From a virus (Duplodnaviria; Caudoviricetes): a DNA stretch of 64,000 nucleotides. The translations under genes and the position numbers were made by a program. Numbering within the stretch: the stretch's first letter is position 1; each line of letters begins with the position of its first letter. Shown here piece by piece: positions 1 through 64,000 of this stretch. The notes beneath the pieces are model-generated. The model saw only the letters and a program-made list of their open reading frames with translations, did no database searches and was not told the DNA's origin. Location of the stretch: positions 1-64,000 of IMG/VR virus record IMGVR_UViG_3300003375_000001, one strand, 5' to 3'.

Positions 1-191
1 TGTTGGTAAGAATTAGCCAGCAGTAATAAAGGCGGCGCGTCCATGGCAAGCCGTAGCCGTTCCATGGACGCGCGAGAAACCAACCTCGATGTTCACCTAA
101 GACTATCTCACACTTAGGCAACCCTACAGCATGGCCTTCGTGACAGTCTTTAGTGGCTAGTCTTTGAGCACCGCCTATCGAGTCATATGTT

Positions 192-617
192 TCAGGCAGA
201 CTCTTGTGAGCTTTTGCGCCGATTGAAGTGTAATACCATTTGAGATTCATGGTGAGGGTCCTTGAAAAAGGTTGCTATAGACTCCGAAGTTGATACTAAT
301 AACACGTCTACCACTAAACCGTGCACTCGGGTAGACGTTCTACGCCTTTTTATCAGCCCTCGGTTCTCAAGCCTGGAGACTAAAGTAAACAGACTGGCTT
401 TGCTAACACTACCGGCTAACGTGTCGAACAGAAGGCTGTTAGTACATTCATTAGGCCAATGCCTAGCCACGGCCCATAGAACTAACATCTCCGTCTTTGG
501 CACTGTAACAGAGTCATTGAAGTAGCCAGAGCCGTTAGCCATTATCAAGTCAGGTATGCTCACGACTTTCGCCACGCTTCTAATACAAGGTCGCGAGCCT
601 CTTCTGGCGTACACCAT
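192..617 (-). CDS. winged-helix (MarR-like) DNA-binding protein
   Basis: EMLVLWAV...SKASLFTLVSRLENRGLIKR pattern typical of the wHTH recognition helix and wing; true start may be ATG at 542. Confidence 0.6.
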   Translation of the reverse strand: MVYARRGSRPCIRSVAKVVSIPDLIMANGSGYFNDSVTVPKTEMLVLWAVARHWPNECTNSLLFDTLAGSVSKASLFTLVSRLENRGLIKRRRTSTRVHGLVVDVLLVSTSESIATFFKDPHHESQMVLHFNRRKSSQESA

Positions 618-1033
618 ATGCGCATAGCTACCTTGGCTTTATCCTTGTCACCTATCACCAGGCCTTTACCATGTTTGCCATCACACTGAGAGGCCTTGAA
701 TATGAAGTCTAACAATGGCTCCGCCTGGTTGCGTCGGCGGTTCATCTCCATATATAGAGGAGAGGCTAGAACACCAAAGGCCTCCAGGATCTCTGGTTCC
801 CAAATTTCAACGTCTTCTTCGACGATAGCTTTTCCTACCGACTTGAGATAGGCTTTTCTGTCCTTGAAGTAGTGACAAGGACCATCCTCAGGCTCCCGCA
901 CAGCAGCGTCTTCAGACTCCCAGCAGTCAAGTTGGTTTATTAACTGAGCCAGCACATACGGATTGCGAAACAACGTGCTGGCTTCCTGGGGAGACAGGCC
1001 AGCGTGGAAAGGTGCAAAGTTGTCAGAAAGCAT
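560..1033 (-). CDS. hypothetical phage protein
   Basis: long ORF in co-oriented tightly packed array; start placed at MLSDNF. Confidence 0.6.
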   Translation of the reverse strand: MLSDNFAPFHAGLSPQEASTLFRNPYVLAQLINQLDCWESEDAAVREPEDGPCHYFKDRKAYLKSVGKAIVEEDVEIWEPEILEAFGVLASPLYMEMNRRRNQAEPLLDFIFKASQCDGKHGKGLVIGDKDKAKVAMRIWCTPEEARDLVLEAWRKS

Positions 1034-1274
1034 ACACAAACCTTTGTAGGTTAGGAAAATGGCTAAGGTCAATTAGTGATAGCGCAATGCATACGGCCAT
1101 CAATAGACCGAACAGCAAAATTGCCCATATGCTAGCACTCATGACGAATGAACTAATACCACGGAAGTTATCTATGACTACCAACAGCACAAATACCGTC
1201 ATGGACGCTATGAATCCTATAATGGAGGCTTTCATAAGCAGGTCCAGTATAAAGAAAGTCATAGAGTTCTCCAA
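1023..1274 (-). CDS. small membrane protein (2 predicted TM)
   Basis: two hydrophobic stretches; overlapping gene junctions. Confidence 0.55.
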   Translation of the reverse strand: MENSMTFFILDLLMKASIIGFIASMTVFVLLVVIDNFRGISSFVMSASIWAILLFGLLMAVCIALSLIDLSHFPNLQRFVYAF

Positions 1275-1522
1275 GTGACGGTGACGTCGGTTACCTTATA
1301 CGGTGACTCAAACGCAGGATTAGTGACAGTGTTACCGTATCTAATGGCCATAGGTAAACCAGTGTTGATATTGCGACCGGTGTAAGTCAAACATATGTAC
1401 AGGTCAACGTCGGCGTCTGGAGGCAACTGGGATAGGTCCTCTTTGTATATACCTAATATGTTCCCCTTGTTATCAGTAAGAGCTTCAGCTACCTTTACAA
1501 AATTTGCGTTGCTCATTCCCAA
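1259..1522 (-). CDS. hypothetical protein
   Basis: co-oriented ORF with GGAG RBS. Confidence 0.6.
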   Translation of the reverse strand: MGMSNANFVKVAEALTDNKGNILGIYKEDLSQLPPDADVDLYICLTYTGRNINTGLPMAIRYGNTVTNPAFESPYKVTDVTVTWRTL

Positions 1523-1788
1523 TACTCCGGCGGTTTACCTTTTGGCTTGGCCAAGAATTCTCTTATCTGGGATGCCTGTTCTGCCCACAACCTTTTCAAA
1601 CGTTCTGCCGCAAGCAAGTGAACTTCGTCAAGGCTGTTCGAGTCAGTCATAGACGTAAAGCACTCTTCCTCAGGGTGGACCTCTTTATATACAGGTAACA
1701 GGTGGTCTTGTATATAGGTAAAACTACGCAGGTTGAATATAGTGGTCAACTGTGCGGTGAGTTGATCGAACTTTTCTGGTGTTGTCAT
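1513..1788 (-). CDS. hypothetical protein
   Basis: co-oriented ORF, ATGA-type overlap with upstream gene. Confidence 0.6.
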   Translation of the reverse strand: MTTPEKFDQLTAQLTTIFNLRSFTYIQDHLLPVYKEVHPEEECFTSMTDSNSLDEVHLLAAERLKRLWAEQASQIREFLAKPKGKPPEYWE

Positions 1789-2003
1789 TTGTGACCTCGC
1801 TTTCGTACGTTGGCTTTGTGACCACCTTTATGCTTGTGCGTATGCCAGTCCTTCAACTTAAGATCAGGCATACTACTACCACAGTCTTTGGTGTCTTCTT
1901 CAGGCAAGGCCCTTAAGGTCAGGACCGTGTCGTTTGTACTAGGTGGGACTAAATTCACGGCATCACATACTACCAGTATGCGTTTCTCTTCAGGTGTAGG
2001 CAT
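1785..2003 (-). CDS. hypothetical protein
   Basis: co-oriented ORF, basic C-terminus. Confidence 0.5.
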   Translation of the reverse strand: MPTPEEKRILVVCDAVNLVPPSTNDTVLTLRALPEEDTKDCGSSMPDLKLKDWHTHKHKGGHKANVRKRGHK

Positions 2004-2229
2004 AAGATGGTATCTCTTTGGTTGAATAAAGGGTGTCCCCTGTAGTTGAGTCTACCCAGGCGTCGCATACGCCTACAGGAGTAGTGTGCATACTACCCAA
2101 GCCACATCGAGGTGGCTGGTAAGCCCGTTTCTTACCCGCAACTACCTGTGGTACAAAGTGTTTGCAAATTCCACAGCGAGGCACGCTGCCGTCGAAGTTG
2201 TACTTTACCTTGAACTGCTTTTTGCTCAT
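1990..2229 (-). CDS. small Cys-rich metal-binding protein
   Basis: CxxC...C...C (CGIC, C, C); AGGAG RBS. Confidence 0.6.
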   Translation of the reverse strand: MSKKQFKVKYNFDGSVPRCGICKHFVPQVVAGKKRAYQPPRCGLGSMHTTPVGVCDAWVDSTTGDTLYSTKEIPSYAYT

Positions 2230-2267
2230 GTGTCTCTCCTTCTTTAGTTATTTAACACTAAAACCTT

Positions 2268-2633
2268 TTAGCCCACAAAGGAATCATCGATTTCGATTAT
2301 GGCTGGAATAAGTGGACAGAGTTCAGAGTTCATTGGGAAGGAGCCTTCCCAATAAGCGCCGTTAGTAGAAAAGCAAGACACTTGAAACGAGAAACAAGCT
2401 AGGACAGGTTTAAGGCACGAAAACGCAGACAGCTCCTTAACAAGCTGTTCGCGTAAACGGTCTATAGCGTCCTCTCTTGAAAGAGAGGTAACAATCTTGT
2501 ACTTGGTACAGACAGAAGTAGGTTCCATCCTGAACTTGAAGCCGTCAGCCACCCTTTTCTGTTCTACGGTCCACTTGGACTCGTCAAAGGTGAACGCGAT
2601 TTCTACGATTTTGGCATGGTAAAAGGTTGTCAT
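2268..2633 (-). CDS. hypothetical protein
   Basis: co-oriented ORF with ATGA overlap. Confidence 0.65.
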   Translation of the reverse strand: MTTFYHAKIVEIAFTFDESKWTVEQKRVADGFKFRMEPTSVCTKYKIVTSLSREDAIDRLREQLVKELSAFSCLKPVLACFSFQVSCFSTNGAYWEGSFPMNSELCPLIPAIIEIDDSFVG

Positions 2634-2839
2634 GACAGTTCCTTGTTGACGTTAACGAGAGAGTAAAGAACGAATGGTAGGGCGGCGATCACTACCACAA
2701 CAAAACCGATAGCCACCATCACTAGAAGACACAGGCCTTCTACGTACCCGAGCAAGGTACCTTGGCGTGCTGGAGTAACCGGCATATAAGTTATCAGATA
2801 CATTACTACCAAGGTCAAGCCTATGTGAATCAAAGTCAT
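2630..2839 (-). CDS. small membrane protein
   Basis: hydrophobic; GGAGGT RBS. Confidence 0.6.
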   Translation of the reverse strand: MTLIHIGLTLVVMYLITYMPVTPARQGTLLGYVEGLCLLVMVAIGFVVVVIAALPFVLYSLVNVNKELS

Positions 2840-2857
2840 GGTGATACCTCCTAGGAA

Positions 2858-3106
2858 TCAGTTAAGATGGTAAATAGAAACGCATACCAGTGCGACGACA
2901 CACGCGGCTAGTATGATAAGGCCAATGAAAACAGACACGGCTAATGGCGCTGCACGAATGTGGCTAGGCACGTTAGACCGAGCCTTGCTAGGCTGAATGA
3001 CGAGCCACATTAATGGGGTCGCTATGAAAACAAAACCAATGAAAGCCATGAGCGATATAATGTCAGTGCCTGACATGTGCTGAAACCAGATCCAGTCTAT
3101 TGTCAT
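2858..3106 (-). CDS. small membrane protein
   Basis: two hydrophobic segments; ATGA overlap. Confidence 0.6.
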   Translation of the reverse strand: MTIDWIWFQHMSGTDIISLMAFIGFVFIATPLMWLVIQPSKARSNVPSHIRAAPLAVSVFIGLIILAACVVALVCVSIYHLN

Positions 3107-3651
3107 GATACTTTCTCCTTCATAGGCAGACTATACTCTGAATAAGCTTCTCTTTGCGTATTCTTATCACGAAAGAATATACTCCAGGTGTCTTTTTGTT
3201 TTTCTATGTCACAGTACAGGTCAGAGCTGACAACGTAGTATCCTGTGAATGGACCTTCAGGACTTTCTCCTGACATAGGCGTCATGACTAACGGAATGGG
3301 GCCTCTTTTAAGGGTCAGACAGTCAAAGAGAACGTCCTTAGCCCAAGCAAGAGAACCATTCCAGTCCGAGTGAAGCCAGTATCCAACAAGTGGCGTCAAC
3401 GCGGGGTTGACTTTATTACAGACTTCATATATGGACATAGGGTAAAACTTGCGGTAGTCCACCCTAGGAAGGTATCGAGCTGCCGGTTTGTTACCTTGCT
3501 GTTCCAGTTCCGCAACCTTTTTGTTTTGTTCTGAAGTAGCTTCGTCCGCGGCCTTCCTGTCGTAGGAAGACTCATACAGGTCAGCCACAGCCGAAACAGT
3601 CAAAGCTATTTCAACAGGCGTTGTGAACAAGGGGATCAGGGGATGAAGCAT
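3103..3651 (-). CDS. hypothetical protein
   Basis: start moved to MLHPL (GGAGG RBS) inside the tracked 3103-3801 ORF. Confidence 0.6.
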   Translation of the reverse strand: MLHPLIPLFTTPVEIALTVSAVADLYESSYDRKAADEATSEQNKKVAELEQQGNKPAARYLPRVDYRKFYPMSIYEVCNKVNPALTPLVGYWLHSDWNGSLAWAKDVLFDCLTLKRGPIPLVMTPMSGESPEGPFTGYYVVSSDLYCDIEKQKDTWSIFFRDKNTQREAYSEYSLPMKEKVS

Positions 3652-3661
3652 AAGTCCTCCG

Positions 3662-3844
3662 TTACATAAAGAAAAGGTCGACACGGTCGTCGTCAGTTGC
3701 AAGGTCTTTGTCGTCCTGACAGTCGTCATCGACAGGGTTAACCACGGAGCACTTACCGCAAGTACACAAAGACTCTCGAATAATGCAGTAAGAACGCCCA
3801 TCCAGGTAGCAAGCTCGTGCTGCGTCAGTCCAGTTAACCACCAT
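3662..3844 (-). CDS. small Cys-containing acidic protein
   Basis: ATG at 3844 with GGGGAG RBS; CTCGKC and Asp-rich tail. Confidence 0.45.
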   Translation of the reverse strand: MVVNWTDAARACYLDGRSYCIIRESLCTCGKCSVVNPVDDDCQDDKDLATDDDRVDLFFM

Positions 3845-4298
3845 ACAGACTCCCCCTAGGACTACAGTCTGCGCAGTCCGAACGATCACAACCACATTCG
3901 CCAGAGTCGTCGTGGTCATAGTATGGATTGTCGTCTTCGTCCAATTCCGCGGCAAGACGCTTGTAGTGACGGTCACGACAAGGCCCACATACCCGGTAAA
4001 CAGGGCCTGCCATGCCTTCGTCAGGGTCACGAAGATTGGCCAAATCGGTTACGAGGCCTTTGCACCAGTCGCAGTAACCAGAGCGTGCTTCTGGAGAGTT
4101 AATCTCGATTAGGTATTCGTCATAGCACTTCTGACACATGCAATGATACTCAGCTCCGAAAGAATCGGTTTCACCTTGAACGCGACGCACGGCAGGGGTG
4201 TCACCATGACGGTCACACATGGTGCCAGGAGGTAAGTCGTGGGAAGATCCGGGCATAGACGACACAGGCCCGTGAGAACAGTGAAGATCGGTTGTCAT
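3834..4298 (-). CDS. multi-Cys zinc-finger-like phage protein
   Basis: CxxH, CMCxxC, CxxC, CxxC motifs; AAAGGA RBS before MTTDL. Confidence 0.65.
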   Translation of the reverse strand: MTTDLHCSHGPVSSMPGSSHDLPPGTMCDRHGDTPAVRRVQGETDSFGAEYHCMCQKCYDEYLIEINSPEARSGYCDWCKGLVTDLANLRDPDEGMAGPVYRVCGPCRDRHYKRLAAELDEDDNPYYDHDDSGECGCDRSDCADCSPRGSLYGG

Positions 4299-4804
4299 TT
4301 CGATTCCTTTCTGGGGATAAGAGTCTTGCACATAACATAGCCGTCAGCGTAGGCCTTGGTATAACCAGATGCCTCTATAGCGATGTTCCTAACCTTGGGG
4401 TCAAGCTCCATCTGAAAGCCATTATTCAGAAAGAAGTACTTGGCTATAGTACTTCGCGTTACTTCAAATACCTCCCGTGTCAAAGGTGGGACAAACTCAT
4501 TCAAGAGAATGTTCAGAGCCCTTGATGCATAGTTATTGCGACGGTGCTTAGGAACTATACCGTGCCAACGCAGACCTACACTACGTTCACTCATGACGTA
4601 CCAGCCCGTCATGCCTATAACGTTGTCGTCCAGACAGATTAAAAATACTTCGCCTGGTTCATTGGGATCAGTCTCCCAGTCCTGAGTGCCTTCAATGGCT
4701 GCTTCAGTCAAGTCTTCTGACCAGATAGTCTTTAGCTGAGGAAACACGTCAAACACTGTGTAGGAGGGATTACGGCACCACAGAGTTAAGCTAAGGCCTT
4801 TCAT
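4295..4804 (-). CDS. GNAT family acetyltransferase
   Basis: VIGMTGW...WHGIVPKHRRNNYASRAL (motif A variant) and FFLNNGF (motif B). Confidence 0.75.
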   Translation of the reverse strand: MKGLSLTLWCRNPSYTVFDVFPQLKTIWSEDLTEAAIEGTQDWETDPNEPGEVFLICLDDNVIGMTGWYVMSERSVGLRWHGIVPKHRRNNYASRALNILLNEFVPPLTREVFEVTRSTIAKYFFLNNGFQMELDPKVRNIAIEASGYTKAYADGYVMCKTLIPRKESK

Positions 4805-4842
4805 AGCGATATTTCTTCATGTGTTTCTCCTGAGGAATGAAC

Positions 4843-4879
4843 AAGAGGCGTACACGAGGTAAATCTGTGTACGCCTCTT
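4843..4879 (-). terminator. 13-bp stem-loop downstream of 4884-5705
   Basis: AAGAGGCGTACAC / GTGTACGCCTCTT perfect inverted repeat; weak U-tract. Confidence 0.6.
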
Positions 4880-4883
4880 CCTG

Positions 4884-5705
4884 TTACTTAGACTTCTTGC
4901 GAGACTTCGCCTTGGTCGCTGCCTTAGCCTCGTCGGATGGCAGCGAGGCGGACGCTTCCGTGTCTACCTTCTTAGAAACGTGGTAGCCGTTCGTTGACAA
5001 CAGACGGACTGCCTGCTGTACGGCCGTTTCTGCGGCCTCGCGTTCTTGTTCTTTCTTAGCCTCGCGCTCCTGCGCTATACGCTCGGCATTGGTCGCAACG
5101 TAAGCCTTAAACTTCGGCAGGTACTCTTGGTTCAGAATAGGCCCGATAATAGCAGAGGCGTCTCGAATGGTTTCTGCTATCGCCAGTTGAGGTAACTCGT
5201 GAGTAAGAGGCGGGTATCTGTCTTCAAGCGTATTCGAGTCTTCGAACATACTCTCGACGTCCCGAACAAATTCCTCCGCGTTGTACTGGGACAGTGCTAC
5301 TTCCAAAGGCGTAGCCATATGTGACAGTTTCAAGTAGCTCAAAGCGAGATAAACTAGGTTCTTTTTCTCGGAGTCGGCCAGTAGGCTGTTGACATCCGAA
5401 ATATCGAGCGGCATGGCCGCAACCTGTTCAACCACGCTGTCGTAGTAACGGAAGTCACTGTCCTCTTTTGTAAGGACGTCCAGGTCATTGAAAAACGCGA
5501 CCACAGACGAGTCCAGGTAGCTCTTGAAGTCGAAAGGCTTCTTTGCTTTGCCTTTAACCTTTGGAACTGCCCTTAGGTGAATCGTCTCAAACAACTTCAG
5601 CCAATTGTCGAATACCGCGCTAACCCGAGAATCCGATAGCGGTACCTCGATGTTCAGTAAGATGTTGACGGATTGTGCCACGGTCTTTGGGGTTTTCTTG
5701 GCCAT
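4884..5705 (-). CDS. hypothetical protein with C-terminal coiled coil and basic tail
   Basis: 273-aa ORF, AGGAG RBS. Confidence 0.8.
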   Translation of the reverse strand: MAKKTPKTVAQSVNILLNIEVPLSDSRVSAVFDNWLKLFETIHLRAVPKVKGKAKKPFDFKSYLDSSVVAFFNDLDVLTKEDSDFRYYDSVVEQVAAMPLDISDVNSLLADSEKKNLVYLALSYLKLSHMATPLEVALSQYNAEEFVRDVESMFEDSNTLEDRYPPLTHELPQLAIAETIRDASAIIGPILNQEYLPKFKAYVATNAERIAQEREAKKEQEREAAETAVQQAVRLLSTNGYHVSKKVDTEASASLPSDEAKAATKAKSRKKSK

Positions 5706-5755
5706 TGTAGGCTCCTTTAGCGAAGATTGGAACGTTCTTGTTCCGGGGTTGAAAA

Positions 5756-6001
5756 TCAGAGGTTCTTGAAAAGGTCGGCGGGGTTCTTGCCTGTGATAGC
5801 AAAGAGAAGGGCCTGTGGGGACTGACGATCCCAGCCCAGACCCGAACGAATTTCAGCCGACTCGATAGGATCTTGTAAGCGCACATGATCAGCTAATGCC
5901 GTGCGGTAATAGGCTTCAGACTCGCCATCATTGGGTTGACGAAAGCCTCGCATTTCAGCGCGACGCGTGAGAGAGTTCATATCAGGAAAGTCCATTGGCA
6001 T
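5756..6001 (-). CDS. hypothetical protein
   Basis: AAGGAG RBS; co-oriented. Confidence 0.65.
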   Translation of the reverse strand: MPMDFPDMNSLTRRAEMRGFRQPNDGESEAYYRTALADHVRLQDPIESAEIRSGLGWDRQSPQALLFAITGKNPADLFKNL

Positions 6002-6025
6002 GTTAGTGCTCCTTGTGAGAAAAAG

Positions 6026-6757
6026 TTAGGGTCGAACAAACGTCTTAAAGTTTACGGTACCTCCTGCGTGGACGATGTTGGCACGGATAACCCTAATAGG
6101 TATAAGGTCCTCCTGCGGGTTTCCTTTATTAGAAACAGCGAGGATAGTCTCGTCGCCTTCACGAGGAGACGCTTCTATAACCATAGCCTCGTAGTTCTTC
6201 CTTTCTATAGACTTGATAACAATAACTTGGCCAGGCTTGAGTTTCTTAAACTCCTTAGCCTTAATGTGAGGCTTCCTGTCAAAAGCCCAAGCATGACAGG
6301 TATCCATCATTGCAGCTTGAAGCGCACCAATTTCTAGGAGAGCTTCTTTCGTACGGGGGATGGTGCCATCAGGAATCTTGAGATTGTTCAACCACAGGAT
6401 GGCGATGAGCATTTCCAGGCGGGTGCCTTCCAGACTGTAGTTCTTGAAACACTCTGCCTTGAGTTCGTCTGGAATCGCGGCCAACACGGCACGGGACTCG
6501 TAAGAGTTGTCGCCTTTGTTACCTGAAGTAAGCCAGGTGTGGACACCAGCTGCGCTTACATTCCAGTCGTCCATGTCGTCGCCAAAAGGGCTGGCCTCAA
6601 GGCACTTGACCACAAGGTGTACGATCTTTGAGTAACGGCCAAAGAGGTCTGTCCATTCCTCATCGTCTATAACCCGTGTGTGCTTCTTAACCTTCTTGGG
6701 GTTGAATTCGTTGACAGGTGTATCAAAGTGGAAGACTGCGGTTGATTGGTGGTTCAT
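6026..6757 (-). CDS. hypothetical protein with C-terminal KLKPG (KOW/SH3-like) module
   Basis: 243-aa ORF; FKKLKPGQVIVIK motif shared with 8588-8803 and 9537-9866. Confidence 0.75.
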   Translation of the reverse strand: MNHQSTAVFHFDTPVNEFNPKKVKKHTRVIDDEEWTDLFGRYSKIVHLVVKCLEASPFGDDMDDWNVSAAGVHTWLTSGNKGDNSYESRAVLAAIPDELKAECFKNYSLEGTRLEMLIAILWLNNLKIPDGTIPRTKEALLEIGALQAAMMDTCHAWAFDRKPHIKAKEFKKLKPGQVIVIKSIERKNYEAMVIEASPREGDETILAVSNKGNPQEDLIPIRVIRANIVHAGGTVNFKTFVRP

Positions 6758-7083
6758 GATGAAGTGCTCTCTGTAGAAGGAGTTGCCTGTTCGTCAGGCT
6801 CAGAGAGAGCCACACGGAAGTGAGTGCCTTCGTCGTGCGGCTGGCAAAGATGAGGTGTTGCAAAAGTCAGGAGCTGGCTCGCGTCTAAGCCAGCTTTGTC
6901 AGCCAGGATCTGAACAGCCTGTTGCAGACCTTCGATCTGAGCCTGTTGATACAAGACTATGCACTTAAGAGTTGCCACGGCATTTTGTGGCAACAAAAGG
7001 TGGTTGTCACTCTCTTCGTCATACCACTTGAGTTTTAACAACGCCCGCTGAACCACACGCTGAAAGGTAAAGTTACTCATCAT
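6754..7083 (-). CDS. hypothetical protein
   Basis: co-oriented; start at MMSNF. Confidence 0.6.
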   Translation of the reverse strand: MMSNFTFQRVVQRALLKLKWYDEESDNHLLLPQNAVATLKCIVLYQQAQIEGLQQAVQILADKAGLDASQLLTFATPHLCQPHDEGTHFRVALSEPDEQATPSTESTSS

Positions 7084-7310
7084 GCCTCTTCTCCTTGCCG
7101 CTTGCGCCATACCAGTTCCGACTTAGGTGGACCGAGTAAAACGCGGTTAAATTCATTAGGATCGAGAGGCAGCGTAATCAACACCTGTTCGTATCCGTCC
7201 TTGTGCATGCGTTCTATGTGAGCAGCCTTGTTCTTTTCGTCAATGACACCGCATCGAACGATGTAGCCTATCAACAGAAACGCACAAATAGCAAAAGCGA
7301 GAATGATCAT
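7080..7310 (-). CDS. small single-TM protein
   Basis: hydrophobic N-terminus; AAGG RBS. Confidence 0.55.
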   Translation of the reverse strand: MIILAFAICAFLLIGYIVRCGVIDEKNKAAHIERMHKDGYEQVLITLPLDPNEFNRVLLGPPKSELVWRKRQGEEA

Positions 7311-7495
7311 TTGATACCTTCTTTAGGTGACAACACGAGTTCAACAGACCCTCTCCAAGCTTTAGCATCACCTTCTGCTGTCTTGAAGTTTGTGTAAGGT
7401 CCGTATACTTTTACTTGCGAAGTCTCAGTTGGTACTAAGACTATGTATCGCAGGCGAGGCTTACGGGGCAAGTTGGAACGAGACTTCGTTGGCAT
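7307..7495 (-). CDS. small protein, LVPT-VYGPY family
   Basis: paralogous to 9295-9486. Confidence 0.65.
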   Translation of the reverse strand: MPTKSRSNLPRKPRLRYIVLVPTETSQVKVYGPYTNFKTAEGDAKAWRGSVELVLSPKEGIK

Positions 7496-7694
7496 AGTCT
7501 TGCTCCTTTAGAACAGAGGCCTTGCGCTCGATCACTTCAAAGAAGTCCCAGCGCACTTCCATAAAAGGAACTTCCGGGCCAGAGATACAAGCTAGACGAT
7601 TTAGCGGGCTTGCAGATTGAACAGTAGCCTTCTGGCCATTCAGAATGCGAACCACGTCGCCGGGCAAAACTTCAGGGTATTTGAGTGTACTCAT
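7461..7694 (-). CDS. small SH3/KOW-like protein
   Basis: LPGDVVRI motif. Confidence 0.55.
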   Translation of the reverse strand: MSTLKYPEVLPGDVVRILNGQKATVQSASPLNRLACISGPEVPFMEVRWDFFEVIERKASVLKEQDYANEVSFQLAP

Positions 7695-7894
7695 TTCGAC
7701 TTTTTCACTTTCTCTAATTCAGATTGTTGACGGGAATCGAGCAGGTCATAACGAGTGAGTGCCCGTGACCGAATGCTTGACAACGGCGTTGTCAAAGTGA
7801 ACGCGTTACGGAAGTAGCTGGCGAGTGACGCGTAGTCTTTCTTATCTAAAAGATTTTTGTACTCGGTATCAGATAGTTCTAGTTTCGTTGTCAT
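7691..7894 (-). CDS. hypothetical protein
   Basis: GAGG RBS; ATGA overlap. Confidence 0.55.
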   Translation of the reverse strand: MTTKLELSDTEYKNLLDKKDYASLASYFRNAFTLTTPLSSIRSRALTRYDLLDSRQQSELEKVKKSK

Positions 7895-8066
7895 TTCGTT
7901 TGTCCTCTCGTGGTTTGAACTTGACGTTCGGTTGATAACATGTGTCGGAAAAGATGCCGCCGCTCAGTTGCACGGTAAGTCCGTGTTTCTTAGCTACGGC
8001 GTTGAGTGCGCGGGTGAGATCAGCCTTCATTGTAGCAATGGTCGTCCTGGACAGCTTAGTGCTCAT
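7869..8066 (-). CDS. hypothetical protein
   Basis: GGAGGT RBS. Confidence 0.6.
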   Translation of the reverse strand: MSTKLSRTTIATMKADLTRALNAVAKKHGLTVQLSGGIFSDTCYQPNVKFKPREDKRNDNETRTI

Positions 8067-8081
8067 GAGTATACCTCCACA

Positions 8082-8330
8082 TTAAAAGTCTAAACGCTGG
8101 CCCGACAAAAGCTCCAGACCTATGTCATTAATATGACCCCGGAGGCAAAGAATCTGGTCGAAGAGGATCACTTCTTTGCACATAGCCGTCAGGTCGAAGA
8201 CAGAGATCCCCATGTTGGGATGCATGTCACTGTCAGCGAATTGGAGTAAGATACCTTTATATAGAAACGGATTATCGAACCCCAGCTTGAAGTCGATGAT
8301 GTCACCTGGTTGGTACGTGATTACAGACAT
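8082..8330 (-). CDS. small SH3/KOW-like protein
   Basis: YQPGDIIDF motif; AGGAG RBS. Confidence 0.6.
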   Translation of the reverse strand: MSVITYQPGDIIDFKLGFDNPFLYKGILLQFADSDMHPNMGISVFDLTAMCKEVILFDQILCLRGHINDIGLELLSGQRLDF

Positions 8331-8367
8331 ATCAGTTCTCCTATTAGCCTTTCGTCTTTACTCAAGT

Positions 8368-8577
8368 TTATTTATTTATTGGTGTGGCCTTTGATGCAAG
8401 ACTTGTCTTGACAATCGTATGCACGAAGACCAGAGTTATGAGAACAGCGAGGACACTCGCCAGTTGGGGCAAAAGACCAAGCCGGAATGCTCCGTAGAAG
8501 ATACCTAAGTCAAACACCAGGATGACAAAGGACCAAGTAACGAGCAAAAGAGGATTGACAATAGATTTGACCTGCAT
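8368..8577 (-). CDS. small membrane protein
   Basis: two hydrophobic segments; AGGAG RBS. Confidence 0.6.
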   Translation of the reverse strand: MQVKSIVNPLLLVTWSFVILVFDLGIFYGAFRLGLLPQLASVLAVLITLVFVHTIVKTSLASKATPINK

Positions 8578-8587
8578 GTATAAACTC

Positions 8588-8845
8588 CTATTTGTCTAAG
8601 GTCAGAGCGTCACTGTGAAGACACGTGGCTGAAGACGCGATCTTTGATGTGAGACGCCCGTGGCTCTCCACGATCTGAAAGGATCGTATCTGAACGCATC
8701 GACCCGCGGTCAACGAAAAGACACAGAACCCTTGCATCAAAGACTCTGGTTCTATAATCAGGCACAGCGCATCAGGCTCGTCATAAGCCTTGACCGTTAC
8801 CACTGTGCCTGGCTTCAGTTTCTTGACTGTGCAGTAAGGGAGAGG
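8588..8845 (-). pseudogene. KLKPG-family gene whose conserved N-terminus lacks a start codon
   Basis: frame of the 8588-8803 ORF continues upstream as VKKLKPGT to an AGGAGG with no in-frame ATG/GTG/TTG before the motif. Confidence 0.4.
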
Positions 8846-8870
8846 TGGCCTCCTGAGTGAATTGAGAGAC

Positions 8871-9269
8871 TTAGTGAAGATCGAATGACGCCTGGTAGGC
8901 GATGACGGTCTGCTTCCCGTCCTTGTAGAAGATCATATGACTGCCCCAGACACCAAGAGCGTCACCTGCCAGGTCAAACGTAGTGCGTGAACGACTCCAG
9001 TGATCAAAACCACGTTCGCGCTTGTACTCCTCACGAAGGACAGCCGGGATGAAGCCAACAGCAAATGCCTCGTAAGGGTTCGCGATGAAGTAATGCGCAA
9101 CTCCGCCAGAAGCGGTCAGCACACCTAGGTGAATCCAGTTGTGCGTGTCTCCCCACTTGTCGTAAGACTGTGCATGAGCCTTTGGAGCGAACATTACTAC
9201 GGCTGACACAAACAGAGCTGACACAAGCAAACGAGTCTTTGGGGACGTGACGTAAGAGGTCTTGATCAT
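8871..9269 (-). CDS. exported/membrane protein, YfiM/DUF2279-like
   Basis: signal peptide ending AHA; DKW..H...G...REE....W...DLAGDALG pattern. Confidence 0.55.
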   Translation of the reverse strand: MIKTSYVTSPKTRLLVSALFVSAVVMFAPKAHAQSYDKWGDTHNWIHLGVLTASGGVAHYFIANPYEAFAVGFIPAVLREEYKRERGFDHWSRSRTTFDLAGDALGVWGSHMIFYKDGKQTVIAYQASFDLH

Positions 9270-9294
9270 GATGATCTCCTGAGAGTTGAGAGAC

Positions 9295-9486
9295 TTAGAG
9301 CGCCTTGACCTGTTTCACAAGATCAGGGCTCTGCATGGGGATCACGCATACAGGCATCCAGGGGCAATTGTCTCCAGCAGCCTTAGCTGAAGCATAGTCG
9401 GGGTAGGGGCCGTATACTTCGTAGCCTTGTGCCGTTGGCACCAAAAGAATGTGCTTAACTTTGTTAGTCGTGGACTTTGTAGACAT
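9295..9486 (-). CDS. small protein, LVPT-VYGPY family
   Basis: AGGAG RBS; paralog of 7307-7495. Confidence 0.65.
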   Translation of the reverse strand: MSTKSTTNKVKHILLVPTAQGYEVYGPYPDYASAKAAGDNCPWMPVCVIPMQSPDLVKQVKAL

Positions 9487-9536
9487 GATTAATCTCCTAC
9501 TAGAGAGTTGTGAGGAGGGCCTAGGCCCTCACGTAG

Positions 9537-9866
9537 TTACACTGGAATGAAGTGCCCGTTGCTGTCCAGGCGACCTACGTGTGCGACGACTTGGTCGTAG
9601 TTCTCATGAGACAGGTCGCATGTGTTGAAGTGAAACAGCCTGAGGTAGTTGTAAATATGTCCACGTGGCGTACGTTCCAGGCCTTCGACAACAACAGCTC
9701 GGGTGTTTGGGCTGTCTTCCCACTTAACTTCAACCACGTCGCCAGGCTTCAGCTTGCGTGCTGCCTTCTTGGTCAAAGCCTTTTGAAGCTTGAAGTTCAA
9801 AGCGTGGTCGGTGTCATTCGTACTGGCTTGGGATTTTGTTTGCTTTGCCATGAGCATGATTCGCAT
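9537..9866 (-). CDS. KLKPG-family SH3/KOW-like protein
   Basis: ARKLKPGDVVEVKW motif; first gene after the repeat-rich intergenic region. Confidence 0.7.
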   Translation of the reverse strand: MRIMLMAKQTKSQASTNDTDHALNFKLQKALTKKAARKLKPGDVVEVKWEDSPNTRAVVVEGLERTPRGHIYNYLRLFHFNTCDLSHENYDQVVAHVGRLDSNGHFIPV

Positions 9867-9945
9867 CCTTATGCGTGTGTGATTGCGCGTGAATTGACTT
9901 GTGAGGCACGTGCTTCCTCATCTTGATTTTAACAGAAAAACCAGC

Positions 9946-10061
9946 GAAAACGCGCATTTTGCTACATTTTTGATGAAAAACGACAGAAAACGCGCATTTT
10001 GCTACATTTTTAAGCACTTTTTGCTACATTTTTAAGCATTTTCACTGTTTCAGTACATTTT
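9946..10061. repeat. iteron/operator-like direct repeats
   Basis: GAAAACGCGCATTTTGCTACATTTTT at 9946 and 9986; TTTTGCTACATTTTT again at 10019; degenerate copy ~10048. Confidence 0.85.
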
Positions 10062-10136
10062 CTCAGATCGCCGTTTTTGACGCCTTTTAGACGTCCCTAG
10101 AGCCTCCCTAGGACTACTATTTACTGGACAGGGTGC

Positions 10137-10469
10137 TCATTCAAAAGCAGCATTTATAAACGTCTTAGCCACAGATATTGGTATCTCTTGACTAGTAGGA
10201 TCAGGCTTCTCAAAGACGAAAGGCTTAGCCACGTAAGGAACGTAAGCGTCACGCCAGTTAGGATCAAAAAGCCTTCTAGCGAAACCCGGACGGGTCATGT
10301 CACGGTAAAGGGATTCTGAAAAGACATGCGCTACTACGGCTGTAAAGTACTCCTGAAAGTATCCGTAGCTTCGTTGTCCTGTTTCGCGGTTCAAGACCAA
10401 CACACGTTTTAGTAGAGAAGGTTGTGCGTCCAACCTACAAGTGCACCTGCGTTGTTTCCTTACTTTCAT
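10137..10469 (-). CDS. hypothetical protein
   Basis: co-oriented ORF. Confidence 0.55.
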   Translation of the reverse strand: MKVRKQRRCTCRLDAQPSLLKRVLVLNRETGQRSYGYFQEYFTAVVAHVFSESLYRDMTRPGFARRLFDPNWRDAYVPYVAKPFVFEKPDPTSQEIPISVAKTFINAAFE

Positions 10470-10478
10470 ACACGTACC

Positions 10479-10952
10479 TTATTGAGCAATGAGAGCACTA
10501 CGCAGGTCAGGTGTTTCCTTTACCTCGTTAAACAGCCAAACGTACGCGGGTGACAGTTGACGAACCCAGCGGTAGACTTGCAGGTTGCTAGGATCGAGTA
10601 CCTTCCCATTGATAACAGGCACGACATGGTAAGAGCCTTCGTGGTTCAAGGAAGGCGTCTGTACGATAACACGTCTGCCCATAAGGAGGTTCATGATAAT
10701 GGGACTACCTGACATGGTCTCAGGAATATACTGACACCAGTAGTCTCTATCTCGGACAAGGCCTAAGAAGCCAAAAGCTTTGTCAATAACAGGGCCATGT
10801 GTACCTTTCTTGGCTTCGATGTCTTCGACAAAGCTAACAGGCCACTTGTCGTAAACGTCTTCTTGCAGGATAGTGCAGATGCTAGCGAGGAAGCAGTCGT
10901 AACTGCTGCGTTGTTTATAGTGGAGCATAGGAGTCTTTCTTTCAAGAGGCAA
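10479..10952 (-). CDS. peptidase C39-like protein
   Basis: QRSSYDCFLAS (Q..C catalytic segment), YHVV (His), VLDPS (Asp). Confidence 0.65.
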   Translation of the reverse strand: MPLERKTPMLHYKQRSSYDCFLASICTILQEDVYDKWPVSFVEDIEAKKGTHGPVIDKAFGFLGLVRDRDYWCQYIPETMSGSPIIMNLLMGRRVIVQTPSLNHEGSYHVVPVINGKVLDPSNLQVYRWVRQLSPAYVWLFNEVKETPDLRSALIAQ

Positions 10953-11165
10953 ACGCGAAGTGGGGGTTGGCCATGTTAATAGCCTGAAGTTCGAGGGCTT
11001 TAGCGTATAGGGCGTCTAACACGTCGCGAGGAACAATGCAGACAGGAAGGTTATCAGCTAAAGGTAACATGCTATGAATATAGGCGGTTAGGTCGGAGCC
11101 GTCTTTTTGTGGTAAGAACACCACCAGTAGGCCTGAGAACGTCAGGAGCTTTCAGGCCAACGAAG

Positions 11166-11360
11166 TTAGTTATTGTCATTGCTGTTCTCCTCAAAGATAG
11201 GTTTCCATCGATTGTAGGAATAGTATTCCGTTGCCATCATAGTAACAGTAGAGAACAAGGGGTCTCCCGGATTAGAGCAGACCCAAGTGCCGTCCTCGTT
11301 ACGAAAACGCTGCGCACCGTCACGCGGAATGAAGTCTTGGTTAGCTGGTTTTGTCATCAT
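11166..11360 (-). CDS. hypothetical protein
   Basis: AAAGG RBS; co-oriented. Confidence 0.5.
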   Translation of the reverse strand: MMTKPANQDFIPRDGAQRFRNEDGTWVCSNPGDPLFSTVTMMATEYYSYNRWKPIFEENSNDNN

Positions 11361-11366
11361 AGCCTT

Positions 11367-11579
11367 TCAAGTGAGAGGGGTCACAACGAGCCTATGGGTT
11401 AAGCTAAGAGGTTCACCTGTAGAAACTCTAGCTTCACGTAGAAGGTCAAGACACTCTTGCTTAGCTTCTAGAATAACTGGCGTACTGTTTACGTCCTTAC
11501 TATCCCAAAAGTGGTTTTGTTCAAGGCGTCTAATCAGGTAGTCTAATATAAGAGACTTGGCTTCAAGTTTTGTAATCAT
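11367..11579 (-). CDS. hypothetical protein
   Basis: co-oriented ORF. Confidence 0.55.
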   Translation of the reverse strand: MITKLEAKSLILDYLIRRLEQNHFWDSKDVNSTPVILEAKQECLDLLREARVSTGEPLSLTHRLVVTPLT

Positions 11580-11592
11580 AGGCTATTGCTTT

Positions 11593-12144
11593 TCATATGA
11601 GTTGACCTAGTAGCCGGGCCATGTCATAACAATGTACCAGTGCTCTATCTGTGGTATATAAATTCAGTTCATGGTTTAGTAGCACGCGTACTCTGGTCAG
11701 TCCTTCTTCTAACCATATAGCCTGACCTTCTGATCCCGGACGCGTAACTAAGAAGGTCTGCTGATTACCTTGCAACGTCTCCATCTCCTTATTGCTCACA
11801 TACAGGTAATAAGTCTTGTATACGCCTACAAACACGTAATGTGGACCGGGGTCTTTGTAGTAAGGAGGTGTTACCGAGGGCCTGACATTCCACTTGCCTA
11901 TAACCTTACGCGGGTCAGACCCTCGGACGAATGACATATTCACCACTTCGGTCATGGGGTCAATTCGGATCTTGCCGTAACGTTTAACTTCTTCTCCAAG
12001 TATAATACCTGACACATACTTCTCAAGCAGGACTACACCTTGCTCAGAAGAAGGTGGACTATGGTGGTTTAACCAGTAGTCAAGGTTGTCCATAACGAAG
12101 TTGGAAAATCGAACAAAGTCGAAGTAGTCGGCTAACACAGACAT
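11593..12144 (-). CDS. hypothetical protein
   Basis: 183-aa ORF directly downstream of helicase. Confidence 0.7.
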   Translation of the reverse strand: MSVLADYFDFVRFSNFVMDNLDYWLNHHSPPSSEQGVVLLEKYVSGIILGEEVKRYGKIRIDPMTEVVNMSFVRGSDPRKVIGKWNVRPSVTPPYYKDPGPHYVFVGVYKTYYLYVSNKEMETLQGNQQTFLVTRPGSEGQAIWLEEGLTRVRVLLNHELNLYTTDRALVHCYDMARLLGQLI

Positions 12145-12147
12145 AGG

Positions 12148-13671
12148 TTATTGCCTCAAGAAGATGTCGTGACTAGGACGGGTTACCGCAACGTATAGAC
12201 AAGCTTGCATTTCACGTTCATCGGAGTTCGCCATGATGTCGGGAACATCGACAAACACTCTAGACATGGTTGAACCTTGACTCTGGTGAACTGTCTGGGC
12301 GTAGGCATATTTCAATGGAGTGAACGCATTCTTGATTGTCCAGAAGTGCTTCCAGTGAAACTGCTTGGAGCGGCACAAGTCTGCTAGCTTTGAAAGGAGA
12401 CTCTGAAACGCCTCGGGATCAACAGGCATGAAAACGTCTTGAGCCAACTCGTCCAGTTCAACGCGCTTGACATGCAACGGCGGGATACTTATGCCAGAAG
12501 GAGCAGGGAGTATCATACCCTCTGACGTTACCACGGCTTGATTGTATATAGAGTTGAATGTTGCAGCTTGAACCTGAACGGAAGACACCAGAAATTCGTC
12601 ACCAGTGTTAGCGAGTATCTGATTACCGTATTCAGAAAGTACAGGCGATCCTAACGAAACGATGTCATCTGGTTCTAGTTCGTCACCTCGTCCTAGGTGT
12701 GACCGAATGATTTTGTTGTAAGCGTCAACGGTCTTGTTACGCCAGGCCAGTACGCGACAAGTCTCCTGATCATAGTTTTCCAAGATGGCTTGTCTGAACG
12801 TAGAACCCCTGCACAAATGAATGTCGTCCGTGGCTTTGAAGTTATAGTCGTTAGCCCTGACCTGCACACTCAAGCCCACTAGTGTGTTGTTAGAGCGCAG
12901 AATTTCCTTCATCATTACTTTAGGCCCAGGCAGCGAGAAGGCCTCACTGAAGTCTTCACCTACGGGGTTTAACTGAGCGGGGTCACCCATCAATATAGAT
13001 CGCAGGTCGTACAGGCTCGTTTTCTTCTTTAGGCTGTTTACTACAACCTCGTTAAGCATGGACATTTCATCACACATCACCATTACATTCTGGGATGCTA
13101 GAAGGGTGTCCCTACCTGCAGTCTCGACAAGCTCTTTATCCTCAGAGTCACCTTCAGACATCTTCAGTTTGAGGAACGAGTAGATGGTGCGCGCCGGTTT
13201 GTTTAGAGACTTGGAGAGTACATTCTTGGCTTTGTGTGTGGGTGCACAATACTCGAAGGTGTAGTTCTCTCCACCTAGAAGCTTGGCCAGTTCATGTATG
13301 TCGGGTATCTTTCTAGCGAGGTGCGTTTTGCCAGAGCCCGCGTAACCCTTCAACTGAAAGTAGCTGCCTTCTTCTCTTGATTGAACCCAAGTCAGGATCT
13401 TATCAAAGGCTCGTGGCTGATCCCCACGGAGGTCTGCCTTGTGGTAGTTGATAACTCGTTCAAGAAGCTGGCGTCTTTCTTTAAGGCTGAGGTCTCGTAC
13501 TCTCAGTGACCGTATGACGGATCCCACAAGGGTTGCGTACTGGTGATCCGTCAGAGCCTTAGCTTCCTCTGCCAACAGACGAGGGGCAAGCCCTAGAGCG
13601 TCTTTTCCGTTAAGGAGGACAAGACCGGTGGAATGGAAGTAACTGGTTAATGGTTTAAGTGCTTCGGTCAT
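12148..13671 (-). CDS. dda: Dda/RecD2-like SF1B DNA helicase
   Basis: Walker A GYAGSGKT, CAPTHKA, DEMSM, GDPAQLNPV, AYAQTVHQSQGST, LYVAVTRP; start at MTEAL or further upstream (13722). Confidence 0.9.
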   Translation of the reverse strand: MTEALKPLTSYFHSTGLVLLNGKDALGLAPRLLAEEAKALTDHQYATLVGSVIRSLRVRDLSLKERRQLLERVINYHKADLRGDQPRAFDKILTWVQSREEGSYFQLKGYAGSGKTHLARKIPDIHELAKLLGGENYTFEYCAPTHKAKNVLSKSLNKPARTIYSFLKLKMSEGDSEDKELVETAGRDTLLASQNVMVMCDEMSMLNEVVVNSLKKKTSLYDLRSILMGDPAQLNPVGEDFSEAFSLPGPKVMMKEILRSNNTLVGLSVQVRANDYNFKATDDIHLCRGSTFRQAILENYDQETCRVLAWRNKTVDAYNKIIRSHLGRGDELEPDDIVSLGSPVLSEYGNQILANTGDEFLVSSVQVQAATFNSIYNQAVVTSEGMILPAPSGISIPPLHVKRVELDELAQDVFMPVDPEAFQSLLSKLADLCRSKQFHWKHFWTIKNAFTPLKYAYAQTVHQSQGSTMSRVFVDVPDIMANSDEREMQACLYVAVTRPSHDIFLRQ

Positions 13672-13884
13672 GTTCTTTTCGTGATTACACGTACCTACTG
13701 AGTTAACAGAAGTGCCTCGCAACCGTGTATGTCCTGTAGACTAGCCCACCAGTAACGAAGGTAGTAGAATCCAAAAGAAAGCTACCGTGCAGTACCCTTA
13801 TTATGAATAGACAGAATGCACGGTTGAAGAGTAATAAAGTTAGAATGCACAGTAGAAAAAGAAGTAGACGTAATGGGGGAAACA

Positions 13885-13920
13885 AGAGTGTGTCAAATAG
13901 AAGCCAGGTTGACACACTCT
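13885..13920. promoter_or_regulatory. 12-bp perfect inverted repeat in the divergent intergenic region
   Basis: AGAGTGTGTCAA-N12-TTGACACACTCT. Confidence 0.7.
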
Positions 13921-13988
13921 CACTTAAAATGAAACTGTTAAGTTAAAACGTGAGTTAGAGTTTACAGGACTATCTAATAAGGTAAATT

Positions 13989-15635
13989 ATGAAAAAAGAC
14001 ATAGCGTATAAACCTGATCTGAAAAAGAGCAGACTGATACCTGATACCGTTACACAGTCTAGCTGGAGTAACCTAGACTGTTCGAAGTTAGAAACCGAAT
14101 CTCGTATTCAATTAACTTTGATTGAATACCTAGACCTAGTTAAGCTGATGAACAGCCTGGTAAATAAGGAATCCACTCTTGTGTTAGACACGGGAGAGAC
14201 TTTTGGAAAACTGATTCTAACTGTAGACATAGATTCGTGGAAGACAACGGAAAGAAAGTATAAGCAGAAAAGGGAGGCATTAGGTCCTAGCTCATTCTTT
14301 TTTCTTAATTGGGTAAACGATCAGAATAAGCCTACAGAAAAGTACAGGGGTATGCGGGTATCTCTAGTACAGTCTGGGAATCAGTGGTTCTTGAACATGC
14401 ACTACACCCCTGTAAAGTTCTTGACAGGGCAGAATATTCTACCTATAAAGGACAAGGAAACTTGGTTCGATAAACCTATAGTTCATACGCCTGCGGGCTA
14501 CATGAAGATGGGTCTAAACATACTAGGGTTGCACTTGTGGGAACACGGCGTTGATCTAAAGAAGTATGTAAAGCCTGAAAACTTACGTTGGCAGAGCACA
14601 CACCTAGCAGAGCTTGTAAACTGCAAAAGTCAAAAGACGAGGGACAGTCTTTTGACTTTTATAGACAGTGCTTGGGACTGGCACTGGTCTGAAAGAATAG
14701 GGAAACAAAAGATTCAGTATTCTCCTAAAGACCTATTTAGACTAGAGGTTAAAACCTATCAGAATAAAGAGAATTCAGACGAACCGCCGTCCGTGCATGT
14801 GTCACGGGTGAGCGTGGACTCGTCTACCCGTTCCAAGCAGCTATACTCTATTCTGTTCTATCCAAAAGACGTGGAGGTGGAAAACAACGAAGGGGGAACA
14901 GACGACGAAGAGGTAAAGACAGCTATTCAGTCTTCTATTAGGCTTGAGTTTAGGATTACGTCTGACCTATTCAAGATAGATGCCATTCGTAAGTTTGTGT
15001 TGGGGCAGGGGTGGCTTACTAACGAAGACATGGTGGAAAGAGGTAGCTGGGTGTCTACTCTAAGTAAGATGTTTCCAACCCAGGAGGCTTTGGAGAAAAG
15101 GTGGGTTATGCTGAGTCAAGTGATATGGCAAGAGAGCAGCATAACCACTATGTTCAGCCCGCCCTCTGCTGTGGATATAAAGACGTGGGCTGACGAGGAA
15201 AGCAAGCTCATGTCAGACATTGTAGCTTTGTGGTTGAAAGACTTTCGTTCGCCTTTGCCACGAGCTAGGGAAGCCTTCAACAGAAAGCTATTCGGGGACG
15301 CTTCCAGCCGAAAGGTTGAAGCTGCGTACTTGGCTTTTCGTGTTAAGTGGGGGTTCGACTTGAATCGTGTTCCCAAGATAGCCTTGGCTCTGATACACGA
15401 CTCCCTGTGCCAAGCTACCTTCAATCAAGGGGAAAGGTCCAAGATCAAGTCGATGGAATACGACATAGATTGTCTCTATGACGCAGGGATGAGAAAGGAG
15501 GCTCTATTGATGGAGCGGGACTTGATTGACACCATCAGCAAGACCAAAGCGACGGCAAGGTCACGTATTCAAAAATTGAAGTCAGACCTTGCGTTCATAA
15601 AACCCAACAAGACAACTACCCTGCGCATAAGGTAG
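13989..15635 (+). CDS. gene II/X-like (Phage_CRI/Rep_trans-related) replication initiator/nickase homolog
   Basis: PVKFLTGQN, FYPKDVE and IRLEFRI match M13 pII PAKVLQGHN, AYLKHVE and VRFEARI in order; recalled alignment, not searched. Confidence 0.6.
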   Translation: MKKDIAYKPDLKKSRLIPDTVTQSSWSNLDCSKLETESRIQLTLIEYLDLVKLMNSLVNKESTLVLDTGETFGKLILTVDIDSWKTTERKYKQKREALGPSSFFFLNWVNDQNKPTEKYRGMRVSLVQSGNQWFLNMHYTPVKFLTGQNILPIKDKETWFDKPIVHTPAGYMKMGLNILGLHLWEHGVDLKKYVKPENLRWQSTHLAELVNCKSQKTRDSLLTFIDSAWDWHWSERIGKQKIQYSPKDLFRLEVKTYQNKENSDEPPSVHVSRVSVDSSTRSKQLYSILFYPKDVEVENNEGGTDDEEVKTAIQSSIRLEFRITSDLFKIDAIRKFVLGQGWLTNEDMVERGSWVSTLSKMFPTQEALEKRWVMLSQVIWQESSITTMFSPPSAVDIKTWADEESKLMSDIVALWLKDFRSPLPRAREAFNRKLFGDASSRKVEAAYLAFRVKWGFDLNRVPKIALALIHDSLCQATFNQGERSKIKSMEYDIDCLYDAGMRKEALLMERDLIDTISKTKATARSRIQKLKSDLAFIKPNKTTTLRIR

Positions 15636-15692
15636 TGGTTATCTGTTAAGACTGTGTATAGCCTTCTAATTCTTGGAAAATATTGGAAAAAC

Positions 15693-15878
15693 ATGAGTAA
15701 GACAACTACAGTACGGGCTAGGATTGATTCCACCCTTAAGAACAAAGCCACTGTCATCCTTGAGTCAAGAGGCCTAGACACTAGCACCGCTATTAGACTT
15801 TTCTTGGCTAAGGTTATTGAAGTTAATGGCTTGCCCTTCAACCTCAAATCAGATAAGGCTGAAGAGGAAAAGGTATGA
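15693..15878 (+). CDS. RelB/DinJ-family ribbon-helix-helix antitoxin (orphan)
   Basis: TVRARIDSTLKNKATVILESRGLDTSTAIRLFLAKVIEVNGLPFNL fits the RelB/DinJ consensus. Confidence 0.85.
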   Translation: MSKTTTVRARIDSTLKNKATVILESRGLDTSTAIRLFLAKVIEVNGLPFNLKSDKAEEEKV

Positions 15879-16201
15879 GCAGCGTAACTGACATTATCCT
15901 GCATACGTTTCTTGACGATGGTAGCTTCTATCAAAGAGGTCTTACACCCAACGCTGACAAGCTAAGTGACTACTTGGATAAAAAGTATGGGCCTTGTTGT
16001 GCTCTGTCTAAAGTTAGCCAAGACATGGACGGTAACAAAACTATGCAAGCAGATATCTTTGGTGTTGCTATTAATGGGTGTGACCAGGAAGACTTAATTA
16101 AAGTCTTCAAGTCCATTACGTGGCAGTACCCAGAGTGTGCTCAGTTGTTCATCAAGTGTGAAAACGATGATAAGTTCCGAGTTATCAACTACGAGGACTA
16201 A
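15875..16201 (+). CDS. hypothetical phage protein
   Basis: ATGA overlap; no RelE/YafQ motifs recognised. Confidence 0.7.
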   Translation: MSSVTDIILHTFLDDGSFYQRGLTPNADKLSDYLDKKYGPCCALSKVSQDMDGNKTMQADIFGVAINGCDQEDLIKVFKSITWQYPECAQLFIKCENDDKFRVINYED

Positions 16202-16214
16202 CTGGAGAAGAAAG

Positions 16215-16379
16215 ATGAATAGGATTGAGACAATCGACGTTGTAGCTGCGCCTGTAGCTGACGGTGACCTTCTACTCGTGCAGGAAGGTCCTATGAACAG
16301 AGTTCAGCAGTGCGTGATACTGAACCTCGAGGTCATCACTGGACTAGAGGTCATTCCTTGGCCAGAGTACAGGAAATGA
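16215..16379 (+). CDS. hypothetical protein
   Basis: GGAG RBS before MNRIE. Confidence 0.55.
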   Translation: MNRIETIDVVAAPVADGDLLLVQEGPMNRVQQCVILNLEVITGLEVIPWPEYRK

Positions 16380-16618
16380 GCATGGACACTGCTGTAGACA
16401 AGGTACGTGAGACTTGTGAGCAGAATGATAAGCCTCTTCTATTTGTGGTATGGATTGATAGTAACTGCGGGTACTCAGCACCTCTGTGGTGGCGCAACAG
16501 TGTACCCAAGATTTTGTCTGAGGCTTTGGATGAAGCAGCTAACTGTAGACTGCGGGGCTTTCCAACGCAGATACTTACCGAGTTTGAATTTCCTGATGAG
16601 CCTTTCGAACTATTCTGA
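16376..16618 (+). CDS. hypothetical protein
   Basis: ATGA overlap. Confidence 0.6.
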   Translation: MSMDTAVDKVRETCEQNDKPLLFVVWIDSNCGYSAPLWWRNSVPKILSEALDEAANCRLRGFPTQILTEFEFPDEPFELF

Positions 16619-16630
16619 GATAGGAAACGT

Positions 16631-16927
16631 ATGCCAACGACTCTTATACCGTGCTGCGACTTTCATAGTAAGCCACGCGACATTCAGGAACACCTTTCTC
16701 AGATGAAAGAGGTGTACGGAAAGTTGTTAACTGGAGAAGACGTAGACGTACCAAGAGGATACATGCTTATCCCTTTTGGCCTCGTAGTACCGCCTGTCCA
16801 TCGTACCTTTCACAAGGTGTTTGGTTGGAGTGACCTTACGCGTGACACCAGCACCATGACGCCTGTTTTCGCTAAACCAAACGGCAACATACGCGCATAC
16901 GCCTATCCTCACATAGTGGAGTGTTAA
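16631..16927 (+). CDS. hypothetical protein
   Basis: AGGA RBS. Confidence 0.6.
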   Translation: MPTTLIPCCDFHSKPRDIQEHLSQMKEVYGKLLTGEDVDVPRGYMLIPFGLVVPPVHRTFHKVFGWSDLTRDTSTMTPVFAKPNGNIRAYAYPHIVEC

Positions 16928-16928
16928 C

Positions 16929-17354
16929 GTGACTACCAACAAACTGATAAACCTTATTGACGAATGGCACAAGGCAGAGAATAAACGGCTAGATTGCCAT
17001 CGGTATATACAAACAGTTGAAGACGAACCAGAAGACCGTGAAGAGTTAGCACAGCGCACTAACCAAGCGGATAACGCGCGTCAAACTATGCTACGTGCCA
17101 TTAACGCTTTGGGAACACTGGAAGACTATGTTCGGTTAGAAGATATAACTACCTTGCTGCCCGAGACTCCAGTCCAGCTAACTCACATTCATCATGACCT
17201 TCTGTGGGAAGCAAACAAGTCAAGCTGCATAAGTAAGCACGACTTCGTTGAAGGTGTTATAGCCACTGAGAAATTTTTGTCTGGCTGGCTATTCCTGTCC
17301 TCTAAGCAAGGGCTGCTGACTGCGTTAAGCTTACCTAAAGGAAAGGACAACTAA
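16929..17354 (+). CDS. hypothetical protein
   Basis: GTG start with GGAG RBS. Confidence 0.65.
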   Translation: MTTNKLINLIDEWHKAENKRLDCHRYIQTVEDEPEDREELAQRTNQADNARQTMLRAINALGTLEDYVRLEDITTLLPETPVQLTHIHHDLLWEANKSSCISKHDFVEGVIATEKFLSGWLFLSSKQGLLTALSLPKGKDN

Positions 17355-17806
17355 TGACCCTCTTTGATTTACCTGAACTAACTGCCAAAGAAGAACCTTC
17401 TGACCTCAAAACCTCTGATTGGTACCGAGGTGTAGTCCGTTTGCACAAAGCAGACGAAGGTGAATACGGAATTGAGCAAATGTCCTTAAAGTTTCGCAAC
17501 AAAGGCGACTCTAGCTGGCCGACAATTGACATGATCAAAGAGGACATAGGCATGCTGTGTCACTTTGACGATCTCAATTGCGTACGCCGGTTGAAACCCA
17601 GTCAGTGCATTACTTTGTCCTTTGTTGCTAAACCTTGGTTCGAATACTACTGCGGTGCGGACGGGGAAGACAGCAACTATGGGGTCAATATCGTAAAGCA
17701 CTGCGTTTTGAAAACAACGCGTAAGTCAGAAACCCGACGTGCCCGCAAGCTGTGGCAGATTCGTGGTCGCAACTGGGATAAGAAGAAAGCAAATGACCCG
17801 CATTAA
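17354..17806 (+). CDS. hypothetical protein
   Basis: AAAGGA RBS; TAATG overlap. Confidence 0.65.
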   Translation: MTLFDLPELTAKEEPSDLKTSDWYRGVVRLHKADEGEYGIEQMSLKFRNKGDSSWPTIDMIKEDIGMLCHFDDLNCVRRLKPSQCITLSFVAKPWFEYYCGADGEDSNYGVNIVKHCVLKTTRKSETRRARKLWQIRGRNWDKKKANDPH

Positions 17807-18350
17807 CCTTGTCCCTCCTGAAGAGCTAGCCGACCAACATTTGTTCGCTGAATTTCGTGAGATCAAGATGATTCCCAAAAGTCTTGCCCGCAGCCTCAAG
17901 GCAGCCTACGCTCGTGGTGAGACTCTGGAGCAGTTCAAAAGGCGTATCCCTAAAGAATACACGTTGAATACTGGTCACGTTCTATTCTTCTATGACAAAG
18001 GCTTCTATCTTAGACAAAGGTACTTGGCCTTGAAGAAAGAGCTTCTACACCGAGGTATCAACTTCAACGTAGCCAGCAAGTTTGATCCGGATGAAGTCTA
18101 TCCTTCGCTGACAGGTAAAGGCTTTAATAAAGACTATGCACCTACCAAGAAAGCCTTAGTCATAATAAGGTCACGCATTGCAGAAAAGATCGCTATGAAA
18201 CCTACCTGGTATAAGTACCAAGGTCAACCCTTAACTAAACATGAAAACTCAAGTCATAACATCACCAACAGGCGCAAGACCTCGGTAGAACTTCTTAGCG
18301 CCGTACCTATATCGAAAGAAGGCTACGATGCCCTCAAGGAAATTCTGTGA
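17793..18350 (+). CDS. denV: pyrimidine-dimer DNA glycosylase (T4 endonuclease V)
   Basis: MTRINL..ELADQHLFAEFRE (Thr2 and catalytic Glu), GHVLFFYDK, RI.EKI..KP.WY. Confidence 0.92.
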   Translation: MTRINLVPPEELADQHLFAEFREIKMIPKSLARSLKAAYARGETLEQFKRRIPKEYTLNTGHVLFFYDKGFYLRQRYLALKKELLHRGINFNVASKFDPDEVYPSLTGKGFNKDYAPTKKALVIIRSRIAEKIAMKPTWYKYQGQPLTKHENSSHNITNRRKTSVELLSAVPISKEGYDALKEIL

Positions 18351-18619
18351 TTACTCCACTAGGACTAGCCACCCTTGGACTGGCGCAAGCAGTAAGTTCC
18401 TATCTAAGTAATGCTACCTTGCATGCAGCTATTGACAAACACACCTTCAAATTCATAGTCACTGCGTCCATATCTGACGCTTTCAAACTTACCATCTACG
18501 CTAGCGTTGCCATAGTAGCTGTCCGAGGAAGCTGGTTAGGCGTAGTAGTAGTAGCTGTACTAGGCGGGGCAGTAGGAAACTATTTGGCCCATCGTAAACG
18601 ATTCAAGGATAATCAATGA
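18347..18619 (+). CDS. small membrane protein
   Basis: hydrophobic; GTGA overlap. Confidence 0.55.
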   Translation: MITPLGLATLGLAQAVSSYLSNATLHAAIDKHTFKFIVTASISDAFKLTIYASVAIVAVRGSWLGVVVVAVLGGAVGNYLAHRKRFKDNQ

Positions 18620-18779
18620 GCACTCTAACTCACAGCCAGATATATCACACGGACCATTTGACCCCTTGGTTTGCCTGGCGCCCTGTTCACGTATCAGGTA
18701 GCAACCGTGTTGCGTTCCTTCGCATAGTGAACCGACGATTTTGTATGGTTTGCGGTTGGATATACGAGGAGAGGCAAAC

Positions 18780-19703
18780 ATGACAACAGCCTTAGTCATA
18801 GATGAGAACATGCGCAAACTACTGGTCGGCCGATACGTAGTGTGGACACAAGCTGGTTTTAATAAAGCTATTTCTGACCATGCAGGTACAAATAAAGCCG
18901 ACAGGTGGGAAGTTAAAGGCTATCCCGTCGTGTACCCTAGTGTTGTCACCTTTATTAGTGAGTACGCTGGCTACCATTTCTACAAAGCGAGCTGCGTACC
19001 TTTGAAAGATGCCATAGGCCATGTAAAGGCGTACCTACAAGACTTGATGAGCTTCGATACTGGTCATAGAAAACTGGTCGACGACCTAAAGCTCCCTAGC
19101 TTTGAAGGCGCCACTCGACCTCCTGAGTTCATGGACTACTTTTCGGATAGCGTAGATTATCCTGATAACATGTCTGCTGATCCTCTACCTATTGGTACCT
19201 CATACCATTATGTCAGCAGCACGTTTCTGAATGGGTTTATAAATTATGTCAACATTCAGAAGGCCTTCGTGATAAACAGGTATCACGATTGGGATGAAGA
19301 CATATCAGATCAGGAACACGAGGTCTGGGTAAGACGTACGTCTAAAGGTTTCTATACGGATCCAGAACGTGTAGAGGTTAAGACGAAGAGACAAGTGCTT
19401 GACCTCGTGCACAACAGACTACTGATACACGCTAGACTATCCGACTTCCGGGATGACGTACTGATTCTAGCCAAGGCTAAGGGTCAGGACACTAGTGAAA
19501 CTCCAATATGGTTTTTCTTCTGGTATGACCAAGACTGCTCGGATTGCAGCATAGGTCGATTTGTTACGGATGACTCTGACGATCAGGTTAAGCATCTGTT
19601 CACTACCTATGCTAGAACCAATAATATGGTAAGAACTTACCCCAACTCTGAGCCAGCTTATGAAATACCCTTTCGCTACTTTTCAGATTGGATAACAGGA
19701 TGA
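18780..19703 (+). CDS. hypothetical phage protein (GYPxxYP motif)
   Basis: GGAGAGG RBS; 307-aa ORF. Confidence 0.7.
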   Translation: MTTALVIDENMRKLLVGRYVVWTQAGFNKAISDHAGTNKADRWEVKGYPVVYPSVVTFISEYAGYHFYKASCVPLKDAIGHVKAYLQDLMSFDTGHRKLVDDLKLPSFEGATRPPEFMDYFSDSVDYPDNMSADPLPIGTSYHYVSSTFLNGFINYVNIQKAFVINRYHDWDEDISDQEHEVWVRRTSKGFYTDPERVEVKTKRQVLDLVHNRLLIHARLSDFRDDVLILAKAKGQDTSETPIWFFFWYDQDCSDCSIGRFVTDDSDDQVKHLFTTYARTNNMVRTYPNSEPAYEIPFRYFSDWITG

Positions 19704-20356
19704 CTAAATTTTCCCTTAAAGAAGACCTCGTTAACTTGCTTAATGAAGTCCGTTGTTTGTCTCGCAAGGTAACGGGTAACGATAGTCTGGCTGATCAGAT
19801 TCTTGACCTGGTTACCCAACATAAGCTTAATGCTGACAAACTCAAAGCGGAGGCTTTCGAGAGAGGTGCCCGGACTCTCCATTGGAAGCTACTATTTCGC
19901 GCAGCTAACAACTGGCACGGTCTTAAAGACGTAGACAAGTCCTGCCAAAAGGAAAACGAAGTGGTCAGCGAGTGGGCCAACGAGGCTTTGGACAGTATCC
20001 TAAATCCTGTAGACCCTCATACTTTCAAGCCTGCGTTTGAAGAAGACGCCATAGTTTGTACTGACCAGGCTAAGGCGGCACTAACGCTACTGCATGAGAT
20101 TCGTTACCACAGGAACAGGCATACACTTGAAAGAGACTGGCTTACTAAGGCAGATCAGGTGCTAGGTACCTTCAAGCCTGTTAATCTATACACAGTGTTA
20201 TCTCCTGTAGACCGTCCAGGGTACGTTGTCTTACCTGTTGAGCCCATTACAGGTAGGGAGTACAAAATGGGGCTCTGGAGTCATAGAAACTGGGAGTCCA
20301 TACTGCGAGATCACGAAGCTGCGAAGCATATACCCACTAACCCGGAATCAACATGA
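19700..20356 (+). CDS. hypothetical protein
   Basis: ATGA overlap. Confidence 0.7.
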   Translation: MTKFSLKEDLVNLLNEVRCLSRKVTGNDSLADQILDLVTQHKLNADKLKAEAFERGARTLHWKLLFRAANNWHGLKDVDKSCQKENEVVSEWANEALDSILNPVDPHTFKPAFEEDAIVCTDQAKAALTLLHEIRYHRNRHTLERDWLTKADQVLGTFKPVNLYTVLSPVDRPGYVVLPVEPITGREYKMGLWSHRNWESILRDHEAAKHIPTNPEST

Positions 20357-20643
20357 AACTCACAGACCTAAACCCTCACTGGCTGGCCTTAGAAGAAAAC
20401 GGGCCGCACATAGGCATAACTTTCCTATGCCCTCACTGCCTTACTACACGCCTCGCGGTAGCTTATCATCATAAGGACCGTGCGGATATCGAAGATCAAT
20501 ACATCCTGGCGCACGCTCCCCACACAGACCACATCTGGACGGTGGAAGGCACTACGTTTGACGACCTCACGCTCACGCCCTCGGTAGACACGTCACAGAC
20601 TGGTCACTGGCACGGCTTTATAACGAACGGGGAAATCAAATGA
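20353..20643 (+). CDS. DUF6527-like metal-binding protein
   Basis: FLCPHC...W.....LTLTPSV....HWHGFITNGEI. Confidence 0.65.
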   Translation: MKLTDLNPHWLALEENGPHIGITFLCPHCLTTRLAVAYHHKDRADIEDQYILAHAPHTDHIWTVEGTTFDDLTLTPSVDTSQTGHWHGFITNGEIK

Positions 20644-20722
20644 AAACTTATTCCTGTAGTCGTTGCGCCATTAGAGAGCATAGAGCCCTGACTCAAGTAC
20701 CTGAATCAAACGGGGAAATAGC

Positions 20723-20968
20723 ATGAACTTCGACGTGCCAGTTACACAAACCGAGTACACAGGTAAAACTCGATTACGGATTCACCATGGGCTATTTGGC
20801 AGTACTCTTGTAATAGTGCAGGTAGAGATAGCCTATTATCAGGAAACTCGTTCCCCACCTCCACGACAAGCTACTGTAAAGCGAATCTTCTTGCGTAAGG
20901 TCTGGCGTGACGCGAATGAATCTGACCTAGTTCATAATCTTGCTATACCTAGGGAACCCGTGCTATGA
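20723..20968 (+). CDS. hypothetical protein (TGKTR..QVE..WRDA family)
   Basis: paralog of N-terminal half of 21705-22154. Confidence 0.65.
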   Translation: MNFDVPVTQTEYTGKTRLRIHHGLFGSTLVIVQVEIAYYQETRSPPPRQATVKRIFLRKVWRDANESDLVHNLAIPREPVL

Positions 20969-21129
20969 CCTTACCAATCCCTGCTCCAAAGCGCGGCAAC
21001 TTCCTGGACTACTTTTTCGATGACTTTGAATACCCGCGTGACATAGCCTTCAACCCTTTGCCTCTAGGCAGCTTGTATTCCTATGTAGTACTTCCGTGGT
21101 TGAATAAGAGGTTAGGTTATGAAAACTGA
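20965..21129 (+). CDS. 54-aa hypothetical protein
   Basis: ATGA overlap with upstream gene; below ORF-track cutoff. Confidence 0.45.
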   Translation: MTLPIPAPKRGNFLDYFFDDFEYPRDIAFNPLPLGSLYSYVVLPWLNKRLGYEN

Positions 21130-21404
21130 AAAGCTCGTTGTCAAGAGAGTGACCCCCCATATCGGAGGAACTGCAAGATGGTATCCTCTACTACTCGGAA
21201 AGGTTTCAGTTAGCCATTCATCTGTGCGCTTGCGGCTGCAAAGTGCAAACCGTAACACCTATAAGCTCTTCTGACTTTCCGGATGGCTGGACCTTAACCT
21301 TTAACCAGAACGATGAACCTACGCTTAAGCCGTCTATAGGCAATCAACAAATGCCCTGTCACTCCCACTACTGGGTTAACGACGGTACTATTGTGTGGTG
21401 TTAG
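21119..21404 (+). pseudogene. DUF6527-like gene frameshifted at a C6 tract
   Basis: ATG 21119; removing one C from CCCCCC (21153-21158) gives MKTEKLVVKRVTPISEELQDGILYYSERFQLAIHLCACGC...W...PTLKPSIGNQQMPCHSHYWVNDGTIVWC. Confidence 0.7.
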
Positions 21405-21441
21405 TCTATGAAGGACACAACTATGGTTCACAAAGGTATCA

Positions 21442-21708
21442 ATGGCTAAAAGAACTTTTCAAATATCTTCTAAGCTTCTAATATGCGATGACTTGCATCA
21501 TTTCGTAATGAATGACTTAGGTTACCTGCGTGAAATAACCGAGACCACCAAAGAAAAATTACCACCATGCTCTGTTCACTCATTTAAGGAGTCCTCTTAC
21601 GTTCACACTCCAGGTGACCTAGAAGCTGCCATTGCACGCGTGTGTGAAAAGGAAGATAAGCTCTGGCTGGAGACAGCTATTAACTCGTTATCAAAAGGAC
21701 AGCCGTGA
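21442..21708 (+). CDS. hypothetical protein
   Basis: AAAGGT RBS. Confidence 0.6.
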   Translation: MAKRTFQISSKLLICDDLHHFVMNDLGYLREITETTKEKLPPCSVHSFKESSYVHTPGDLEAAIARVCEKEDKLWLETAINSLSKGQP

Positions 21709-22154
21709 CTGACTCAACCAAGTACACACTTACAGGCAAAACGCGCTTTCGCTTACATAGACCTTGGCTTATATTCAAGCCTGTCGTTTTACTACAGGTC
21801 GAAGTAGACTACCTGTATGTAGAACACCCGAATCAAGGTAGAGGCTCGCCTGTTCAACACGAGGCCAAAGTATGGCGTGACGCTACGTTTAACGAGGCTA
21901 TTGACCTGGGGTTTGATACAACTAAGCTGTGTCAGCCTCGTTGGCTCAACGCTATCGGTACCACGTCCGTTCGTCTTGATGGCAAGTATCAGTGTGAACG
22001 TTACTACACTATGTTTGGATACGACGACAGAGCACGCGTAAAGGTACGCCTTGTGTATTCGTTTACCCACAAAGGTAAACTGGAGTCATACAAGCTCTGG
22101 GAATACGCCACTGCCGAACATATGACCTCACTTTCCATGCAGGAGAACACATGA
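21705..22154 (+). CDS. hypothetical protein (TGKTR..QVE..WRDA family plus extension)
   Basis: GTG start, AAAGGA RBS. Confidence 0.65.
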   Translation: MTDSTKYTLTGKTRFRLHRPWLIFKPVVLLQVEVDYLYVEHPNQGRGSPVQHEAKVWRDATFNEAIDLGFDTTKLCQPRWLNAIGTTSVRLDGKYQCERYYTMFGYDDRARVKVRLVYSFTHKGKLESYKLWEYATAEHMTSLSMQENT

Positions 22155-22203
22155 CAGTCCCTCCGGTTATGCTTAAATCAGCAATTACGACTTCAGGTGA
22201 CCT

Positions 22204-22389
22204 ATGACGAAACAGACTAAGGGCCGGGTTTATACTGCTAGGGACTATCCAGAGTTAGCGGCTGCGTTTAAGAACGCCTATAAATCTTATCCCTGGTACA
22301 AACGCCTATGGTGGAAGTTGTTTCCACCCAAGTTTAAGATTCCTGACCACAGAGGCCAATTTCTTAAAACTAATGACACTGTTAAATAG
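22204..22389 (+). CDS. hypothetical protein
   Basis: AGGTG RBS. Confidence 0.5.
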   Translation: MTKQTKGRVYTARDYPELAAAFKNAYKSYPWYKRLWWKLFPPKFKIPDHRGQFLKTNDTVK

Positions 22390-22416
22390 TCTATACACAA
22401 CATAAAAGGACACAAC

Positions 22417-23286
22417 ATGGAATTGCTAGACCTTCCTATCAGCCTATCTGACGTATTCTCTGCGGAAACGTCCGAAAACCTAGAAGTACTTAATCAGGCA
22501 ATAGGTGACCTGTTAGCTTCCTTATGGGCGCGCGTTCGTCAGGAGCAAAATCTCGACACCAGAGCTGCCAATCAGGCGTACTTTGTGGATGTCTTTTCTA
22601 GCTATCCAGACAACTACGCTAGGTTCATTGCTATCCAAGACGATATGCTCAAAGGCATTTGTCCTCTTTCCACAGAGAAGAACCTCATATACTTCATGGC
22701 CTTGCATGACCTTCCCACGTGTGACGCGGCCTGGAAGTATGTTATAGACTTGCAAGAGAAGGAACCTGAAGGTTGGAAGGCTAATCTACGAGAACACATT
22801 GAGAACGCCGAAGACCCCTTGTTTACGCTTGGTCCTGTAATGAACGACTGGGAGACGTTCTCTGATCAGGCATTCTACGCTGGCGGCTTTTTACAACGAG
22901 ACTACGCTTCAGTAACTGACTGGTTCGTTCAAACCTTTCAAATAAATACGGAGGAGACTGTAGGCAGCGAGTACTCGCTTGGAGAGATTCTCAACAAGGT
23001 GTTTTCCGAGCGAACCTCCGACGTAAACATATCATTGTTGTGCAACTGGTTCACCAAGCTGGCCTATTCTATTCATCAGGTGGACACGTCCGACTGCTCA
23101 ACGATCCTTGATTCTGAATCTCTTATGGCTGTGGTCGCCCCTAGTATCACGAATAAAGATACTGGAGAAACCTATACACTAGATTTTTCCACAGTAGATT
23201 CGGACGAATACTATGATGGTCCAGACGAAGACGAAGAGGACGGTGAAGAGGACGGTGAAGAGGACGAGGACGGTGAATCGAAATGA
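22417..23286 (+). CDS. acidic hypothetical protein
   Basis: AAAGGA RBS; D/E-rich with DGEE repeat tail. Confidence 0.8.
   Translation: MELLDLPISLSDVFSAETSENLEVLNQAIGDLLASLWARVRQEQNLDTRAANQAYFVDVFSSYPDNYARFIAIQDDMLKGICPLSTEKNLIYFMALHDLPTCDAAWKYVIDLQEKEPEGWKANLREHIENAEDPLFTLGPVMNDWETFSDQAFYAGGFLQRDYASVTDWFVQTFQINTEETVGSEYSLGEILNKVFSERTSDVNISLLCNWFTKLAYSIHQVDTSDCSTILDSESLMAVVAPSITNKDTGETYTLDFSTVDSDEYYDGPDEDEEDGEEDGEEDEDGESK
23233..23276 (+). repeat. 12-nt coding tandem repeat (GAAGAGGACGGT)
   Basis: two exact copies plus partial copies. Confidence 0.7.
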
Positions 23287-23861
23287 ACCAAAGACTAGAA
23301 GTAAACGACAACGTTATAACCGCGGCTAAGTTACGCCGGTGGTTGACTGAGCTGCACATGCTCCTTGAAGAAGATCACTTCAAGAGTGTTTCATGTGAGC
23401 TGGTAGAAGCTATTTTAGAGCAGACTGGCATCCTACTTGAGGACTTCGTTCACATTCTTACAGTGGAGAACACTTGGGCTGTGCGCTGGACACTGCTATC
23501 TGATTTTCTTGAAAGCACGACCGGCAAGTCCCCTTCTGACCTTGACGTGTTTCAGTCAGATGAGGCTAAAGAGGCCTATGACTCTGGTGATGAGGACTGG
23601 GACAGGCTTGACATATTTGACTTGGCTCACGTATCCCCTGAGCGAGAATGGTTTCAGGGTACCTTTAAGTCTGCCTTGGACTGGTTCAGTGACGCGTATG
23701 ACAACAAGCATACGTCTATCGAGGACATATCTGCTAACCTCACTGGCATAGCCCTAGACGCAGATCATCCATTCTCTGAGAACATCTTGGAGTTCTTGCA
23801 GTTTCTGGTTGACGGACTGCGTGAAGACGCACTTCGCGCTCAACAGGAAACCCTTCACTGA
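23283..23861 (+). CDS. acidic hypothetical protein
   Basis: ATGA overlap; strongly D/E-rich. Confidence 0.75.
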   Translation: MNQRLEVNDNVITAAKLRRWLTELHMLLEEDHFKSVSCELVEAILEQTGILLEDFVHILTVENTWAVRWTLLSDFLESTTGKSPSDLDVFQSDEAKEAYDSGDEDWDRLDIFDLAHVSPEREWFQGTFKSALDWFSDAYDNKHTSIEDISANLTGIALDADHPFSENILEFLQFLVDGLREDALRAQQETLH

Positions 23862-23874
23862 CAGGAGGCTAACC

Positions 23875-24120
23875 ATGTATACGAAAGCCAGATGGGCTGT
23901 AGGCACCTCAAACGTAGACGGTAGTCACAAAGTCTGTCTCGACGTGAATGGGTCTAGCATAGTAATGGATACCTCTCTGGGCAGACACATAGCAACCCAG
24001 ATTCTCCTTAACTGTGAGTTGATAGACAATGGAGATTCCTATGACGACGACGAATCCGACGAAGACTCTGGCCCTGTTCAATCAGGTACGAATGCTAGTG
24101 AACGTGAGTCAGCTTCCTGA
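23875..24120 (+). CDS. hypothetical protein with acidic tail
   Basis: AGGAGG RBS before MYTKA. Confidence 0.65.
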   Translation: MYTKARWAVGTSNVDGSHKVCLDVNGSSIVMDTSLGRHIATQILLNCELIDNGDSYDDDESDEDSGPVQSGTNASERESAS

Positions 24121-24859
24121 GTCTGATAACGCTGACCTTAACAACCTGGTGTCTACTGTAAGGTGGCAGTTAGGCTCTATCCTTGACAACTACGTTAACG
24201 CTGAGTTTAAGAAGCGCGATTCCACTAGCACTCCCCACCCGCTCTCTAGATTTCCTATAGTCTACTTGAGCCATGCTTCTTCCAGAGCCCAGTCATTTGA
24301 GGCAAATATAGCTGTTCAATGCAGGTTCACCCCAACGGCAGGAATTGAATTTATAGATGGACCTTCATCGCGAGTAGGACATAAGGAAATAACGGATCAG
24401 ATACTGGATCGTTTGTCCTCTTACATAGATTTGAAAAGAGACTTCGATACCGATACATGGAATTCGTTTAACCCTCGTTATACAGAGCACCTTTACCTTG
24501 TGTGCAATCCTGCTTTTCTAGCTGTTGATACCGCTCCAAACTCGTTGTATAAACATCTATGCTGTAGTGTAATACCGCCAGACCATGTATTGGTAGACGA
24601 GCTATTCGGATTCACGGACGACATAGGTAAGCCTTGTGCGGGACTCTTGTTCTCACCTCGAATCGTATTCTGCGATATATTTGGCTCACAAATATACAGA
24701 ACGGATACCGTCTTGCTGTCCAGAGACTACGGGTTTGAAAGCCTAACACTTAATCTTAGTCATAAGGTTACTTCTAACATGTACTTCGAGTTAAGCGCAG
24801 GCTACCGGGTCCAGCTCAAGACTGATCTTGATGGCCACAGAGGAGACCACAATGCGTAG
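24041..24859 (+). CDS. hypothetical protein
   Basis: GGAG RBS before MTTTN; overlaps upstream gene by 80 nt. Confidence 0.65.
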   Translation: MTTTNPTKTLALFNQVRMLVNVSQLPESDNADLNNLVSTVRWQLGSILDNYVNAEFKKRDSTSTPHPLSRFPIVYLSHASSRAQSFEANIAVQCRFTPTAGIEFIDGPSSRVGHKEITDQILDRLSSYIDLKRDFDTDTWNSFNPRYTEHLYLVCNPAFLAVDTAPNSLYKHLCCSVIPPDHVLVDELFGFTDDIGKPCAGLLFSPRIVFCDIFGSQIYRTDTVLLSRDYGFESLTLNLSHKVTSNMYFELSAGYRVQLKTDLDGHRGDHNA

Positions 24860-25469
24860 TGCAGACAGCCTTCGTAAATGGGAAGTCCTTTCACCCTCAA
24901 CTGGTAGGTGGGTGGAAGCAACCATAGACCAAATTGAAAAAGACGATGTTGTTAGATACATAGAATCTAGCAGATCAGGTTCTCCTATCTACTCTTTGCC
25001 TTTCCTAGTCACTGAGCAGGTACGCTTTGACGCCGTAAGGGTAACTATTCACCCCTCAGCACAGCACTTAGGCGTTGAGGTATACCATTCAGACCATGAC
25101 AAGGACGTAAACACCCTGACTAGTGTCCCTGTGCCAAAGGGCTATTCTCTAGCAGGTGTTGACTTTCAAATGCGCACGCCTAATGGATGGGTTGACTACG
25201 TCCTGGGGCTTATTAAACCGGGGTCTATCATCCGGTATAAGCCTACTTCGCCAACAGACAGGCCCGACGCGTGTTGGGTAAACGAAGATCGCAGTTTAAC
25301 CGCTCTATCGGAACGGGAGCTTAAACACATCTGTCCTAAATGCGGTGCCGATACCATAGTGAAAAACGATGTTGTTCTCATGTGTGTAAACTGGCAGCAT
25401 CCCAGAGTTGTAGACGCCTATAATATAGGCGGACGACGTAGCTGCGACTACTCTTTGATAGGAGGTTGA
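24852..25469 (+). CDS. hypothetical protein with C-terminal Zn ribbon
   Basis: AGGAG RBS; CPKC...C...C. Confidence 0.7.
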   Translation: MRSADSLRKWEVLSPSTGRWVEATIDQIEKDDVVRYIESSRSGSPIYSLPFLVTEQVRFDAVRVTIHPSAQHLGVEVYHSDHDKDVNTLTSVPVPKGYSLAGVDFQMRTPNGWVDYVLGLIKPGSIIRYKPTSPTDRPDACWVNEDRSLTALSERELKHICPKCGADTIVKNDVVLMCVNWQHPRVVDAYNIGGRRSCDYSLIGG

Positions 25470-25470
25470 T

Positions 25471-25641
25471 ATGACCAAGCAAGAACTTCTTGAACATGTA
25501 ATGGAATTCTTTGGAGACAAGTCTCGTAGCGCAGGAAGTACCAAAGCCGGATTACTAGACGTGGCCTCAAGGTGTGAAAGCCTCGCAGACTCCATACCGG
25601 ATAACGAAGACGATTCGGAAGAAGAGGACGATGATTTCTGA
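25471..25641 (+). CDS. 56-aa acidic protein
   Basis: GGAGG RBS; MTKQELLEHVMEFFGD...EEEDDDF. Confidence 0.6.
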   Translation: MTKQELLEHVMEFFGDKSRSAGSTKAGLLDVASRCESLADSIPDNEDDSEEEDDDF

Positions 25642-26812
25642 CACGTACTCTACCTTTCCAACCTTTTCAGTCGGCGGCTTATGTCGCTTGTGTGGTAAAA
25701 CGAACCTGGAGCACCCAAATGGAAAATGCCCCGATAGTAGACAGGAACCGGGGTCTGGGGAAAGTCATAAGAGCTTTACGCAAGTCTTCAGGCCTAACCC
25801 AATCCCAGTTAGCTCAGCTGGCCGGCCTGGAGAGAACGAGCATTTGCAACATAGAACGGGGGCGCCAGATGCTGACAGTGGAGTCAATAAATTCCATAGC
25901 AGCCGCGATGGGATACATAGTGAAGGTGAAGTTTCAAAAGAAAGAGACTTCCGAACTCAAATTCCCGACGTTAACTTCGTGAAGCTTAAGGCTTTGTGCG
26001 AAGGCCTTGAAATTCCAAACGTTCCCGAGGCGTTTGACACGCTTACCGTTGACCAGTTCAAAACGTTAGGTCAAATGATAGCGCAAAGAGCTAGAAAAGT
26101 AGACGCCAGTATGGCCGCAATGACCGACATGTGCAACCTAGGCCATAAGTTTTCTTTCTTGCCTGATCATCCTGTTGACGCGGGCGGCCAGCGTAGATGT
26201 CCGCACTGTCTTGTTGCGAGGCTATCGGAGGTTAGTAGTGATAAACACCGAGGTCTGTCACTTTTGCCTTCATACAAAAGCCACACATACGGTGAAGGCG
26301 AAAACCGTCTTAAGTGTGTAGTATGTGGTATGAGTAGCCCCTGGACTGAAACCCTTCAACCTTACTGCTACGGACCTCCAAACCACTCATACTCAGAAGG
26401 CTTTACTTTTTCACCAACTCCTGAGACAGAAACTCTTTTATTTATACCTGAGGATAAGTCGGTAGTCAACCCAACACCAGAAGTAGTTGCGTACTTATTT
26501 CAGTGCAAAAGGCCCGGTATTAGCAAGGAGTACGCCACCGTAGACCCCGACGCCACCGAGCACTACCCCATAGACGAATGGAAGCAGGTTGTTAGAAAAG
26601 ACTTGGTTACCTTCGACTCCGCGGTCAGGTTTAACACTTTGCCGTATCAAGGCGACGATGAGGACTTTGATAACGCTACCCAATTGGTTGAAACGCTTCG
26701 GCAATCCGAGACTAATGGCTCAGGACTATCTGACGTGTTGAAATATCGCCTGGCAGTTATATCTAAAGACAGGCAGTTGTGTCTAACCTTTCCTAACAAG
26801 GACGAAACATGA
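25631..26812 (+). CDS. Cys/His-rich hypothetical protein (overlaps the HTH gene)
   Basis: CxxC..H...C, C..H...H...CPHC and H...CVVC motifs; true start uncertain (25631 or GTG 25979). Confidence 0.55.
   Translation: MISDTYSTFPTFSVGGLCRLCGKTNLEHPNGKCPDSRQEPGSGESHKSFTQVFRPNPIPVSSAGRPGENEHLQHRTGAPDADSGVNKFHSSRDGIHSEGEVSKERDFRTQIPDVNFVKLKALCEGLEIPNVPEAFDTLTVDQFKTLGQMIAQRARKVDASMAAMTDMCNLGHKFSFLPDHPVDAGGQRRCPHCLVARLSEVSSDKHRGLSLLPSYKSHTYGEGENRLKCVVCGMSSPWTETLQPYCYGPPNHSYSEGFTFSPTPETETLLFIPEDKSVVNPTPEVVAYLFQCKRPGISKEYATVDPDATEHYPIDEWKQVVRKDLVTFDSAVRFNTLPYQGDDEDFDNATQLVETLRQSETNGSGLSDVLKYRLAVISKDRQLCLTFPNKDET
25719..25982 (+). CDS. XRE/Cro-C1 HTH transcriptional regulator
   Basis: LGKVIRALRKSSGLTQSQLAQLAGLERTSICNIERG; GGAG RBS. 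Confidence 0.9.
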   Translation: MENAPIVDRNRGLGKVIRALRKSSGLTQSQLAQLAGLERTSICNIERGRQMLTVESINSIAAAMGYIVKVKFQKKETSELKFPTLTS

Positions 26813-27093
26813 GCAACGAACTTATAATCGGTACATGTAGCCTTTGCGGTGGACCGGTGTCTGTACCCCAAGTATACATGAGCATAATTCCACCCACACC
26901 TAGGTGTAAGAGCTGCGGGGCTATATCTGCTCAACAGCATGGGCCTACCATTCCCATGGTGAAGCCTATAGCGTCACCTGGACAGCGGGCCCTTCGGTTT
27001 TGCACAAACACTTCAAGACAGGAAGACACAATAAGGTTCACTACTGACGGTGTTGAACGCTTTAGTAACGGGTCTACCTCAGAAAACAGTTAA
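26809..27093 (+). CDS. small Zn-ribbon protein
   Basis: CSLCGG...CKSCGA. Confidence 0.65.
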   Translation: MSNELIIGTCSLCGGPVSVPQVYMSIIPPTPRCKSCGAISAQQHGPTIPMVKPIASPGQRALRFCTNTSRQEDTIRFTTDGVERFSNGSTSENS

Positions 27094-27370
27094 GGCTCTA
27101 TTGCTATATTCCCCTCGAAGCACCACATTTTCATATATCGCGTGGGCTTGCTCGCCGGGGGTCTCTTCCTTTCAAACTTAGGTCTGTTCTTATAGCGTCA
27201 TTCATGTTCCTCGCTTGTGTCCTCGCTATACGAATGCTTCCATTAAGCCTGTGATGTGTGTTGACCAACACGTAGTACATCACGGGCTTTCTTTTTACCT
27301 GCACCCTCCCAGCAAGCGCAATGCTTGTTACCCGGTTTCTACCTGAAATCGGCACCCCTCTGGAGGTCGT

Positions 27371-30259
27371 GTGCTTTTCATCTTAACTGACGCTGGCTCT
27401 GCCTACCTAGCACAGAACCCTGTTGCGCCTGCATTACCTGCTTTCAAGCTGGGTCAATCCTACGGTTATACGCCTGTCTCCTCAGTAACGGCTCTTACTG
27501 GTAACATCGTGTACACTGGTGCACCTAGCGCGCCTAGTGTTCAAAGCACCAACCTGTTGCGTTATTCAATAGTGTTGGACAACAGTATTGGCCCCTTCTC
27601 TTTTGGAGAAGCAGGTCTATACTTGCCTGATGGCACTTTGTTTGCTATAGGCGTTAATTCTGTTCCTCTGTTTAAGACCACAACAGCCGGCTTTGCAGGC
27701 AACTACCTGTCTATAGACTGCTACATACCCACAGACACAAACGTTAGAGCTGCTTACGCTTCGATAGTTAATTCGAGTGCGCAACTAACTGTACCTAATG
27801 TTTTTTCTGTTGACTCTCTTCCTCCTGCTACAAATACTCCGTCTAACGCGTATGTAGTTCCTAGTCCTGACGGATCTGGCGCTAATCTACTAGCTGTTGC
27901 TTCCTCGACTAGCTGGACTATAAACGGATTCTCTACGCTAGTGGCTACGGGCACAACGTCTTCGGATACACCTTCAGGCTCTACCATTAACGTAGCCTGG
28001 ACATCTTCCGTTCCAGTTGTACCCACGGCTTCTGGTCAGTACGTCCTGCAATTCTTGACAGGTCCTGTAGCCGGTGTACTACGCATTCTTAATACAACAG
28101 GCTCGACTACTGTTCAACTCGCTTCAGGCCTACTTATTGACGTTCCAAGTGGCACCTCGTTTGCCATATATAGTGCATCTCAGTTGCCTGGAGTAGCTAC
28201 GTCTTTTCTATCAGGTCTCAACCCTGCTTTGACGGCTAGCGAAGTTAATGCCTTACACGGAGTAGACCTTACTACATTCGTAAAGAAGGACGGTAGTGTT
28301 ATACTTTCTGGGCCTCTGAACTTCAACTATAACAAGATAACCAATCTTGCTTACCCCGTCAACCCAAATGACGGTGTTAACCTTCAGGCCTTAACTGACT
28401 TCACCCAAGCAGTATCAAATACTCTGGGTACCTTTAGCACACGCCTAGGTAACCTTGAGTCTACGGCTTTACTTAAGACAGGCGTTAACGCTCTTACCGG
28501 TAATCTTATTGCTGGCGGTAATAAAATAACCAGCCTGGCTAACGGTGTAGCCGTAGGAGACGCCGCAACATGGGGTCAAGTTCAAAGCCTAGTGTCGACG
28601 ACACTGACGACTGGTGTCGTCAGTGTATCTAATTTGGCAGACGCTACTACTCTAACCAAAGGCGTATCTCTAGTAGGTGGCGCTATTAGGTGTTTGGACA
28701 GTATTGCACAGCTTAGACAAGCACCACACACCGGTTCGCCGCGTATATTCGTGTCTGGATACTACTACCAAGGTGACGGCGGTGGCGGTTTCTACTACTT
28801 GGATCCTGTAGACACTACCAGTACAGACAACGGTGGCTCTATAATTGTAGCAACAGATGGTAGTCGTTGGAAACTTGTTTTAAGTGCGGTTACCAGTGCA
28901 AAACAATTTGGGGCTAAGGGTGACGGTTCGGCTAACGATACTACAGCCATTCAAGCTGCCGTTACTTGGGCCGGGCAGGCAGGTTCGGAAATTTATGTAC
29001 CGGCTGGCCTTTACCTACTTACCGCAACTATAAACGTACCAAGAAATGTTACGCTGCGAGGACAGGGCACGCCTATGCCTGTCGCAGGATATAACCCTAC
29101 GTTGCAAAAATCAGGCGTGGTCTTTGTAAAAAATCACACCAGTAGCTGTATTTCTGTAGTAGGCTCGGGTGCATATTCTGAAGGTGCTGGTATATACAAC
29201 ATTACCGTCATAAGCAACACTACGATCTATTCTACAGGCGACGGCTTTGTAATTGATCAAGTCGGTAGCTATGTAGTAGAGCAGTGCAACGTGTGGTCTT
29301 GTGGAGGTAACGGCTTTTCCATCGGAGTATCTGCTGGAGACGTAACAGGTCAACTTCAACTGCGCAACCTCTATGTAAATAACTGCAGCGGCAATGCTTA
29401 TTATAACCGCAGCAAATGGCTACGTGCTTACAACTTAAAGAGCGATGGCTGTGCGTGGGGTTTGTTTAATCAGGACGCGGGCGAGGGGCTCGTGGATGGC
29501 TTTCACTTTGAAGGCTTTTCTGTAGGCGGTATACGCTTTGCAGGTGCTAGCGGGTCAAACGTACTACAAAAAGGCTTTGTAGCTTTAACTAACGCAGCCT
29601 CGTTGTACGGGGTACATTCCGATGCTGTGTCTGGCAACTCGGTTAATACCATAGACAACTCTCACTTCGTAGGTAGATCTGGCTCTGGTGTTGTTGCTAT
29701 CGACCTAACTTCCTCGGCTTGGGACACTAGAGTCTCCAAGTGCCTTATAGAGAGTTTTCCCGTTGGCGTTAACAACAACGGGCCTCAAAACACAAGCATT
29801 ACTGATACCATCTTTAACGCTTGCGCTCTGCCTATTTATGAGAATGGTACAGGAACTCGTATTAGAGGCTGTACTACTACAGGAACCACCGGTTCCTACT
29901 CAATAGATCATGAAGGCGGTGGCAGTGGGGTATGGACTGACAATGTACTGGATGCGCCTATTCATCCAGGTGTATACGGTGGCTCTCAAGGTAACTTCGG
30001 TACCAATGTTGTAAAAGCAAACGTAGGATTTAAAACCTTTGCTAGTGGGACTACCGCAGCCATAGCTTCTGGCGTACCTTTTGCCCACGGTTTGAATACT
30101 ACGCCTGCTACCGTGTTTGTGGCACCTGTATACCCCTATAGTATTCCAACAGCCATGACTATAAATTATGACGGTACTAACATAACTATAGCCTGGACTG
30201 GCGGGGGTGTTGTGCAATTTAACTGGCAAGCTTCCTCCGTATGTGCTAATCAAGGATAA
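27371..30259 (+). CDS. baseplate-anchored tail fibre/spike with beta-helix (pectate-lyase-like) domain
   Basis: tail-fibre-type N-terminus, GYYYQGDGGGG...DNGG..RW spike-head motif, QFGAKGDGSANDTTAIQAA; GTG start with GGAGG. Confidence 0.85.
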   Translation: MLFILTDAGSAYLAQNPVAPALPAFKLGQSYGYTPVSSVTALTGNIVYTGAPSAPSVQSTNLLRYSIVLDNSIGPFSFGEAGLYLPDGTLFAIGVNSVPLFKTTTAGFAGNYLSIDCYIPTDTNVRAAYASIVNSSAQLTVPNVFSVDSLPPATNTPSNAYVVPSPDGSGANLLAVASSTSWTINGFSTLVATGTTSSDTPSGSTINVAWTSSVPVVPTASGQYVLQFLTGPVAGVLRILNTTGSTTVQLASGLLIDVPSGTSFAIYSASQLPGVATSFLSGLNPALTASEVNALHGVDLTTFVKKDGSVILSGPLNFNYNKITNLAYPVNPNDGVNLQALTDFTQAVSNTLGTFSTRLGNLESTALLKTGVNALTGNLIAGGNKITSLANGVAVGDAATWGQVQSLVSTTLTTGVVSVSNLADATTLTKGVSLVGGAIRCLDSIAQLRQAPHTGSPRIFVSGYYYQGDGGGGFYYLDPVDTTSTDNGGSIIVATDGSRWKLVLSAVTSAKQFGAKGDGSANDTTAIQAAVTWAGQAGSEIYVPAGLYLLTATINVPRNVTLRGQGTPMPVAGYNPTLQKSGVVFVKNHTSSCISVVGSGAYSEGAGIYNITVISNTTIYSTGDGFVIDQVGSYVVEQCNVWSCGGNGFSIGVSAGDVTGQLQLRNLYVNNCSGNAYYNRSKWLRAYNLKSDGCAWGLFNQDAGEGLVDGFHFEGFSVGGIRFAGASGSNVLQKGFVALTNAASLYGVHSDAVSGNSVNTIDNSHFVGRSGSGVVAIDLTSSAWDTRVSKCLIESFPVGVNNNGPQNTSITDTIFNACALPIYENGTGTRIRGCTTTGTTGSYSIDHEGGGSGVWTDNVLDAPIHPGVYGGSQGNFGTNVVKANVGFKTFASGTTAAIASGVPFAHGLNTTPATVFVAPVYPYSIPTAMTINYDGTNITIAWTGGGVVQFNWQASSVCANQG

Positions 30260-30264
30260 TCAGT

Positions 30265-30660
30265 ATGAACACCCTAAACGCACTAACCTCCCTTCTCCTT
30301 TTTAGTAATCTTGCCTTTCACGTTAGGCACTTCAATGCTAAGTCTCATGCAGTCCATATAGTTCTACAGGAAGCTTACGAACTGTGTGAGGACTTTGCTG
30401 ACGACATAGGGGAACAGTTTCTAGCACTTAACCCACAAGAGAAAGTTGTTCCTAACTACTACTTAGCTCCCGGCCTAGCGAAAAGTCTTGAAAGTCAGGA
30501 CGACATTGACGCACTGGCTTCACTTATAAACAAGGTCATTGTTATTCACGAAGGCTTAAAGGTTAACAATGCACCGGCATCCGTTATCAACATCGTAGAA
30601 GCTCGTTTGTCTCAGCTAAATCAAACCCTGTATCGTCTTCGTCTTGCTTACGAGGTATAA
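30265..30660 (+). CDS. ferritin/Dps-like four-helix-bundle protein
   Basis: H..HFN.....H..L.E.YE......D.I.E pattern. Confidence 0.65.
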   Translation: MNTLNALTSLLLFSNLAFHVRHFNAKSHAVHIVLQEAYELCEDFADDIGEQFLALNPQEKVVPNYYLAPGLAKSLESQDDIDALASLINKVIVIHEGLKVNNAPASVINIVEARLSQLNQTLYRLRLAYEV

Positions 30661-30663
30661 CCT

Positions 30664-31713
30664 ATGTTTTTCATTCTCACTACTGTAGGTGAAGCCGCTG
30701 TCCTTGCTTCACCTACACCCCCTGTCCTTTCTGCTTACTCGTTTGGCTCTGGCTTCAACTACACACCGGTTAGTAGCCAAACTGCTTTGAACGGAACGGC
30801 TGTCTATAGCGGTACTCCTGCTTTGCCGGTAGCTGCAGGACCTAACCTGCTTAGATACACGGTAGTCGTTGATAGTACCGTAGGCAATTTCTCTTACGGT
30901 GAACTGGGTCTGTACCTCCCCGGTGGTCAGCTATTCGCTATAGGCGCCCAGTCTGCTCTTACCTATAAGAACACAGGCAATGGTAACAACCTCGTTATAG
31001 ATTGTTATGTACCAGTAGTAGGCGCTAACTACAATGCCTATACTTCTATAGCCAACTCTGCCATCGCGCTTAACGTTCTGGCTGCCGGGTCTATAGACTC
31101 TCTTCCTCAAGCGTCCTTAGCACAGACTAACATTTTCATTGTGCCCTCGCGCGTTAATCCTAACGTCGCTTCTCTAGTCGCTAGCGTAGTAAATGGGCTA
31201 TGGTCACTCCAAGGCTACAACGACTACGCTTCTTCAGGCGCGGCTACGTCTTCCGGTACAACCGTTACTGTGTCTAGCTGGACCACACCGGCTCCGGCAA
31301 CACCGTCGTTCGCTGGTCAGCTCGTGCTTCAGTCTAAGGACGGTCCTAACGCAGGTTCACTGCGAGTCATTCAGTCTATTTCAGGTAATACCATAACACT
31401 TGAGAACCCCTTTTCAACGGGATTGCAAGCAGGTAATACTTTTGAGATAAAGGCCTTTACGCCTACGCTGGCTCAGCTTGGTACAAAACAAGATGCTCTT
31501 AGGGACGCTACAGGTGCTCCTCTTGCAGGCAATTCTGAGGTTCCTACTGTAACTCAGTTGACCTCTCTTATAGCTACTGCAATAGCAAGTTTGCCTGCGG
31601 GCAACATAACAGGTTTAGCTACCGCAATGACTACTGTGTCCGTAGGTAACAGTGCGTTTCCTAGGCTAACAAACGCATTCGGTCAGGCTATCGTCCGAGC
31701 GTTGCCCACCTAA
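30664..31713 (+). CDS. short paralog of the tail-fibre anchor protein
   Basis: N-terminal ~270 aa co-linear with 27371-30259 (FILT..G, YTPVSS.TAL.G, NLLRY, GE.GLYLP.G.LFAIG, IDCY). Confidence 0.8.
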   Translation: MFFILTTVGEAAVLASPTPPVLSAYSFGSGFNYTPVSSQTALNGTAVYSGTPALPVAAGPNLLRYTVVVDSTVGNFSYGELGLYLPGGQLFAIGAQSALTYKNTGNGNNLVIDCYVPVVGANYNAYTSIANSAIALNVLAAGSIDSLPQASLAQTNIFIVPSRVNPNVASLVASVVNGLWSLQGYNDYASSGAATSSGTTVTVSSWTTPAPATPSFAGQLVLQSKDGPNAGSLRVIQSISGNTITLENPFSTGLQAGNTFEIKAFTPTLAQLGTKQDALRDATGAPLAGNSEVPTVTQLTSLIATAIASLPAGNITGLATAMTTVSVGNSAFPRLTNAFGQAIVRALPT

Positions 31714-31741
31714 TCTCATAACTAATCAGGAAGACACCTTT

Positions 31742-32038
31742 ATGAGTATGACCGCCACTTTCGACTTTACCAGCCTAGTGCAAGGCGTGATAGGATTGTT
31801 CTTGATCCTCATGGGCTTTCTACTTAATGAAATGTGGACTCATATAAAGAACAACAAGAAATCTGCCGATGAGTCCTTGTCTTCATTGGTAGAGGCCTTG
31901 AATGCCACCCAGTTAGAGCTGGCAAAGAACTACGTTAGTTATGACCGCTTCCAAGAAGTTCGCAAAGAGATTCTTGCTGTCATGCACCAGATAGAAGATA
32001 AGATAGATAATCTTCGAAACAATCACGGAAACCACTGA
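31742..32038 (+). CDS. single-TM coiled-coil protein (lysis-cassette associated)
   Basis: N-terminal TM; position upstream of holin-like gene and endolysin. Confidence 0.6.
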   Translation: MSMTATFDFTSLVQGVIGLFLILMGFLLNEMWTHIKNNKKSADESLSSLVEALNATQLELAKNYVSYDRFQEVRKEILAVMHQIEDKIDNLRNNHGNH

Positions 32039-32048
32039 AAGGAAAATC

Positions 32049-32348
32049 ATGTCTGATGACAACACTACAGTTACCCCAGCTCCTGCTGTGGAAGATACAG
32101 ATACTAAGGTATCCAAAGCCATTCAGTACCTTATAGACCGTTCTACTGAAGCCTCTTCTGTTCGGGGTTTCGTTGGCGCTCTAACTCTGGTCGCTGGCCT
32201 AGTAGTTAAACCTGACCGCCTTGACGCCGTGGCTATGACCGCTGCAGGAGTAAGTGCTTTCTTAAAGGTCGCTCTTCCTGACGACCTGACTCCTATTGTC
32301 AAGTCTGTGCGCTCCTTCTTCTCTAATATATTCTCCAAGAAGGCCTAA
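32049..32348 (+). CDS. putative holin
   Basis: RSTEASSVRG followed by two hydrophobic helices; immediately upstream of endolysin. Confidence 0.55.
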   Translation: MSDDNTTVTPAPAVEDTDTKVSKAIQYLIDRSTEASSVRGFVGALTLVAGLVVKPDRLDAVAMTAAGVSAFLKVALPDDLTPIVKSVRSFFSNIFSKKA

Positions 32349-32351
32349 GCT

Positions 32352-32960
32352 ATGCTAGACCTCAAGTCAGCCTTGGCCAGTCTTCACGTAGGTGATAACG
32401 TTGCCAATGAGTTTATACCAGTTCTTGCACCTGCACTCGCTCTTAACGACTTGGACTCTGACTTGAGAATAGCCGCGTTTCTGTCCCAAGCTGCTTATGA
32501 GAGTAGGTACTTCACTGTGTTGGAAGAGAACCTCTATTACACAACAGCCTCCGTTCTTGCTGACGTGTTTGCTGTAGGTCGTGACCCTAATCTAGCTCCT
32601 AGCCTCCTCCGTAACCCTCAAAAACTGGCTAACTTTGCTTATGCAAACAGAGGAGGTAACGGAGATGCTAACTCTGGGGACGGTTGGAAGTACAGGGGGC
32701 GGGGCCTCTTTCAGCTAACGTTCAAAAACAACTATGCTAAGGCTGCCAATGACTTAGGTCTGCCTTTAGTAGACAACCCCGATCTCGTAGCTCAGCCTGA
32801 CGGCGCAGTTACTACCGCTATCCACTACTGGATGAGTAATAACTTGAATGCCTTGGCTGACAAGAAAGACATAGCTGGCATAACGCGTGCAATAAATGGG
32901 CCTAGCGAAGAAGGTCTTGCACAGCGCCTTGCTCTATACCGTAACCTAATTCCTAATTGA
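32352..32960 (+). CDS. glycoside hydrolase family 19 endolysin
   Basis: AAFLSQAAYES..F..LEENLYY, YANRGGNG...GDGWKYRGRGLFQLT..NNY, ITRAING. Confidence 0.92.
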   Translation: MLDLKSALASLHVGDNVANEFIPVLAPALALNDLDSDLRIAAFLSQAAYESRYFTVLEENLYYTTASVLADVFAVGRDPNLAPSLLRNPQKLANFAYANRGGNGDANSGDGWKYRGRGLFQLTFKNNYAKAANDLGLPLVDNPDLVAQPDGAVTTAIHYWMSNNLNALADKKDIAGITRAINGPSEEGLAQRLALYRNLIPN

Positions 32961-32974
32961 CTCTAGGGGTAACA

Positions 32975-33829
32975 ATGACTGATTTTGCTGTCGTAACCCC
33001 GGGTGACCTAAGCACTGATTTTGAGCTTGGTACCCGTATAACAAACAAGGTGTCGGTTGCGCTTGCGACCTCCACAACTTATGGTCTTGTAACCCTGGCG
33101 CAGATCGCGTCTATCGCGTCTAGCAACCCAGGCTCTGCTGCCACTACAACCACCTTAGGCACAGTAAAAATTGGCTCTGGCCTATCTATAGTGGCCGGTC
33201 TCCTTTCTTTGAACGCAGGTGCCATCGCCCTTACAGGTGGCTCGATTAACGGCGTAACAATTGGGGCCAGCAATCCTGAGCCTGGCAACTTCACTACTCT
33301 TACGTCTACAGGTCTTTCTAACCTGGCTAGTATTACCACCGGTTCTCTAACTACCACTTCGTTTACATCAACGGGGTCTGTAAACCTGGCGGCGGTAACT
33401 GTCACAGGAGCGGCAAGTCTACTGGGTAACGTTGTCCTGTGTGATAACACTACACATACGCTTATAGTGAATGGAGGTTCGACCTTCAACACTGATATAA
33501 CGTATGCTGGTAATCTCATATCCTCTTCTATAGGATCTCTGCAACTGCCACAAGGCTCAAGTGCTCAGAGGTTTGGCGGTCCTGGTAGTATTCGCCTCAA
33601 TACTACTCTTAGCGGATTTGAAGGCACCGTAGACGGATCTGTATGGTCGTCACTGAGTGGTGGTCCTACGGGCGGAGGTACAGATAAGATTTTTGAGTTG
33701 AACGGACAGACTATCACCACAAACTACACACTACCTTCGGGAAAGAACGCTGTTACAGCTGGACCTGTTACTATCAATAACGGTATAACTGTTATCGTTC
33801 CTACTGGCCAGGGCTGGTCTGTTGTTTGA
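32975..33829 (+). CDS. tail fibre adaptor-like structural protein
   Basis: Thr/Gly/Ser-rich; C-terminal GGGTDKIF..N.QTITTNYT...KNAVTAGPVTI..G.TV.VP.GQ.WSVV. Confidence 0.7.
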   Translation: MTDFAVVTPGDLSTDFELGTRITNKVSVALATSTTYGLVTLAQIASIASSNPGSAATTTTLGTVKIGSGLSIVAGLLSLNAGAIALTGGSINGVTIGASNPEPGNFTTLTSTGLSNLASITTGSLTTTSFTSTGSVNLAAVTVTGAASLLGNVVLCDNTTHTLIVNGGSTFNTDITYAGNLISSSIGSLQLPQGSSAQRFGGPGSIRLNTTLSGFEGTVDGSVWSSLSGGPTGGGTDKIFELNGQTITTNYTLPSGKNAVTAGPVTINNGITVIVPTGQGWSVV

Positions 33830-33843
33830 TAGAGGACTTATAA

Positions 33844-34848
33844 ATGTCAACACTAACCGTAACCAACATTACAGACGCGCTCAACGCAGGTGTATACTTT
33901 CCTATTCCACCTCGTACGCCTACGCCGTCCCCTACGGACAATTCTATGTCTGTCGCTACTACCGCCTTTGTCACAGCAGCCATTGCGGCCTCGGCCGTAG
34001 TAGGTTTTCCAATTACCATAGGTAGTACGTCAATTGCAGGGGGGTCAAGCCATTCTGCTTTTTCAGGTTTAGCCCTGAACAACACGACCATAGGGGTGAC
34101 AACACCAGCGGCTGGAGCTTTCACAACCCTGTCCTGCACATCAACGGCTAACCTATCTAATACGTCTGTGTTGTCCCTTACCACTAATGGGCTTATAGCT
34201 AATGGCGGTCACGTAAACAACACGTCAATAGGCGATATTACCCCAGCGCCTGGGGCCTTCACTACCCTGACAACATCAGGCACCGTCAACATGACGGCAA
34301 GTACTGTAACCGTACCTACTGCGTCTCCTGGTACGGTGTCTACCGTAGTGGCTAGCACCGCATTTGTTTCTACTGCTATAGCTTCCGTGTCCTCAACTTT
34401 CATAGCCACTGCTGCTCCACCTGGTGCAGTGTGCCTATTTGCTATGCAGGTTACTACAGCCGCGCCTTCTGGTTGGCTCAAGTGTAATGGCGCCTCTGTA
34501 TTACAAACAGATTTTCCAAGCCTTTACGCTGTTATTGGCGCTATGTTTGGTGGGAATAGCACTCACTTCACAATCCCCGATTTACGTGGTCAGTTCTTGC
34601 GGTGCTTTGACGATGGCTTAGGAGTCGATGCTGGTCGTACAATTGGGTCCTATCAAGGCTTCCAACTTACAGGTCACAATCACAGTTTTTCTCAATGGTC
34701 TGACTTTGGTGGTGCTAACGGTGGCGTGGCTTCTGGTTACTCCGGATCGTACCAAGGAACTGTATACACGTCTGGCGCGGGCGGAACGTCAAACGGAAAT
34801 GAAACGCGGCCAATAAACGTTGCGTTGCTTGCTTGCATTAAGTACTAA
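33844..34848 (+). CDS. tail fibre with phage tail-collar domain
   Basis: PPGAVCLFA...PSGWLKCNGA...FP.LYAVIG..FG...F.IPDLRGQFLR; ETRPINVAL..CIKY. Confidence 0.9.
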   Translation: MSTLTVTNITDALNAGVYFPIPPRTPTPSPTDNSMSVATTAFVTAAIAASAVVGFPITIGSTSIAGGSSHSAFSGLALNNTTIGVTTPAAGAFTTLSCTSTANLSNTSVLSLTTNGLIANGGHVNNTSIGDITPAPGAFTTLTTSGTVNMTASTVTVPTASPGTVSTVVASTAFVSTAIASVSSTFIATAAPPGAVCLFAMQVTTAAPSGWLKCNGASVLQTDFPSLYAVIGAMFGGNSTHFTIPDLRGQFLRCFDDGLGVDAGRTIGSYQGFQLTGHNHSFSQWSDFGGANGGVASGYSGSYQGTVYTSGAGGTSNGNETRPINVALLACIKY

Positions 34849-34861
34849 GAAGGAGTAAAAC

Positions 34862-35458
34862 ATGCCCACACAACAAGTTTATCAAACGGATAGTGAAGGC
34901 TACTACGCAGGTACTACTTACGCGGACGAAAACCCCGTACGTCCAGGTACTTTTATCATGCCAGGCGGGTCTTACGCCGACGCACCTGATCTTACCGCGC
35001 TGCAGCCTTATCAGATATATCAACGTAGTGCTGATGGCAATAGTTGGACTATTGTTCCTAACTATCAAGGTGTTACCTATTGGAATGCTGACGGCACGTC
35101 AGAGACCATAGAAACTAGAGGTACACCTCTGCCAACAGGCGCAAGTTTAACGGAGGTTACTCCTCCACTTACTACAGCCCAAAAGAAGGCTTTATTTGAA
35201 AGTTACGTGCAAGCATACATAGACGCGCCGGCTAAAGCCTGGGGGTATGACAGCGCGGTCTCCTGTATATCCTATATAGGTGACCCCTTCGCACAATTCA
35301 ACGCAGATGGTCTAGCCATGAGAGCTTTTAGATCGTCTTGCTGGACAACAGCCAACGGGATCTATAGCCAGGTTACAGCAGGTACTATTCCTGCGCCTAC
35401 TAAAGACGCTCTATTGGCTATGCTTCCTACAGTACCTACTCAACCAGTGGTGTCTTAA
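34862..35458 (+). CDS. tail fibre assembly chaperone-like protein
   Basis: VYQTD..GYY.G...ADE.P......P; W...P.Y.G..YW; directly after tail-collar fibre. Confidence 0.75.
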   Translation: MPTQQVYQTDSEGYYAGTTYADENPVRPGTFIMPGGSYADAPDLTALQPYQIYQRSADGNSWTIVPNYQGVTYWNADGTSETIETRGTPLPTGASLTEVTPPLTTAQKKALFESYVQAYIDAPAKAWGYDSAVSCISYIGDPFAQFNADGLAMRAFRSSCWTTANGIYSQVTAGTIPAPTKDALLAMLPTVPTQPVVS

Positions 35459-35460
35459 CT

Positions 35461-36975
35461 ATGTCCACACTAGCTGTAGCTAATATCTCGGGGTTGAACA
35501 TAGGTTCTCCCGTTAACTTCTTTGTGTCGCCTATAATGCCGACACCGACTATCGGAGACAGTTCTAACAAAGCCGCAACAACTAGCTTTGTTATGTCAGC
35601 GGTCACCGCTTTGTCAACCAGCTTCTCTTTTAATCTGGGTTCTACTCTGGTACTTGCTAACACGACGGTATCAGAATTGTCTTCTTTGTCAATTGACAAC
35701 TCACCTATAGGGTCCATTACACCGTCGTCCGGTAACTTTACCGGACTGTACGGCACAGTAAACGCAGGTTCCTACTTGGTCTCCCGCTATCGTGCTTTTC
35801 TCCAGGCCGGTACGGTATCTGCACCCGGTATAGCCTTTGGCGACGAAATAGCTCTTGGAAATACGGGGTTGTTCGAACCCGTAGCCAACGCTATCGGCGT
35901 AGCAAACAACGGAGTAGAGACATTCAGATTCGTTGCAGGTGGTCCGCCACAAGTTATAGCCGCTATTCCCGCTAACGATAACTCTACAAACGTTGCATCT
36001 ACGGCCTTTGTTCAGACCACTGCGTCAACATCTAACTTTATCAACGGTTCGCACCGTGATCTTGTTATTTATTCCGACGGAGCATCTAACAGCGTCTACG
36101 TCTCGGCTAAGGACATAGTTCTTAAGTCATCGACCGGCGCATACCTCGCTGCACGCAACTTCTCCACTATACTTGACCTCAGCACTGTAGGCTTAAATGG
36201 TCGAGACTCTGGGTCACTGACTACGGGCACCCTGTATTCCTTGTGGGTCATGTCTAACGGAACAACGTTCGGTGTTGTAGGAACACCTACACGCAGTTCT
36301 ACTGGTGTGTTTACACTAGGCTCTCGCGTTATAGCCAGCGTTGGTGACACGACAGGTATGTCTGTTGGTACAGTTATAAACTCTTACGTGGCTTCCAATC
36401 TTCTGCCTCCCGGTACGTTTATAACCAACATAGCTGGTACCAACATAACTGTAAGCAACCCCTGTATTGATCCCTCTGCCGCAGGCTCGGTTAGAACTAT
36501 TGTGTGGGTTCCAGCTCCTACGTTAGCAGGCTATACCTATGCTTGTCGTATTGGTATGCTTTACACAAATGCTACAACTGCGGCCCCCGTCCCCTTCACT
36601 CAGATTGACTCAAGGTTCAACTGGACTATTCGCACAACGTTCTTACCCGCTCTACCTCAGCCAGTTACAGGCACTTCCTCTGGATCAGACGTTACTACAC
36701 CAGCTTGGGCTAACGTTTCCTTGTTGAACTACGTGCCTCCTACAGCAAAGCGTGTCCATCTTACACTGATGACTGGAAGTTCAGGGTGCGCACTTGTGGC
36801 ACCAAGCTCACTGTATGGTGGTTATAACTCTAATAGTGCCCCACCATTCGTAGCTAATGCTACCTACGGTGTCTCAACACCGTTTGACATGCCACTAGAA
36901 TCGTTCAACGTAGCCTACGCGTCTAACGTATCGACAGCTCGCTTATTTGTACGCGGTTGGGAAGATACAATATGA
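35461..36975 (+). CDS. tail fibre protein
   Basis: MSTLAVANI start; DSSNKAATTSFV and DNSTNVASTAFV repeats; Thr/Gly-rich. Confidence 0.8.
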   Translation: MSTLAVANISGLNIGSPVNFFVSPIMPTPTIGDSSNKAATTSFVMSAVTALSTSFSFNLGSTLVLANTTVSELSSLSIDNSPIGSITPSSGNFTGLYGTVNAGSYLVSRYRAFLQAGTVSAPGIAFGDEIALGNTGLFEPVANAIGVANNGVETFRFVAGGPPQVIAAIPANDNSTNVASTAFVQTTASTSNFINGSHRDLVIYSDGASNSVYVSAKDIVLKSSTGAYLAARNFSTILDLSTVGLNGRDSGSLTTGTLYSLWVMSNGTTFGVVGTPTRSSTGVFTLGSRVIASVGDTTGMSVGTVINSYVASNLLPPGTFITNIAGTNITVSNPCIDPSAAGSVRTIVWVPAPTLAGYTYACRIGMLYTNATTAAPVPFTQIDSRFNWTIRTTFLPALPQPVTGTSSGSDVTTPAWANVSLLNYVPPTAKRVHLTLMTGSSGCALVAPSSLYGGYNSNSAPPFVANATYGVSTPFDMPLESFNVAYASNVSTARLFVRGWEDTI

Positions 36976-37024
36976 CCTGTAGAGTATCATCCTACAGTAG
37001 CAACTCAGTTTTGAAAGGGACAGC

Positions 37025-38413
37025 ATGTCTACTTTAACCGTAGCAAACATTGCAGCACTAGGTACGGGGCCATTGAACTTCTTGATCAACGGTATTGGGC
37101 GCCTAACCCTAGACGCTAATGGTCATCTGGTTCAAAGTGCTGTTACAACCAACGTGGCTACCAATCAATACGTTATAAACGTGAATGGTAACAGCTACGC
37201 AGCCTTCTATGACGTTGGCTTGAGTGGGTCTAACGGAGGGCTTGCCATTAGTGGCACAACTGTTGTTGGAACTGTTCCAACTAACGCGACAATGTTCTGG
37301 AACGTTAATACCAATACTGTTGGTATTGGTACGACCAATGCTGTTCAAAAGGTAACTGTTCAAGCTGCGCCAAACCCGAATGGTTTTGACGGCGTCTTCA
37401 TATATAACGGAAACTTGCTACAAAAGGTGATGCTTGGCATCACAGGGTCTACCTATTCCTATTCTGGCATTGGCCCTAACCAGGCCTGGCTATACTCTGG
37501 ATCGAATGACCTTAACATAGGCCCAGACGGTCCAAACGTTATTAAGTTCGTCACGAATGCTAACGAACGTGTTCGCATAACTAGTCAAGGCTACGTAAAC
37601 ATAGGTACAGGCGTTAACAACCCGAATAACAGAGCTTTGTTTGTCGGGGGCGCTATCGGCCTTAGCAATGACGGAACAACTGAAGCGGCTAAATGGTATA
37701 CAGACGGAACGCTCGCGTATTTGGACTCAGGTGGCGTAGGCCAATCATTCTATGCTGGCGGAGTTGAACGCGTTAGAATAGCCTCTAATGGTAACGTTGG
37801 GATTGGGGCAGCGCCAACTGGCGGTCGAAAACTTGAAGTCTATGGAGCGGGCGCCACAGCCTATGACGTGTTGAATATAAGTAACCCTACTGGTGGTGGT
37901 AACCTGTTATTGGGATTGAGCGCCACAGGCACGGGGGCACTATTTTGTCAAGGTGGTGGTAACATCCTGGAAGTAGGCGCACAAGGTCAGGTAATATTCA
38001 CAACAGGCTCAACTGCTGGTGCGTCTACTAAACGTATGGTAATAGATAACTCTGGGAACGTTTTAGTTACCGGAGGCGGCGGTCTTGGTTATGGCACTGG
38101 TTCTGGCGGCACAGTTACTCAAGCGACAAGCAAGTCCACGCCGGTTACCTTGAACACTACAAGTGGTCAGATCATAATGAACAACGCAGCCTTGGCTGCC
38201 AACACCCATGTTCAATTTCAATGCGTTAACTCCACTATTGGCGTGAACGACACCGTATCGGTATCTATAGACTCTACCATGAGCTATGGTTACTACACCA
38301 GTGTCTATACAAAAGCTGGGGGTTTCTACGTTGACTTGTGGAACACGACAGGCGGTTCACTGTCTGAAGCTGTAATCATAAAGTTCAACGTGGTCAGAGG
38401 CTCTATCAACTAA
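37025..38413 (+). CDS. long tail fibre-like protein
   Basis: MSTLTVANI start; repeated ERVRI.S.G.V.IG units; GTGSGGTVTQATSKST C-terminal module. Confidence 0.8.
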   Translation: MSTLTVANIAALGTGPLNFLINGIGRLTLDANGHLVQSAVTTNVATNQYVINVNGNSYAAFYDVGLSGSNGGLAISGTTVVGTVPTNATMFWNVNTNTVGIGTTNAVQKVTVQAAPNPNGFDGVFIYNGNLLQKVMLGITGSTYSYSGIGPNQAWLYSGSNDLNIGPDGPNVIKFVTNANERVRITSQGYVNIGTGVNNPNNRALFVGGAIGLSNDGTTEAAKWYTDGTLAYLDSGGVGQSFYAGGVERVRIASNGNVGIGAAPTGGRKLEVYGAGATAYDVLNISNPTGGGNLLLGLSATGTGALFCQGGGNILEVGAQGQVIFTTGSTAGASTKRMVIDNSGNVLVTGGGGLGYGTGSGGTVTQATSKSTPVTLNTTSGQIIMNNAALAANTHVQFQCVNSTIGVNDTVSVSIDSTMSYGYYTSVYTKAGGFYVDLWNTTGGSLSEAVIIKFNVVRGSIN

Positions 38414-38422
38414 GGACTCATC

Positions 38423-38686
38423 ATGAATTCAATCGACCGTGTTCCACAAATTCCCCAAGACTACGCCAACCATATCGTATACGGCGGCCTACTTGGTCTT
38501 GCCTGTTTACCTTTTATGCGCCCTGAAGTAGCGTGTCTTATGGTCCTCCTCGTAGCCATGGCTAAGAAAGCGGATGACTACTTTGCGGAGAAAGAGACCC
38601 CGTTGATGTGCGTAGGTAAAACTCTGGCAACAGCCGCGATACCTGCAACCCTTCTGCTAGTTAAAAACTTCCACCTCCTGGCGTAA
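38423..38686 (+). CDS. small membrane protein
   Basis: hydrophobic; DY.NH...G...KK.DD pattern; AAGGA RBS. Confidence 0.65.
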   Translation: MNSIDRVPQIPQDYANHIVYGGLLGLACLPFMRPEVACLMVLLVAMAKKADDYFAEKETPLMCVGKTLATAAIPATLLLVKNFHLLA

Positions 38687-38760
38687 TTCAGAGTTTAGAC
38701 TGATAGACAGACTTACAGCGTTCGAAGCTCCTCCTCTTCTAAATAGCTGGATTCTGGTCT

Positions 38761-38805
38761 AGTACCCTACTCAGTGTCAGTCCTGCATAGTAGGTACTTT
38801 TCTCT
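38761..38805 (+). terminator. probable intrinsic terminator
   Basis: AGTACC(C)TACT / AGTAGGTACT stem followed by TTTTCTCT. Confidence 0.55.
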
Positions 38806-38847
38806 GTACTGCGACATTTTTATTCATAACTGCTCAAGGGTTACCAA

Positions 38848-39810
38848 ATGCTAACTCAATCTTTTCTTCCTTTGATGACCTCTGACAATCGAACGTTAGG
38901 CGTTGTTCCTATTGCGACTACAACCTATACTGACGTTATTACCTCAGAGGTGAAGGACACCATTACTACTTACAACGCAGCAGGTTCCCTTAGAAAGACA
39001 GTGGTTAACTCCAATAGTCGAATCGGGCCTGCCGCTTCAGCTTCTTTAGGTAGCCTGACGCTTCAGGCTGCTGGAGGCCGCTTAATAACAACTAAGCCTC
39101 GCCTCGTTACTTCTTATCCTAGTGATGGTGACGTGACAGACGTTATGCGGGCTGCTATGGCTACCCAAGTGATCGGTGCCAACACTTACCGACTACGCAC
39201 GGTAAACTATCATAGGCTGTCTGGTGAAACCTGGCAAGCCGGTAATCAGATGAGTTTTGTAGCTATCGATCTTTCTCCTAAAGAGGAACGTCAGCTATAT
39301 CAAAACAACATGCGTGGCCTGAACCTGATCGCCTTTGATAACAAGTGGATCATGGCGCCTAATACTGCTTTCAAGATCACGTATGTAGGTCAGTTAGCAG
39401 CCTTCTTTGCGCAAGCTGCTCAGATCCAAGCGTCTAATCCCACTCTTACTACGCCGACTGGCAATAACTTCTCTCGTAACTGGGCTGTCAACTCTCCGTT
39501 TAGCAACGTTGGTGCTAGCCAGTTCATTGATATTAACTGGATGGAAGAGCTGCAAGTTAACGCCGCTGCTTTTGCGCCTACTGTAGCTACGTTAGGTGTC
39601 GCCACATCTGACCCCGGATCAGGCCTTAGCCTGCGCGCGTTCCTTGTGCAACAACCACAGCCTATGGACAGTCTGATAGTCAACACAACTGTTCGTATAG
39701 TCAAGATCATTCAAGGTCCAGCCGCGCCTGGTACCTACACTTGGCCTTTGACAGCTACCGATTCGCAAGGTAACTCTGCCACGTTTAATTTTAGTGTTGT
39801 AGTGGTCTAA
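38848..39810 (+). CDS. putative virion structural protein (candidate spike hub)
   Basis: 320 aa, beta-rich, C-terminal Ig-like strand; first gene of the spike operon. Confidence 0.7.
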   Translation: MLTQSFLPLMTSDNRTLGVVPIATTTYTDVITSEVKDTITTYNAAGSLRKTVVNSNSRIGPAASASLGSLTLQAAGGRLITTKPRLVTSYPSDGDVTDVMRAAMATQVIGANTYRLRTVNYHRLSGETWQAGNQMSFVAIDLSPKEERQLYQNNMRGLNLIAFDNKWIMAPNTAFKITYVGQLAAFFAQAAQIQASNPTLTTPTGNNFSRNWAVNSPFSNVGASQFIDINWMEELQVNAAAFAPTVATLGVATSDPGSGLSLRAFLVQQPQPMDSLIVNTTVRIVKIIQGPAAPGTYTWPLTATDSQGNSATFNFSVVVV

Positions 39811-39812
39811 CC

Positions 39813-40061
39813 ATGAGTTCACTCCCTGCTATTACAAGTGCTTGGTTTAGTACCTGTGGTCCTTTGCCACCTATCGATGGTAAGGGTCTTCCAACGTTAG
39901 ACATGTCTAGGGTAAACTTAGACGTAGATAAGACTAAGGTAAGTGAGGACTGCACCAGCCTTCGACAACTGCTAACTCGTTTAGGCCTAGACACACTAGA
40001 CGGTTGTAAGAGAATAGTATCTGACATTTCTTCCATAGACCCTTCATTGTATAACCTCTGA
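39813..40061 (+). CDS. hypothetical protein
   Basis: co-oriented in spike operon. Confidence 0.6.
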   Translation: MSSLPAITSAWFSTCGPLPPIDGKGLPTLDMSRVNLDVDKTKVSEDCTSLRQLLTRLGLDTLDGCKRIVSDISSIDPSLYNL

Positions 40062-40073
40062 TCTGGAACTAAC

Positions 40074-41909
40074 ATGGCTTACATCTATACCAATGACGAC
40101 GCAAGTCGTTTGCTCACTAAGGCCTTGTCCAAGGGCCTTAACCGTATCACTAAACCAACAGTTGACGTTCGCTACGCAATCGTCAATCCAACCAACCCCA
40201 ACGGTGCTAGAACTACTGTTTCTATTACGGTGTCTTTTACCGCACCTAATCCTGTTACTGTAGGTCAAGGTGCTATATGGCTGAACGCTGACCCCAACTC
40301 TTCCAGTTACAGAACCTTCTCAGTCAGTACCGGCGTTTCTTTTATACCCCTAGGCGCTAGTGTTGACACTAGTACTGAAGCTCAGTTTTCCATTCCTAAC
40401 CCCACTCTTACTCCAGCTAGCACAACTTCTATCGGAGGCATTAAGATAGGTAATAATCTTGTCATAGCTCCTGACGGCACAGTTAACGCTAGCACCTTGA
40501 GTTTGCGTTTGGCTACACTGGCTAACACCGCCCGTGGTAACAACGTTTTTGACCGTGGCATGATGGTATCGCCTCCTATCGTTACTACGGATAACTCGGT
40601 AAATCCTGCTAACCCGGTTGCGTATACCTACTACGGCACTACACCCCGCCCTGATATATACGCTGGTATTCGCGGTGTAGACCCCGCGTTCTTCTATAAC
40701 TTCAGTGGCGCCGGTCTGTTGCGGTTTGAGGGGCCTAGAACTGCGGCTAGTACGTGGTCGCTAACCGCTAATGGAGTTCTGCCTTTCTATACAGATGCGC
40801 CTATCGTTCAAGTTGGTTGCGGAGCTTCGACGAATAACTATCGCTTCCGCGTAAACGGTCAGTACATTGACTCGGGTGTTACTAACATTACGCCGTCAAA
40901 CGTAGGTGCTGGATACACAGATGGTCTGTATAACCTTGTAGTAACTAGCACTACGGGTAAAAACGCGTCGGCTACAGCCAGAGTTACAGGCGGCGCTGTG
41001 GTAACAGCTAGCATAATCATCACTAACCCTGGTGAAGACTATGCCTCTGCTCCTACGTTTACCTTGCCTCCTGCTGCAGGTGCAGGTACTACAACCGCGG
41101 TATTCGTAGCTACCGTAGGCTCACTAGGTATAGCTTGCCCTTCGGCTACAGCCGTTACTCTGAACTTTGGCTCGCGCACACTCCGTCTTATCGAAGTTGA
41201 GTTCTTTGCTGACCATGGCTTCTGGAATATCACTGTAGGTCAGGACGATACTATCTACGCGGCGCCTCAGCCTTCTACAAAGATTCTCCTTATTGGCGAT
41301 AGCTTTGTAGGGAATACTATGGCACCAGCAAACTTGGCTGGTCTGTCTTTCCCTGCTGCCTTCCGCGAAATCAGCGGTACTAACGTTATCCCTCAAGGTG
41401 TTGGTGGCTCTGGCTGGCTTACAGGCAACGTATTGTCGAATAGCTGGCGTATCGGAGACGCAGGTCTCATTTCAAACGTTGACGGTGTTGCTATCGCGCT
41501 AGGTATTAACGACACGTCGTTGGCTGGAGTTGGTATTGCTGCTGCTGTAACTAGCACACTAACAGCACTTCGTGCTTTGCCTAATTTGGCTTCAGTGCCT
41601 ATTGTGGTATTTGGTGCGTGGCCCGCTGCTGCTAACTTCAGTGCAAACCTTCTGGCTACGGACGCCGCTATTTCTGCGGGCGTTACCGCTATGAACGATC
41701 CTTTGATCAAGTTTGTTCCTATCAACGTAGCCGGGTCTAACCCTTATGTATGGGGTACTAAGTACTCTGGTCAGAGCACAGGCGTTGCAGGTAACTCATA
41801 CTGGGTAACAGGTACTGATGGCACTCACCCCTCGGTGCCTGGCGCTGAATACCTTGGCAGACGAGCTGTTCCTGACTTCACTAAGGCCATAGTTTCTATG
41901 GGTCGTTGA
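40074..41909 (+). CDS. tail spike 1: shared N-module plus SGNH/GDSL esterase
   Basis: LLIGDSF, GVGGSG, ALGIND, DGTHP blocks. Confidence 0.85.
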   Translation: MAYIYTNDDASRLLTKALSKGLNRITKPTVDVRYAIVNPTNPNGARTTVSITVSFTAPNPVTVGQGAIWLNADPNSSSYRTFSVSTGVSFIPLGASVDTSTEAQFSIPNPTLTPASTTSIGGIKIGNNLVIAPDGTVNASTLSLRLATLANTARGNNVFDRGMMVSPPIVTTDNSVNPANPVAYTYYGTTPRPDIYAGIRGVDPAFFYNFSGAGLLRFEGPRTAASTWSLTANGVLPFYTDAPIVQVGCGASTNNYRFRVNGQYIDSGVTNITPSNVGAGYTDGLYNLVVTSTTGKNASATARVTGGAVVTASIIITNPGEDYASAPTFTLPPAAGAGTTTAVFVATVGSLGIACPSATAVTLNFGSRTLRLIEVEFFADHGFWNITVGQDDTIYAAPQPSTKILLIGDSFVGNTMAPANLAGLSFPAAFREISGTNVIPQGVGGSGWLTGNVLSNSWRIGDAGLISNVDGVAIALGINDTSLAGVGIAAAVTSTLTALRALPNLASVPIVVFGAWPAAANFSANLLATDAAISAGVTAMNDPLIKFVPINVAGSNPYVWGTKYSGQSTGVAGNSYWVTGTDGTHPSVPGAEYLGRRAVPDFTKAIVSMGR

Positions 41910-41914
41910 TAACC

Positions 41915-41946
41915 CTGGAGCGTCAAGACCTCTCTTGACGCTTCAG
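41915..41946 (+). promoter_or_regulatory. 14-bp intergenic stem-loop
   Basis: CTGGAGCGTCAAGA-CCTC-TCTTGACGCTTCAG (one G-U pair); no clear U-tract. Confidence 0.65.
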
Positions 41947-41977
41947 CTCTTGGCCCTCAACATAATAAGGACATCCG

Positions 41978-44272
41978 ATGACTATTTCAGTAGCGTATAA
42001 GATTCAACAAATCTTATCCAGCGCTTATAGCAAGGGTCTCAACCCTGTTCTACGTCCTACCGTGGATGTCTCCTATACTGATTCTGATCCGTCCACGCCT
42101 TTCGGTACCCGTCACACTATACCCGTAACGGTATCTTTTGTTCAACCGGCATCGCCTACAAACGGACAGCGATGGTTGAATCCGTCTAACAGCTTGATGC
42201 AGGTGTACTTAACGGCGTCTACAACGTGGGTTCCCAGCACAGACCTAGGCGTAGCTAACCCCACACCACCTTCTGCTGTGGCAGTAGCCAGCTTAGCCCA
42301 GGTTCAAGGTGGTACCAATGACGTTCTCGCCGTTACGCCTAAGAAGCTAGCCCAACAACTGGGTAGCAACTGGGTAAGCATAGCTGCCTATCTTACTGAT
42401 CTGACTGGTACCATAGATCAACGGGCTCAACTGGTACAGGCTTTTACCGACTGCTGTGCTTCAGGTTACACCCTGGTTATAAATGTACCTGTATACATAG
42501 CTATCGACTATGACTATACACGTCCTATATTTGTAGAGTCCAACTTGAATGTTGTGTTTACGGGTAACGGCAGGTTCATAACCGACAACGCCGGCGTGCC
42601 TTTCTTAAGCATAAACAACTCTTCGAATATAAAATTTAAGGACATGCACATAACATGGCAAGGTCTTAATCGCTTCCCTACTGACACACCATACATAACT
42701 AGCCCTGCCGCCACGTGGGTTCAACAAGCGTTCAACGATATAACGCTCCGTAACTACATGATAAACAACAGAGGCGTAACTATAGCCTCTGGCAGCATGC
42801 CTACTTGGAACCCAGCGGGTATTCAAGCGGTACTTCACATAACAGGGTCTTCAAGTAATATAGAATTTGATGGACTAACCGTTGATGTTCCTTTGGGTAC
42901 TCCTAAGGAACGTTTGTGTCCTTGGGTATCGTGGCTATCTCAGAATGCCAAGACTGGAGTCACTGTTACCACTAATTCCAGCCTGGCACAAGGTGACTTT
43001 GCCCACCCTTCTTACATAAAGTTCCGTCGTGTATACCTGGACGGATTCTACATGGGATTCCAAGGTGAAGGCGATAACATAAGTTTTCACGATGTTACCA
43101 CGGGTCGTTTCTGTGATAACTATCTGTCCGATGGATCGGCTATTAGAACACAGGCACCTCCTCCCCACTTGTTCTATATGCAGTTGAATAACTCCGTTAT
43201 CACAGACGTTAAGGACATTGGCACATTTATTGGTGACAACCTATATAGAGGGAACGGCGGATACATTAACTCTCTCAAACTAGGAGGTAACGACAACGTA
43301 GTTGACGGGTATGTAAGCTTCCGACGTGACGGTATTCTAGACGTCCTTAACTCTTGCAACCGCATCATGTTCCGCAACATGTATTGCGTGGCTAACACCT
43401 CGCTGCATGTGGCTAACAACAACGCTTTCGTAGCCCTTCGCTTACCTAACGGCCCTTACACTGATCTGACCTTCGACAACATAGTTATCATTGATCAAGC
43501 CCCTTACGTTGTTAACGCGCCATTTAGTTCTAATGGCAGTTCGGCCAATGCACGTATCACTCTTAACAACGTTAAAGTACAGGTTAACGACTTCCAAGGA
43601 AGTACAGGTTCTTCTACAGTATATCCAGCTATCTACTTTGCAGGTCAGGGTCATAAAATAGACGTGGACTTCGTTTTACTTGCACACACGTCTACCTCTA
43701 CTAATGTTGGTGTAGCCTGCTTTCTCGGTGCCAACAACCAAAACCTGAAAAACGTAAAGTATAACGCGCGTATCATAGGCTGGCGTGACGTTCATCCAGA
43801 CTACGCTAATATCAAGCCTAGGATACTTGCATATGGTGCTGGTTGCGACGGAGTGTATGTAACCCAGTACGATCAGACCAATGCTGTAATGCAAGTAATG
43901 GAAAACGGCATTGTTACCGAAACGTTCACCGACGCTCAAGACGTTACCCCATTAGCCGGCACAACCCAGATAGTAACAGGTTTGTTAGTGCCCGCAGGTA
44001 TGACAGTGGCAGACTTTCAAGCTAAGGTTATAACTGCTTTCGGTACCACGCAAGGTTTAGCTACGGGGTTCAACGTTGGCTTTACTGGGTCACTCTCTGC
44101 TATAGGATCAGTTGCAGGGATAGCTAGTGGTACTAAAGCTATAGGCAGCCCTGGTACTGCAAGCTCAGGCTCTGATAGGTATGTAGTCTTCTCTGCTCAG
44201 GCTGGGACGTTCGACGGAACAGGCACTATTAAGTTAACCGTCCGTTCTACTTCCAAATATTCTTCCGACTAA
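41978..44272 (+). CDS. tail spike 2: shared N-module plus right-handed beta-helix
   Basis: ASLAQVQGGTNDVLAVTPKKL neck; beta-helix-like periodic strands. Confidence 0.8.
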   Translation: MTISVAYKIQQILSSAYSKGLNPVLRPTVDVSYTDSDPSTPFGTRHTIPVTVSFVQPASPTNGQRWLNPSNSLMQVYLTASTTWVPSTDLGVANPTPPSAVAVASLAQVQGGTNDVLAVTPKKLAQQLGSNWVSIAAYLTDLTGTIDQRAQLVQAFTDCCASGYTLVINVPVYIAIDYDYTRPIFVESNLNVVFTGNGRFITDNAGVPFLSINNSSNIKFKDMHITWQGLNRFPTDTPYITSPAATWVQQAFNDITLRNYMINNRGVTIASGSMPTWNPAGIQAVLHITGSSSNIEFDGLTVDVPLGTPKERLCPWVSWLSQNAKTGVTVTTNSSLAQGDFAHPSYIKFRRVYLDGFYMGFQGEGDNISFHDVTTGRFCDNYLSDGSAIRTQAPPPHLFYMQLNNSVITDVKDIGTFIGDNLYRGNGGYINSLKLGGNDNVVDGYVSFRRDGILDVLNSCNRIMFRNMYCVANTSLHVANNNAFVALRLPNGPYTDLTFDNIVIIDQAPYVVNAPFSSNGSSANARITLNNVKVQVNDFQGSTGSSTVYPAIYFAGQGHKIDVDFVLLAHTSTSTNVGVACFLGANNQNLKNVKYNARIIGWRDVHPDYANIKPRILAYGAGCDGVYVTQYDQTNAVMQVMENGIVTETFTDAQDVTPLAGTTQIVTGLLVPAGMTVADFQAKVITAFGTTQGLATGFNVGFTGSLSAIGSVAGIASGTKAIGSPGTASSGSDRYVVFSAQAGTFDGTGTIKLTVRSTSKYSSD

Positions 44273-44288
44273 CAACTGAAAGATAGAC

Positions 44289-46298
44289 ATGTCAAACTTC
44301 GATCTAGACGACATCAATGGTATCTTGGGCCTAGCCCTGACAAAAGGCTTGAGCCCTACTAAGCCTTCCGTAGACGTTACTTGGGGTATCACAGACCTCA
44401 CTAAGCCTAATGGCGTCAAAAAGAACGTTCTCATCACTTGTGCCTACACTAAGCCGGCCTCAGCACCTGCTGGTCAAATTTGGCTGGACTCAAACGTAAG
44501 CTCCAATACCTACAAGACGTTCTTTGTTGGTAACGGTAGCTATTTCGTGGCTGTGCCTTCACTGACATCGACTACTGCCTATACTAACTCTACTCCTGTC
44601 AACTACCCCTTGACCGCAGTTTCGTTGGGTGGACTCGTGGACGCTAACTCTACCACGTCACTAGGTATAAGCGGATTCGTACCACGTACAGACAATGGTG
44701 CTGATCTCAAATCTGTGTTGTTTGGTGACTCGACCGCCAATCAGACCTTTGTGGGCAATACAGCCCTTACCGGTTCGTTCGTTGTGATCCTGAACGGTAT
44801 TGCTACCGTTACTCTTACTTCTAACCACAATAGTCACGCTGGTGAAGTGATTCAAGTTATCATAACCACAAATTTGGCGGATCAAGTCGCTCAGTCGAAC
44901 TTCAACTACAACACAACAATCCTTTCTACTCCACAGAACAACCAGATCACGTTTGCAACGCAGGGTATTAACGACGGTAGCTACCCTGCTCAGGTTAATG
45001 GCGTCAACTGGTCATTCAACTTCCTCAATTCCATGTCGGATACGTCTTGGATTGCGGGTCTTGAAATGTTCAGCCCACGGCCATCCATCATCGTTGGTTC
45101 TTACGCTGTTGGTGGTTCGCTGTCTAGCAACCTGTTGATTCCTCTGTCAAGAGCTTTTGCTCCTGGCGCCCCGTCCTTTAATCTGGCTTACGTTTCTACT
45201 GGCTACAACAACATCAACACAGCAACTCCAGCAACTAGTGCGGCCGTAGCTCTGACCTCGTCTCTGGCCGCTGTGGACCAAGTTATCTCCGACTTGACCA
45301 CGTTCCTGCTTACTATGGAACAGCACGGTATTCAAGTTCGTGCTTTTATTCCTGCAGGTATCAACACCAATGCTACCGGTATCACGTATCAGCAACAACG
45401 CCTGCAAGCCTTCGCTGAACTGCGTAAGCGCATGTATGCTCTGCAAATCCGCTTCCGTAATCTAGCTTTGATTGACGGTCTGTACAACACTATGGACGTG
45501 ACCGGCTATCTGCAAACAGGCATGGCTACTTTGAATGACGGTCTGCACCCTCAAAACGCGGCCACTATTCAGCACGGTCGTTTGGGTGCCTATCAGTTGA
45601 AGCTAGGTGGTGCGCTGGGTGTTCAAAACACTCAACCTGTCTGCATATTCGATGACACTGCCACGTACCCTGGTGCTACCGAGAACTCAAACGTTCTTAA
45701 GAACGGTATGATGACTGGGTCTGTTGCTCAGACTGCTGGTGCTTTAGGCGCCACGGCGAGCATCGTCGGTGGTAGCACTATGCCAACAGGCTGGACGTTG
45801 GACAATTCTTCGTCCAACTGTGCTATTACTTCAACTGCGCAGCAACCTCTTGTTGCGGGCACCGGTGAAATAATCAACCCCCTGGCAGGCTATGGCCTTA
45901 ATCTTTCCGCGGTGTTCTCGGCTGGCGGTGTTTTGACTGTGAGGTCTTCTGACTTGCACGCCAATATAGAAGCTGGCTTCTGGTATCGCTTGACAGGTCG
46001 TATGGTTGTTACATCTACGGTTAACACGTTCCGTACGTTTAACTTCTTTACGTTTGAGTCCATTGGCGTCGCATGTGCTATCAAACGCGATATGACTGGT
46101 ACTTCTAACCAGCCAGCTACTCTCATTGCTGGCGACGTTATCAACTTAACTGGTGCTCTGTTCTACGTTCCTCCTGGCACCACGTATACAAGCTTCTACA
46201 TGTACTTCCAGTTTGCCATGCAAGCTGCCGGTACGTTGGCATTCCAAATGTCCAACATGAGACTTGAAAAGCTGATCAACAACCCCTTCACCAGCTAA
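44289..46298 (+). CDS. tail spike 3: shared N-module plus SGNH esterase and C-terminal beta-sandwich
   Basis: VLFGDS, AVGGS, GYNN, DGLHP. Confidence 0.8.
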   Translation: MSNFDLDDINGILGLALTKGLSPTKPSVDVTWGITDLTKPNGVKKNVLITCAYTKPASAPAGQIWLDSNVSSNTYKTFFVGNGSYFVAVPSLTSTTAYTNSTPVNYPLTAVSLGGLVDANSTTSLGISGFVPRTDNGADLKSVLFGDSTANQTFVGNTALTGSFVVILNGIATVTLTSNHNSHAGEVIQVIITTNLADQVAQSNFNYNTTILSTPQNNQITFATQGINDGSYPAQVNGVNWSFNFLNSMSDTSWIAGLEMFSPRPSIIVGSYAVGGSLSSNLLIPLSRAFAPGAPSFNLAYVSTGYNNINTATPATSAAVALTSSLAAVDQVISDLTTFLLTMEQHGIQVRAFIPAGINTNATGITYQQQRLQAFAELRKRMYALQIRFRNLALIDGLYNTMDVTGYLQTGMATLNDGLHPQNAATIQHGRLGAYQLKLGGALGVQNTQPVCIFDDTATYPGATENSNVLKNGMMTGSVAQTAGALGATASIVGGSTMPTGWTLDNSSSNCAITSTAQQPLVAGTGEIINPLAGYGLNLSAVFSAGGVLTVRSSDLHANIEAGFWYRLTGRMVVTSTVNTFRTFNFFTFESIGVACAIKRDMTGTSNQPATLIAGDVINLTGALFYVPPGTTYTSFYMYFQFAMQAAGTLAFQMSNMRLEKLINNPFTS

Positions 46299-46317
46299 GC
46301 TAGTTTCTTAACTTTTA

Positions 46318-46351
46318 CCTGAGGTGAGCGCGTCTACTGGTTCACCTCAGG
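46318..46351 (+). promoter_or_regulatory. 12-bp stem-loop abutting the RBS of tail spike 4
   Basis: CCTGAGGTGAGC / GTTCACCTCAGG; 3' arm overlaps AGGAGG. Confidence 0.65.
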
Positions 46352-46364
46352 AGGAGACTCTTTG

Positions 46365-49300
46365 ATGACCTCGTCTTCTAGTTATACTGATACCTCTAGC
46401 TATGCCATATCCTTGGCGTTGTCCGCAGGTCTAAACGTTTCTAAGAATCCTTCTGTTGACGTAACCATTTACTTAGACGATCCTCAGAAGACACCAACCG
46501 TTAAGGTACCGCAGCTAGTAACGGTAGGCTACGTTAAGCCTTCTGGTATTCAAGGGCAGGTGTTTCTGGATGCAAGCTCTACGGGGACTAACTCTAGTAG
46601 GCAATTTTGGGTATTCAACTCGGGCAGTTGGTACCTGGTAGGCCCAACCTTAACACTACATCCCGAAAATTACGTGGCTGCTAACGTAGGAAGTCTTCCT
46701 ACTAAAGCTTCGTCCAGTGCTGTGGTGGCCGCTGTAGACGACACTAGTTTTGTCACACCTGTTGGGCTAGCTACTTTACTATCGGGTCGTAAGGCTGACC
46801 TATTAGTACCGTCTGTGTCAGCTCTTAGACTTCTTGCTACCGCGTCTGCCAATTCAGTCTATCTACAAAGTTACTACGGAGATGGCCATGGCGGCGATGG
46901 CTTCTTGTACGTAAACCCCAATGATACCACGTCTGTAGATAATGGTGGATCTATATTCGTCGATGCTTTGAATAGGCGTTGGTATAGAAAAGATCAACTT
47001 AACTTCAGAGCGACAGACTTTGGTGCTAAGCCAGACGACATATATGGCGTTGGTGCTAATGACAACGCACCCTTTCTGAACAATGCTTTTGCCTGGGCTC
47101 TTGCACAAAACACAGGGGTTGTAGTTAACTTAGAGGCCTACACCTATACTTGTGCAACACCTCCAGTAATAGGTACGCCTTCGTCCACTGCAACGCCTAA
47201 TCAAGCTAACCCCTTTACGGTTAAGGGTACATCACCACAACGTATGGCCGGTAAGCCGGGTGCCCAGATTAGGCTAGTACCTACTTCGATTGGTCAGTAC
47301 AACGCGATTCTAAGGGTTGACGGTACACAACAGATAGCGTACCTAACACTAGAGTACTTCTCTCTTACCTGTACGCCTATAACTCTTACCATTCCTGCAC
47401 AGACCGTAGCAGCCAATACATTCTCTATGCCTGGAGGTGACTTAGCCGGGTTTGCAACTGGAACTCCCGTCACGCTGTCAGGTGGCGGTGGCGCTACAGG
47501 TGTCACACGCTCCGGTATTGTTATCTACTACCTTATAAATCAAGCAGGCACTGACCAGTTTAGCCTTGCGCTTAATCCAGCTAACGCAGCAGCTAACATT
47601 CAGGTCCCTATATCTAGTGCGTTTACTGGTACAACAACCGTGTCCGCATGGGGTGGAGCTATAAACGGCTTACTTTATGACGGCACGCGCCTTACGTCTC
47701 CTAGAGCGACACAGATAAATATTACTGGTGCTGATAATAGCATTACCATGCAAGCTGTTGCCGATAGTGCTAATGGCGAGTTTGGGCACTTCGAATTGTG
47801 CGAAGGCTCTTACTGCAAACGTTTCTTCTACATGCCAGGCACCGGTGAAACAGGACAGGCCTTACGCACCACGTTTATAAACTGTAGCTCTAACCCTCGC
47901 TTTGCTGACGGCGAAGCCTGTATGGAAATAGGTGGTGGTATAAGAGGGTACGGTATAGACGCGTTTGGTTTTAACTGTAGCGTTGTACCTGTAGGTGTTG
48001 ACGTTGGAGCTGCAGGTGGGTGGAGAAAGCCTATCTACGCATTCAGAGACAACGGTACTAATGAAGCAACTAGTTTCTATGGTGGTCGCCTCGAAAACCT
48101 TACCGGAATTGTTGACATAACCCAGCAAAGCTACGAGGAACGCATACTGTTTAAGGGAACAACGTTTGCTGCGCTGGCATCATACGTTAATGCCCCTATG
48201 GTACAAGCTGCGCATCCAACGGGGTCTACACCAACTGCATCATCTGTTGTGCTGGAGTCCTGTTTCATATACATGAACGGCGGCACTTGGCAACAGAGCA
48301 ACCTTGGTATGTACTTTGCAACGACGGGCTCGTATAGCACAGGCATATACGTTCTGTTCGATAAATGCGTTCTAGAACACGGTGGTAGAAAACGTTTGCT
48401 GCAGGGTATCAATACCTCATGCATAGAGTTTAGGGACTGCTCTGAAAAGATATCTAACCTCAGTACGAATGCAACCTATCTGATTCGTCGAATGAGTCAA
48501 CGACTAGGTGAGCCTGTGTCTACGCCTATGCAAGCTCGTATAGGCAGAGATAACATTAACTCTTACCCTGGTCTACCTAACAACCTACTAACATATCCTG
48601 ATTTTGGAGGTACGTACGGAGCAGCTAACGTAGTCTTACCCTCACCTTGGGTACATTTTGGTTCGACAGCCTCGCTTAATAGGCTGGATCAGCCTTCAGA
48701 CGTTAGAACACCGCAAGCCCGTGTTCTACGCATAAATGCAACATCCGGCGTGCGACAAGTAATATCCGGAGCCACACCTACGCAGGGTGTTCCTCTGTTC
48801 TATCAAGCGGACGCCTGGGTTAACTTTTCTAACGTAACAACCGATACCATTCGTATCGCTCTTGAGAACGATACGACAGGTGAAATATACGACGAGGTGT
48901 TCTTACAGTCTCAACCTAATAGAACTCACAGCGCGCCTATAAACCTCACTGCTGTACCCTCTGCGACAACTGGTGTATTCAGGTTAGCTATAGAAAACTT
49001 GAGTGCAACAAACGTCACGCAGTTAAGGGTTAACTGGCATATGGTGTCGGCTAACGTGTCGGCAGCTTACGTTCTTCCTGATGCAGGTTCAACTGCTACT
49101 TGGACTAGCACCTGGAGTTCAAACTTCGATTCGGCTCGCATCAACTCTCGACTTTCTCTTCCTTATAAATATGATGCGTTTGGGTCAGCTGACGCAAGTA
49201 TGCCTAACCCTAGGTCAGACTTGTACCTGTCGGCCACTAATGAGCATCTCCAATACTACGCAGGTACTAAAGACGCAGCTGGTGGCAAGTGGTGGACGGT

Positions 49301-49499
49301 AAAACGAGTTTATGCCAGCAGCGCGATGCCTACTACTGGCTCATGGACAGCAAATGATTACGTTGACAACACCGCGCCTACGCAATTAGGTACAGCTGGC
49401 AGTCAATACGTTATCAAAGGCTGGATCAGAGTCACTACAGGTAGCGGTAACGTCTTAAACACTGACTGGTTGCAGGACAGAGCCTTGACCGGCAACTAA
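46365..49499 (+). CDS. tail spike 4: shared N-module, spike head domain and beta-helix
   Basis: SYYGDGHGGDG...DNGGSIFVD...RW; DFGAKPDD....DNAPFLNNAF. Confidence 0.85.
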   Translation: MTSSSSYTDTSSYAISLALSAGLNVSKNPSVDVTIYLDDPQKTPTVKVPQLVTVGYVKPSGIQGQVFLDASSTGTNSSRQFWVFNSGSWYLVGPTLTLHPENYVAANVGSLPTKASSSAVVAAVDDTSFVTPVGLATLLSGRKADLLVPSVSALRLLATASANSVYLQSYYGDGHGGDGFLYVNPNDTTSVDNGGSIFVDALNRRWYRKDQLNFRATDFGAKPDDIYGVGANDNAPFLNNAFAWALAQNTGVVVNLEAYTYTCATPPVIGTPSSTATPNQANPFTVKGTSPQRMAGKPGAQIRLVPTSIGQYNAILRVDGTQQIAYLTLEYFSLTCTPITLTIPAQTVAANTFSMPGGDLAGFATGTPVTLSGGGGATGVTRSGIVIYYLINQAGTDQFSLALNPANAAANIQVPISSAFTGTTTVSAWGGAINGLLYDGTRLTSPRATQINITGADNSITMQAVADSANGEFGHFELCEGSYCKRFFYMPGTGETGQALRTTFINCSSNPRFADGEACMEIGGGIRGYGIDAFGFNCSVVPVGVDVGAAGGWRKPIYAFRDNGTNEATSFYGGRLENLTGIVDITQQSYEERILFKGTTFAALASYVNAPMVQAAHPTGSTPTASSVVLESCFIYMNGGTWQQSNLGMYFATTGSYSTGIYVLFDKCVLEHGGRKRLLQGINTSCIEFRDCSEKISNLSTNATYLIRRMSQRLGEPVSTPMQARIGRDNINSYPGLPNNLLTYPDFGGTYGAANVVLPSPWVHFGSTASLNRLDQPSDVRTPQARVLRINATSGVRQVISGATPTQGVPLFYQADAWVNFSNVTTDTIRIALENDTTGEIYDEVFLQSQPNRTHSAPINLTAVPSATTGVFRLAIENLSATNVTQLRVNWHMVSANVSAAYVLPDAGSTATWTSTWSSNFDSARINSRLSLPYKYDAFGSADASMPNPRSDLYLSATNEHLQYYAGTKDAAGGKWWTVKRVYASSAMPTTGSWTANDYVDNTAPTQLGTAGSQYVIKGWIRVTTGSGNVLNTDWLQDRALTGN

Positions 49500-49534
49500 C
49501 TCACTTTCATTAGCATTCACTTAAAAGGCAAGAC

Positions 49535-52219
49535 ATGTCAAACTTCGATCTAGACGATATCAACCAAATACTGGGTCAGGCTCTGTCACAGGGCTTGAAC
49601 CGCACTACAAAGCCCTCTGTAGATATAACCTGGGGTATAACAGATGTAACCAAGCCAAACGGTGTCAAGACTAACGTTGTGGTTACGGTATCTTATACTC
49701 AGCCTGCGTCTCCAGCGATTGGCATAATCTGGTTGAACGCGGATAACCAGACACCTACGTACAAGCAGTTCTCGGTAAGTAATGGCAGTTATTACGTACC
49801 CATCCAATCTTTGACTTCTGCAACGGCCTACACTAGTTCTAACCCCTCACACTTTCCTCTTGCTACCGTGTCTTCAGGAGGTCCTCTAGACACTCCATCC
49901 GTAGCGGCTGTAAAAATGTCAGGCATAGAAATATTTTCAGGATCTACTGGCAGGCTTAGATTTAAGTCCCGAGAGTTGGCTGCGGGGTCAGACGTCGGTA
50001 TAGCTACTGTGGTAGAATGTGAACGCTACTGGTCTAGTGGCCCAATAGTACCTTTGGTGTATGACGTTCAATCTGGCACGTCTACGGCTAGAGACACTGT
50101 TCAGTTTGCAAATGGTAAGTATGGTAAGCTCCGTATCGCTGAATATGTAACCCCCCTAATGTTTGGTGCCAAAGGTCAATGGATTGCGGCACAGGCTACC
50201 ACACCGCTCAAGACAGCTTACTTGGCCGCTAACCTCGATCAGACCGGTATTCAAGAGGCTGTCAACTACGCTATATTCAATGTCCCAGGGTGCCTTGTTA
50301 GAGTACCTTCTGGATCTTACGCAACAACAGATACTATTCATCTAGGCTATGGTGTTAACTACCAGGCTAGCCCCTACGCCTCTATCCGTATAGAAGGCGA
50401 TGTAGGTTCTCAAGCCCAGAACACGACTGCCGGTAAACCAGGCGCAGCGTTATTCCCTCAGTTTACTGACAGGCCAGTGTTTGCCGTGTCGGGCGGTCGT
50501 CACACAAAGATAAGAAACATAGGGGCTACTGGTAGTGAGACTTACATAATATCCCAAGGTCTCACTAATCCTCCAACAGTATTAGGCGCTAATAATGTAT
50601 CAACGTGGATTGACCCAACTTGGTCAACAAACGCAAATTCTCAAACAGCACCCTTCTGCTTTGTAGCCGTGGACCCCTACTCTGTTGCTACAGCACCGGC
50701 TATAACTTATCCCAATGTAACCTTTCCTATTGAGTTGGCTGGTACAGGACAGTACGCTAAGGCCGCTTCATCGGATACCGTTATCGAAGGCTGCTTCGCA
50801 GGTGGATTTGCTGTAGGTATTGCAGTCGCGCCTTCTGGTAACACTGGTCAGTCAGACTTTACCCGAGTTGACCAGTGTTGGTTTCAAAATATGATATACG
50901 GCGTGTCTATAGGAAATACCGATAGCCGAGTAGTATCGGTTACTAGAAGTTATCTTAACCAGATGCACACCGTTATAACAGGCTCTATAAATGGTGGGCA
51001 AATAGGACAAATAGGATCTACTATAGAAAACTGCGCATTTGACAGATGCATAAAATGGTTTAACGTTCAAGACGTTGCTAATCCACGAGGCGGACCCGTT
51101 ACTATCCAGAACGTATACGGGGAAAACGTATGGTCACTGGGTGAATGGGCGGGAGGCGCTGCGCGTGACAGCAGTCTTATTCTAAACAGCAATTCTGTAA
51201 ACTTTAACCACACGGGGGCATGTGGTATCCCACCGTACATAATTAAGACTAACAGTGGTTATCACATGATTACCATGAACGGAGGTACTTACTTCGGCTA
51301 TTCTGGTGCGTTTGCTATTCTAGGACAAGCTCAAAACTTTACCATCAATGGCGTGGCTTTCGAGGAGACTACGGTTCGTACTGGCTTATTCGAGAAAATT
51401 GCCGCCACGGCACTAGGTGGCGCAATTACATTTACGTCATCTGGTCATTGTGGAGAATTCAGGTCTAAATATCTGGCTTACAACGCCAGCACTGGTGCTT
51501 CTTACATGAAGAGAAACTCTGACTACCCCTTATCTGACTCTACCACCCCCTTCCCCATATGGGCTAAACAGACAGTAGGCAGCGGCTCACGGCAGTTTGC
51601 TCAACGACCTGTTTATACGCCTGCGTTGTCGCAAGCATTCACCAAAGTGTCTTTAGCTTCTATATCTCTTACTAATCTTGAATTGACCATTGTGTTTAAC
51701 TCAAGACTAGAGATGCAGTTCGCCTTATTCGGGCCTAATCCAGGTGACGCCATCGTTGACATCGTATCAGGATCAGTATTCTTTGTTCATGCACGTACGG
51801 GCCTAACGGTAAATGCTACCTTGCAGAATAATCATACTGGAAATGCCTCGTCGGCTACACTAATAAACCCTATAACCCTAACCTTATCGCCGTCAGAACA
51901 GTTTTTGTTTTTGAACTGTAGGTCTTACACGCCACAGTACCCTGTCTTTGGTCAATTTACCACGGGGTCTCCTTCAGTTACTGGTGTAGGCGCAGACGAC
52001 GGTACCAGTTCGTTCCTAACTACAGAAATTCCTACTGGCGCGTTTATTCCTATGGACCAGTACACCGACAACATATTTGCACTAGGTGACTCTGGAGGAT
52101 CCCCCAATTCAAAAATAAACACAGGCGGAGGTACTACTTTAACTATGAACGCTAACTCCTTAAAAACCGAGCGTAGACAAATTCAAGTACTCGTGATGGC
52201 GCCACCTGCTAATGCTTAA
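49535..52219 (+). CDS. tail spike 5: shared N-module plus beta-helix (pectate-lyase-3-like)
   Basis: TPLMFGAKG...DQTGIQEAVNYA...VPSGSY. Confidence 0.85.
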   Translation: MSNFDLDDINQILGQALSQGLNRTTKPSVDITWGITDVTKPNGVKTNVVVTVSYTQPASPAIGIIWLNADNQTPTYKQFSVSNGSYYVPIQSLTSATAYTSSNPSHFPLATVSSGGPLDTPSVAAVKMSGIEIFSGSTGRLRFKSRELAAGSDVGIATVVECERYWSSGPIVPLVYDVQSGTSTARDTVQFANGKYGKLRIAEYVTPLMFGAKGQWIAAQATTPLKTAYLAANLDQTGIQEAVNYAIFNVPGCLVRVPSGSYATTDTIHLGYGVNYQASPYASIRIEGDVGSQAQNTTAGKPGAALFPQFTDRPVFAVSGGRHTKIRNIGATGSETYIISQGLTNPPTVLGANNVSTWIDPTWSTNANSQTAPFCFVAVDPYSVATAPAITYPNVTFPIELAGTGQYAKAASSDTVIEGCFAGGFAVGIAVAPSGNTGQSDFTRVDQCWFQNMIYGVSIGNTDSRVVSVTRSYLNQMHTVITGSINGGQIGQIGSTIENCAFDRCIKWFNVQDVANPRGGPVTIQNVYGENVWSLGEWAGGAARDSSLILNSNSVNFNHTGACGIPPYIIKTNSGYHMITMNGGTYFGYSGAFAILGQAQNFTINGVAFEETTVRTGLFEKIAATALGGAITFTSSGHCGEFRSKYLAYNASTGASYMKRNSDYPLSDSTTPFPIWAKQTVGSGSRQFAQRPVYTPALSQAFTKVSLASISLTNLELTIVFNSRLEMQFALFGPNPGDAIVDIVSGSVFFVHARTGLTVNATLQNNHTGNASSATLINPITLTLSPSEQFLFLNCRSYTPQYPVFGQFTTGSPSVTGVGADDGTSSFLTTEIPTGAFIPMDQYTDNIFALGDSGGSPNSKINTGGGTTLTMNANSLKTERRQIQVLVMAPPANA

Positions 52220-52243
52220 TCACCAACCCTCTTAAGGTAAAAC

Positions 52244-52657
52244 ATGAAACTCCGTACTCGTATTATATCCTTGGCACTCCTTGCGGCTAGCCCTGCGTTT
52301 GCTGTAACTTACCCCTGCCAGCCTGCCTTTAACGTACTGCCTGTCCTTAACCCTTCTATGGTAGTAGGAGACAAGCGGGGGCCTCTTACCATAAGCACTG
52401 CCGACGGATCAGGTGCCTACTGGTATTGTCAAGATGCGAAGGGCGTCATTACCGCTTGGCAGTACCATGCTACCATCGCGGCGCAAAACGTCGGTCTAAA
52501 GAACTGGTATATGCACTTGACTAACTGGGGTCAAACCGTAATCACAGAATCTCGTACAGCCGACTGTTCTAATCCAGCCACTCTGGTAGACGATCCAGAG
52601 AAAAGACTGTGTGCAGCCATAGTTACTGCTGTGCAAACTAACTGGCCTAAGAAGTAA
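52244..52657 (+). CDS. secreted protein with Sec signal peptide
   Basis: MKLRTRIISLALLAASPAFA; four Cys. Confidence 0.7.
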   Translation: MKLRTRIISLALLAASPAFAVTYPCQPAFNVLPVLNPSMVVGDKRGPLTISTADGSGAYWYCQDAKGVITAWQYHATIAAQNVGLKNWYMHLTNWGQTVITESRTADCSNPATLVDDPEKRLCAAIVTAVQTNWPKK

Positions 52658-52670
52658 GAGGTTAACTAAC

Positions 52671-52703
52671 GTGGGTGTTCTGATTACACGTCAGAACACC
52701 CAC
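52671..52703 (+). promoter_or_regulatory. 13-bp perfect intergenic stem-loop
   Basis: GTGGGTGTTCTGA-TTACACG-TCAGAACACCCAC. Confidence 0.7.
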
Positions 52704-52720
52704 CACAGGGGTTATAAAGC

Positions 52721-55700
52721 ATGTCACAGTTCGGCACCGACGATATCAATCAAATCCTATCCGAAGCTTTGTCTTTGGGTCTCAACCGTTTTACAAAACC
52801 GTCTATAGATATTCAGTATGGTGTTATAGACCCCACAAAGCCTAACGGAGTCAAAACAAACATAAGGGTAACAGTAGCCTTTTCCGCACCGTCCCCCGCT
52901 TTTGTTGGTCTCGTATGGCTCAACGCTGACAGCACCTCTCCTACTTATAAAACATTTTACGTGGGTAACGGTACAACAGTTGTACCGGCAGGCACCCAAC
53001 TAGACTCCACGTCAACCATAACAAAGAACATAGTATCGGTTATCCCCGCCACTACAACGACCCTTGGTGGTATTATAGTTGGTAACGGTCTTGCCATAAC
53101 ATTAGACGGTAAGCTTTCAGCTACAGGTGGTGTCGGAGTTAGTAACGCCACGGCATCGGTCCCTGGTGTCATTCAGCTAACTGGGGACCTTGGAGGTACG
53201 TCTACTTCGCCTACAGTTCCAGGTTTGGCTGGCAAACAAGCCACACTCGTATCAGGTACTAATATAAAGACTGTAGGAAGTCACAGCCTATTAGGCTCTG
53301 GTGACATTAACCTTGTACCTTCAGATATTGGCGCATACGCTAAACCAGGTACAGGTATCCCTACTTCTGACTTGGACGCAGCTACTCAACTGGCTATAAG
53401 CAAGGCTAACTCGGCTATTCAGTCAATACCAACTGTTCCGTCAGCCACGTCATCCGTTCAAGGCTTAATAACGCTTACGGGTGACCTCGGAGGAACTGCC
53501 TCTTCACCCACAGTTCCTGGTCTAGCAAACAAGCAGGCTACACTCGTATCAGGTACTAACATCAAGACAGTTGGCTCTAAGTCTTTGGTGGGTTCTGGAG
53601 ACCTTGGTCTACTACCGTCAGACATAGGAGCGTACGTCAAGCCAGGTACGGGCATTCCTTCTACTGACTTGGATGTTGCTAGCCAGACTGGCCTAGCTAA
53701 GGCTCTAACCGCGGTACAAACCCTTCCTGCAGCAACATCGTCAGTAGCCGGTATTATTCAGTTGACTGGAGATCTCGGCGGAACGTCTGCTTCGCCTACA
53801 GTCCCTGGCCTAGCAAACAAACAAGATACCTTAGTATCAGGCACCAATGTCAAGACTATAAATGGAGCTTCTTTACTAGGCTCTGGTAACTTAGTAATAA
53901 GCGTCCCTACCACTACAGACGCGTTGAGTGAAGGTACAACTAACCTGTACTTCACACAGTCTCGCGTTCTGGCTACAACTATAACAGGTGTTTCTACTGC
54001 GGTGTCTACGCCTATAACGGCAGCAGACACAACCCTAGCGGCTCTAGGGAAGTTACAAGCCCAGTTAACCAATACACAGCCTACTCTAGTATCTGGAACA
54101 AGTATAAAGACAATCAATGGCAGTTCTATACTGGGTAGCGGTAACCTTACAGTATCAGGCAGTGGCGGCGGAGGCAGTGGTCCTACTAGCACTGACGGCT
54201 TACCTGAGGGGACAACGAACCTTTACTTCACGCAGCCCCGTGTACTTTCAACCACGTTGGCCGGCTTATCAACTTCAACACCAACACCGATTACCTCGTC
54301 AGACACAACGTTGTCTGCACTTGGTAAGCTTCAAGCTCAATTTGTTGGCGTTAACCATGCACCTGTGGTCAACCCTGCTTCTGGTTCTTTCGTTAACTCA
54401 GTAGTAGGCTCTGGGAACATCATAACAAGCTACGTTACGGACCTGGACAGCAACACCTGTACTGTTTCGTGGATAGACTGGCGTGCTAGTTACCCTGCAG
54501 TAGGTACACCATTCACCACGCTGTACGGTACCATGACCATTAATGCCAATGGTAGCTGGACCTACGTGGCAGGAGCAGGCGCCTGGGCTTTGCTTGCTGG
54601 TCAAAACGTAACGGATACTTTCACCTATCTTATTACTGATGGTCAGGGCGCTCAGGTTCCTGGAACACTTACGGTAAACATTCAGGGCAGTGCAATAGCC
54701 CCAACTATAACGCCTACCAATGGTGGTGTTCAATATAATACCCCAGTGACTGGTAGTGTTGCAAGTTCCATCACAGAACTATCTCCTCTTACTGTGACCT
54801 TGACGCAATTTACGGTAGCTGGGGTCACTGGTACGTTTACTGCCGGCGCTACGGCTACTATTACAGGCGTAGGTACCATAACGATGGGCTCTAACATGAG
54901 CTACACGTTTACTCCTGTTTCTGGCTACTATGGTCCTGTGCCTATAGTAACGTATTCGGTAACTAACGGAACCGAGACAGTAACGGGTACCCTTGGGCTG
55001 ACTGTTGCTATTCCTCAAGGCATAAGTGCGGCCAAGCTAGTAAAGCGCCCTAGTATAACGGGTACAGGCAACGCAGGTGACGTTCTAACATATGTGGCAG
55101 GTACCGTTACTGGAGCAACGGGTGCGCCGGCCTTGCAATGGATGCGCCAGGGGCACGCCATTCCTGGGGCTACAGGTACTACGTATACCACTACAACCGC
55201 AGACACTTGGTATTGCATAAGTTTGCAGCTTACGTACCCTTCTTCTACAGTGCCTCTGCAGATTCGTACATATCCTATAGAGATAGGTCCAGCGACACAG
55301 CGCACCGTTGTGGACTATACGTTGGACCCCTTTGTAAACTATAAGCCTTGGAGTTACGAGCATCCGTTGCCTAATCAGAACGGAATGACTTCAGCTTATG
55401 CTGGGACGGTTTATGAGGTAGGCCCTGGTAAAGCATATTCGAGCCTGCATGACGTACCTATCATGAATCTTCTGCCTGGGGACACTGTCAAGCTGTACTG
55501 GCGTTCAACCCCTTACAGCGAGTCAATCTTTATTCCGTGCCAGGGGGAACCAAATCGCTGGATCAAGTTTGAAGGTGTACCTGGCCCCTTGGGTCAGTTG
55601 CCTATTCTTGACGGTACGTTGGCCACTAGCCCTCCACCGAATTCTGGTCTTAGTTCCTCCACCGACGGTGCTGCGATGATTCAAGTGGGAACGCCTACTT

Positions 55701-58066
55701 ATGGCGCACCTCCTTTTGTCAACTTTCCTTACTCACGTCCGTCCAACTATAAGGCTGGATGGATATGGATAACCAAGATACAGATCCAAAACGCAAAAGT
55801 TGGTCAGGGCCAGATAACGCTTACGGGCCAGAGTTCACCCTCGGCCTGGATACTAGGTGCTTCAGGCATAGCACAGTACGGTACGTACCGTATGCACGTG
55901 GACTATTGCAGAATCACCAATTGTGGATGGGGCATCTTCAGTCGTTCCATCAACTTCAACTCGCAGAATGATTCCACGCGGGAAGACTTTGGCACCCACT
56001 ACAGGTTCAATTACATAGACCTGTGTGGCGTTCCTTATTTGGACGGTGGGCGTGCTGGTCAACACAATATATACAACGAAGCTCTAGGCGCTATATTCGA
56101 ATACAACTACTTGGACTCTCCTGTAGACACAGGCGATGCCAACAACATAAAGACCCGAGACTGTGGAACTATACTCAGGTATAACTTCATTCGAAATGGC
56201 ACTAACAACATATGGATCATGGAGCCAGAAAACAACCCGTTGTTTGAAGCTTCACAGGTAGACGCTTGGGGTGAAAAGCTTATATCCAAGTTGTTTATCT
56301 ATGGTAATACGTTTGTCATTGATCGTCTGAATTACTACAACGGTAATGAAGACCACATATCTGTAGGTGATGGTCCTTTCCAAGGCAATACCCAGTATCG
56401 ATTTGGGTCGTTCCATTACTACAACAACATAATGCTGAACAACACCAGCACGGCTCAGGCTCCTTACATGCCCTTGTTTAACTTGCTCGACGCGTCTGCC
56501 GTTCTTACTGACGGTACGTCTACAGGAGGTTATGCAGGTCCTGTAACCACATACGTTATAAATAATCTTTTCTATACAACAGCAACCGCAGGTGGAACAC
56601 CAACGAACTTCGCCTTGTTCTACTGCCAAGGGTATGCCAACTGGTCACAGAACTGGATTAACGGTACATACGAAAACTCATATGCTTCCGTAGCGGACGG
56701 TGACTTGGCTAACGGTGTACCTTTCACAGGTGTAGGCTTGGGGGGTCTTGCTGCTGACAACGTAACTGACCCTGGCTTCTACGATATTCCGAATCTCGAT
56801 CTACGCCTACACAGCACGTCACCTTTTTACAGCCTTACTGGTAGCCTTCACAACGATGCCATTCTTCGTGGTCTAGTGTGTGATGATTCCTCTGTCTATG
56901 TTCCTTACGGCTATATCGCACCAGTCAACACCGTGCTACCCACTTTATCGGGGTCTTTCGTAGCAGGAGGTACGGTAAACTTCACAACAGGTACATGGGA
57001 CGACCCTAGCTACACGTTTACAGTTACTCCTCTAGTTAACGGGGTAGCTCAGACGGCGGTGACTGGTACCTCTTTCGTTATTCCTAACAGCGCAGGTGGA
57101 GGAACTATAGCTATAGCCGTTCTAGCTCAGAACCCTACGTCACTTAAGACAGCTACGATAAACTCAGCATCTCACAACGTAACAGCCGCTTCCGGTGCAC
57201 CTACCAATACCTCCCCACCTGTTTTCTTGACAGGCTCGCACTTCTATGTAACAGGCACCGCAACTTGGGGTTCGGATACTTGGTCTACTTCTCTATCAGG
57301 CGAAAGCTATAGTCTTATCCGGGACGACGGTGTGAACGTAGCTACAGGAACTAGCTATACCTTCGTCCTTGGGGATCAAGGTCATACATTTACCATTCAT
57401 GCTTCTGTATATGATTCGTCTGGTAGATATAACACAGCTACCTCTACCGCTAGCGCATCCATCGCGGCCGCACCTGCACTTGAACCTGACTCCAACGGGA
57501 TATTCCAATGGAATGAGGCTTCTGGCGCGTTACTACCTACTTTGAGTTCAAAGCTAATTGAGTCTACTCCAGGTAGTTATCAAACAAGTGGTACAGGTAC
57601 ACTGGAAACAACCTCGGCTGCCGGTTTTAACTCCGTTGTTGTTCAATACGAAAACGGACAAGGTGCGACGCAAGCAAGTTGTGGAGTGGTAGCTGGGGGC
57701 GTAGGCTTCTCTGGCTCTGCCGGTAACACCGTTTACCTATATATTTTTGGTAGCACGGGGTACGCTATTGTTTTGGGTGCAACAAACTGGCAGCTTACCA
57801 AAGCCGGTAGTTTTGTTACACAGGGTAACCATGGGATAAACATCTCGACCACTTCTATTAAAGCGGCTCTAAAGTATGATTCCACTGCGGGGACAATAAA
57901 CGTTTATGTGGCAACAGGTGCTACTGTGTTCTCAAGTGGTACGACACCTACCTACACCGCGTCTGACTCGTCGCCGCCAACAGGCAACTACCCCGGTTTT
58001 ATGTTGTACCCTGGTGCTAACAATACTACTGTCCAGCTTGATTCTTGGTCTGACTCCCTCTATTGA
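52721..58066 (+). CDS. tail spike 6: 1781-aa fibre/adhesin (N-module, fibre repeats, VCBS/Ig-like domains, beta-helix)
   Basis: three LTGDLGGT..SPTVPGL..KQ.TLVSGTN repeats, two EGTTNLYFTQ repeats, DTFTYLITDGQG, YEVGPGKAYSSL...LLPGDTV. Confidence 0.85.
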   Translation: MSQFGTDDINQILSEALSLGLNRFTKPSIDIQYGVIDPTKPNGVKTNIRVTVAFSAPSPAFVGLVWLNADSTSPTYKTFYVGNGTTVVPAGTQLDSTSTITKNIVSVIPATTTTLGGIIVGNGLAITLDGKLSATGGVGVSNATASVPGVIQLTGDLGGTSTSPTVPGLAGKQATLVSGTNIKTVGSHSLLGSGDINLVPSDIGAYAKPGTGIPTSDLDAATQLAISKANSAIQSIPTVPSATSSVQGLITLTGDLGGTASSPTVPGLANKQATLVSGTNIKTVGSKSLVGSGDLGLLPSDIGAYVKPGTGIPSTDLDVASQTGLAKALTAVQTLPAATSSVAGIIQLTGDLGGTSASPTVPGLANKQDTLVSGTNVKTINGASLLGSGNLVISVPTTTDALSEGTTNLYFTQSRVLATTITGVSTAVSTPITAADTTLAALGKLQAQLTNTQPTLVSGTSIKTINGSSILGSGNLTVSGSGGGGSGPTSTDGLPEGTTNLYFTQPRVLSTTLAGLSTSTPTPITSSDTTLSALGKLQAQFVGVNHAPVVNPASGSFVNSVVGSGNIITSYVTDLDSNTCTVSWIDWRASYPAVGTPFTTLYGTMTINANGSWTYVAGAGAWALLAGQNVTDTFTYLITDGQGAQVPGTLTVNIQGSAIAPTITPTNGGVQYNTPVTGSVASSITELSPLTVTLTQFTVAGVTGTFTAGATATITGVGTITMGSNMSYTFTPVSGYYGPVPIVTYSVTNGTETVTGTLGLTVAIPQGISAAKLVKRPSITGTGNAGDVLTYVAGTVTGATGAPALQWMRQGHAIPGATGTTYTTTTADTWYCISLQLTYPSSTVPLQIRTYPIEIGPATQRTVVDYTLDPFVNYKPWSYEHPLPNQNGMTSAYAGTVYEVGPGKAYSSLHDVPIMNLLPGDTVKLYWRSTPYSESIFIPCQGEPNRWIKFEGVPGPLGQLPILDGTLATSPPPNSGLSSSTDGAAMIQVGTPTYGAPPFVNFPYSRPSNYKAGWIWITKIQIQNAKVGQGQITLTGQSSPSAWILGASGIAQYGTYRMHVDYCRITNCGWGIFSRSINFNSQNDSTREDFGTHYRFNYIDLCGVPYLDGGRAGQHNIYNEALGAIFEYNYLDSPVDTGDANNIKTRDCGTILRYNFIRNGTNNIWIMEPENNPLFEASQVDAWGEKLISKLFIYGNTFVIDRLNYYNGNEDHISVGDGPFQGNTQYRFGSFHYYNNIMLNNTSTAQAPYMPLFNLLDASAVLTDGTSTGGYAGPVTTYVINNLFYTTATAGGTPTNFALFYCQGYANWSQNWINGTYENSYASVADGDLANGVPFTGVGLGGLAADNVTDPGFYDIPNLDLRLHSTSPFYSLTGSLHNDAILRGLVCDDSSVYVPYGYIAPVNTVLPTLSGSFVAGGTVNFTTGTWDDPSYTFTVTPLVNGVAQTAVTGTSFVIPNSAGGGTIAIAVLAQNPTSLKTATINSASHNVTAASGAPTNTSPPVFLTGSHFYVTGTATWGSDTWSTSLSGESYSLIRDDGVNVATGTSYTFVLGDQGHTFTIHASVYDSSGRYNTATSTASASIAAAPALEPDSNGIFQWNEASGALLPTLSSKLIESTPGSYQTSGTGTLETTSAAGFNSVVVQYENGQGATQASCGVVAGGVGFSGSAGNTVYLYIFGSTGYAIVLGATNWQLTKAGSFVTQGNHGINISTTSIKAALKYDSTAGTINVYVATGATVFSSGTTPTYTASDSSPPTGNYPGFMLYPGANNTTVQLDSWSDSLY

Positions 58067-58077
58067 TAGGAAAACTA

Positions 58078-58311
58078 ATGGCAATCGATGAAGACCTTGT
58101 TCAATATCAAGCCATTAAGTCCGAGTTGATAAGTCACCTTGGTCTAAAGCTTGTTAGGTTAAGGCTACAACTAAGTAACCTACAGCCTAGTGTAAACAAC
58201 CTACCCAATATAGCCTACTACCACACTAGAGGTCGTGTGTTGGAAGTAATGCAGCTAATTGAAAAGGCTAAAGCGGCCACTACGGTAGACGAGATAAAGG
58301 CTCTATTGTGA
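58078..58311 (+). CDS. hypothetical protein
   Basis: AGGA RBS before MAIDE. Confidence 0.55.
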   Translation: MAIDEDLVQYQAIKSELISHLGLKLVRLRLQLSNLQPSVNNLPNIAYYHTRGRVLEVMQLIEKAKAATTVDEIKALL

Positions 58312-58452
58312 GCTAACCAAAACATAGTCCTGATTTTCTTATAGTGGACTTCCTCTTTACTCGAAAGTCAGGCTGTTCTCAAATAAATCACGCATATCAC
58401 ATTTTAATTTTGTGCTTAAACACATATTTTTCAACCTCCAAGGATCTCTGAC

Positions 58453-60129
58453 ATGGCAACAAAACTGAAAGAACGAGCATCGGCTATCAAAGCTGCTGGC
58501 TCGATTTTCGTTTTCGCCGCAACGGATCGTAGTGTGCCAAAGAAAAGCGCAGTGTTGAAGGCGTCTTACGCTGAACACACTTGCGGTGACTGCGGCACAA
58601 TGGTGAAAGCAAGCGCCGAAACGCCTCAACCTTTTTGCGTTACGTGCGGCTCACACCATGTCAAAGCTACGGGCTCTGCTGTGAAGACTGAAATCGACAA
58701 GACCACTTTGGTGTCGGTGCGTTGTGGTAAGTGTTCGTCTGCAAACATTCTGAGTAAACCAGTACTTGCAGCCGCTTCTAATCACGTTCACTGCATCAAC
58801 TGCGGGCACGATATGGTAGCAGCCGCTGAAGCTCCACCTGCACTGGATGTTCCTAAGTTGGATTCGCCTAACGTTTCTCAGAAACCACTAGGTGTTCCTG
58901 ACATCGAATCGTTCAAAATCGACACGCCTGTCGATGAGCCTTTCGAACATGATCTTCCCGTCAAGAAAACGGAAGCAACTACTGAAGAGCCACTGCCGGC
59001 TGTGCTGAAAAACGGCACTACTGAGCCTGAGCTTCGTGAACCTGAACCTGCTGACGACTCTGGCGTTGATAACCCCAAAGGTATTGACGTTGAAAAGGCT
59101 GACGCAGAAAGCTTTGATTTTTCTGCGCCTGCTGACGACGACATCGGCCTTGACGAAGTGGAAACATCTTCGTGGGATTTTGGTCCTGACGAAATCAAAG
59201 AAGGCGAAACAGCCGCTGACGATCTGTCCCTGCTGGAAGGCAAGGAAGAAGTTCACTCTTCGGAAGAGTTTACTGAAGAAGACGACGGCGAAATGTTTGA
59301 TCCTTCTGCTGATGACGAAACGGCTGATGCTTTGATGGACAACCTTGACATGGACGATACATGTGCTCAAGTTGCTTTTGTTTCTGCTGGCTCCAAGCTG
59401 GTAGCTATGAAAGGCACTGTCACTATCGCCACATTGTCTCCTAAAGACGCAGGCAAGAATGCCGATCTGTTGCACTCTGACGTGATGGCTTCTGCTATAA
59501 TTCGCCAGGCTGAACAAGCAGGTCTGCGCAAAGGTCTGGCCTCTATGGGATTCAAGCTGATTCGCATTAAGTCGTCCAGCAAAATCGTTACTGACAAGAA
59601 GGTACAAGCTAAGGTTGCTGAAATCGCAAAGGCTTCGGCCCAGCGTGAATCAGAAACTGCTGAATGCCTGGCTCTTGCCGCCGCAGGTCTTGCCCGTAAC
59701 TTCTGGCGCGATAAACCCAATCCGATGAAGACTGCTTTCGAAAAGGAACTGGCTCATCTGGGTGTAAGCAATCCTCAAGTGGTATCGGCTTCGTTGTTCA
59801 AGACTTACGGTGTTGAATATACCAAGTCGCTTGTCGAAATCGCAAACTCCATTCAGGCTCTCGGCGCAGAAAATCGCAAGACCTTTGCTGCCGCTCTTGA
59901 TATGACTGACGGTATCGACCCTGCGTTTGACATCGCCACTGGTTCTAACGTTGACGACATGCCAATGAACGACTATTCCGAAGTGGAAGACGTTCAAGCT
60001 CGTTTGTCTCGTCCTGCCACAGTGACTGCTGCTCTGCTGCGTCCATCTTCAACCCGTGTATCTGCTAGCACCTATGACCGTGCTCATGCCATCCTGAATG
60101 GTACAGCTCGTCTCAATCTTGGCGTCTAA
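58453..60129 (+). CDS. prohead scaffold/core-like protein with N-terminal Zn ribbons
   Basis: four CxxC, long acidic linker, helical C-terminus; two genes upstream of MCP. Confidence 0.65.
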   Translation: MATKLKERASAIKAAGSIFVFAATDRSVPKKSAVLKASYAEHTCGDCGTMVKASAETPQPFCVTCGSHHVKATGSAVKTEIDKTTLVSVRCGKCSSANILSKPVLAAASNHVHCINCGHDMVAAAEAPPALDVPKLDSPNVSQKPLGVPDIESFKIDTPVDEPFEHDLPVKKTEATTEEPLPAVLKNGTTEPELREPEPADDSGVDNPKGIDVEKADAESFDFSAPADDDIGLDEVETSSWDFGPDEIKEGETAADDLSLLEGKEEVHSSEEFTEEDDGEMFDPSADDETADALMDNLDMDDTCAQVAFVSAGSKLVAMKGTVTIATLSPKDAGKNADLLHSDVMASAIIRQAEQAGLRKGLASMGFKLIRIKSSSKIVTDKKVQAKVAEIAKASAQRESETAECLALAAAGLARNFWRDKPNPMKTAFEKELAHLGVSNPQVVSASLFKTYGVEYTKSLVEIANSIQALGAENRKTFAAALDMTDGIDPAFDIATGSNVDDMPMNDYSEVEDVQARLSRPATVTAALLRPSSTRVSASTYDRAHAILNGTARLNLGV

Positions 60130-60150
60130 TTAACTGAAAAAGGTATTCCC

Positions 60151-60840
60151 ATGATCTATCAACCTCTGTCTTCGTCTACCCGTAGCACTGAGCTGCCTCT
60201 GGCGGCTGGCGCTTCCAGCACTATCGTCGCTGACGGTCAATCGCTGGTCTACACTCTGGTCAACGGTATCGCTGGCGTGCAACCTTCTGCTGGTGCCGCT
60301 GGCGAACAATTCGCTGGTTTCGTTAACGCTCAAACTTCGGCTGCTGCTTTCCTGCAACAAACAGCTATCAAGGTTGAAGACGTTACTCTGGGTGCTTCGG
60401 GTACTTACTCGTTGGCCTTCGTCCCTGTCTCCGGCACGCTGTTTGTGTACGACGTGACTGCTGGTGCTCCTGTCGTTGTGACTACAGGCTACACCATCGA
60501 TGCATACGGTAACGTGACTGCTACTGGTTCTGCCAACCATGAAGTGATCTTCACTTATGTGTACGCTCTGACCGTTACGCAAGCTCGCGCTCTGCAAGGT
60601 GACATTCAGCCAGGCAACTACGCTGGTCTGTCGCTGGGTCAAGTGGGTGTTAGCCAATCGGGCACCATCTATCATGACCAGATCGACACTTCGAAAAACT
60701 GGCGCGCTGCTACCGCTGTGAAGCTGGGTGCTGGCGGCAAGCTGCAGGACCAAACAGGCTCCGGCGTGCAGATCAATGCCAAAATTCGCGCCGTACCTAC
60801 TGGCGATTATCCGTACCTCGGCTTGGACTTCTCCCTGTAA
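60151..60840 (+). CDS. head decoration/capsid-associated protein
   Basis: Ala/Gly/Thr-rich, highly-expressed codon style, immediately upstream of MCP. Confidence 0.6.
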   Translation: MIYQPLSSSTRSTELPLAAGASSTIVADGQSLVYTLVNGIAGVQPSAGAAGEQFAGFVNAQTSAAAFLQQTAIKVEDVTLGASGTYSLAFVPVSGTLFVYDVTAGAPVVVTTGYTIDAYGNVTATGSANHEVIFTYVYALTVTQARALQGDIQPGNYAGLSLGQVGVSQSGTIYHDQIDTSKNWRAATAVKLGAGGKLQDQTGSGVQINAKIRAVPTGDYPYLGLDFSL

Positions 60841-60847
60841 TCTAGCT

Positions 60848-60881
60848 TGGTGGGGTAGATAACTACAAAACTACCCCGCCA
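60848..60881 (+). promoter_or_regulatory. stem-loop upstream of major capsid gene
   Basis: TGGTGGGGTAG / CTACCCCGCCA, no U-tract. Confidence 0.6.
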
Positions 60882-60906
60882 GTAACACACCCTCAAGGAA
60901 ACACTC

Positions 60907-61983
60907 ATGACTTCTGCAATTCGCGCTCAACGTCACGCTACCGTGGCGACTGACTTCAAATTCCAAGGTTCCAACACTCGTGTCGTTGGTTCGAATGGCG
61001 AAATCAACGCCAACGATAAGAAAGACCTGCTGAAATCGTCCATGCGTCTGATGGAAGCAGCGTCTAACGGTCTGATCGTTACGGAAGACGACCAACGCGC
61101 TCGTGACGAACGCGCCGCTGTGAACAAGGAACTGTTGACTGCTGCTTTTGGCAACGACATGTCTCACCGTGTTCTTGGTGAACGCATCGCCGAAGAAATC
61201 TATATGACTTCAAACCGTAAGGGTTTCAGCCGTCGCTTCCTGAACCGTATCGAACTGAAGCAAGGTGACATCCCTCGTTTCGCAGTTCGTAAGAAGAACG
61301 TTACTGCCTCTTTCATCACAGGCCCATCGCGTCTTGAAACCCAAGTCGTGACTGACAAATGGCTGACCCCTCCTGAATTCCAACTGGCAACACGCGTGTA
61401 CGTGCCCCAGAACGAAATCAACCAAAGCAACAGCGACGTGCTGGAAGAAAAGTACGTCGAAGCACTGGAAGCCATCATGGTGTCGGAAGACCGCCTGTGG
61501 TACCAACTGGCACAAAACACTATCGGTATCGACAACAACAAGTCGGTCATCGCTGGTACCTTGTCGCCTTACTCCCTGATGAGCGTGCGCCAGCAAGTTG
61601 CTAAGTGGGGTCTGAAGGTTCCTTACTGTCTGATGGCTTCTGACCTGTTTATCGACATCGTTGGTGACAGCGACTTCATCCAAGCTATTGAACCTGTCGC
61701 TCGTCACGAACTGGTGATGACTGGTGAACTCGCTGTGCTGTACGGGATGACTCTGATCTCGGAAGCTTATCGTCACCCAGAACACAAGGTTCTGAACCAA
61801 GGTGAATTCGCTTGCGTGTCGGATCCTCTGCAACACGGTGCTTACTCTGATCGTGGTGGTGTTGACAGTGCTCCTATCAACCCAACTACTGAAAAGATCA
61901 TGGGTCGTGGTTGGTTGCTGTCGGAATCGTTGTCGATGACTGTGGCGAATTCCCGTTCAGTTGCACTTGCTGTTAGACAGTGA
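60907..61983 (+). CDS. major capsid protein (HK97-fold, jumbo-phage type)
   Basis: 358 aa, strongest codon bias in window, AAGGA RBS, head-gene context; resembles RSL1/Lu11-like MCPs from memory. Confidence 0.8.
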   Translation: MTSAIRAQRHATVATDFKFQGSNTRVVGSNGEINANDKKDLLKSSMRLMEAASNGLIVTEDDQRARDERAAVNKELLTAAFGNDMSHRVLGERIAEEIYMTSNRKGFSRRFLNRIELKQGDIPRFAVRKKNVTASFITGPSRLETQVVTDKWLTPPEFQLATRVYVPQNEINQSNSDVLEEKYVEALEAIMVSEDRLWYQLAQNTIGIDNNKSVIAGTLSPYSLMSVRQQVAKWGLKVPYCLMASDLFIDIVGDSDFIQAIEPVARHELVMTGELAVLYGMTLISEAYRHPEHKVLNQGEFACVSDPLQHGAYSDRGGVDSAPINPTTEKIMGRGWLLSESLSMTVANSRSVALAVRQ

Positions 61984-62000
61984 GTACATAAACTATACGG

Positions 62001-62187
62001 ACTAGGGCCAAGTGCCCTAGTGTAAGACGATACCTTGCGAATGTTTGAAGGTGGCTGAAACTAGCTTAGCCGCTGGTGCGAAAGAAATGGTGCAGACTAC
62101 GTGGTTGTGGTATCTGCTCCTGACGGGGTTCATACGATAGTGAATCCAACTCGCAAAGTTCTAATGAACGTCTTACACTAGGGCACT
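62001..62187 (+). ncRNA. candidate structured RNA element closed by a 19-bp duplex
   Basis: 62011-62029 is the exact reverse complement of 62169-62187; internal hairpins; competing hairpin 62001-62021. Confidence 0.45.
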
Positions 62188-62226
62188 AGCTCTAATTTAT
62201 TGAACCAACCCCACAAAGGAATCGAC

Positions 62227-62700
62227 ATGGCAAAGTATAATCGCGCTCTTGACACTCTTGTCATGGCCGCTGCCCTGCATCGTCAAGGCAAATCTAATGA
62301 AGCTGCGAAGCTTTTTGTTCAAGCTGCCTCGGACAAGTCTATGGCAGAAGCATCGAAGCTGGTGAATCTGTATAATCAGAAAGCTCTGGCCTCTAACATA
62401 GCAACCCGCGTCGCAAAGGCTACTACAGCTAAGCCTGCTACAAAGCCAGCTAAGCCTACAAAGGCTGCCGCTTGGCCTTGGTCTGAGACGGCTGACGCTG
62501 CTCCTTCTGACGTGCTTGACGTTCAAAACGAAGACTTCGGTATCGAGCCTGAAGAAAACGAGTTGATGACTCGCGTTGTTCAGGAAGCTGACGCCATCGA
62601 CGGTGATGAAGACGAGCATGAAGACGAAGGTGAAGAACAGGAAGCTGTTGCAGCTGCCCGCTTCACTCGCGCTCTTGCTAATCTGTCCCGTCAAGGTTGA
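62227..62700 (+). CDS. hypothetical virion-associated protein
   Basis: AAAGGA RBS before MAKYN; acidic C-terminus. Confidence 0.75.
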   Translation: MAKYNRALDTLVMAAALHRQGKSNEAAKLFVQAASDKSMAEASKLVNLYNQKALASNIATRVAKATTAKPATKPAKPTKAAAWPWSETADAAPSDVLDVQNEDFGIEPEENELMTRVVQEADAIDGDEDEHEDEGEEQEAVAAARFTRALANLSRQG

Positions 62701-62730
62701 TCTTCCAGGTCTAACAACTCGCCAAAGCTA

Positions 62731-62770
62731 AAGGGCTAGGTGCCAACTCCGGCCCTAGCCCTTTTCTTTT
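62731..62770 (+). terminator. intrinsic terminator
   Basis: AAGGGCTAGG / CCTAGCCCTT stem followed by TTCTTTT. Confidence 0.8.
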
Positions 62771-62788
62771 GGTCAATCAGGAACTACC

Positions 62789-63229
62789 ATGTCACACATT
62801 CAAGAGATTGCTAAACGCTTGCAAGTTACCTCTGCACACCCACCTAGTGTTATTACTGAAGTTAGAGGGCGAAAGCTTAAACTTTGGGAATCAGGCGTAT
62901 ATCTTATAACAGGCTCTATAAAATATCTTAACGACGACGACCTTCACGATTTTTTAGAAGACAGTAACCCGAGCCCTGAATTAGAAAAACTGTATAAGAC
63001 CGCTGACGGTGCTATAAGCGGCTACTCTAGTAACCATAGAGATAGTGGAGGCTTTGTATATTCTGGTGCAGTAAAGCCTTATAAAAACATAAATGACCTC
63101 TACGACTTCTTAGGCTTGTTACCTAAACTCCCTAGTTTTGCTGGTTTCACCTTTAAAGCCTACAGCGATGTACTGTTTACCTTCTCCAAGGGCAACAACA
63201 TTGTTGTCATAGCCTTAGTTGACGACTAA
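62789..63229 (+). CDS. hypothetical protein
   Basis: AGGA RBS. Confidence 0.7.
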   Translation: MSHIQEIAKRLQVTSAHPPSVITEVRGRKLKLWESGVYLITGSIKYLNDDDLHDFLEDSNPSPELEKLYKTADGAISGYSSNHRDSGGFVYSGAVKPYKNINDLYDFLGLLPKLPSFAGFTFKAYSDVLFTFSKGNNIVVIALVDD

Positions 63230-63985
63230 ATGACAACCTCGAACTTCTCCAACAGTACTGAAGCCGCAAAATCAGGTCTCAACCTCACCCTCGATCCTGT
63301 TGAGAAGTTCATCTTTGCTGGTCTTCAAAAGCAAATGCTGAAGGTATTTGAAGCTAAGTCTGCTTGGGTCACCTCAACAGACAAGACCAAGACACTTCAG
63401 CAGTTGTTCGGGTCTCCTTCACAAGAGGCCTCAGAATTAAACGTAACGTACCCCTATATATTCATGTACTGCGGTACATTGGCCGAGTCTCCAGATAGAG
63501 CTAACTTAAAGGCGACGGCAGTACGAGGTATCGCCAACGTTGTACCGTCTTCCGACAATCGGAGATCGTTTCGGGTCGAGTACATCCCCGTAGACTTTAC
63601 AGTGACGGTCGAGTACGTTACGAATGACTATAAAGAAGTATTGAAGTTTGCTAGGCTCTGGTTGTTCTCTAGACACAAAGGCTTCCTTAACTTCGATGTT
63701 GTCTATGGTCGAGCCACGTTTGCTATAAGCTGTAGGCCAGACGCTCAGATTCAGATCCCTTTGAGGGAAGCAGAGCTTGAAGGTCCCTCGGAGTATACCT
63801 TAAGCCAAACACTAGTTATACAAGGGTACATAAGTAGCTCGACTCTAATAGAACAACAGGTGACAACTAGCATCGAAGCTAACTTTACTCTACCGGATGG
63901 CTCCGTGTTCTGGTCTCTGTCCTCACCTGAGACAGACGTAACACCTCCAGACCCCACAGCCTCTGTATCGAATTCAACTAACTGA
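63230..63985 (+). CDS. putative neck/tail-completion protein
   Basis: YPYIF...P beta-rich pattern and position after head genes; next gene begins at 63995. Confidence 0.5.
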   Translation: MTTSNFSNSTEAAKSGLNLTLDPVEKFIFAGLQKQMLKVFEAKSAWVTSTDKTKTLQQLFGSPSQEASELNVTYPYIFMYCGTLAESPDRANLKATAVRGIANVVPSSDNRRSFRVEYIPVDFTVTVEYVTNDYKEVLKFARLWLFSRHKGFLNFDVVYGRATFAISCRPDAQIQIPLREAELEGPSEYTLSQTLVIQGYISSSTLIEQQVTTSIEANFTLPDGSVFWSLSSPETDVTPPDPTASVSNSTN

Positions 63986-64000
63986 GGAAACAGAATGTCT

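Follow-up and report, generated by a model that had tools for sequence, protein, structure and literature searches.

The stretch of DNA analysed here (the window) comprised 64,000 nucleotides, positions 1 to 64,000 of IMG/VR record IMGVR_UViG_3300003375_000001. The record is a complete, terminally redundant jumbo phage genome of 238,517 bp, with kinship to Ralstonia phage phiRSL1, Burkholderia phages BcepSaruman and BcepSauron and Achromobacter phage Motura. The locus under study was located directly behind the major head protein gene, which was assigned by its match to phrog_2522 ('major head protein', E 5.8e-83) and is similar at the DNA level to the major head genes of phiRSL1, BcepSaruman and Motura. 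The gene that follows gave no PHROG match. N-termini homologous to its product come after the capsid gene, or after a homing-endonuclease gene (HEG), in contigs L003, L017, L022 and L028. No tRNA or tmRNA was found with ARAGORN. The genes and pairing features of the locus were as follows.

60907 to 61983, + strand: major head (capsid) protein gene, 358 aa, with the element directly behind it.
62001 to 62021, + strand: local post-capsid hairpin with an 8-bp stem and a 5-nt loop (−13.8 kcal/mol); the outer part of the left arm is formed by its 3′ half.
62003 to 62194, + strand: whole mini-element, 192 nt, closed by a helix of ~25 bp; read from folds and from comparison with relatives as a probable HEG cassette with an internal deletion.
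62011 to 62029, + strand: left arm, in the cassette 5′ UTR; the same arm is present in contig L028 (39 to 57), and its 14-nt core is identical in L017.
62169 to 62187, + strand: right arm, spanning the end of the former nuclease gene (five codons and the stop) and followed by a U-rich stretch.
62227 to 62700, + strand: downstream gene, 157 aa, with an acidic C-terminus; conserved, and placed directly after the capsid gene in HEG-free relatives.

The first-pass annotation had described an exact 19-bp inverted repeat around a small ORF, a local hairpin competing for the left arm, and further inner stems. All of these were recovered. The two arms were complementary at 19/19 positions with 139 nt between them, the competing hairpin was real at the stem length and energy listed above, and the inner stems were present in the minimum-free-energy fold. 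Within the window, the 19-mer occurred at these two places only (chance expectation 0.02 matches). No perfect inverted repeat of the 238,517-bp genome was longer, and no other had a long loop; by our own estimate, ~5e-4 repeats of 19 bp would be expected within 600 nt. Inverted repeats of at least 13 bp within 4 kb numbered 15 in the whole genome against ~14 expected, so that the 19-mer alone stood out.

In the predicted fold, the helix continued outward (62003-62008 with 62189-62194) to ~25 bp. The resulting 6 + 19 bp helix with a 2x1 internal loop meets, in silico, the ~20 bp of near-continuous double-stranded RNA required of an RNase III substrate. The fold energy was −86.9 kcal/mol (z = −5.0), and the span 62003-62194 folded at −85.3 kcal/mol. 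Since the reverse strand folded equally well (z = −5.2), fold energy alone cannot pick the strand. A weak terminator-like site with a T-rich tail was located at 62179-62194 by a consensus scan, in which regional site counts were at shuffle level and for which the 139-nt interior is atypical of a terminator. Antisense promoter-like sites were searched for within the element in a weak test and none was found. In an independent Logan assembly of the source run, the stretch was contained in one contig with zero differences at ~45x, so the short form described here is no mis-assembly.

The corresponding site was inspected in relatives. It was empty in 14 IMG/VR relatives and in contig L022, in which the post-capsid spacer measured 35 to 190 nt (mostly 35 to 80 nt) and had no similarity to the element. 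In nearly all relatives, a simple strong hairpin of 9 to 14 bp was positioned at most 60 nt after the capsid stop codon. Because the spacers of HEG-free relatives are short, carry only this hairpin and are dissimilar in sequence, the 192-nt element is considered an insertion peculiar to its lineage. The sequencing runs listed included no RNA run; in one of them (X2), only the capsid gene of a more distant relative was found.

The closest capsid relative (P0001, 93% capsid identity; contigs L017 to L021, ENA assemblies) carried a 377-aa gene at exactly the same site. The L017 gene matched DUF7487 (E 1.3e-28, 100.8 bits), a TnsA-like N profile (E 2.6e-7, 31.5 bits against a Pfam cut-off of 26.5) and PHROG 'homing endonuclease' families. 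It was flanked by a 19-bp perfect inverted repeat, the 14-bp core of which is identical to the window arms, and its TAG stop fell within the right arm. HEGs at this capsid/next-gene site were found in L017, L028, L030/31, L032, L033 and L034, and the intact enclosed nucleases were 377 to 392 aa in length. The L028-type cassette comprises a structured 5′ UTR and a nuclease with a zinc finger, YG repeats and a PD-(D/E)XK domain (DUF7487 / TnsA-N-like). Its 390-aa protein is a paralogue of the L017 protein (41% identical). On alignment of the six intact proteins, the PD...E-x-K (E-V-K) residues were invariant.

The nearest nuclease homologues in a library of 1.8 billion proteins (P0124, P0142, P0163 and P0129) were all encoded in other phiRSL1-like phages, with a capsid gene on one side and the same downstream gene on the other. 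The DUF7487 family as a whole comprised 6818 cluster representatives at E up to 0.001. A PDB sequence search with the HEG profile gave no meaningful match, and a literature search for 'DUF7487' found nothing. Two intact paralogous HEGs were present elsewhere in the genome, at 87644-88888 (− strand) and 222514-223758 (+ strand), with no flanking repeats of note of 10 bp or more. As these two intact paralogues are without a flanking repeat, end pairing is not required by the nuclease family as such.

The HEGs at the post-capsid site were 27 to 41% identical to each other, against 67 to 93% for the capsid proteins. Capsid identity to the window was higher in the HEG-free L022 (75%) than in the HEG-bearing L030 (67%) and L032 (68%). 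Judged from these sequences, a patchy distribution at one site together with divergence faster than that of the neighbours is the pattern of free-standing HEGs, and cleavage and homing are putative activities. Enrichment of HEGs beside capsid genes has been described (PMC10448857).

The window copy was compared with L028, a 1651-nt metagenomic Logan contig in which the same flanks and arms surround the intact 390-aa PD-(D/E)XK nuclease gene. By BLAST, window positions 61988-62074 corresponded to L028 positions 16-102 with 86/87 identical (99%), and the window from 62071 onward corresponded to L028 from 1246 onward at ~92% up to the right arm. The features defined by this comparison were as follows.

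62050 to 62074, + strand: hairpin remaining from the cassette 5′ UTR, with two 9-nt strands and G.U pairs on the + strand (−11.8 kcal/mol).
62071 to 62074, + strand: deletion joint, a 4-nt microhomology CGCT, found at each of the two break points in the intact L028-type cassette; the two BLAST alignments overlap by exactly these 4 nt.
62071 to 62181, + strand: nuclease gene remnant, made up of the final 36 codons and the TAG stop, still in the original frame, with the stop within the right arm (tblastn against the L028 HEG).
62087 to 62140, + strand: 17-aa ORF of the first-pass annotation, in the +1 frame of the nuclease remnant; most likely no gene.

Because the two L028 alignments overlap by CGCT with 1143 bp missing between them, the window copy is read as an L028-type cassette minus 1143 bp. 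By tblastn, the remnant was 92% identical to the L028 HEG over 37 aa (E 9e-20). It also matched the HEG C-termini of L017 (6e-5), L034 (5e-4) and L030 (1e-3), with frame and TAG stop in common. The catalytic PD...E-x-K part lies within the deleted portion and is absent from the window copy. The 3′ strand of the 62050-62074 hairpin ends at the deletion joint, and the sequence is 23/26 conserved in L017; in intact cassettes, the 5′ strand of this hairpin pairs instead with a downstream partner that is gone from the window copy. L028 was itself recombinant, with a left arm like that of the window and a right flank of L017 type; for this reason its arms contain one G.U pair and one A.C mismatch.

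From these comparisons, the folded element at 62003-62194 is very probably a dead, internally deleted free-standing HEG cassette. An ancestor of this phiRSL1-like jumbo phage had an L028-type cassette, in the form now seen in L028, between the capsid gene and the next gene. A deletion of 1143 bp at the CGCT microhomology then took out 81 nt of the 5′ UTR and the first 354 codons, and the two mutually complementary cassette ends were left over. An element behind the capsid gene of this kind is ordinary, because sister phages keep a whole nuclease gene between the same two pairing arms. Late in the homing cycle, a decayed copy is expected to be left after fixation (PMC1654191), and phage T4 has a comparable defunct gene, the truncated I-TevIII (PMC2790892). 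Gutted HEG cassettes as such are thus known; the pairing of the two ends, conserved in the post-capsid HEG lineage and described below, is a modest new observation.

Other identities for the element were weighed against a gutted cassette. The strong fold (z −5), the position behind the capsid gene where relatives keep a hairpin, and the local hairpin competing with the left arm would all suit an autonomous functional phage RNA (a riboregulator, a read-through switch or a packaging-type RNA) into which the nuclease gene was inserted later in the relatives. The interior at 62071-62168, however, is recognisable nuclease coding sequence in the original frame, with the original stop and a microhomology joint at its start; the short form is for this reason derived from the long form and not the reverse. 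The element was, moreover, absent from all relatives except the HEG-bearing ones. We regard an autonomous RNA as highly improbable. The more specific proposal of a structural RNA of the phi29 pRNA type was not supported either: in the Rfam scan that had been called for (E up to 10), the window had no match close to a gathering score, and the inner stems, which derive in part from old coding sequence, are not conserved in L017. Nor did any Rfam family, group I/II introns, 6S RNA, Y RNA and ribozymes among them, match the six full cassettes (E up to 1). The suggested conformational switch held in part, in that the local hairpin and the long-range stem are alternatives in both the window and L028. 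It is not family-wide, however, as the post-capsid hairpin lies apart from the left arm in L030, L032 and L033.

Derivation from a transposon, as a MITE with terminal inverted repeats mobilised by a transposase in trans, is a shade less probable again. Such an origin would accord with terminal inverted repeats of 19 bp (19/19), a length of ~190 nt, an intergenic position, absence from most relatives and a parent gene with a TnsA-like nuclease domain; TnsA alone, though, is not known to transpose. The genome contained a single copy, no transposase was found, and there was no flanking direct repeat that could represent a target-site duplication. All six full-length relatives occupied one site, which indicates homing behaviour and not transposition. 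BLAST searches of phage and plasmid collections gave chance-level matches only. No other copy of the element was found by exact-pattern scans of IMG/VR or of JGI metagenomes, one of the latter returning only L029, which is the same contig as L019. Exact-match scanning of 185,579 species genomes returned a lone bare 19-mer in Hymenobacter norwichensis, at chance level and with no other similarity. A 15-mer match at 95143 of the phage's own genome was located inside a 566-aa gene (E 0.16) and was judged to be chance. The earlier suggestion of a MITE-like insertion nevertheless came closest of the four options offered, in that a mobile element has here given rise to a miniature, non-autonomous form that most relatives lack; it failed on the parent, which is a HEG cassette, and on the lack of a target-site duplication, second copy or transposase.

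Least probable of all is a type-I-toxin-like or lysis-timing peptide, encoded by the 17-aa hydrophobic ORF under control of the 5′-3′ pairing. The ORF and the GGTG placed 8 nt upstream both exist, and hok-type mRNAs use long-range pairing. Both features, however, are contained in the nuclease-frame remnant, in which the would-be Shine-Dalgarno sequence is part of the conserved Arg-Trp-Cys (R-W-C) codons of the nuclease. The 17-aa frame also overlaps the intact L028 gene, where 3/17 residues differ, one of them by a change from Leu to Arg. Three of the four nucleotide differences within the ORF are silent in the nuclease frame, and all three differences at the peptide level change residues; the ORF is best taken as an out-of-frame by-product. 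The only promoter-like site found was on the minus strand at 62264-62237, outside the element, in a scan with counts at chance level, and no other copy of the peptide was present in any collection searched. The comparison with hok-like 5′-3′ pairing around an ORF retains some merit, but the ORF enclosed in intact relatives is a 377- to 392-aa nuclease gene and not a 17-aa peptide. The element is accordingly without standing as a toxin locus, a stand-alone ncRNA or a transposon MITE.

The pairing of the cassette ends was then considered across the lineage. For each of six cassettes, the 5′ region (upstream of the start) was compared with the 3′ region (ORF end plus spacer). Pairing was scored ungapped and was assessed by a shuffle test with 60 shuffles. 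A pairing of 14 to 21 bp between the 5′ UTR and the 3′ end was present in all six diverged cassettes, each with a different sequence. The longest perfect complement was 14 to 19 nt in 5/6 cassettes against a null mean of 7.4 (L017, 19; L028, 14, or 18 with one G.U; L032, 16; L033, 15; L034, 15, within 20/21). When wobble pairs were allowed, the pairing score was 44 to 51 in 6/6 cassettes, L030 (16/18) included, with z of 6.5 to 9.2 and 0/60 shuffles reaching it. Neighbouring genes scored 19 to 27 with one exception. Scores of 17 to 33 were obtained for 15 distant HEGs of the same superfamily at other sites, none of which has such pairing.

Between the window and L017, the arms have a 14-bp core in common; four or five pairs on its inner side and one outer pair are different, and the arms remain complementary in each. 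The nucleotide-level alignment covers three sequences, and the family-level argument is carried by the six cassettes. By these comparisons, complementarity of the ends is a conserved trait of the post-capsid HEG lineage, evidently held by compensatory change, and is not an accident of the window copy.

The arms were not fixed in position. At one extreme (L034) the left arm was placed 7 nt behind the capsid stop, at the other (L033) it overlay the start codon, and in 4/6 cassettes its distance upstream of the start codon was 90 to 130 nt. The right arm ranged from ~80 nt before the stop, within the ORF (L032 and L033), to across the stop (the window, L017, L028, L030 and L034). In every cassette, the ORF was enclosed by the arms. 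Predicted sense-strand duplexes in the six cassettes were 20 to 30 bp in length. The sense-strand duplex was more stable than the antisense in 6/7 cases, by up to 7.6 kcal/mol, the exception being L017, in which the antisense was slightly more stable. Within the helices, G.U pairs and A.C mismatches numbered ~11 to 6, a difference that was not significant as a strand test. In the predicted folds of intact cassettes, the 5′ UTR also forms a helix that borders directly on the start codon.

The pairing most likely acts in sense RNA, where it may loop or cut the nuclease gene out of the abundant capsid mRNA; we place this step, which is modelled on the predicted duplexes, at about an even chance. 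In capsid transcripts that read through, the duplex would form once the 3′ end has been made and would close the nuclease gene into a loop behind a 20- to 30-bp duplex. This duplex would be long enough for RNase III and would limit nuclease expression. With the gene looped out or cleaved, the capsid and downstream cistrons would in functional terms remain neighbours. After loss of the gene, the duplex of the window copy would persist as an unusually large stem-loop behind the capsid gene, at the place of the plain hairpin of relatives, and would act there in processing or in stabilising the 3′ end. Known HEG biology accords with such a role: T4 mobE shares a transcript with the gene upstream of it, and a hairpin terminator damps its expression (PMC2790892). 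By analogy, the 5′ UTR helix at the start codon may echo the structure-based damping of T4 homing genes reported in the same study (PMC2790892).

A role of the arms in DNA was the main competing account of the pairing, and is unlikely though of appreciable weight. The arms could be inverted recognition or binding sites of the nuclease (for autoregulation or immunity), a palindromic homing site split by insertion, or a hairpin or cruciform for a structure-specific PD-(D/E)XK nuclease. PD-(D/E)XK enzymes are often dimers on palindromes, the arm sequences change along with the fast-diverging nucleases, and a distant homologue in Vibrio phage Va1 is annotated as 'HJR family nuclease'. A DNA-level role is equally compatible with the perfect Watson-Crick arms of the window and L017. 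Another nuclease family, Ssn, is encoded beside copies of its own cognate motif, NTS (PMC11893778). A fixed place would, however, be expected of protein sites or of a split target, and the arms slide by up to ~120 nt relative to the start and stop codons, with two right arms inside the ORF. Because arm positions vary while the ORF is always enclosed, a closing helix in RNA suits the data better than protein sites or a split target. The helices, moreover, extend via G.U pairs, the stability comparison given above favours the sense strand, and the window arms are still perfect though the nuclease gene is gone. An uninterrupted palindrome, as would be expected of an empty site, was not found in IMG/VR, which is a weak blank as the clade is rare. 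In L030, L032 and L033, an intact post-capsid hairpin precedes the left arm, which means that the arms are more than the two halves of that hairpin. Insertion of the nuclease gene into the loop of an old post-capsid hairpin was rejected as a general account on the same three contigs and on the two right arms located within the ORF. The probability left after the RNA and DNA roles falls to a purely fortuitous relic.

The cassettes were compared with known systems. Like the free-standing phage HEGs of T4 (mob and seg), they place a selfish nuclease gene between two conserved essential late genes, are patchy among close relatives and diverge faster than their neighbours. As with the T4 HEGs (PMC2790892), the gene points the same way as its upstream neighbour and would be damped by RNA structure. 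Unlike the T4-type HEGs, the nuclease is of the zinc-finger, YG-repeat, PD-(D/E)XK type (DUF7487 / TnsA-N-like) and not HNH, GIY-YIG or LAGLIDADG. The cassette ends also differ from those of T4-type HEGs in pairing over 14 to 21 perfect bp (20 to 30 bp with wobbles) across ~1.3 kb, and no description of such pairing for T4-type HEGs was found in the literature searched.

Long stems serve as RNase III substrates at the T7 R sites, in lambda sib retroregulation of int and in the RNase III-excised intervening sequences of bacterial 23S rRNA. As in these, a long duplex (at least ~20 bp) would be formed from both sides of a transcript segment, and its cleavage, predicted here from general knowledge of such stems, would separate or destabilise the enclosed part. 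The T7 R sites are local hairpins, in contrast to the 1.3-kb-range pairing described here, and the 23S intervening sequences are in rRNA. No sequence or Rfam similarity to the element was found for these systems. As in hok/sok, a message that encodes a potentially harmful protein has its 5′ end paired with its 3′ end, and the ORF is enclosed in the full-length RNA; the left arm of L033 covers the start codon, and the extended helix of L030 comes within 6 nt of it. Unlike hok/sok, the enclosed gene encodes a 377- to 392-aa nuclease and not a small membrane peptide, and the left arm is in most cassettes (4/6) at a distance of 90 to 130 nt upstream of the start codon. With Ssn/NTS (PMC11893778), the cassettes share a small nuclease gene bracketed by inverted repeats, but the Ssn fold is GIY-YIG and its repeats are multi-copy genomic motifs cut as single-stranded DNA (PMC11893778).

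Taken as a whole, the findings can be tentatively assembled into a wider reading, which we hold to be possible but somewhat short of an even chance. A PD-(D/E)XK HEG lineage may have specialised behind the capsid gene of phiRSL1-like jumbo phages, achieving an intron-like insulation without splicing by means of a co-varying 20- to 30-bp duplex (through loop-out or RNase III excision). After decay of the gene, the phage may keep the duplex as a post-capsid processing or stabilising signal, an RNA element donated by a selfish gene.

For annotation, a false lead is removed, in that the locus holds no toxin, ncRNA gene or transposon but only what is very probably the shell of a selfish gene. The homing cycle is seen at one locus in three stages, empty, occupied and gutted, with the deletion joint resolved to 4 nt. 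That six cassettes only 27 to 41% identical each have their own long end pairing indicates selection on the fit of the selfish gene within the most heavily transcribed operon of the phage. Should the pairing operate in RNA, it would offer homing genes a general means of cutting their cost to the host phage, it would also be a source of new structured elements after gene loss, and the DUF7487 family would gain its first functional context.

The contig L028, which carries an intact 390-aa homing-endonuclease gene (HEG), was found to have flanks of two types. On the left side, both the flank and the arm match the window type (86/87), and the right flank of L028 (L028:1357-1398) is near-identical over approximately 40 nt, when compared by eye, to that of L017 (L017:5368-5410), the contig of the closest phage, which has an intact 377-aa HEG. 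Judged from these sequences, L028 is a mosaic, window-type on its left side and L017-like in its right flank. Because the flanks are of two types, a recent exchange of DNA among cassette-bearing phages is suggested, with the crossover within the cassette.

The 5' UTRs of both intact cassettes (L017:4130-4250 and L028:58-200) each fold into a long helix of 10 to 16 bp, in which the two contigs show compensatory differences. The 3' strand of a second predicted helix adjoins the start codon in each, and no clear Shine-Dalgarno sequence was present in either region. As modelled, these folds look like built-in translational damping. The downstream partners of the helices have been lost from the window through the deletion.

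The first 60 nt past the capsid stop codon were surveyed in L002-L013, the HEG-free relative L022, and L030 and L032, two related phages with a post-capsid HEG. In almost every relative a single hairpin, simple and strong, lies directly 3' of the capsid gene, with a stem of 9-14 bp and z-scores from −2 to −7, mostly without a clear U tract. This hairpin is a feature conserved by position and may serve as an attenuator or as a stabiliser of the 3' end. In two of the relatives the spacer behind the capsid gene is unusually long, at approximately 160 to 190 nt, and contains several hairpins (L005:830-991 and L014:4006-4200); a tblastn search of L005 with six HEG proteins as queries returned no nuclease remnant.

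In L032, a perfect 17-bp inverted repeat also brackets a non-nuclease gene two genes 3' of the HEG (pairing score, z 5.2):

L032:4296-4312, left arm, 17 bp, approximately 20 nt 5' of the gene's ATG
L032:4331-5116, 261-aa non-nuclease gene
L032:5116-5132, right arm, 17 bp, beginning at the gene's stop codon

This may be a further cassette or a second gene-enclosing pairing in the late operon.

The window's own phage genome encodes two nuclease paralogues outside the window, both 25 to 31% identical to the L017 protein and neither flanked by inverted repeats:

G000:C1:87644-88888, minus strand, intact 414-aa DUF7487/TnsA-N-like nuclease
G000:C1:222514-223758, plus strand, intact 414-aa DUF7487/TnsA-N-like nuclease

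With these intact copies, the phage would still have live members of the nuclease family at other sites.
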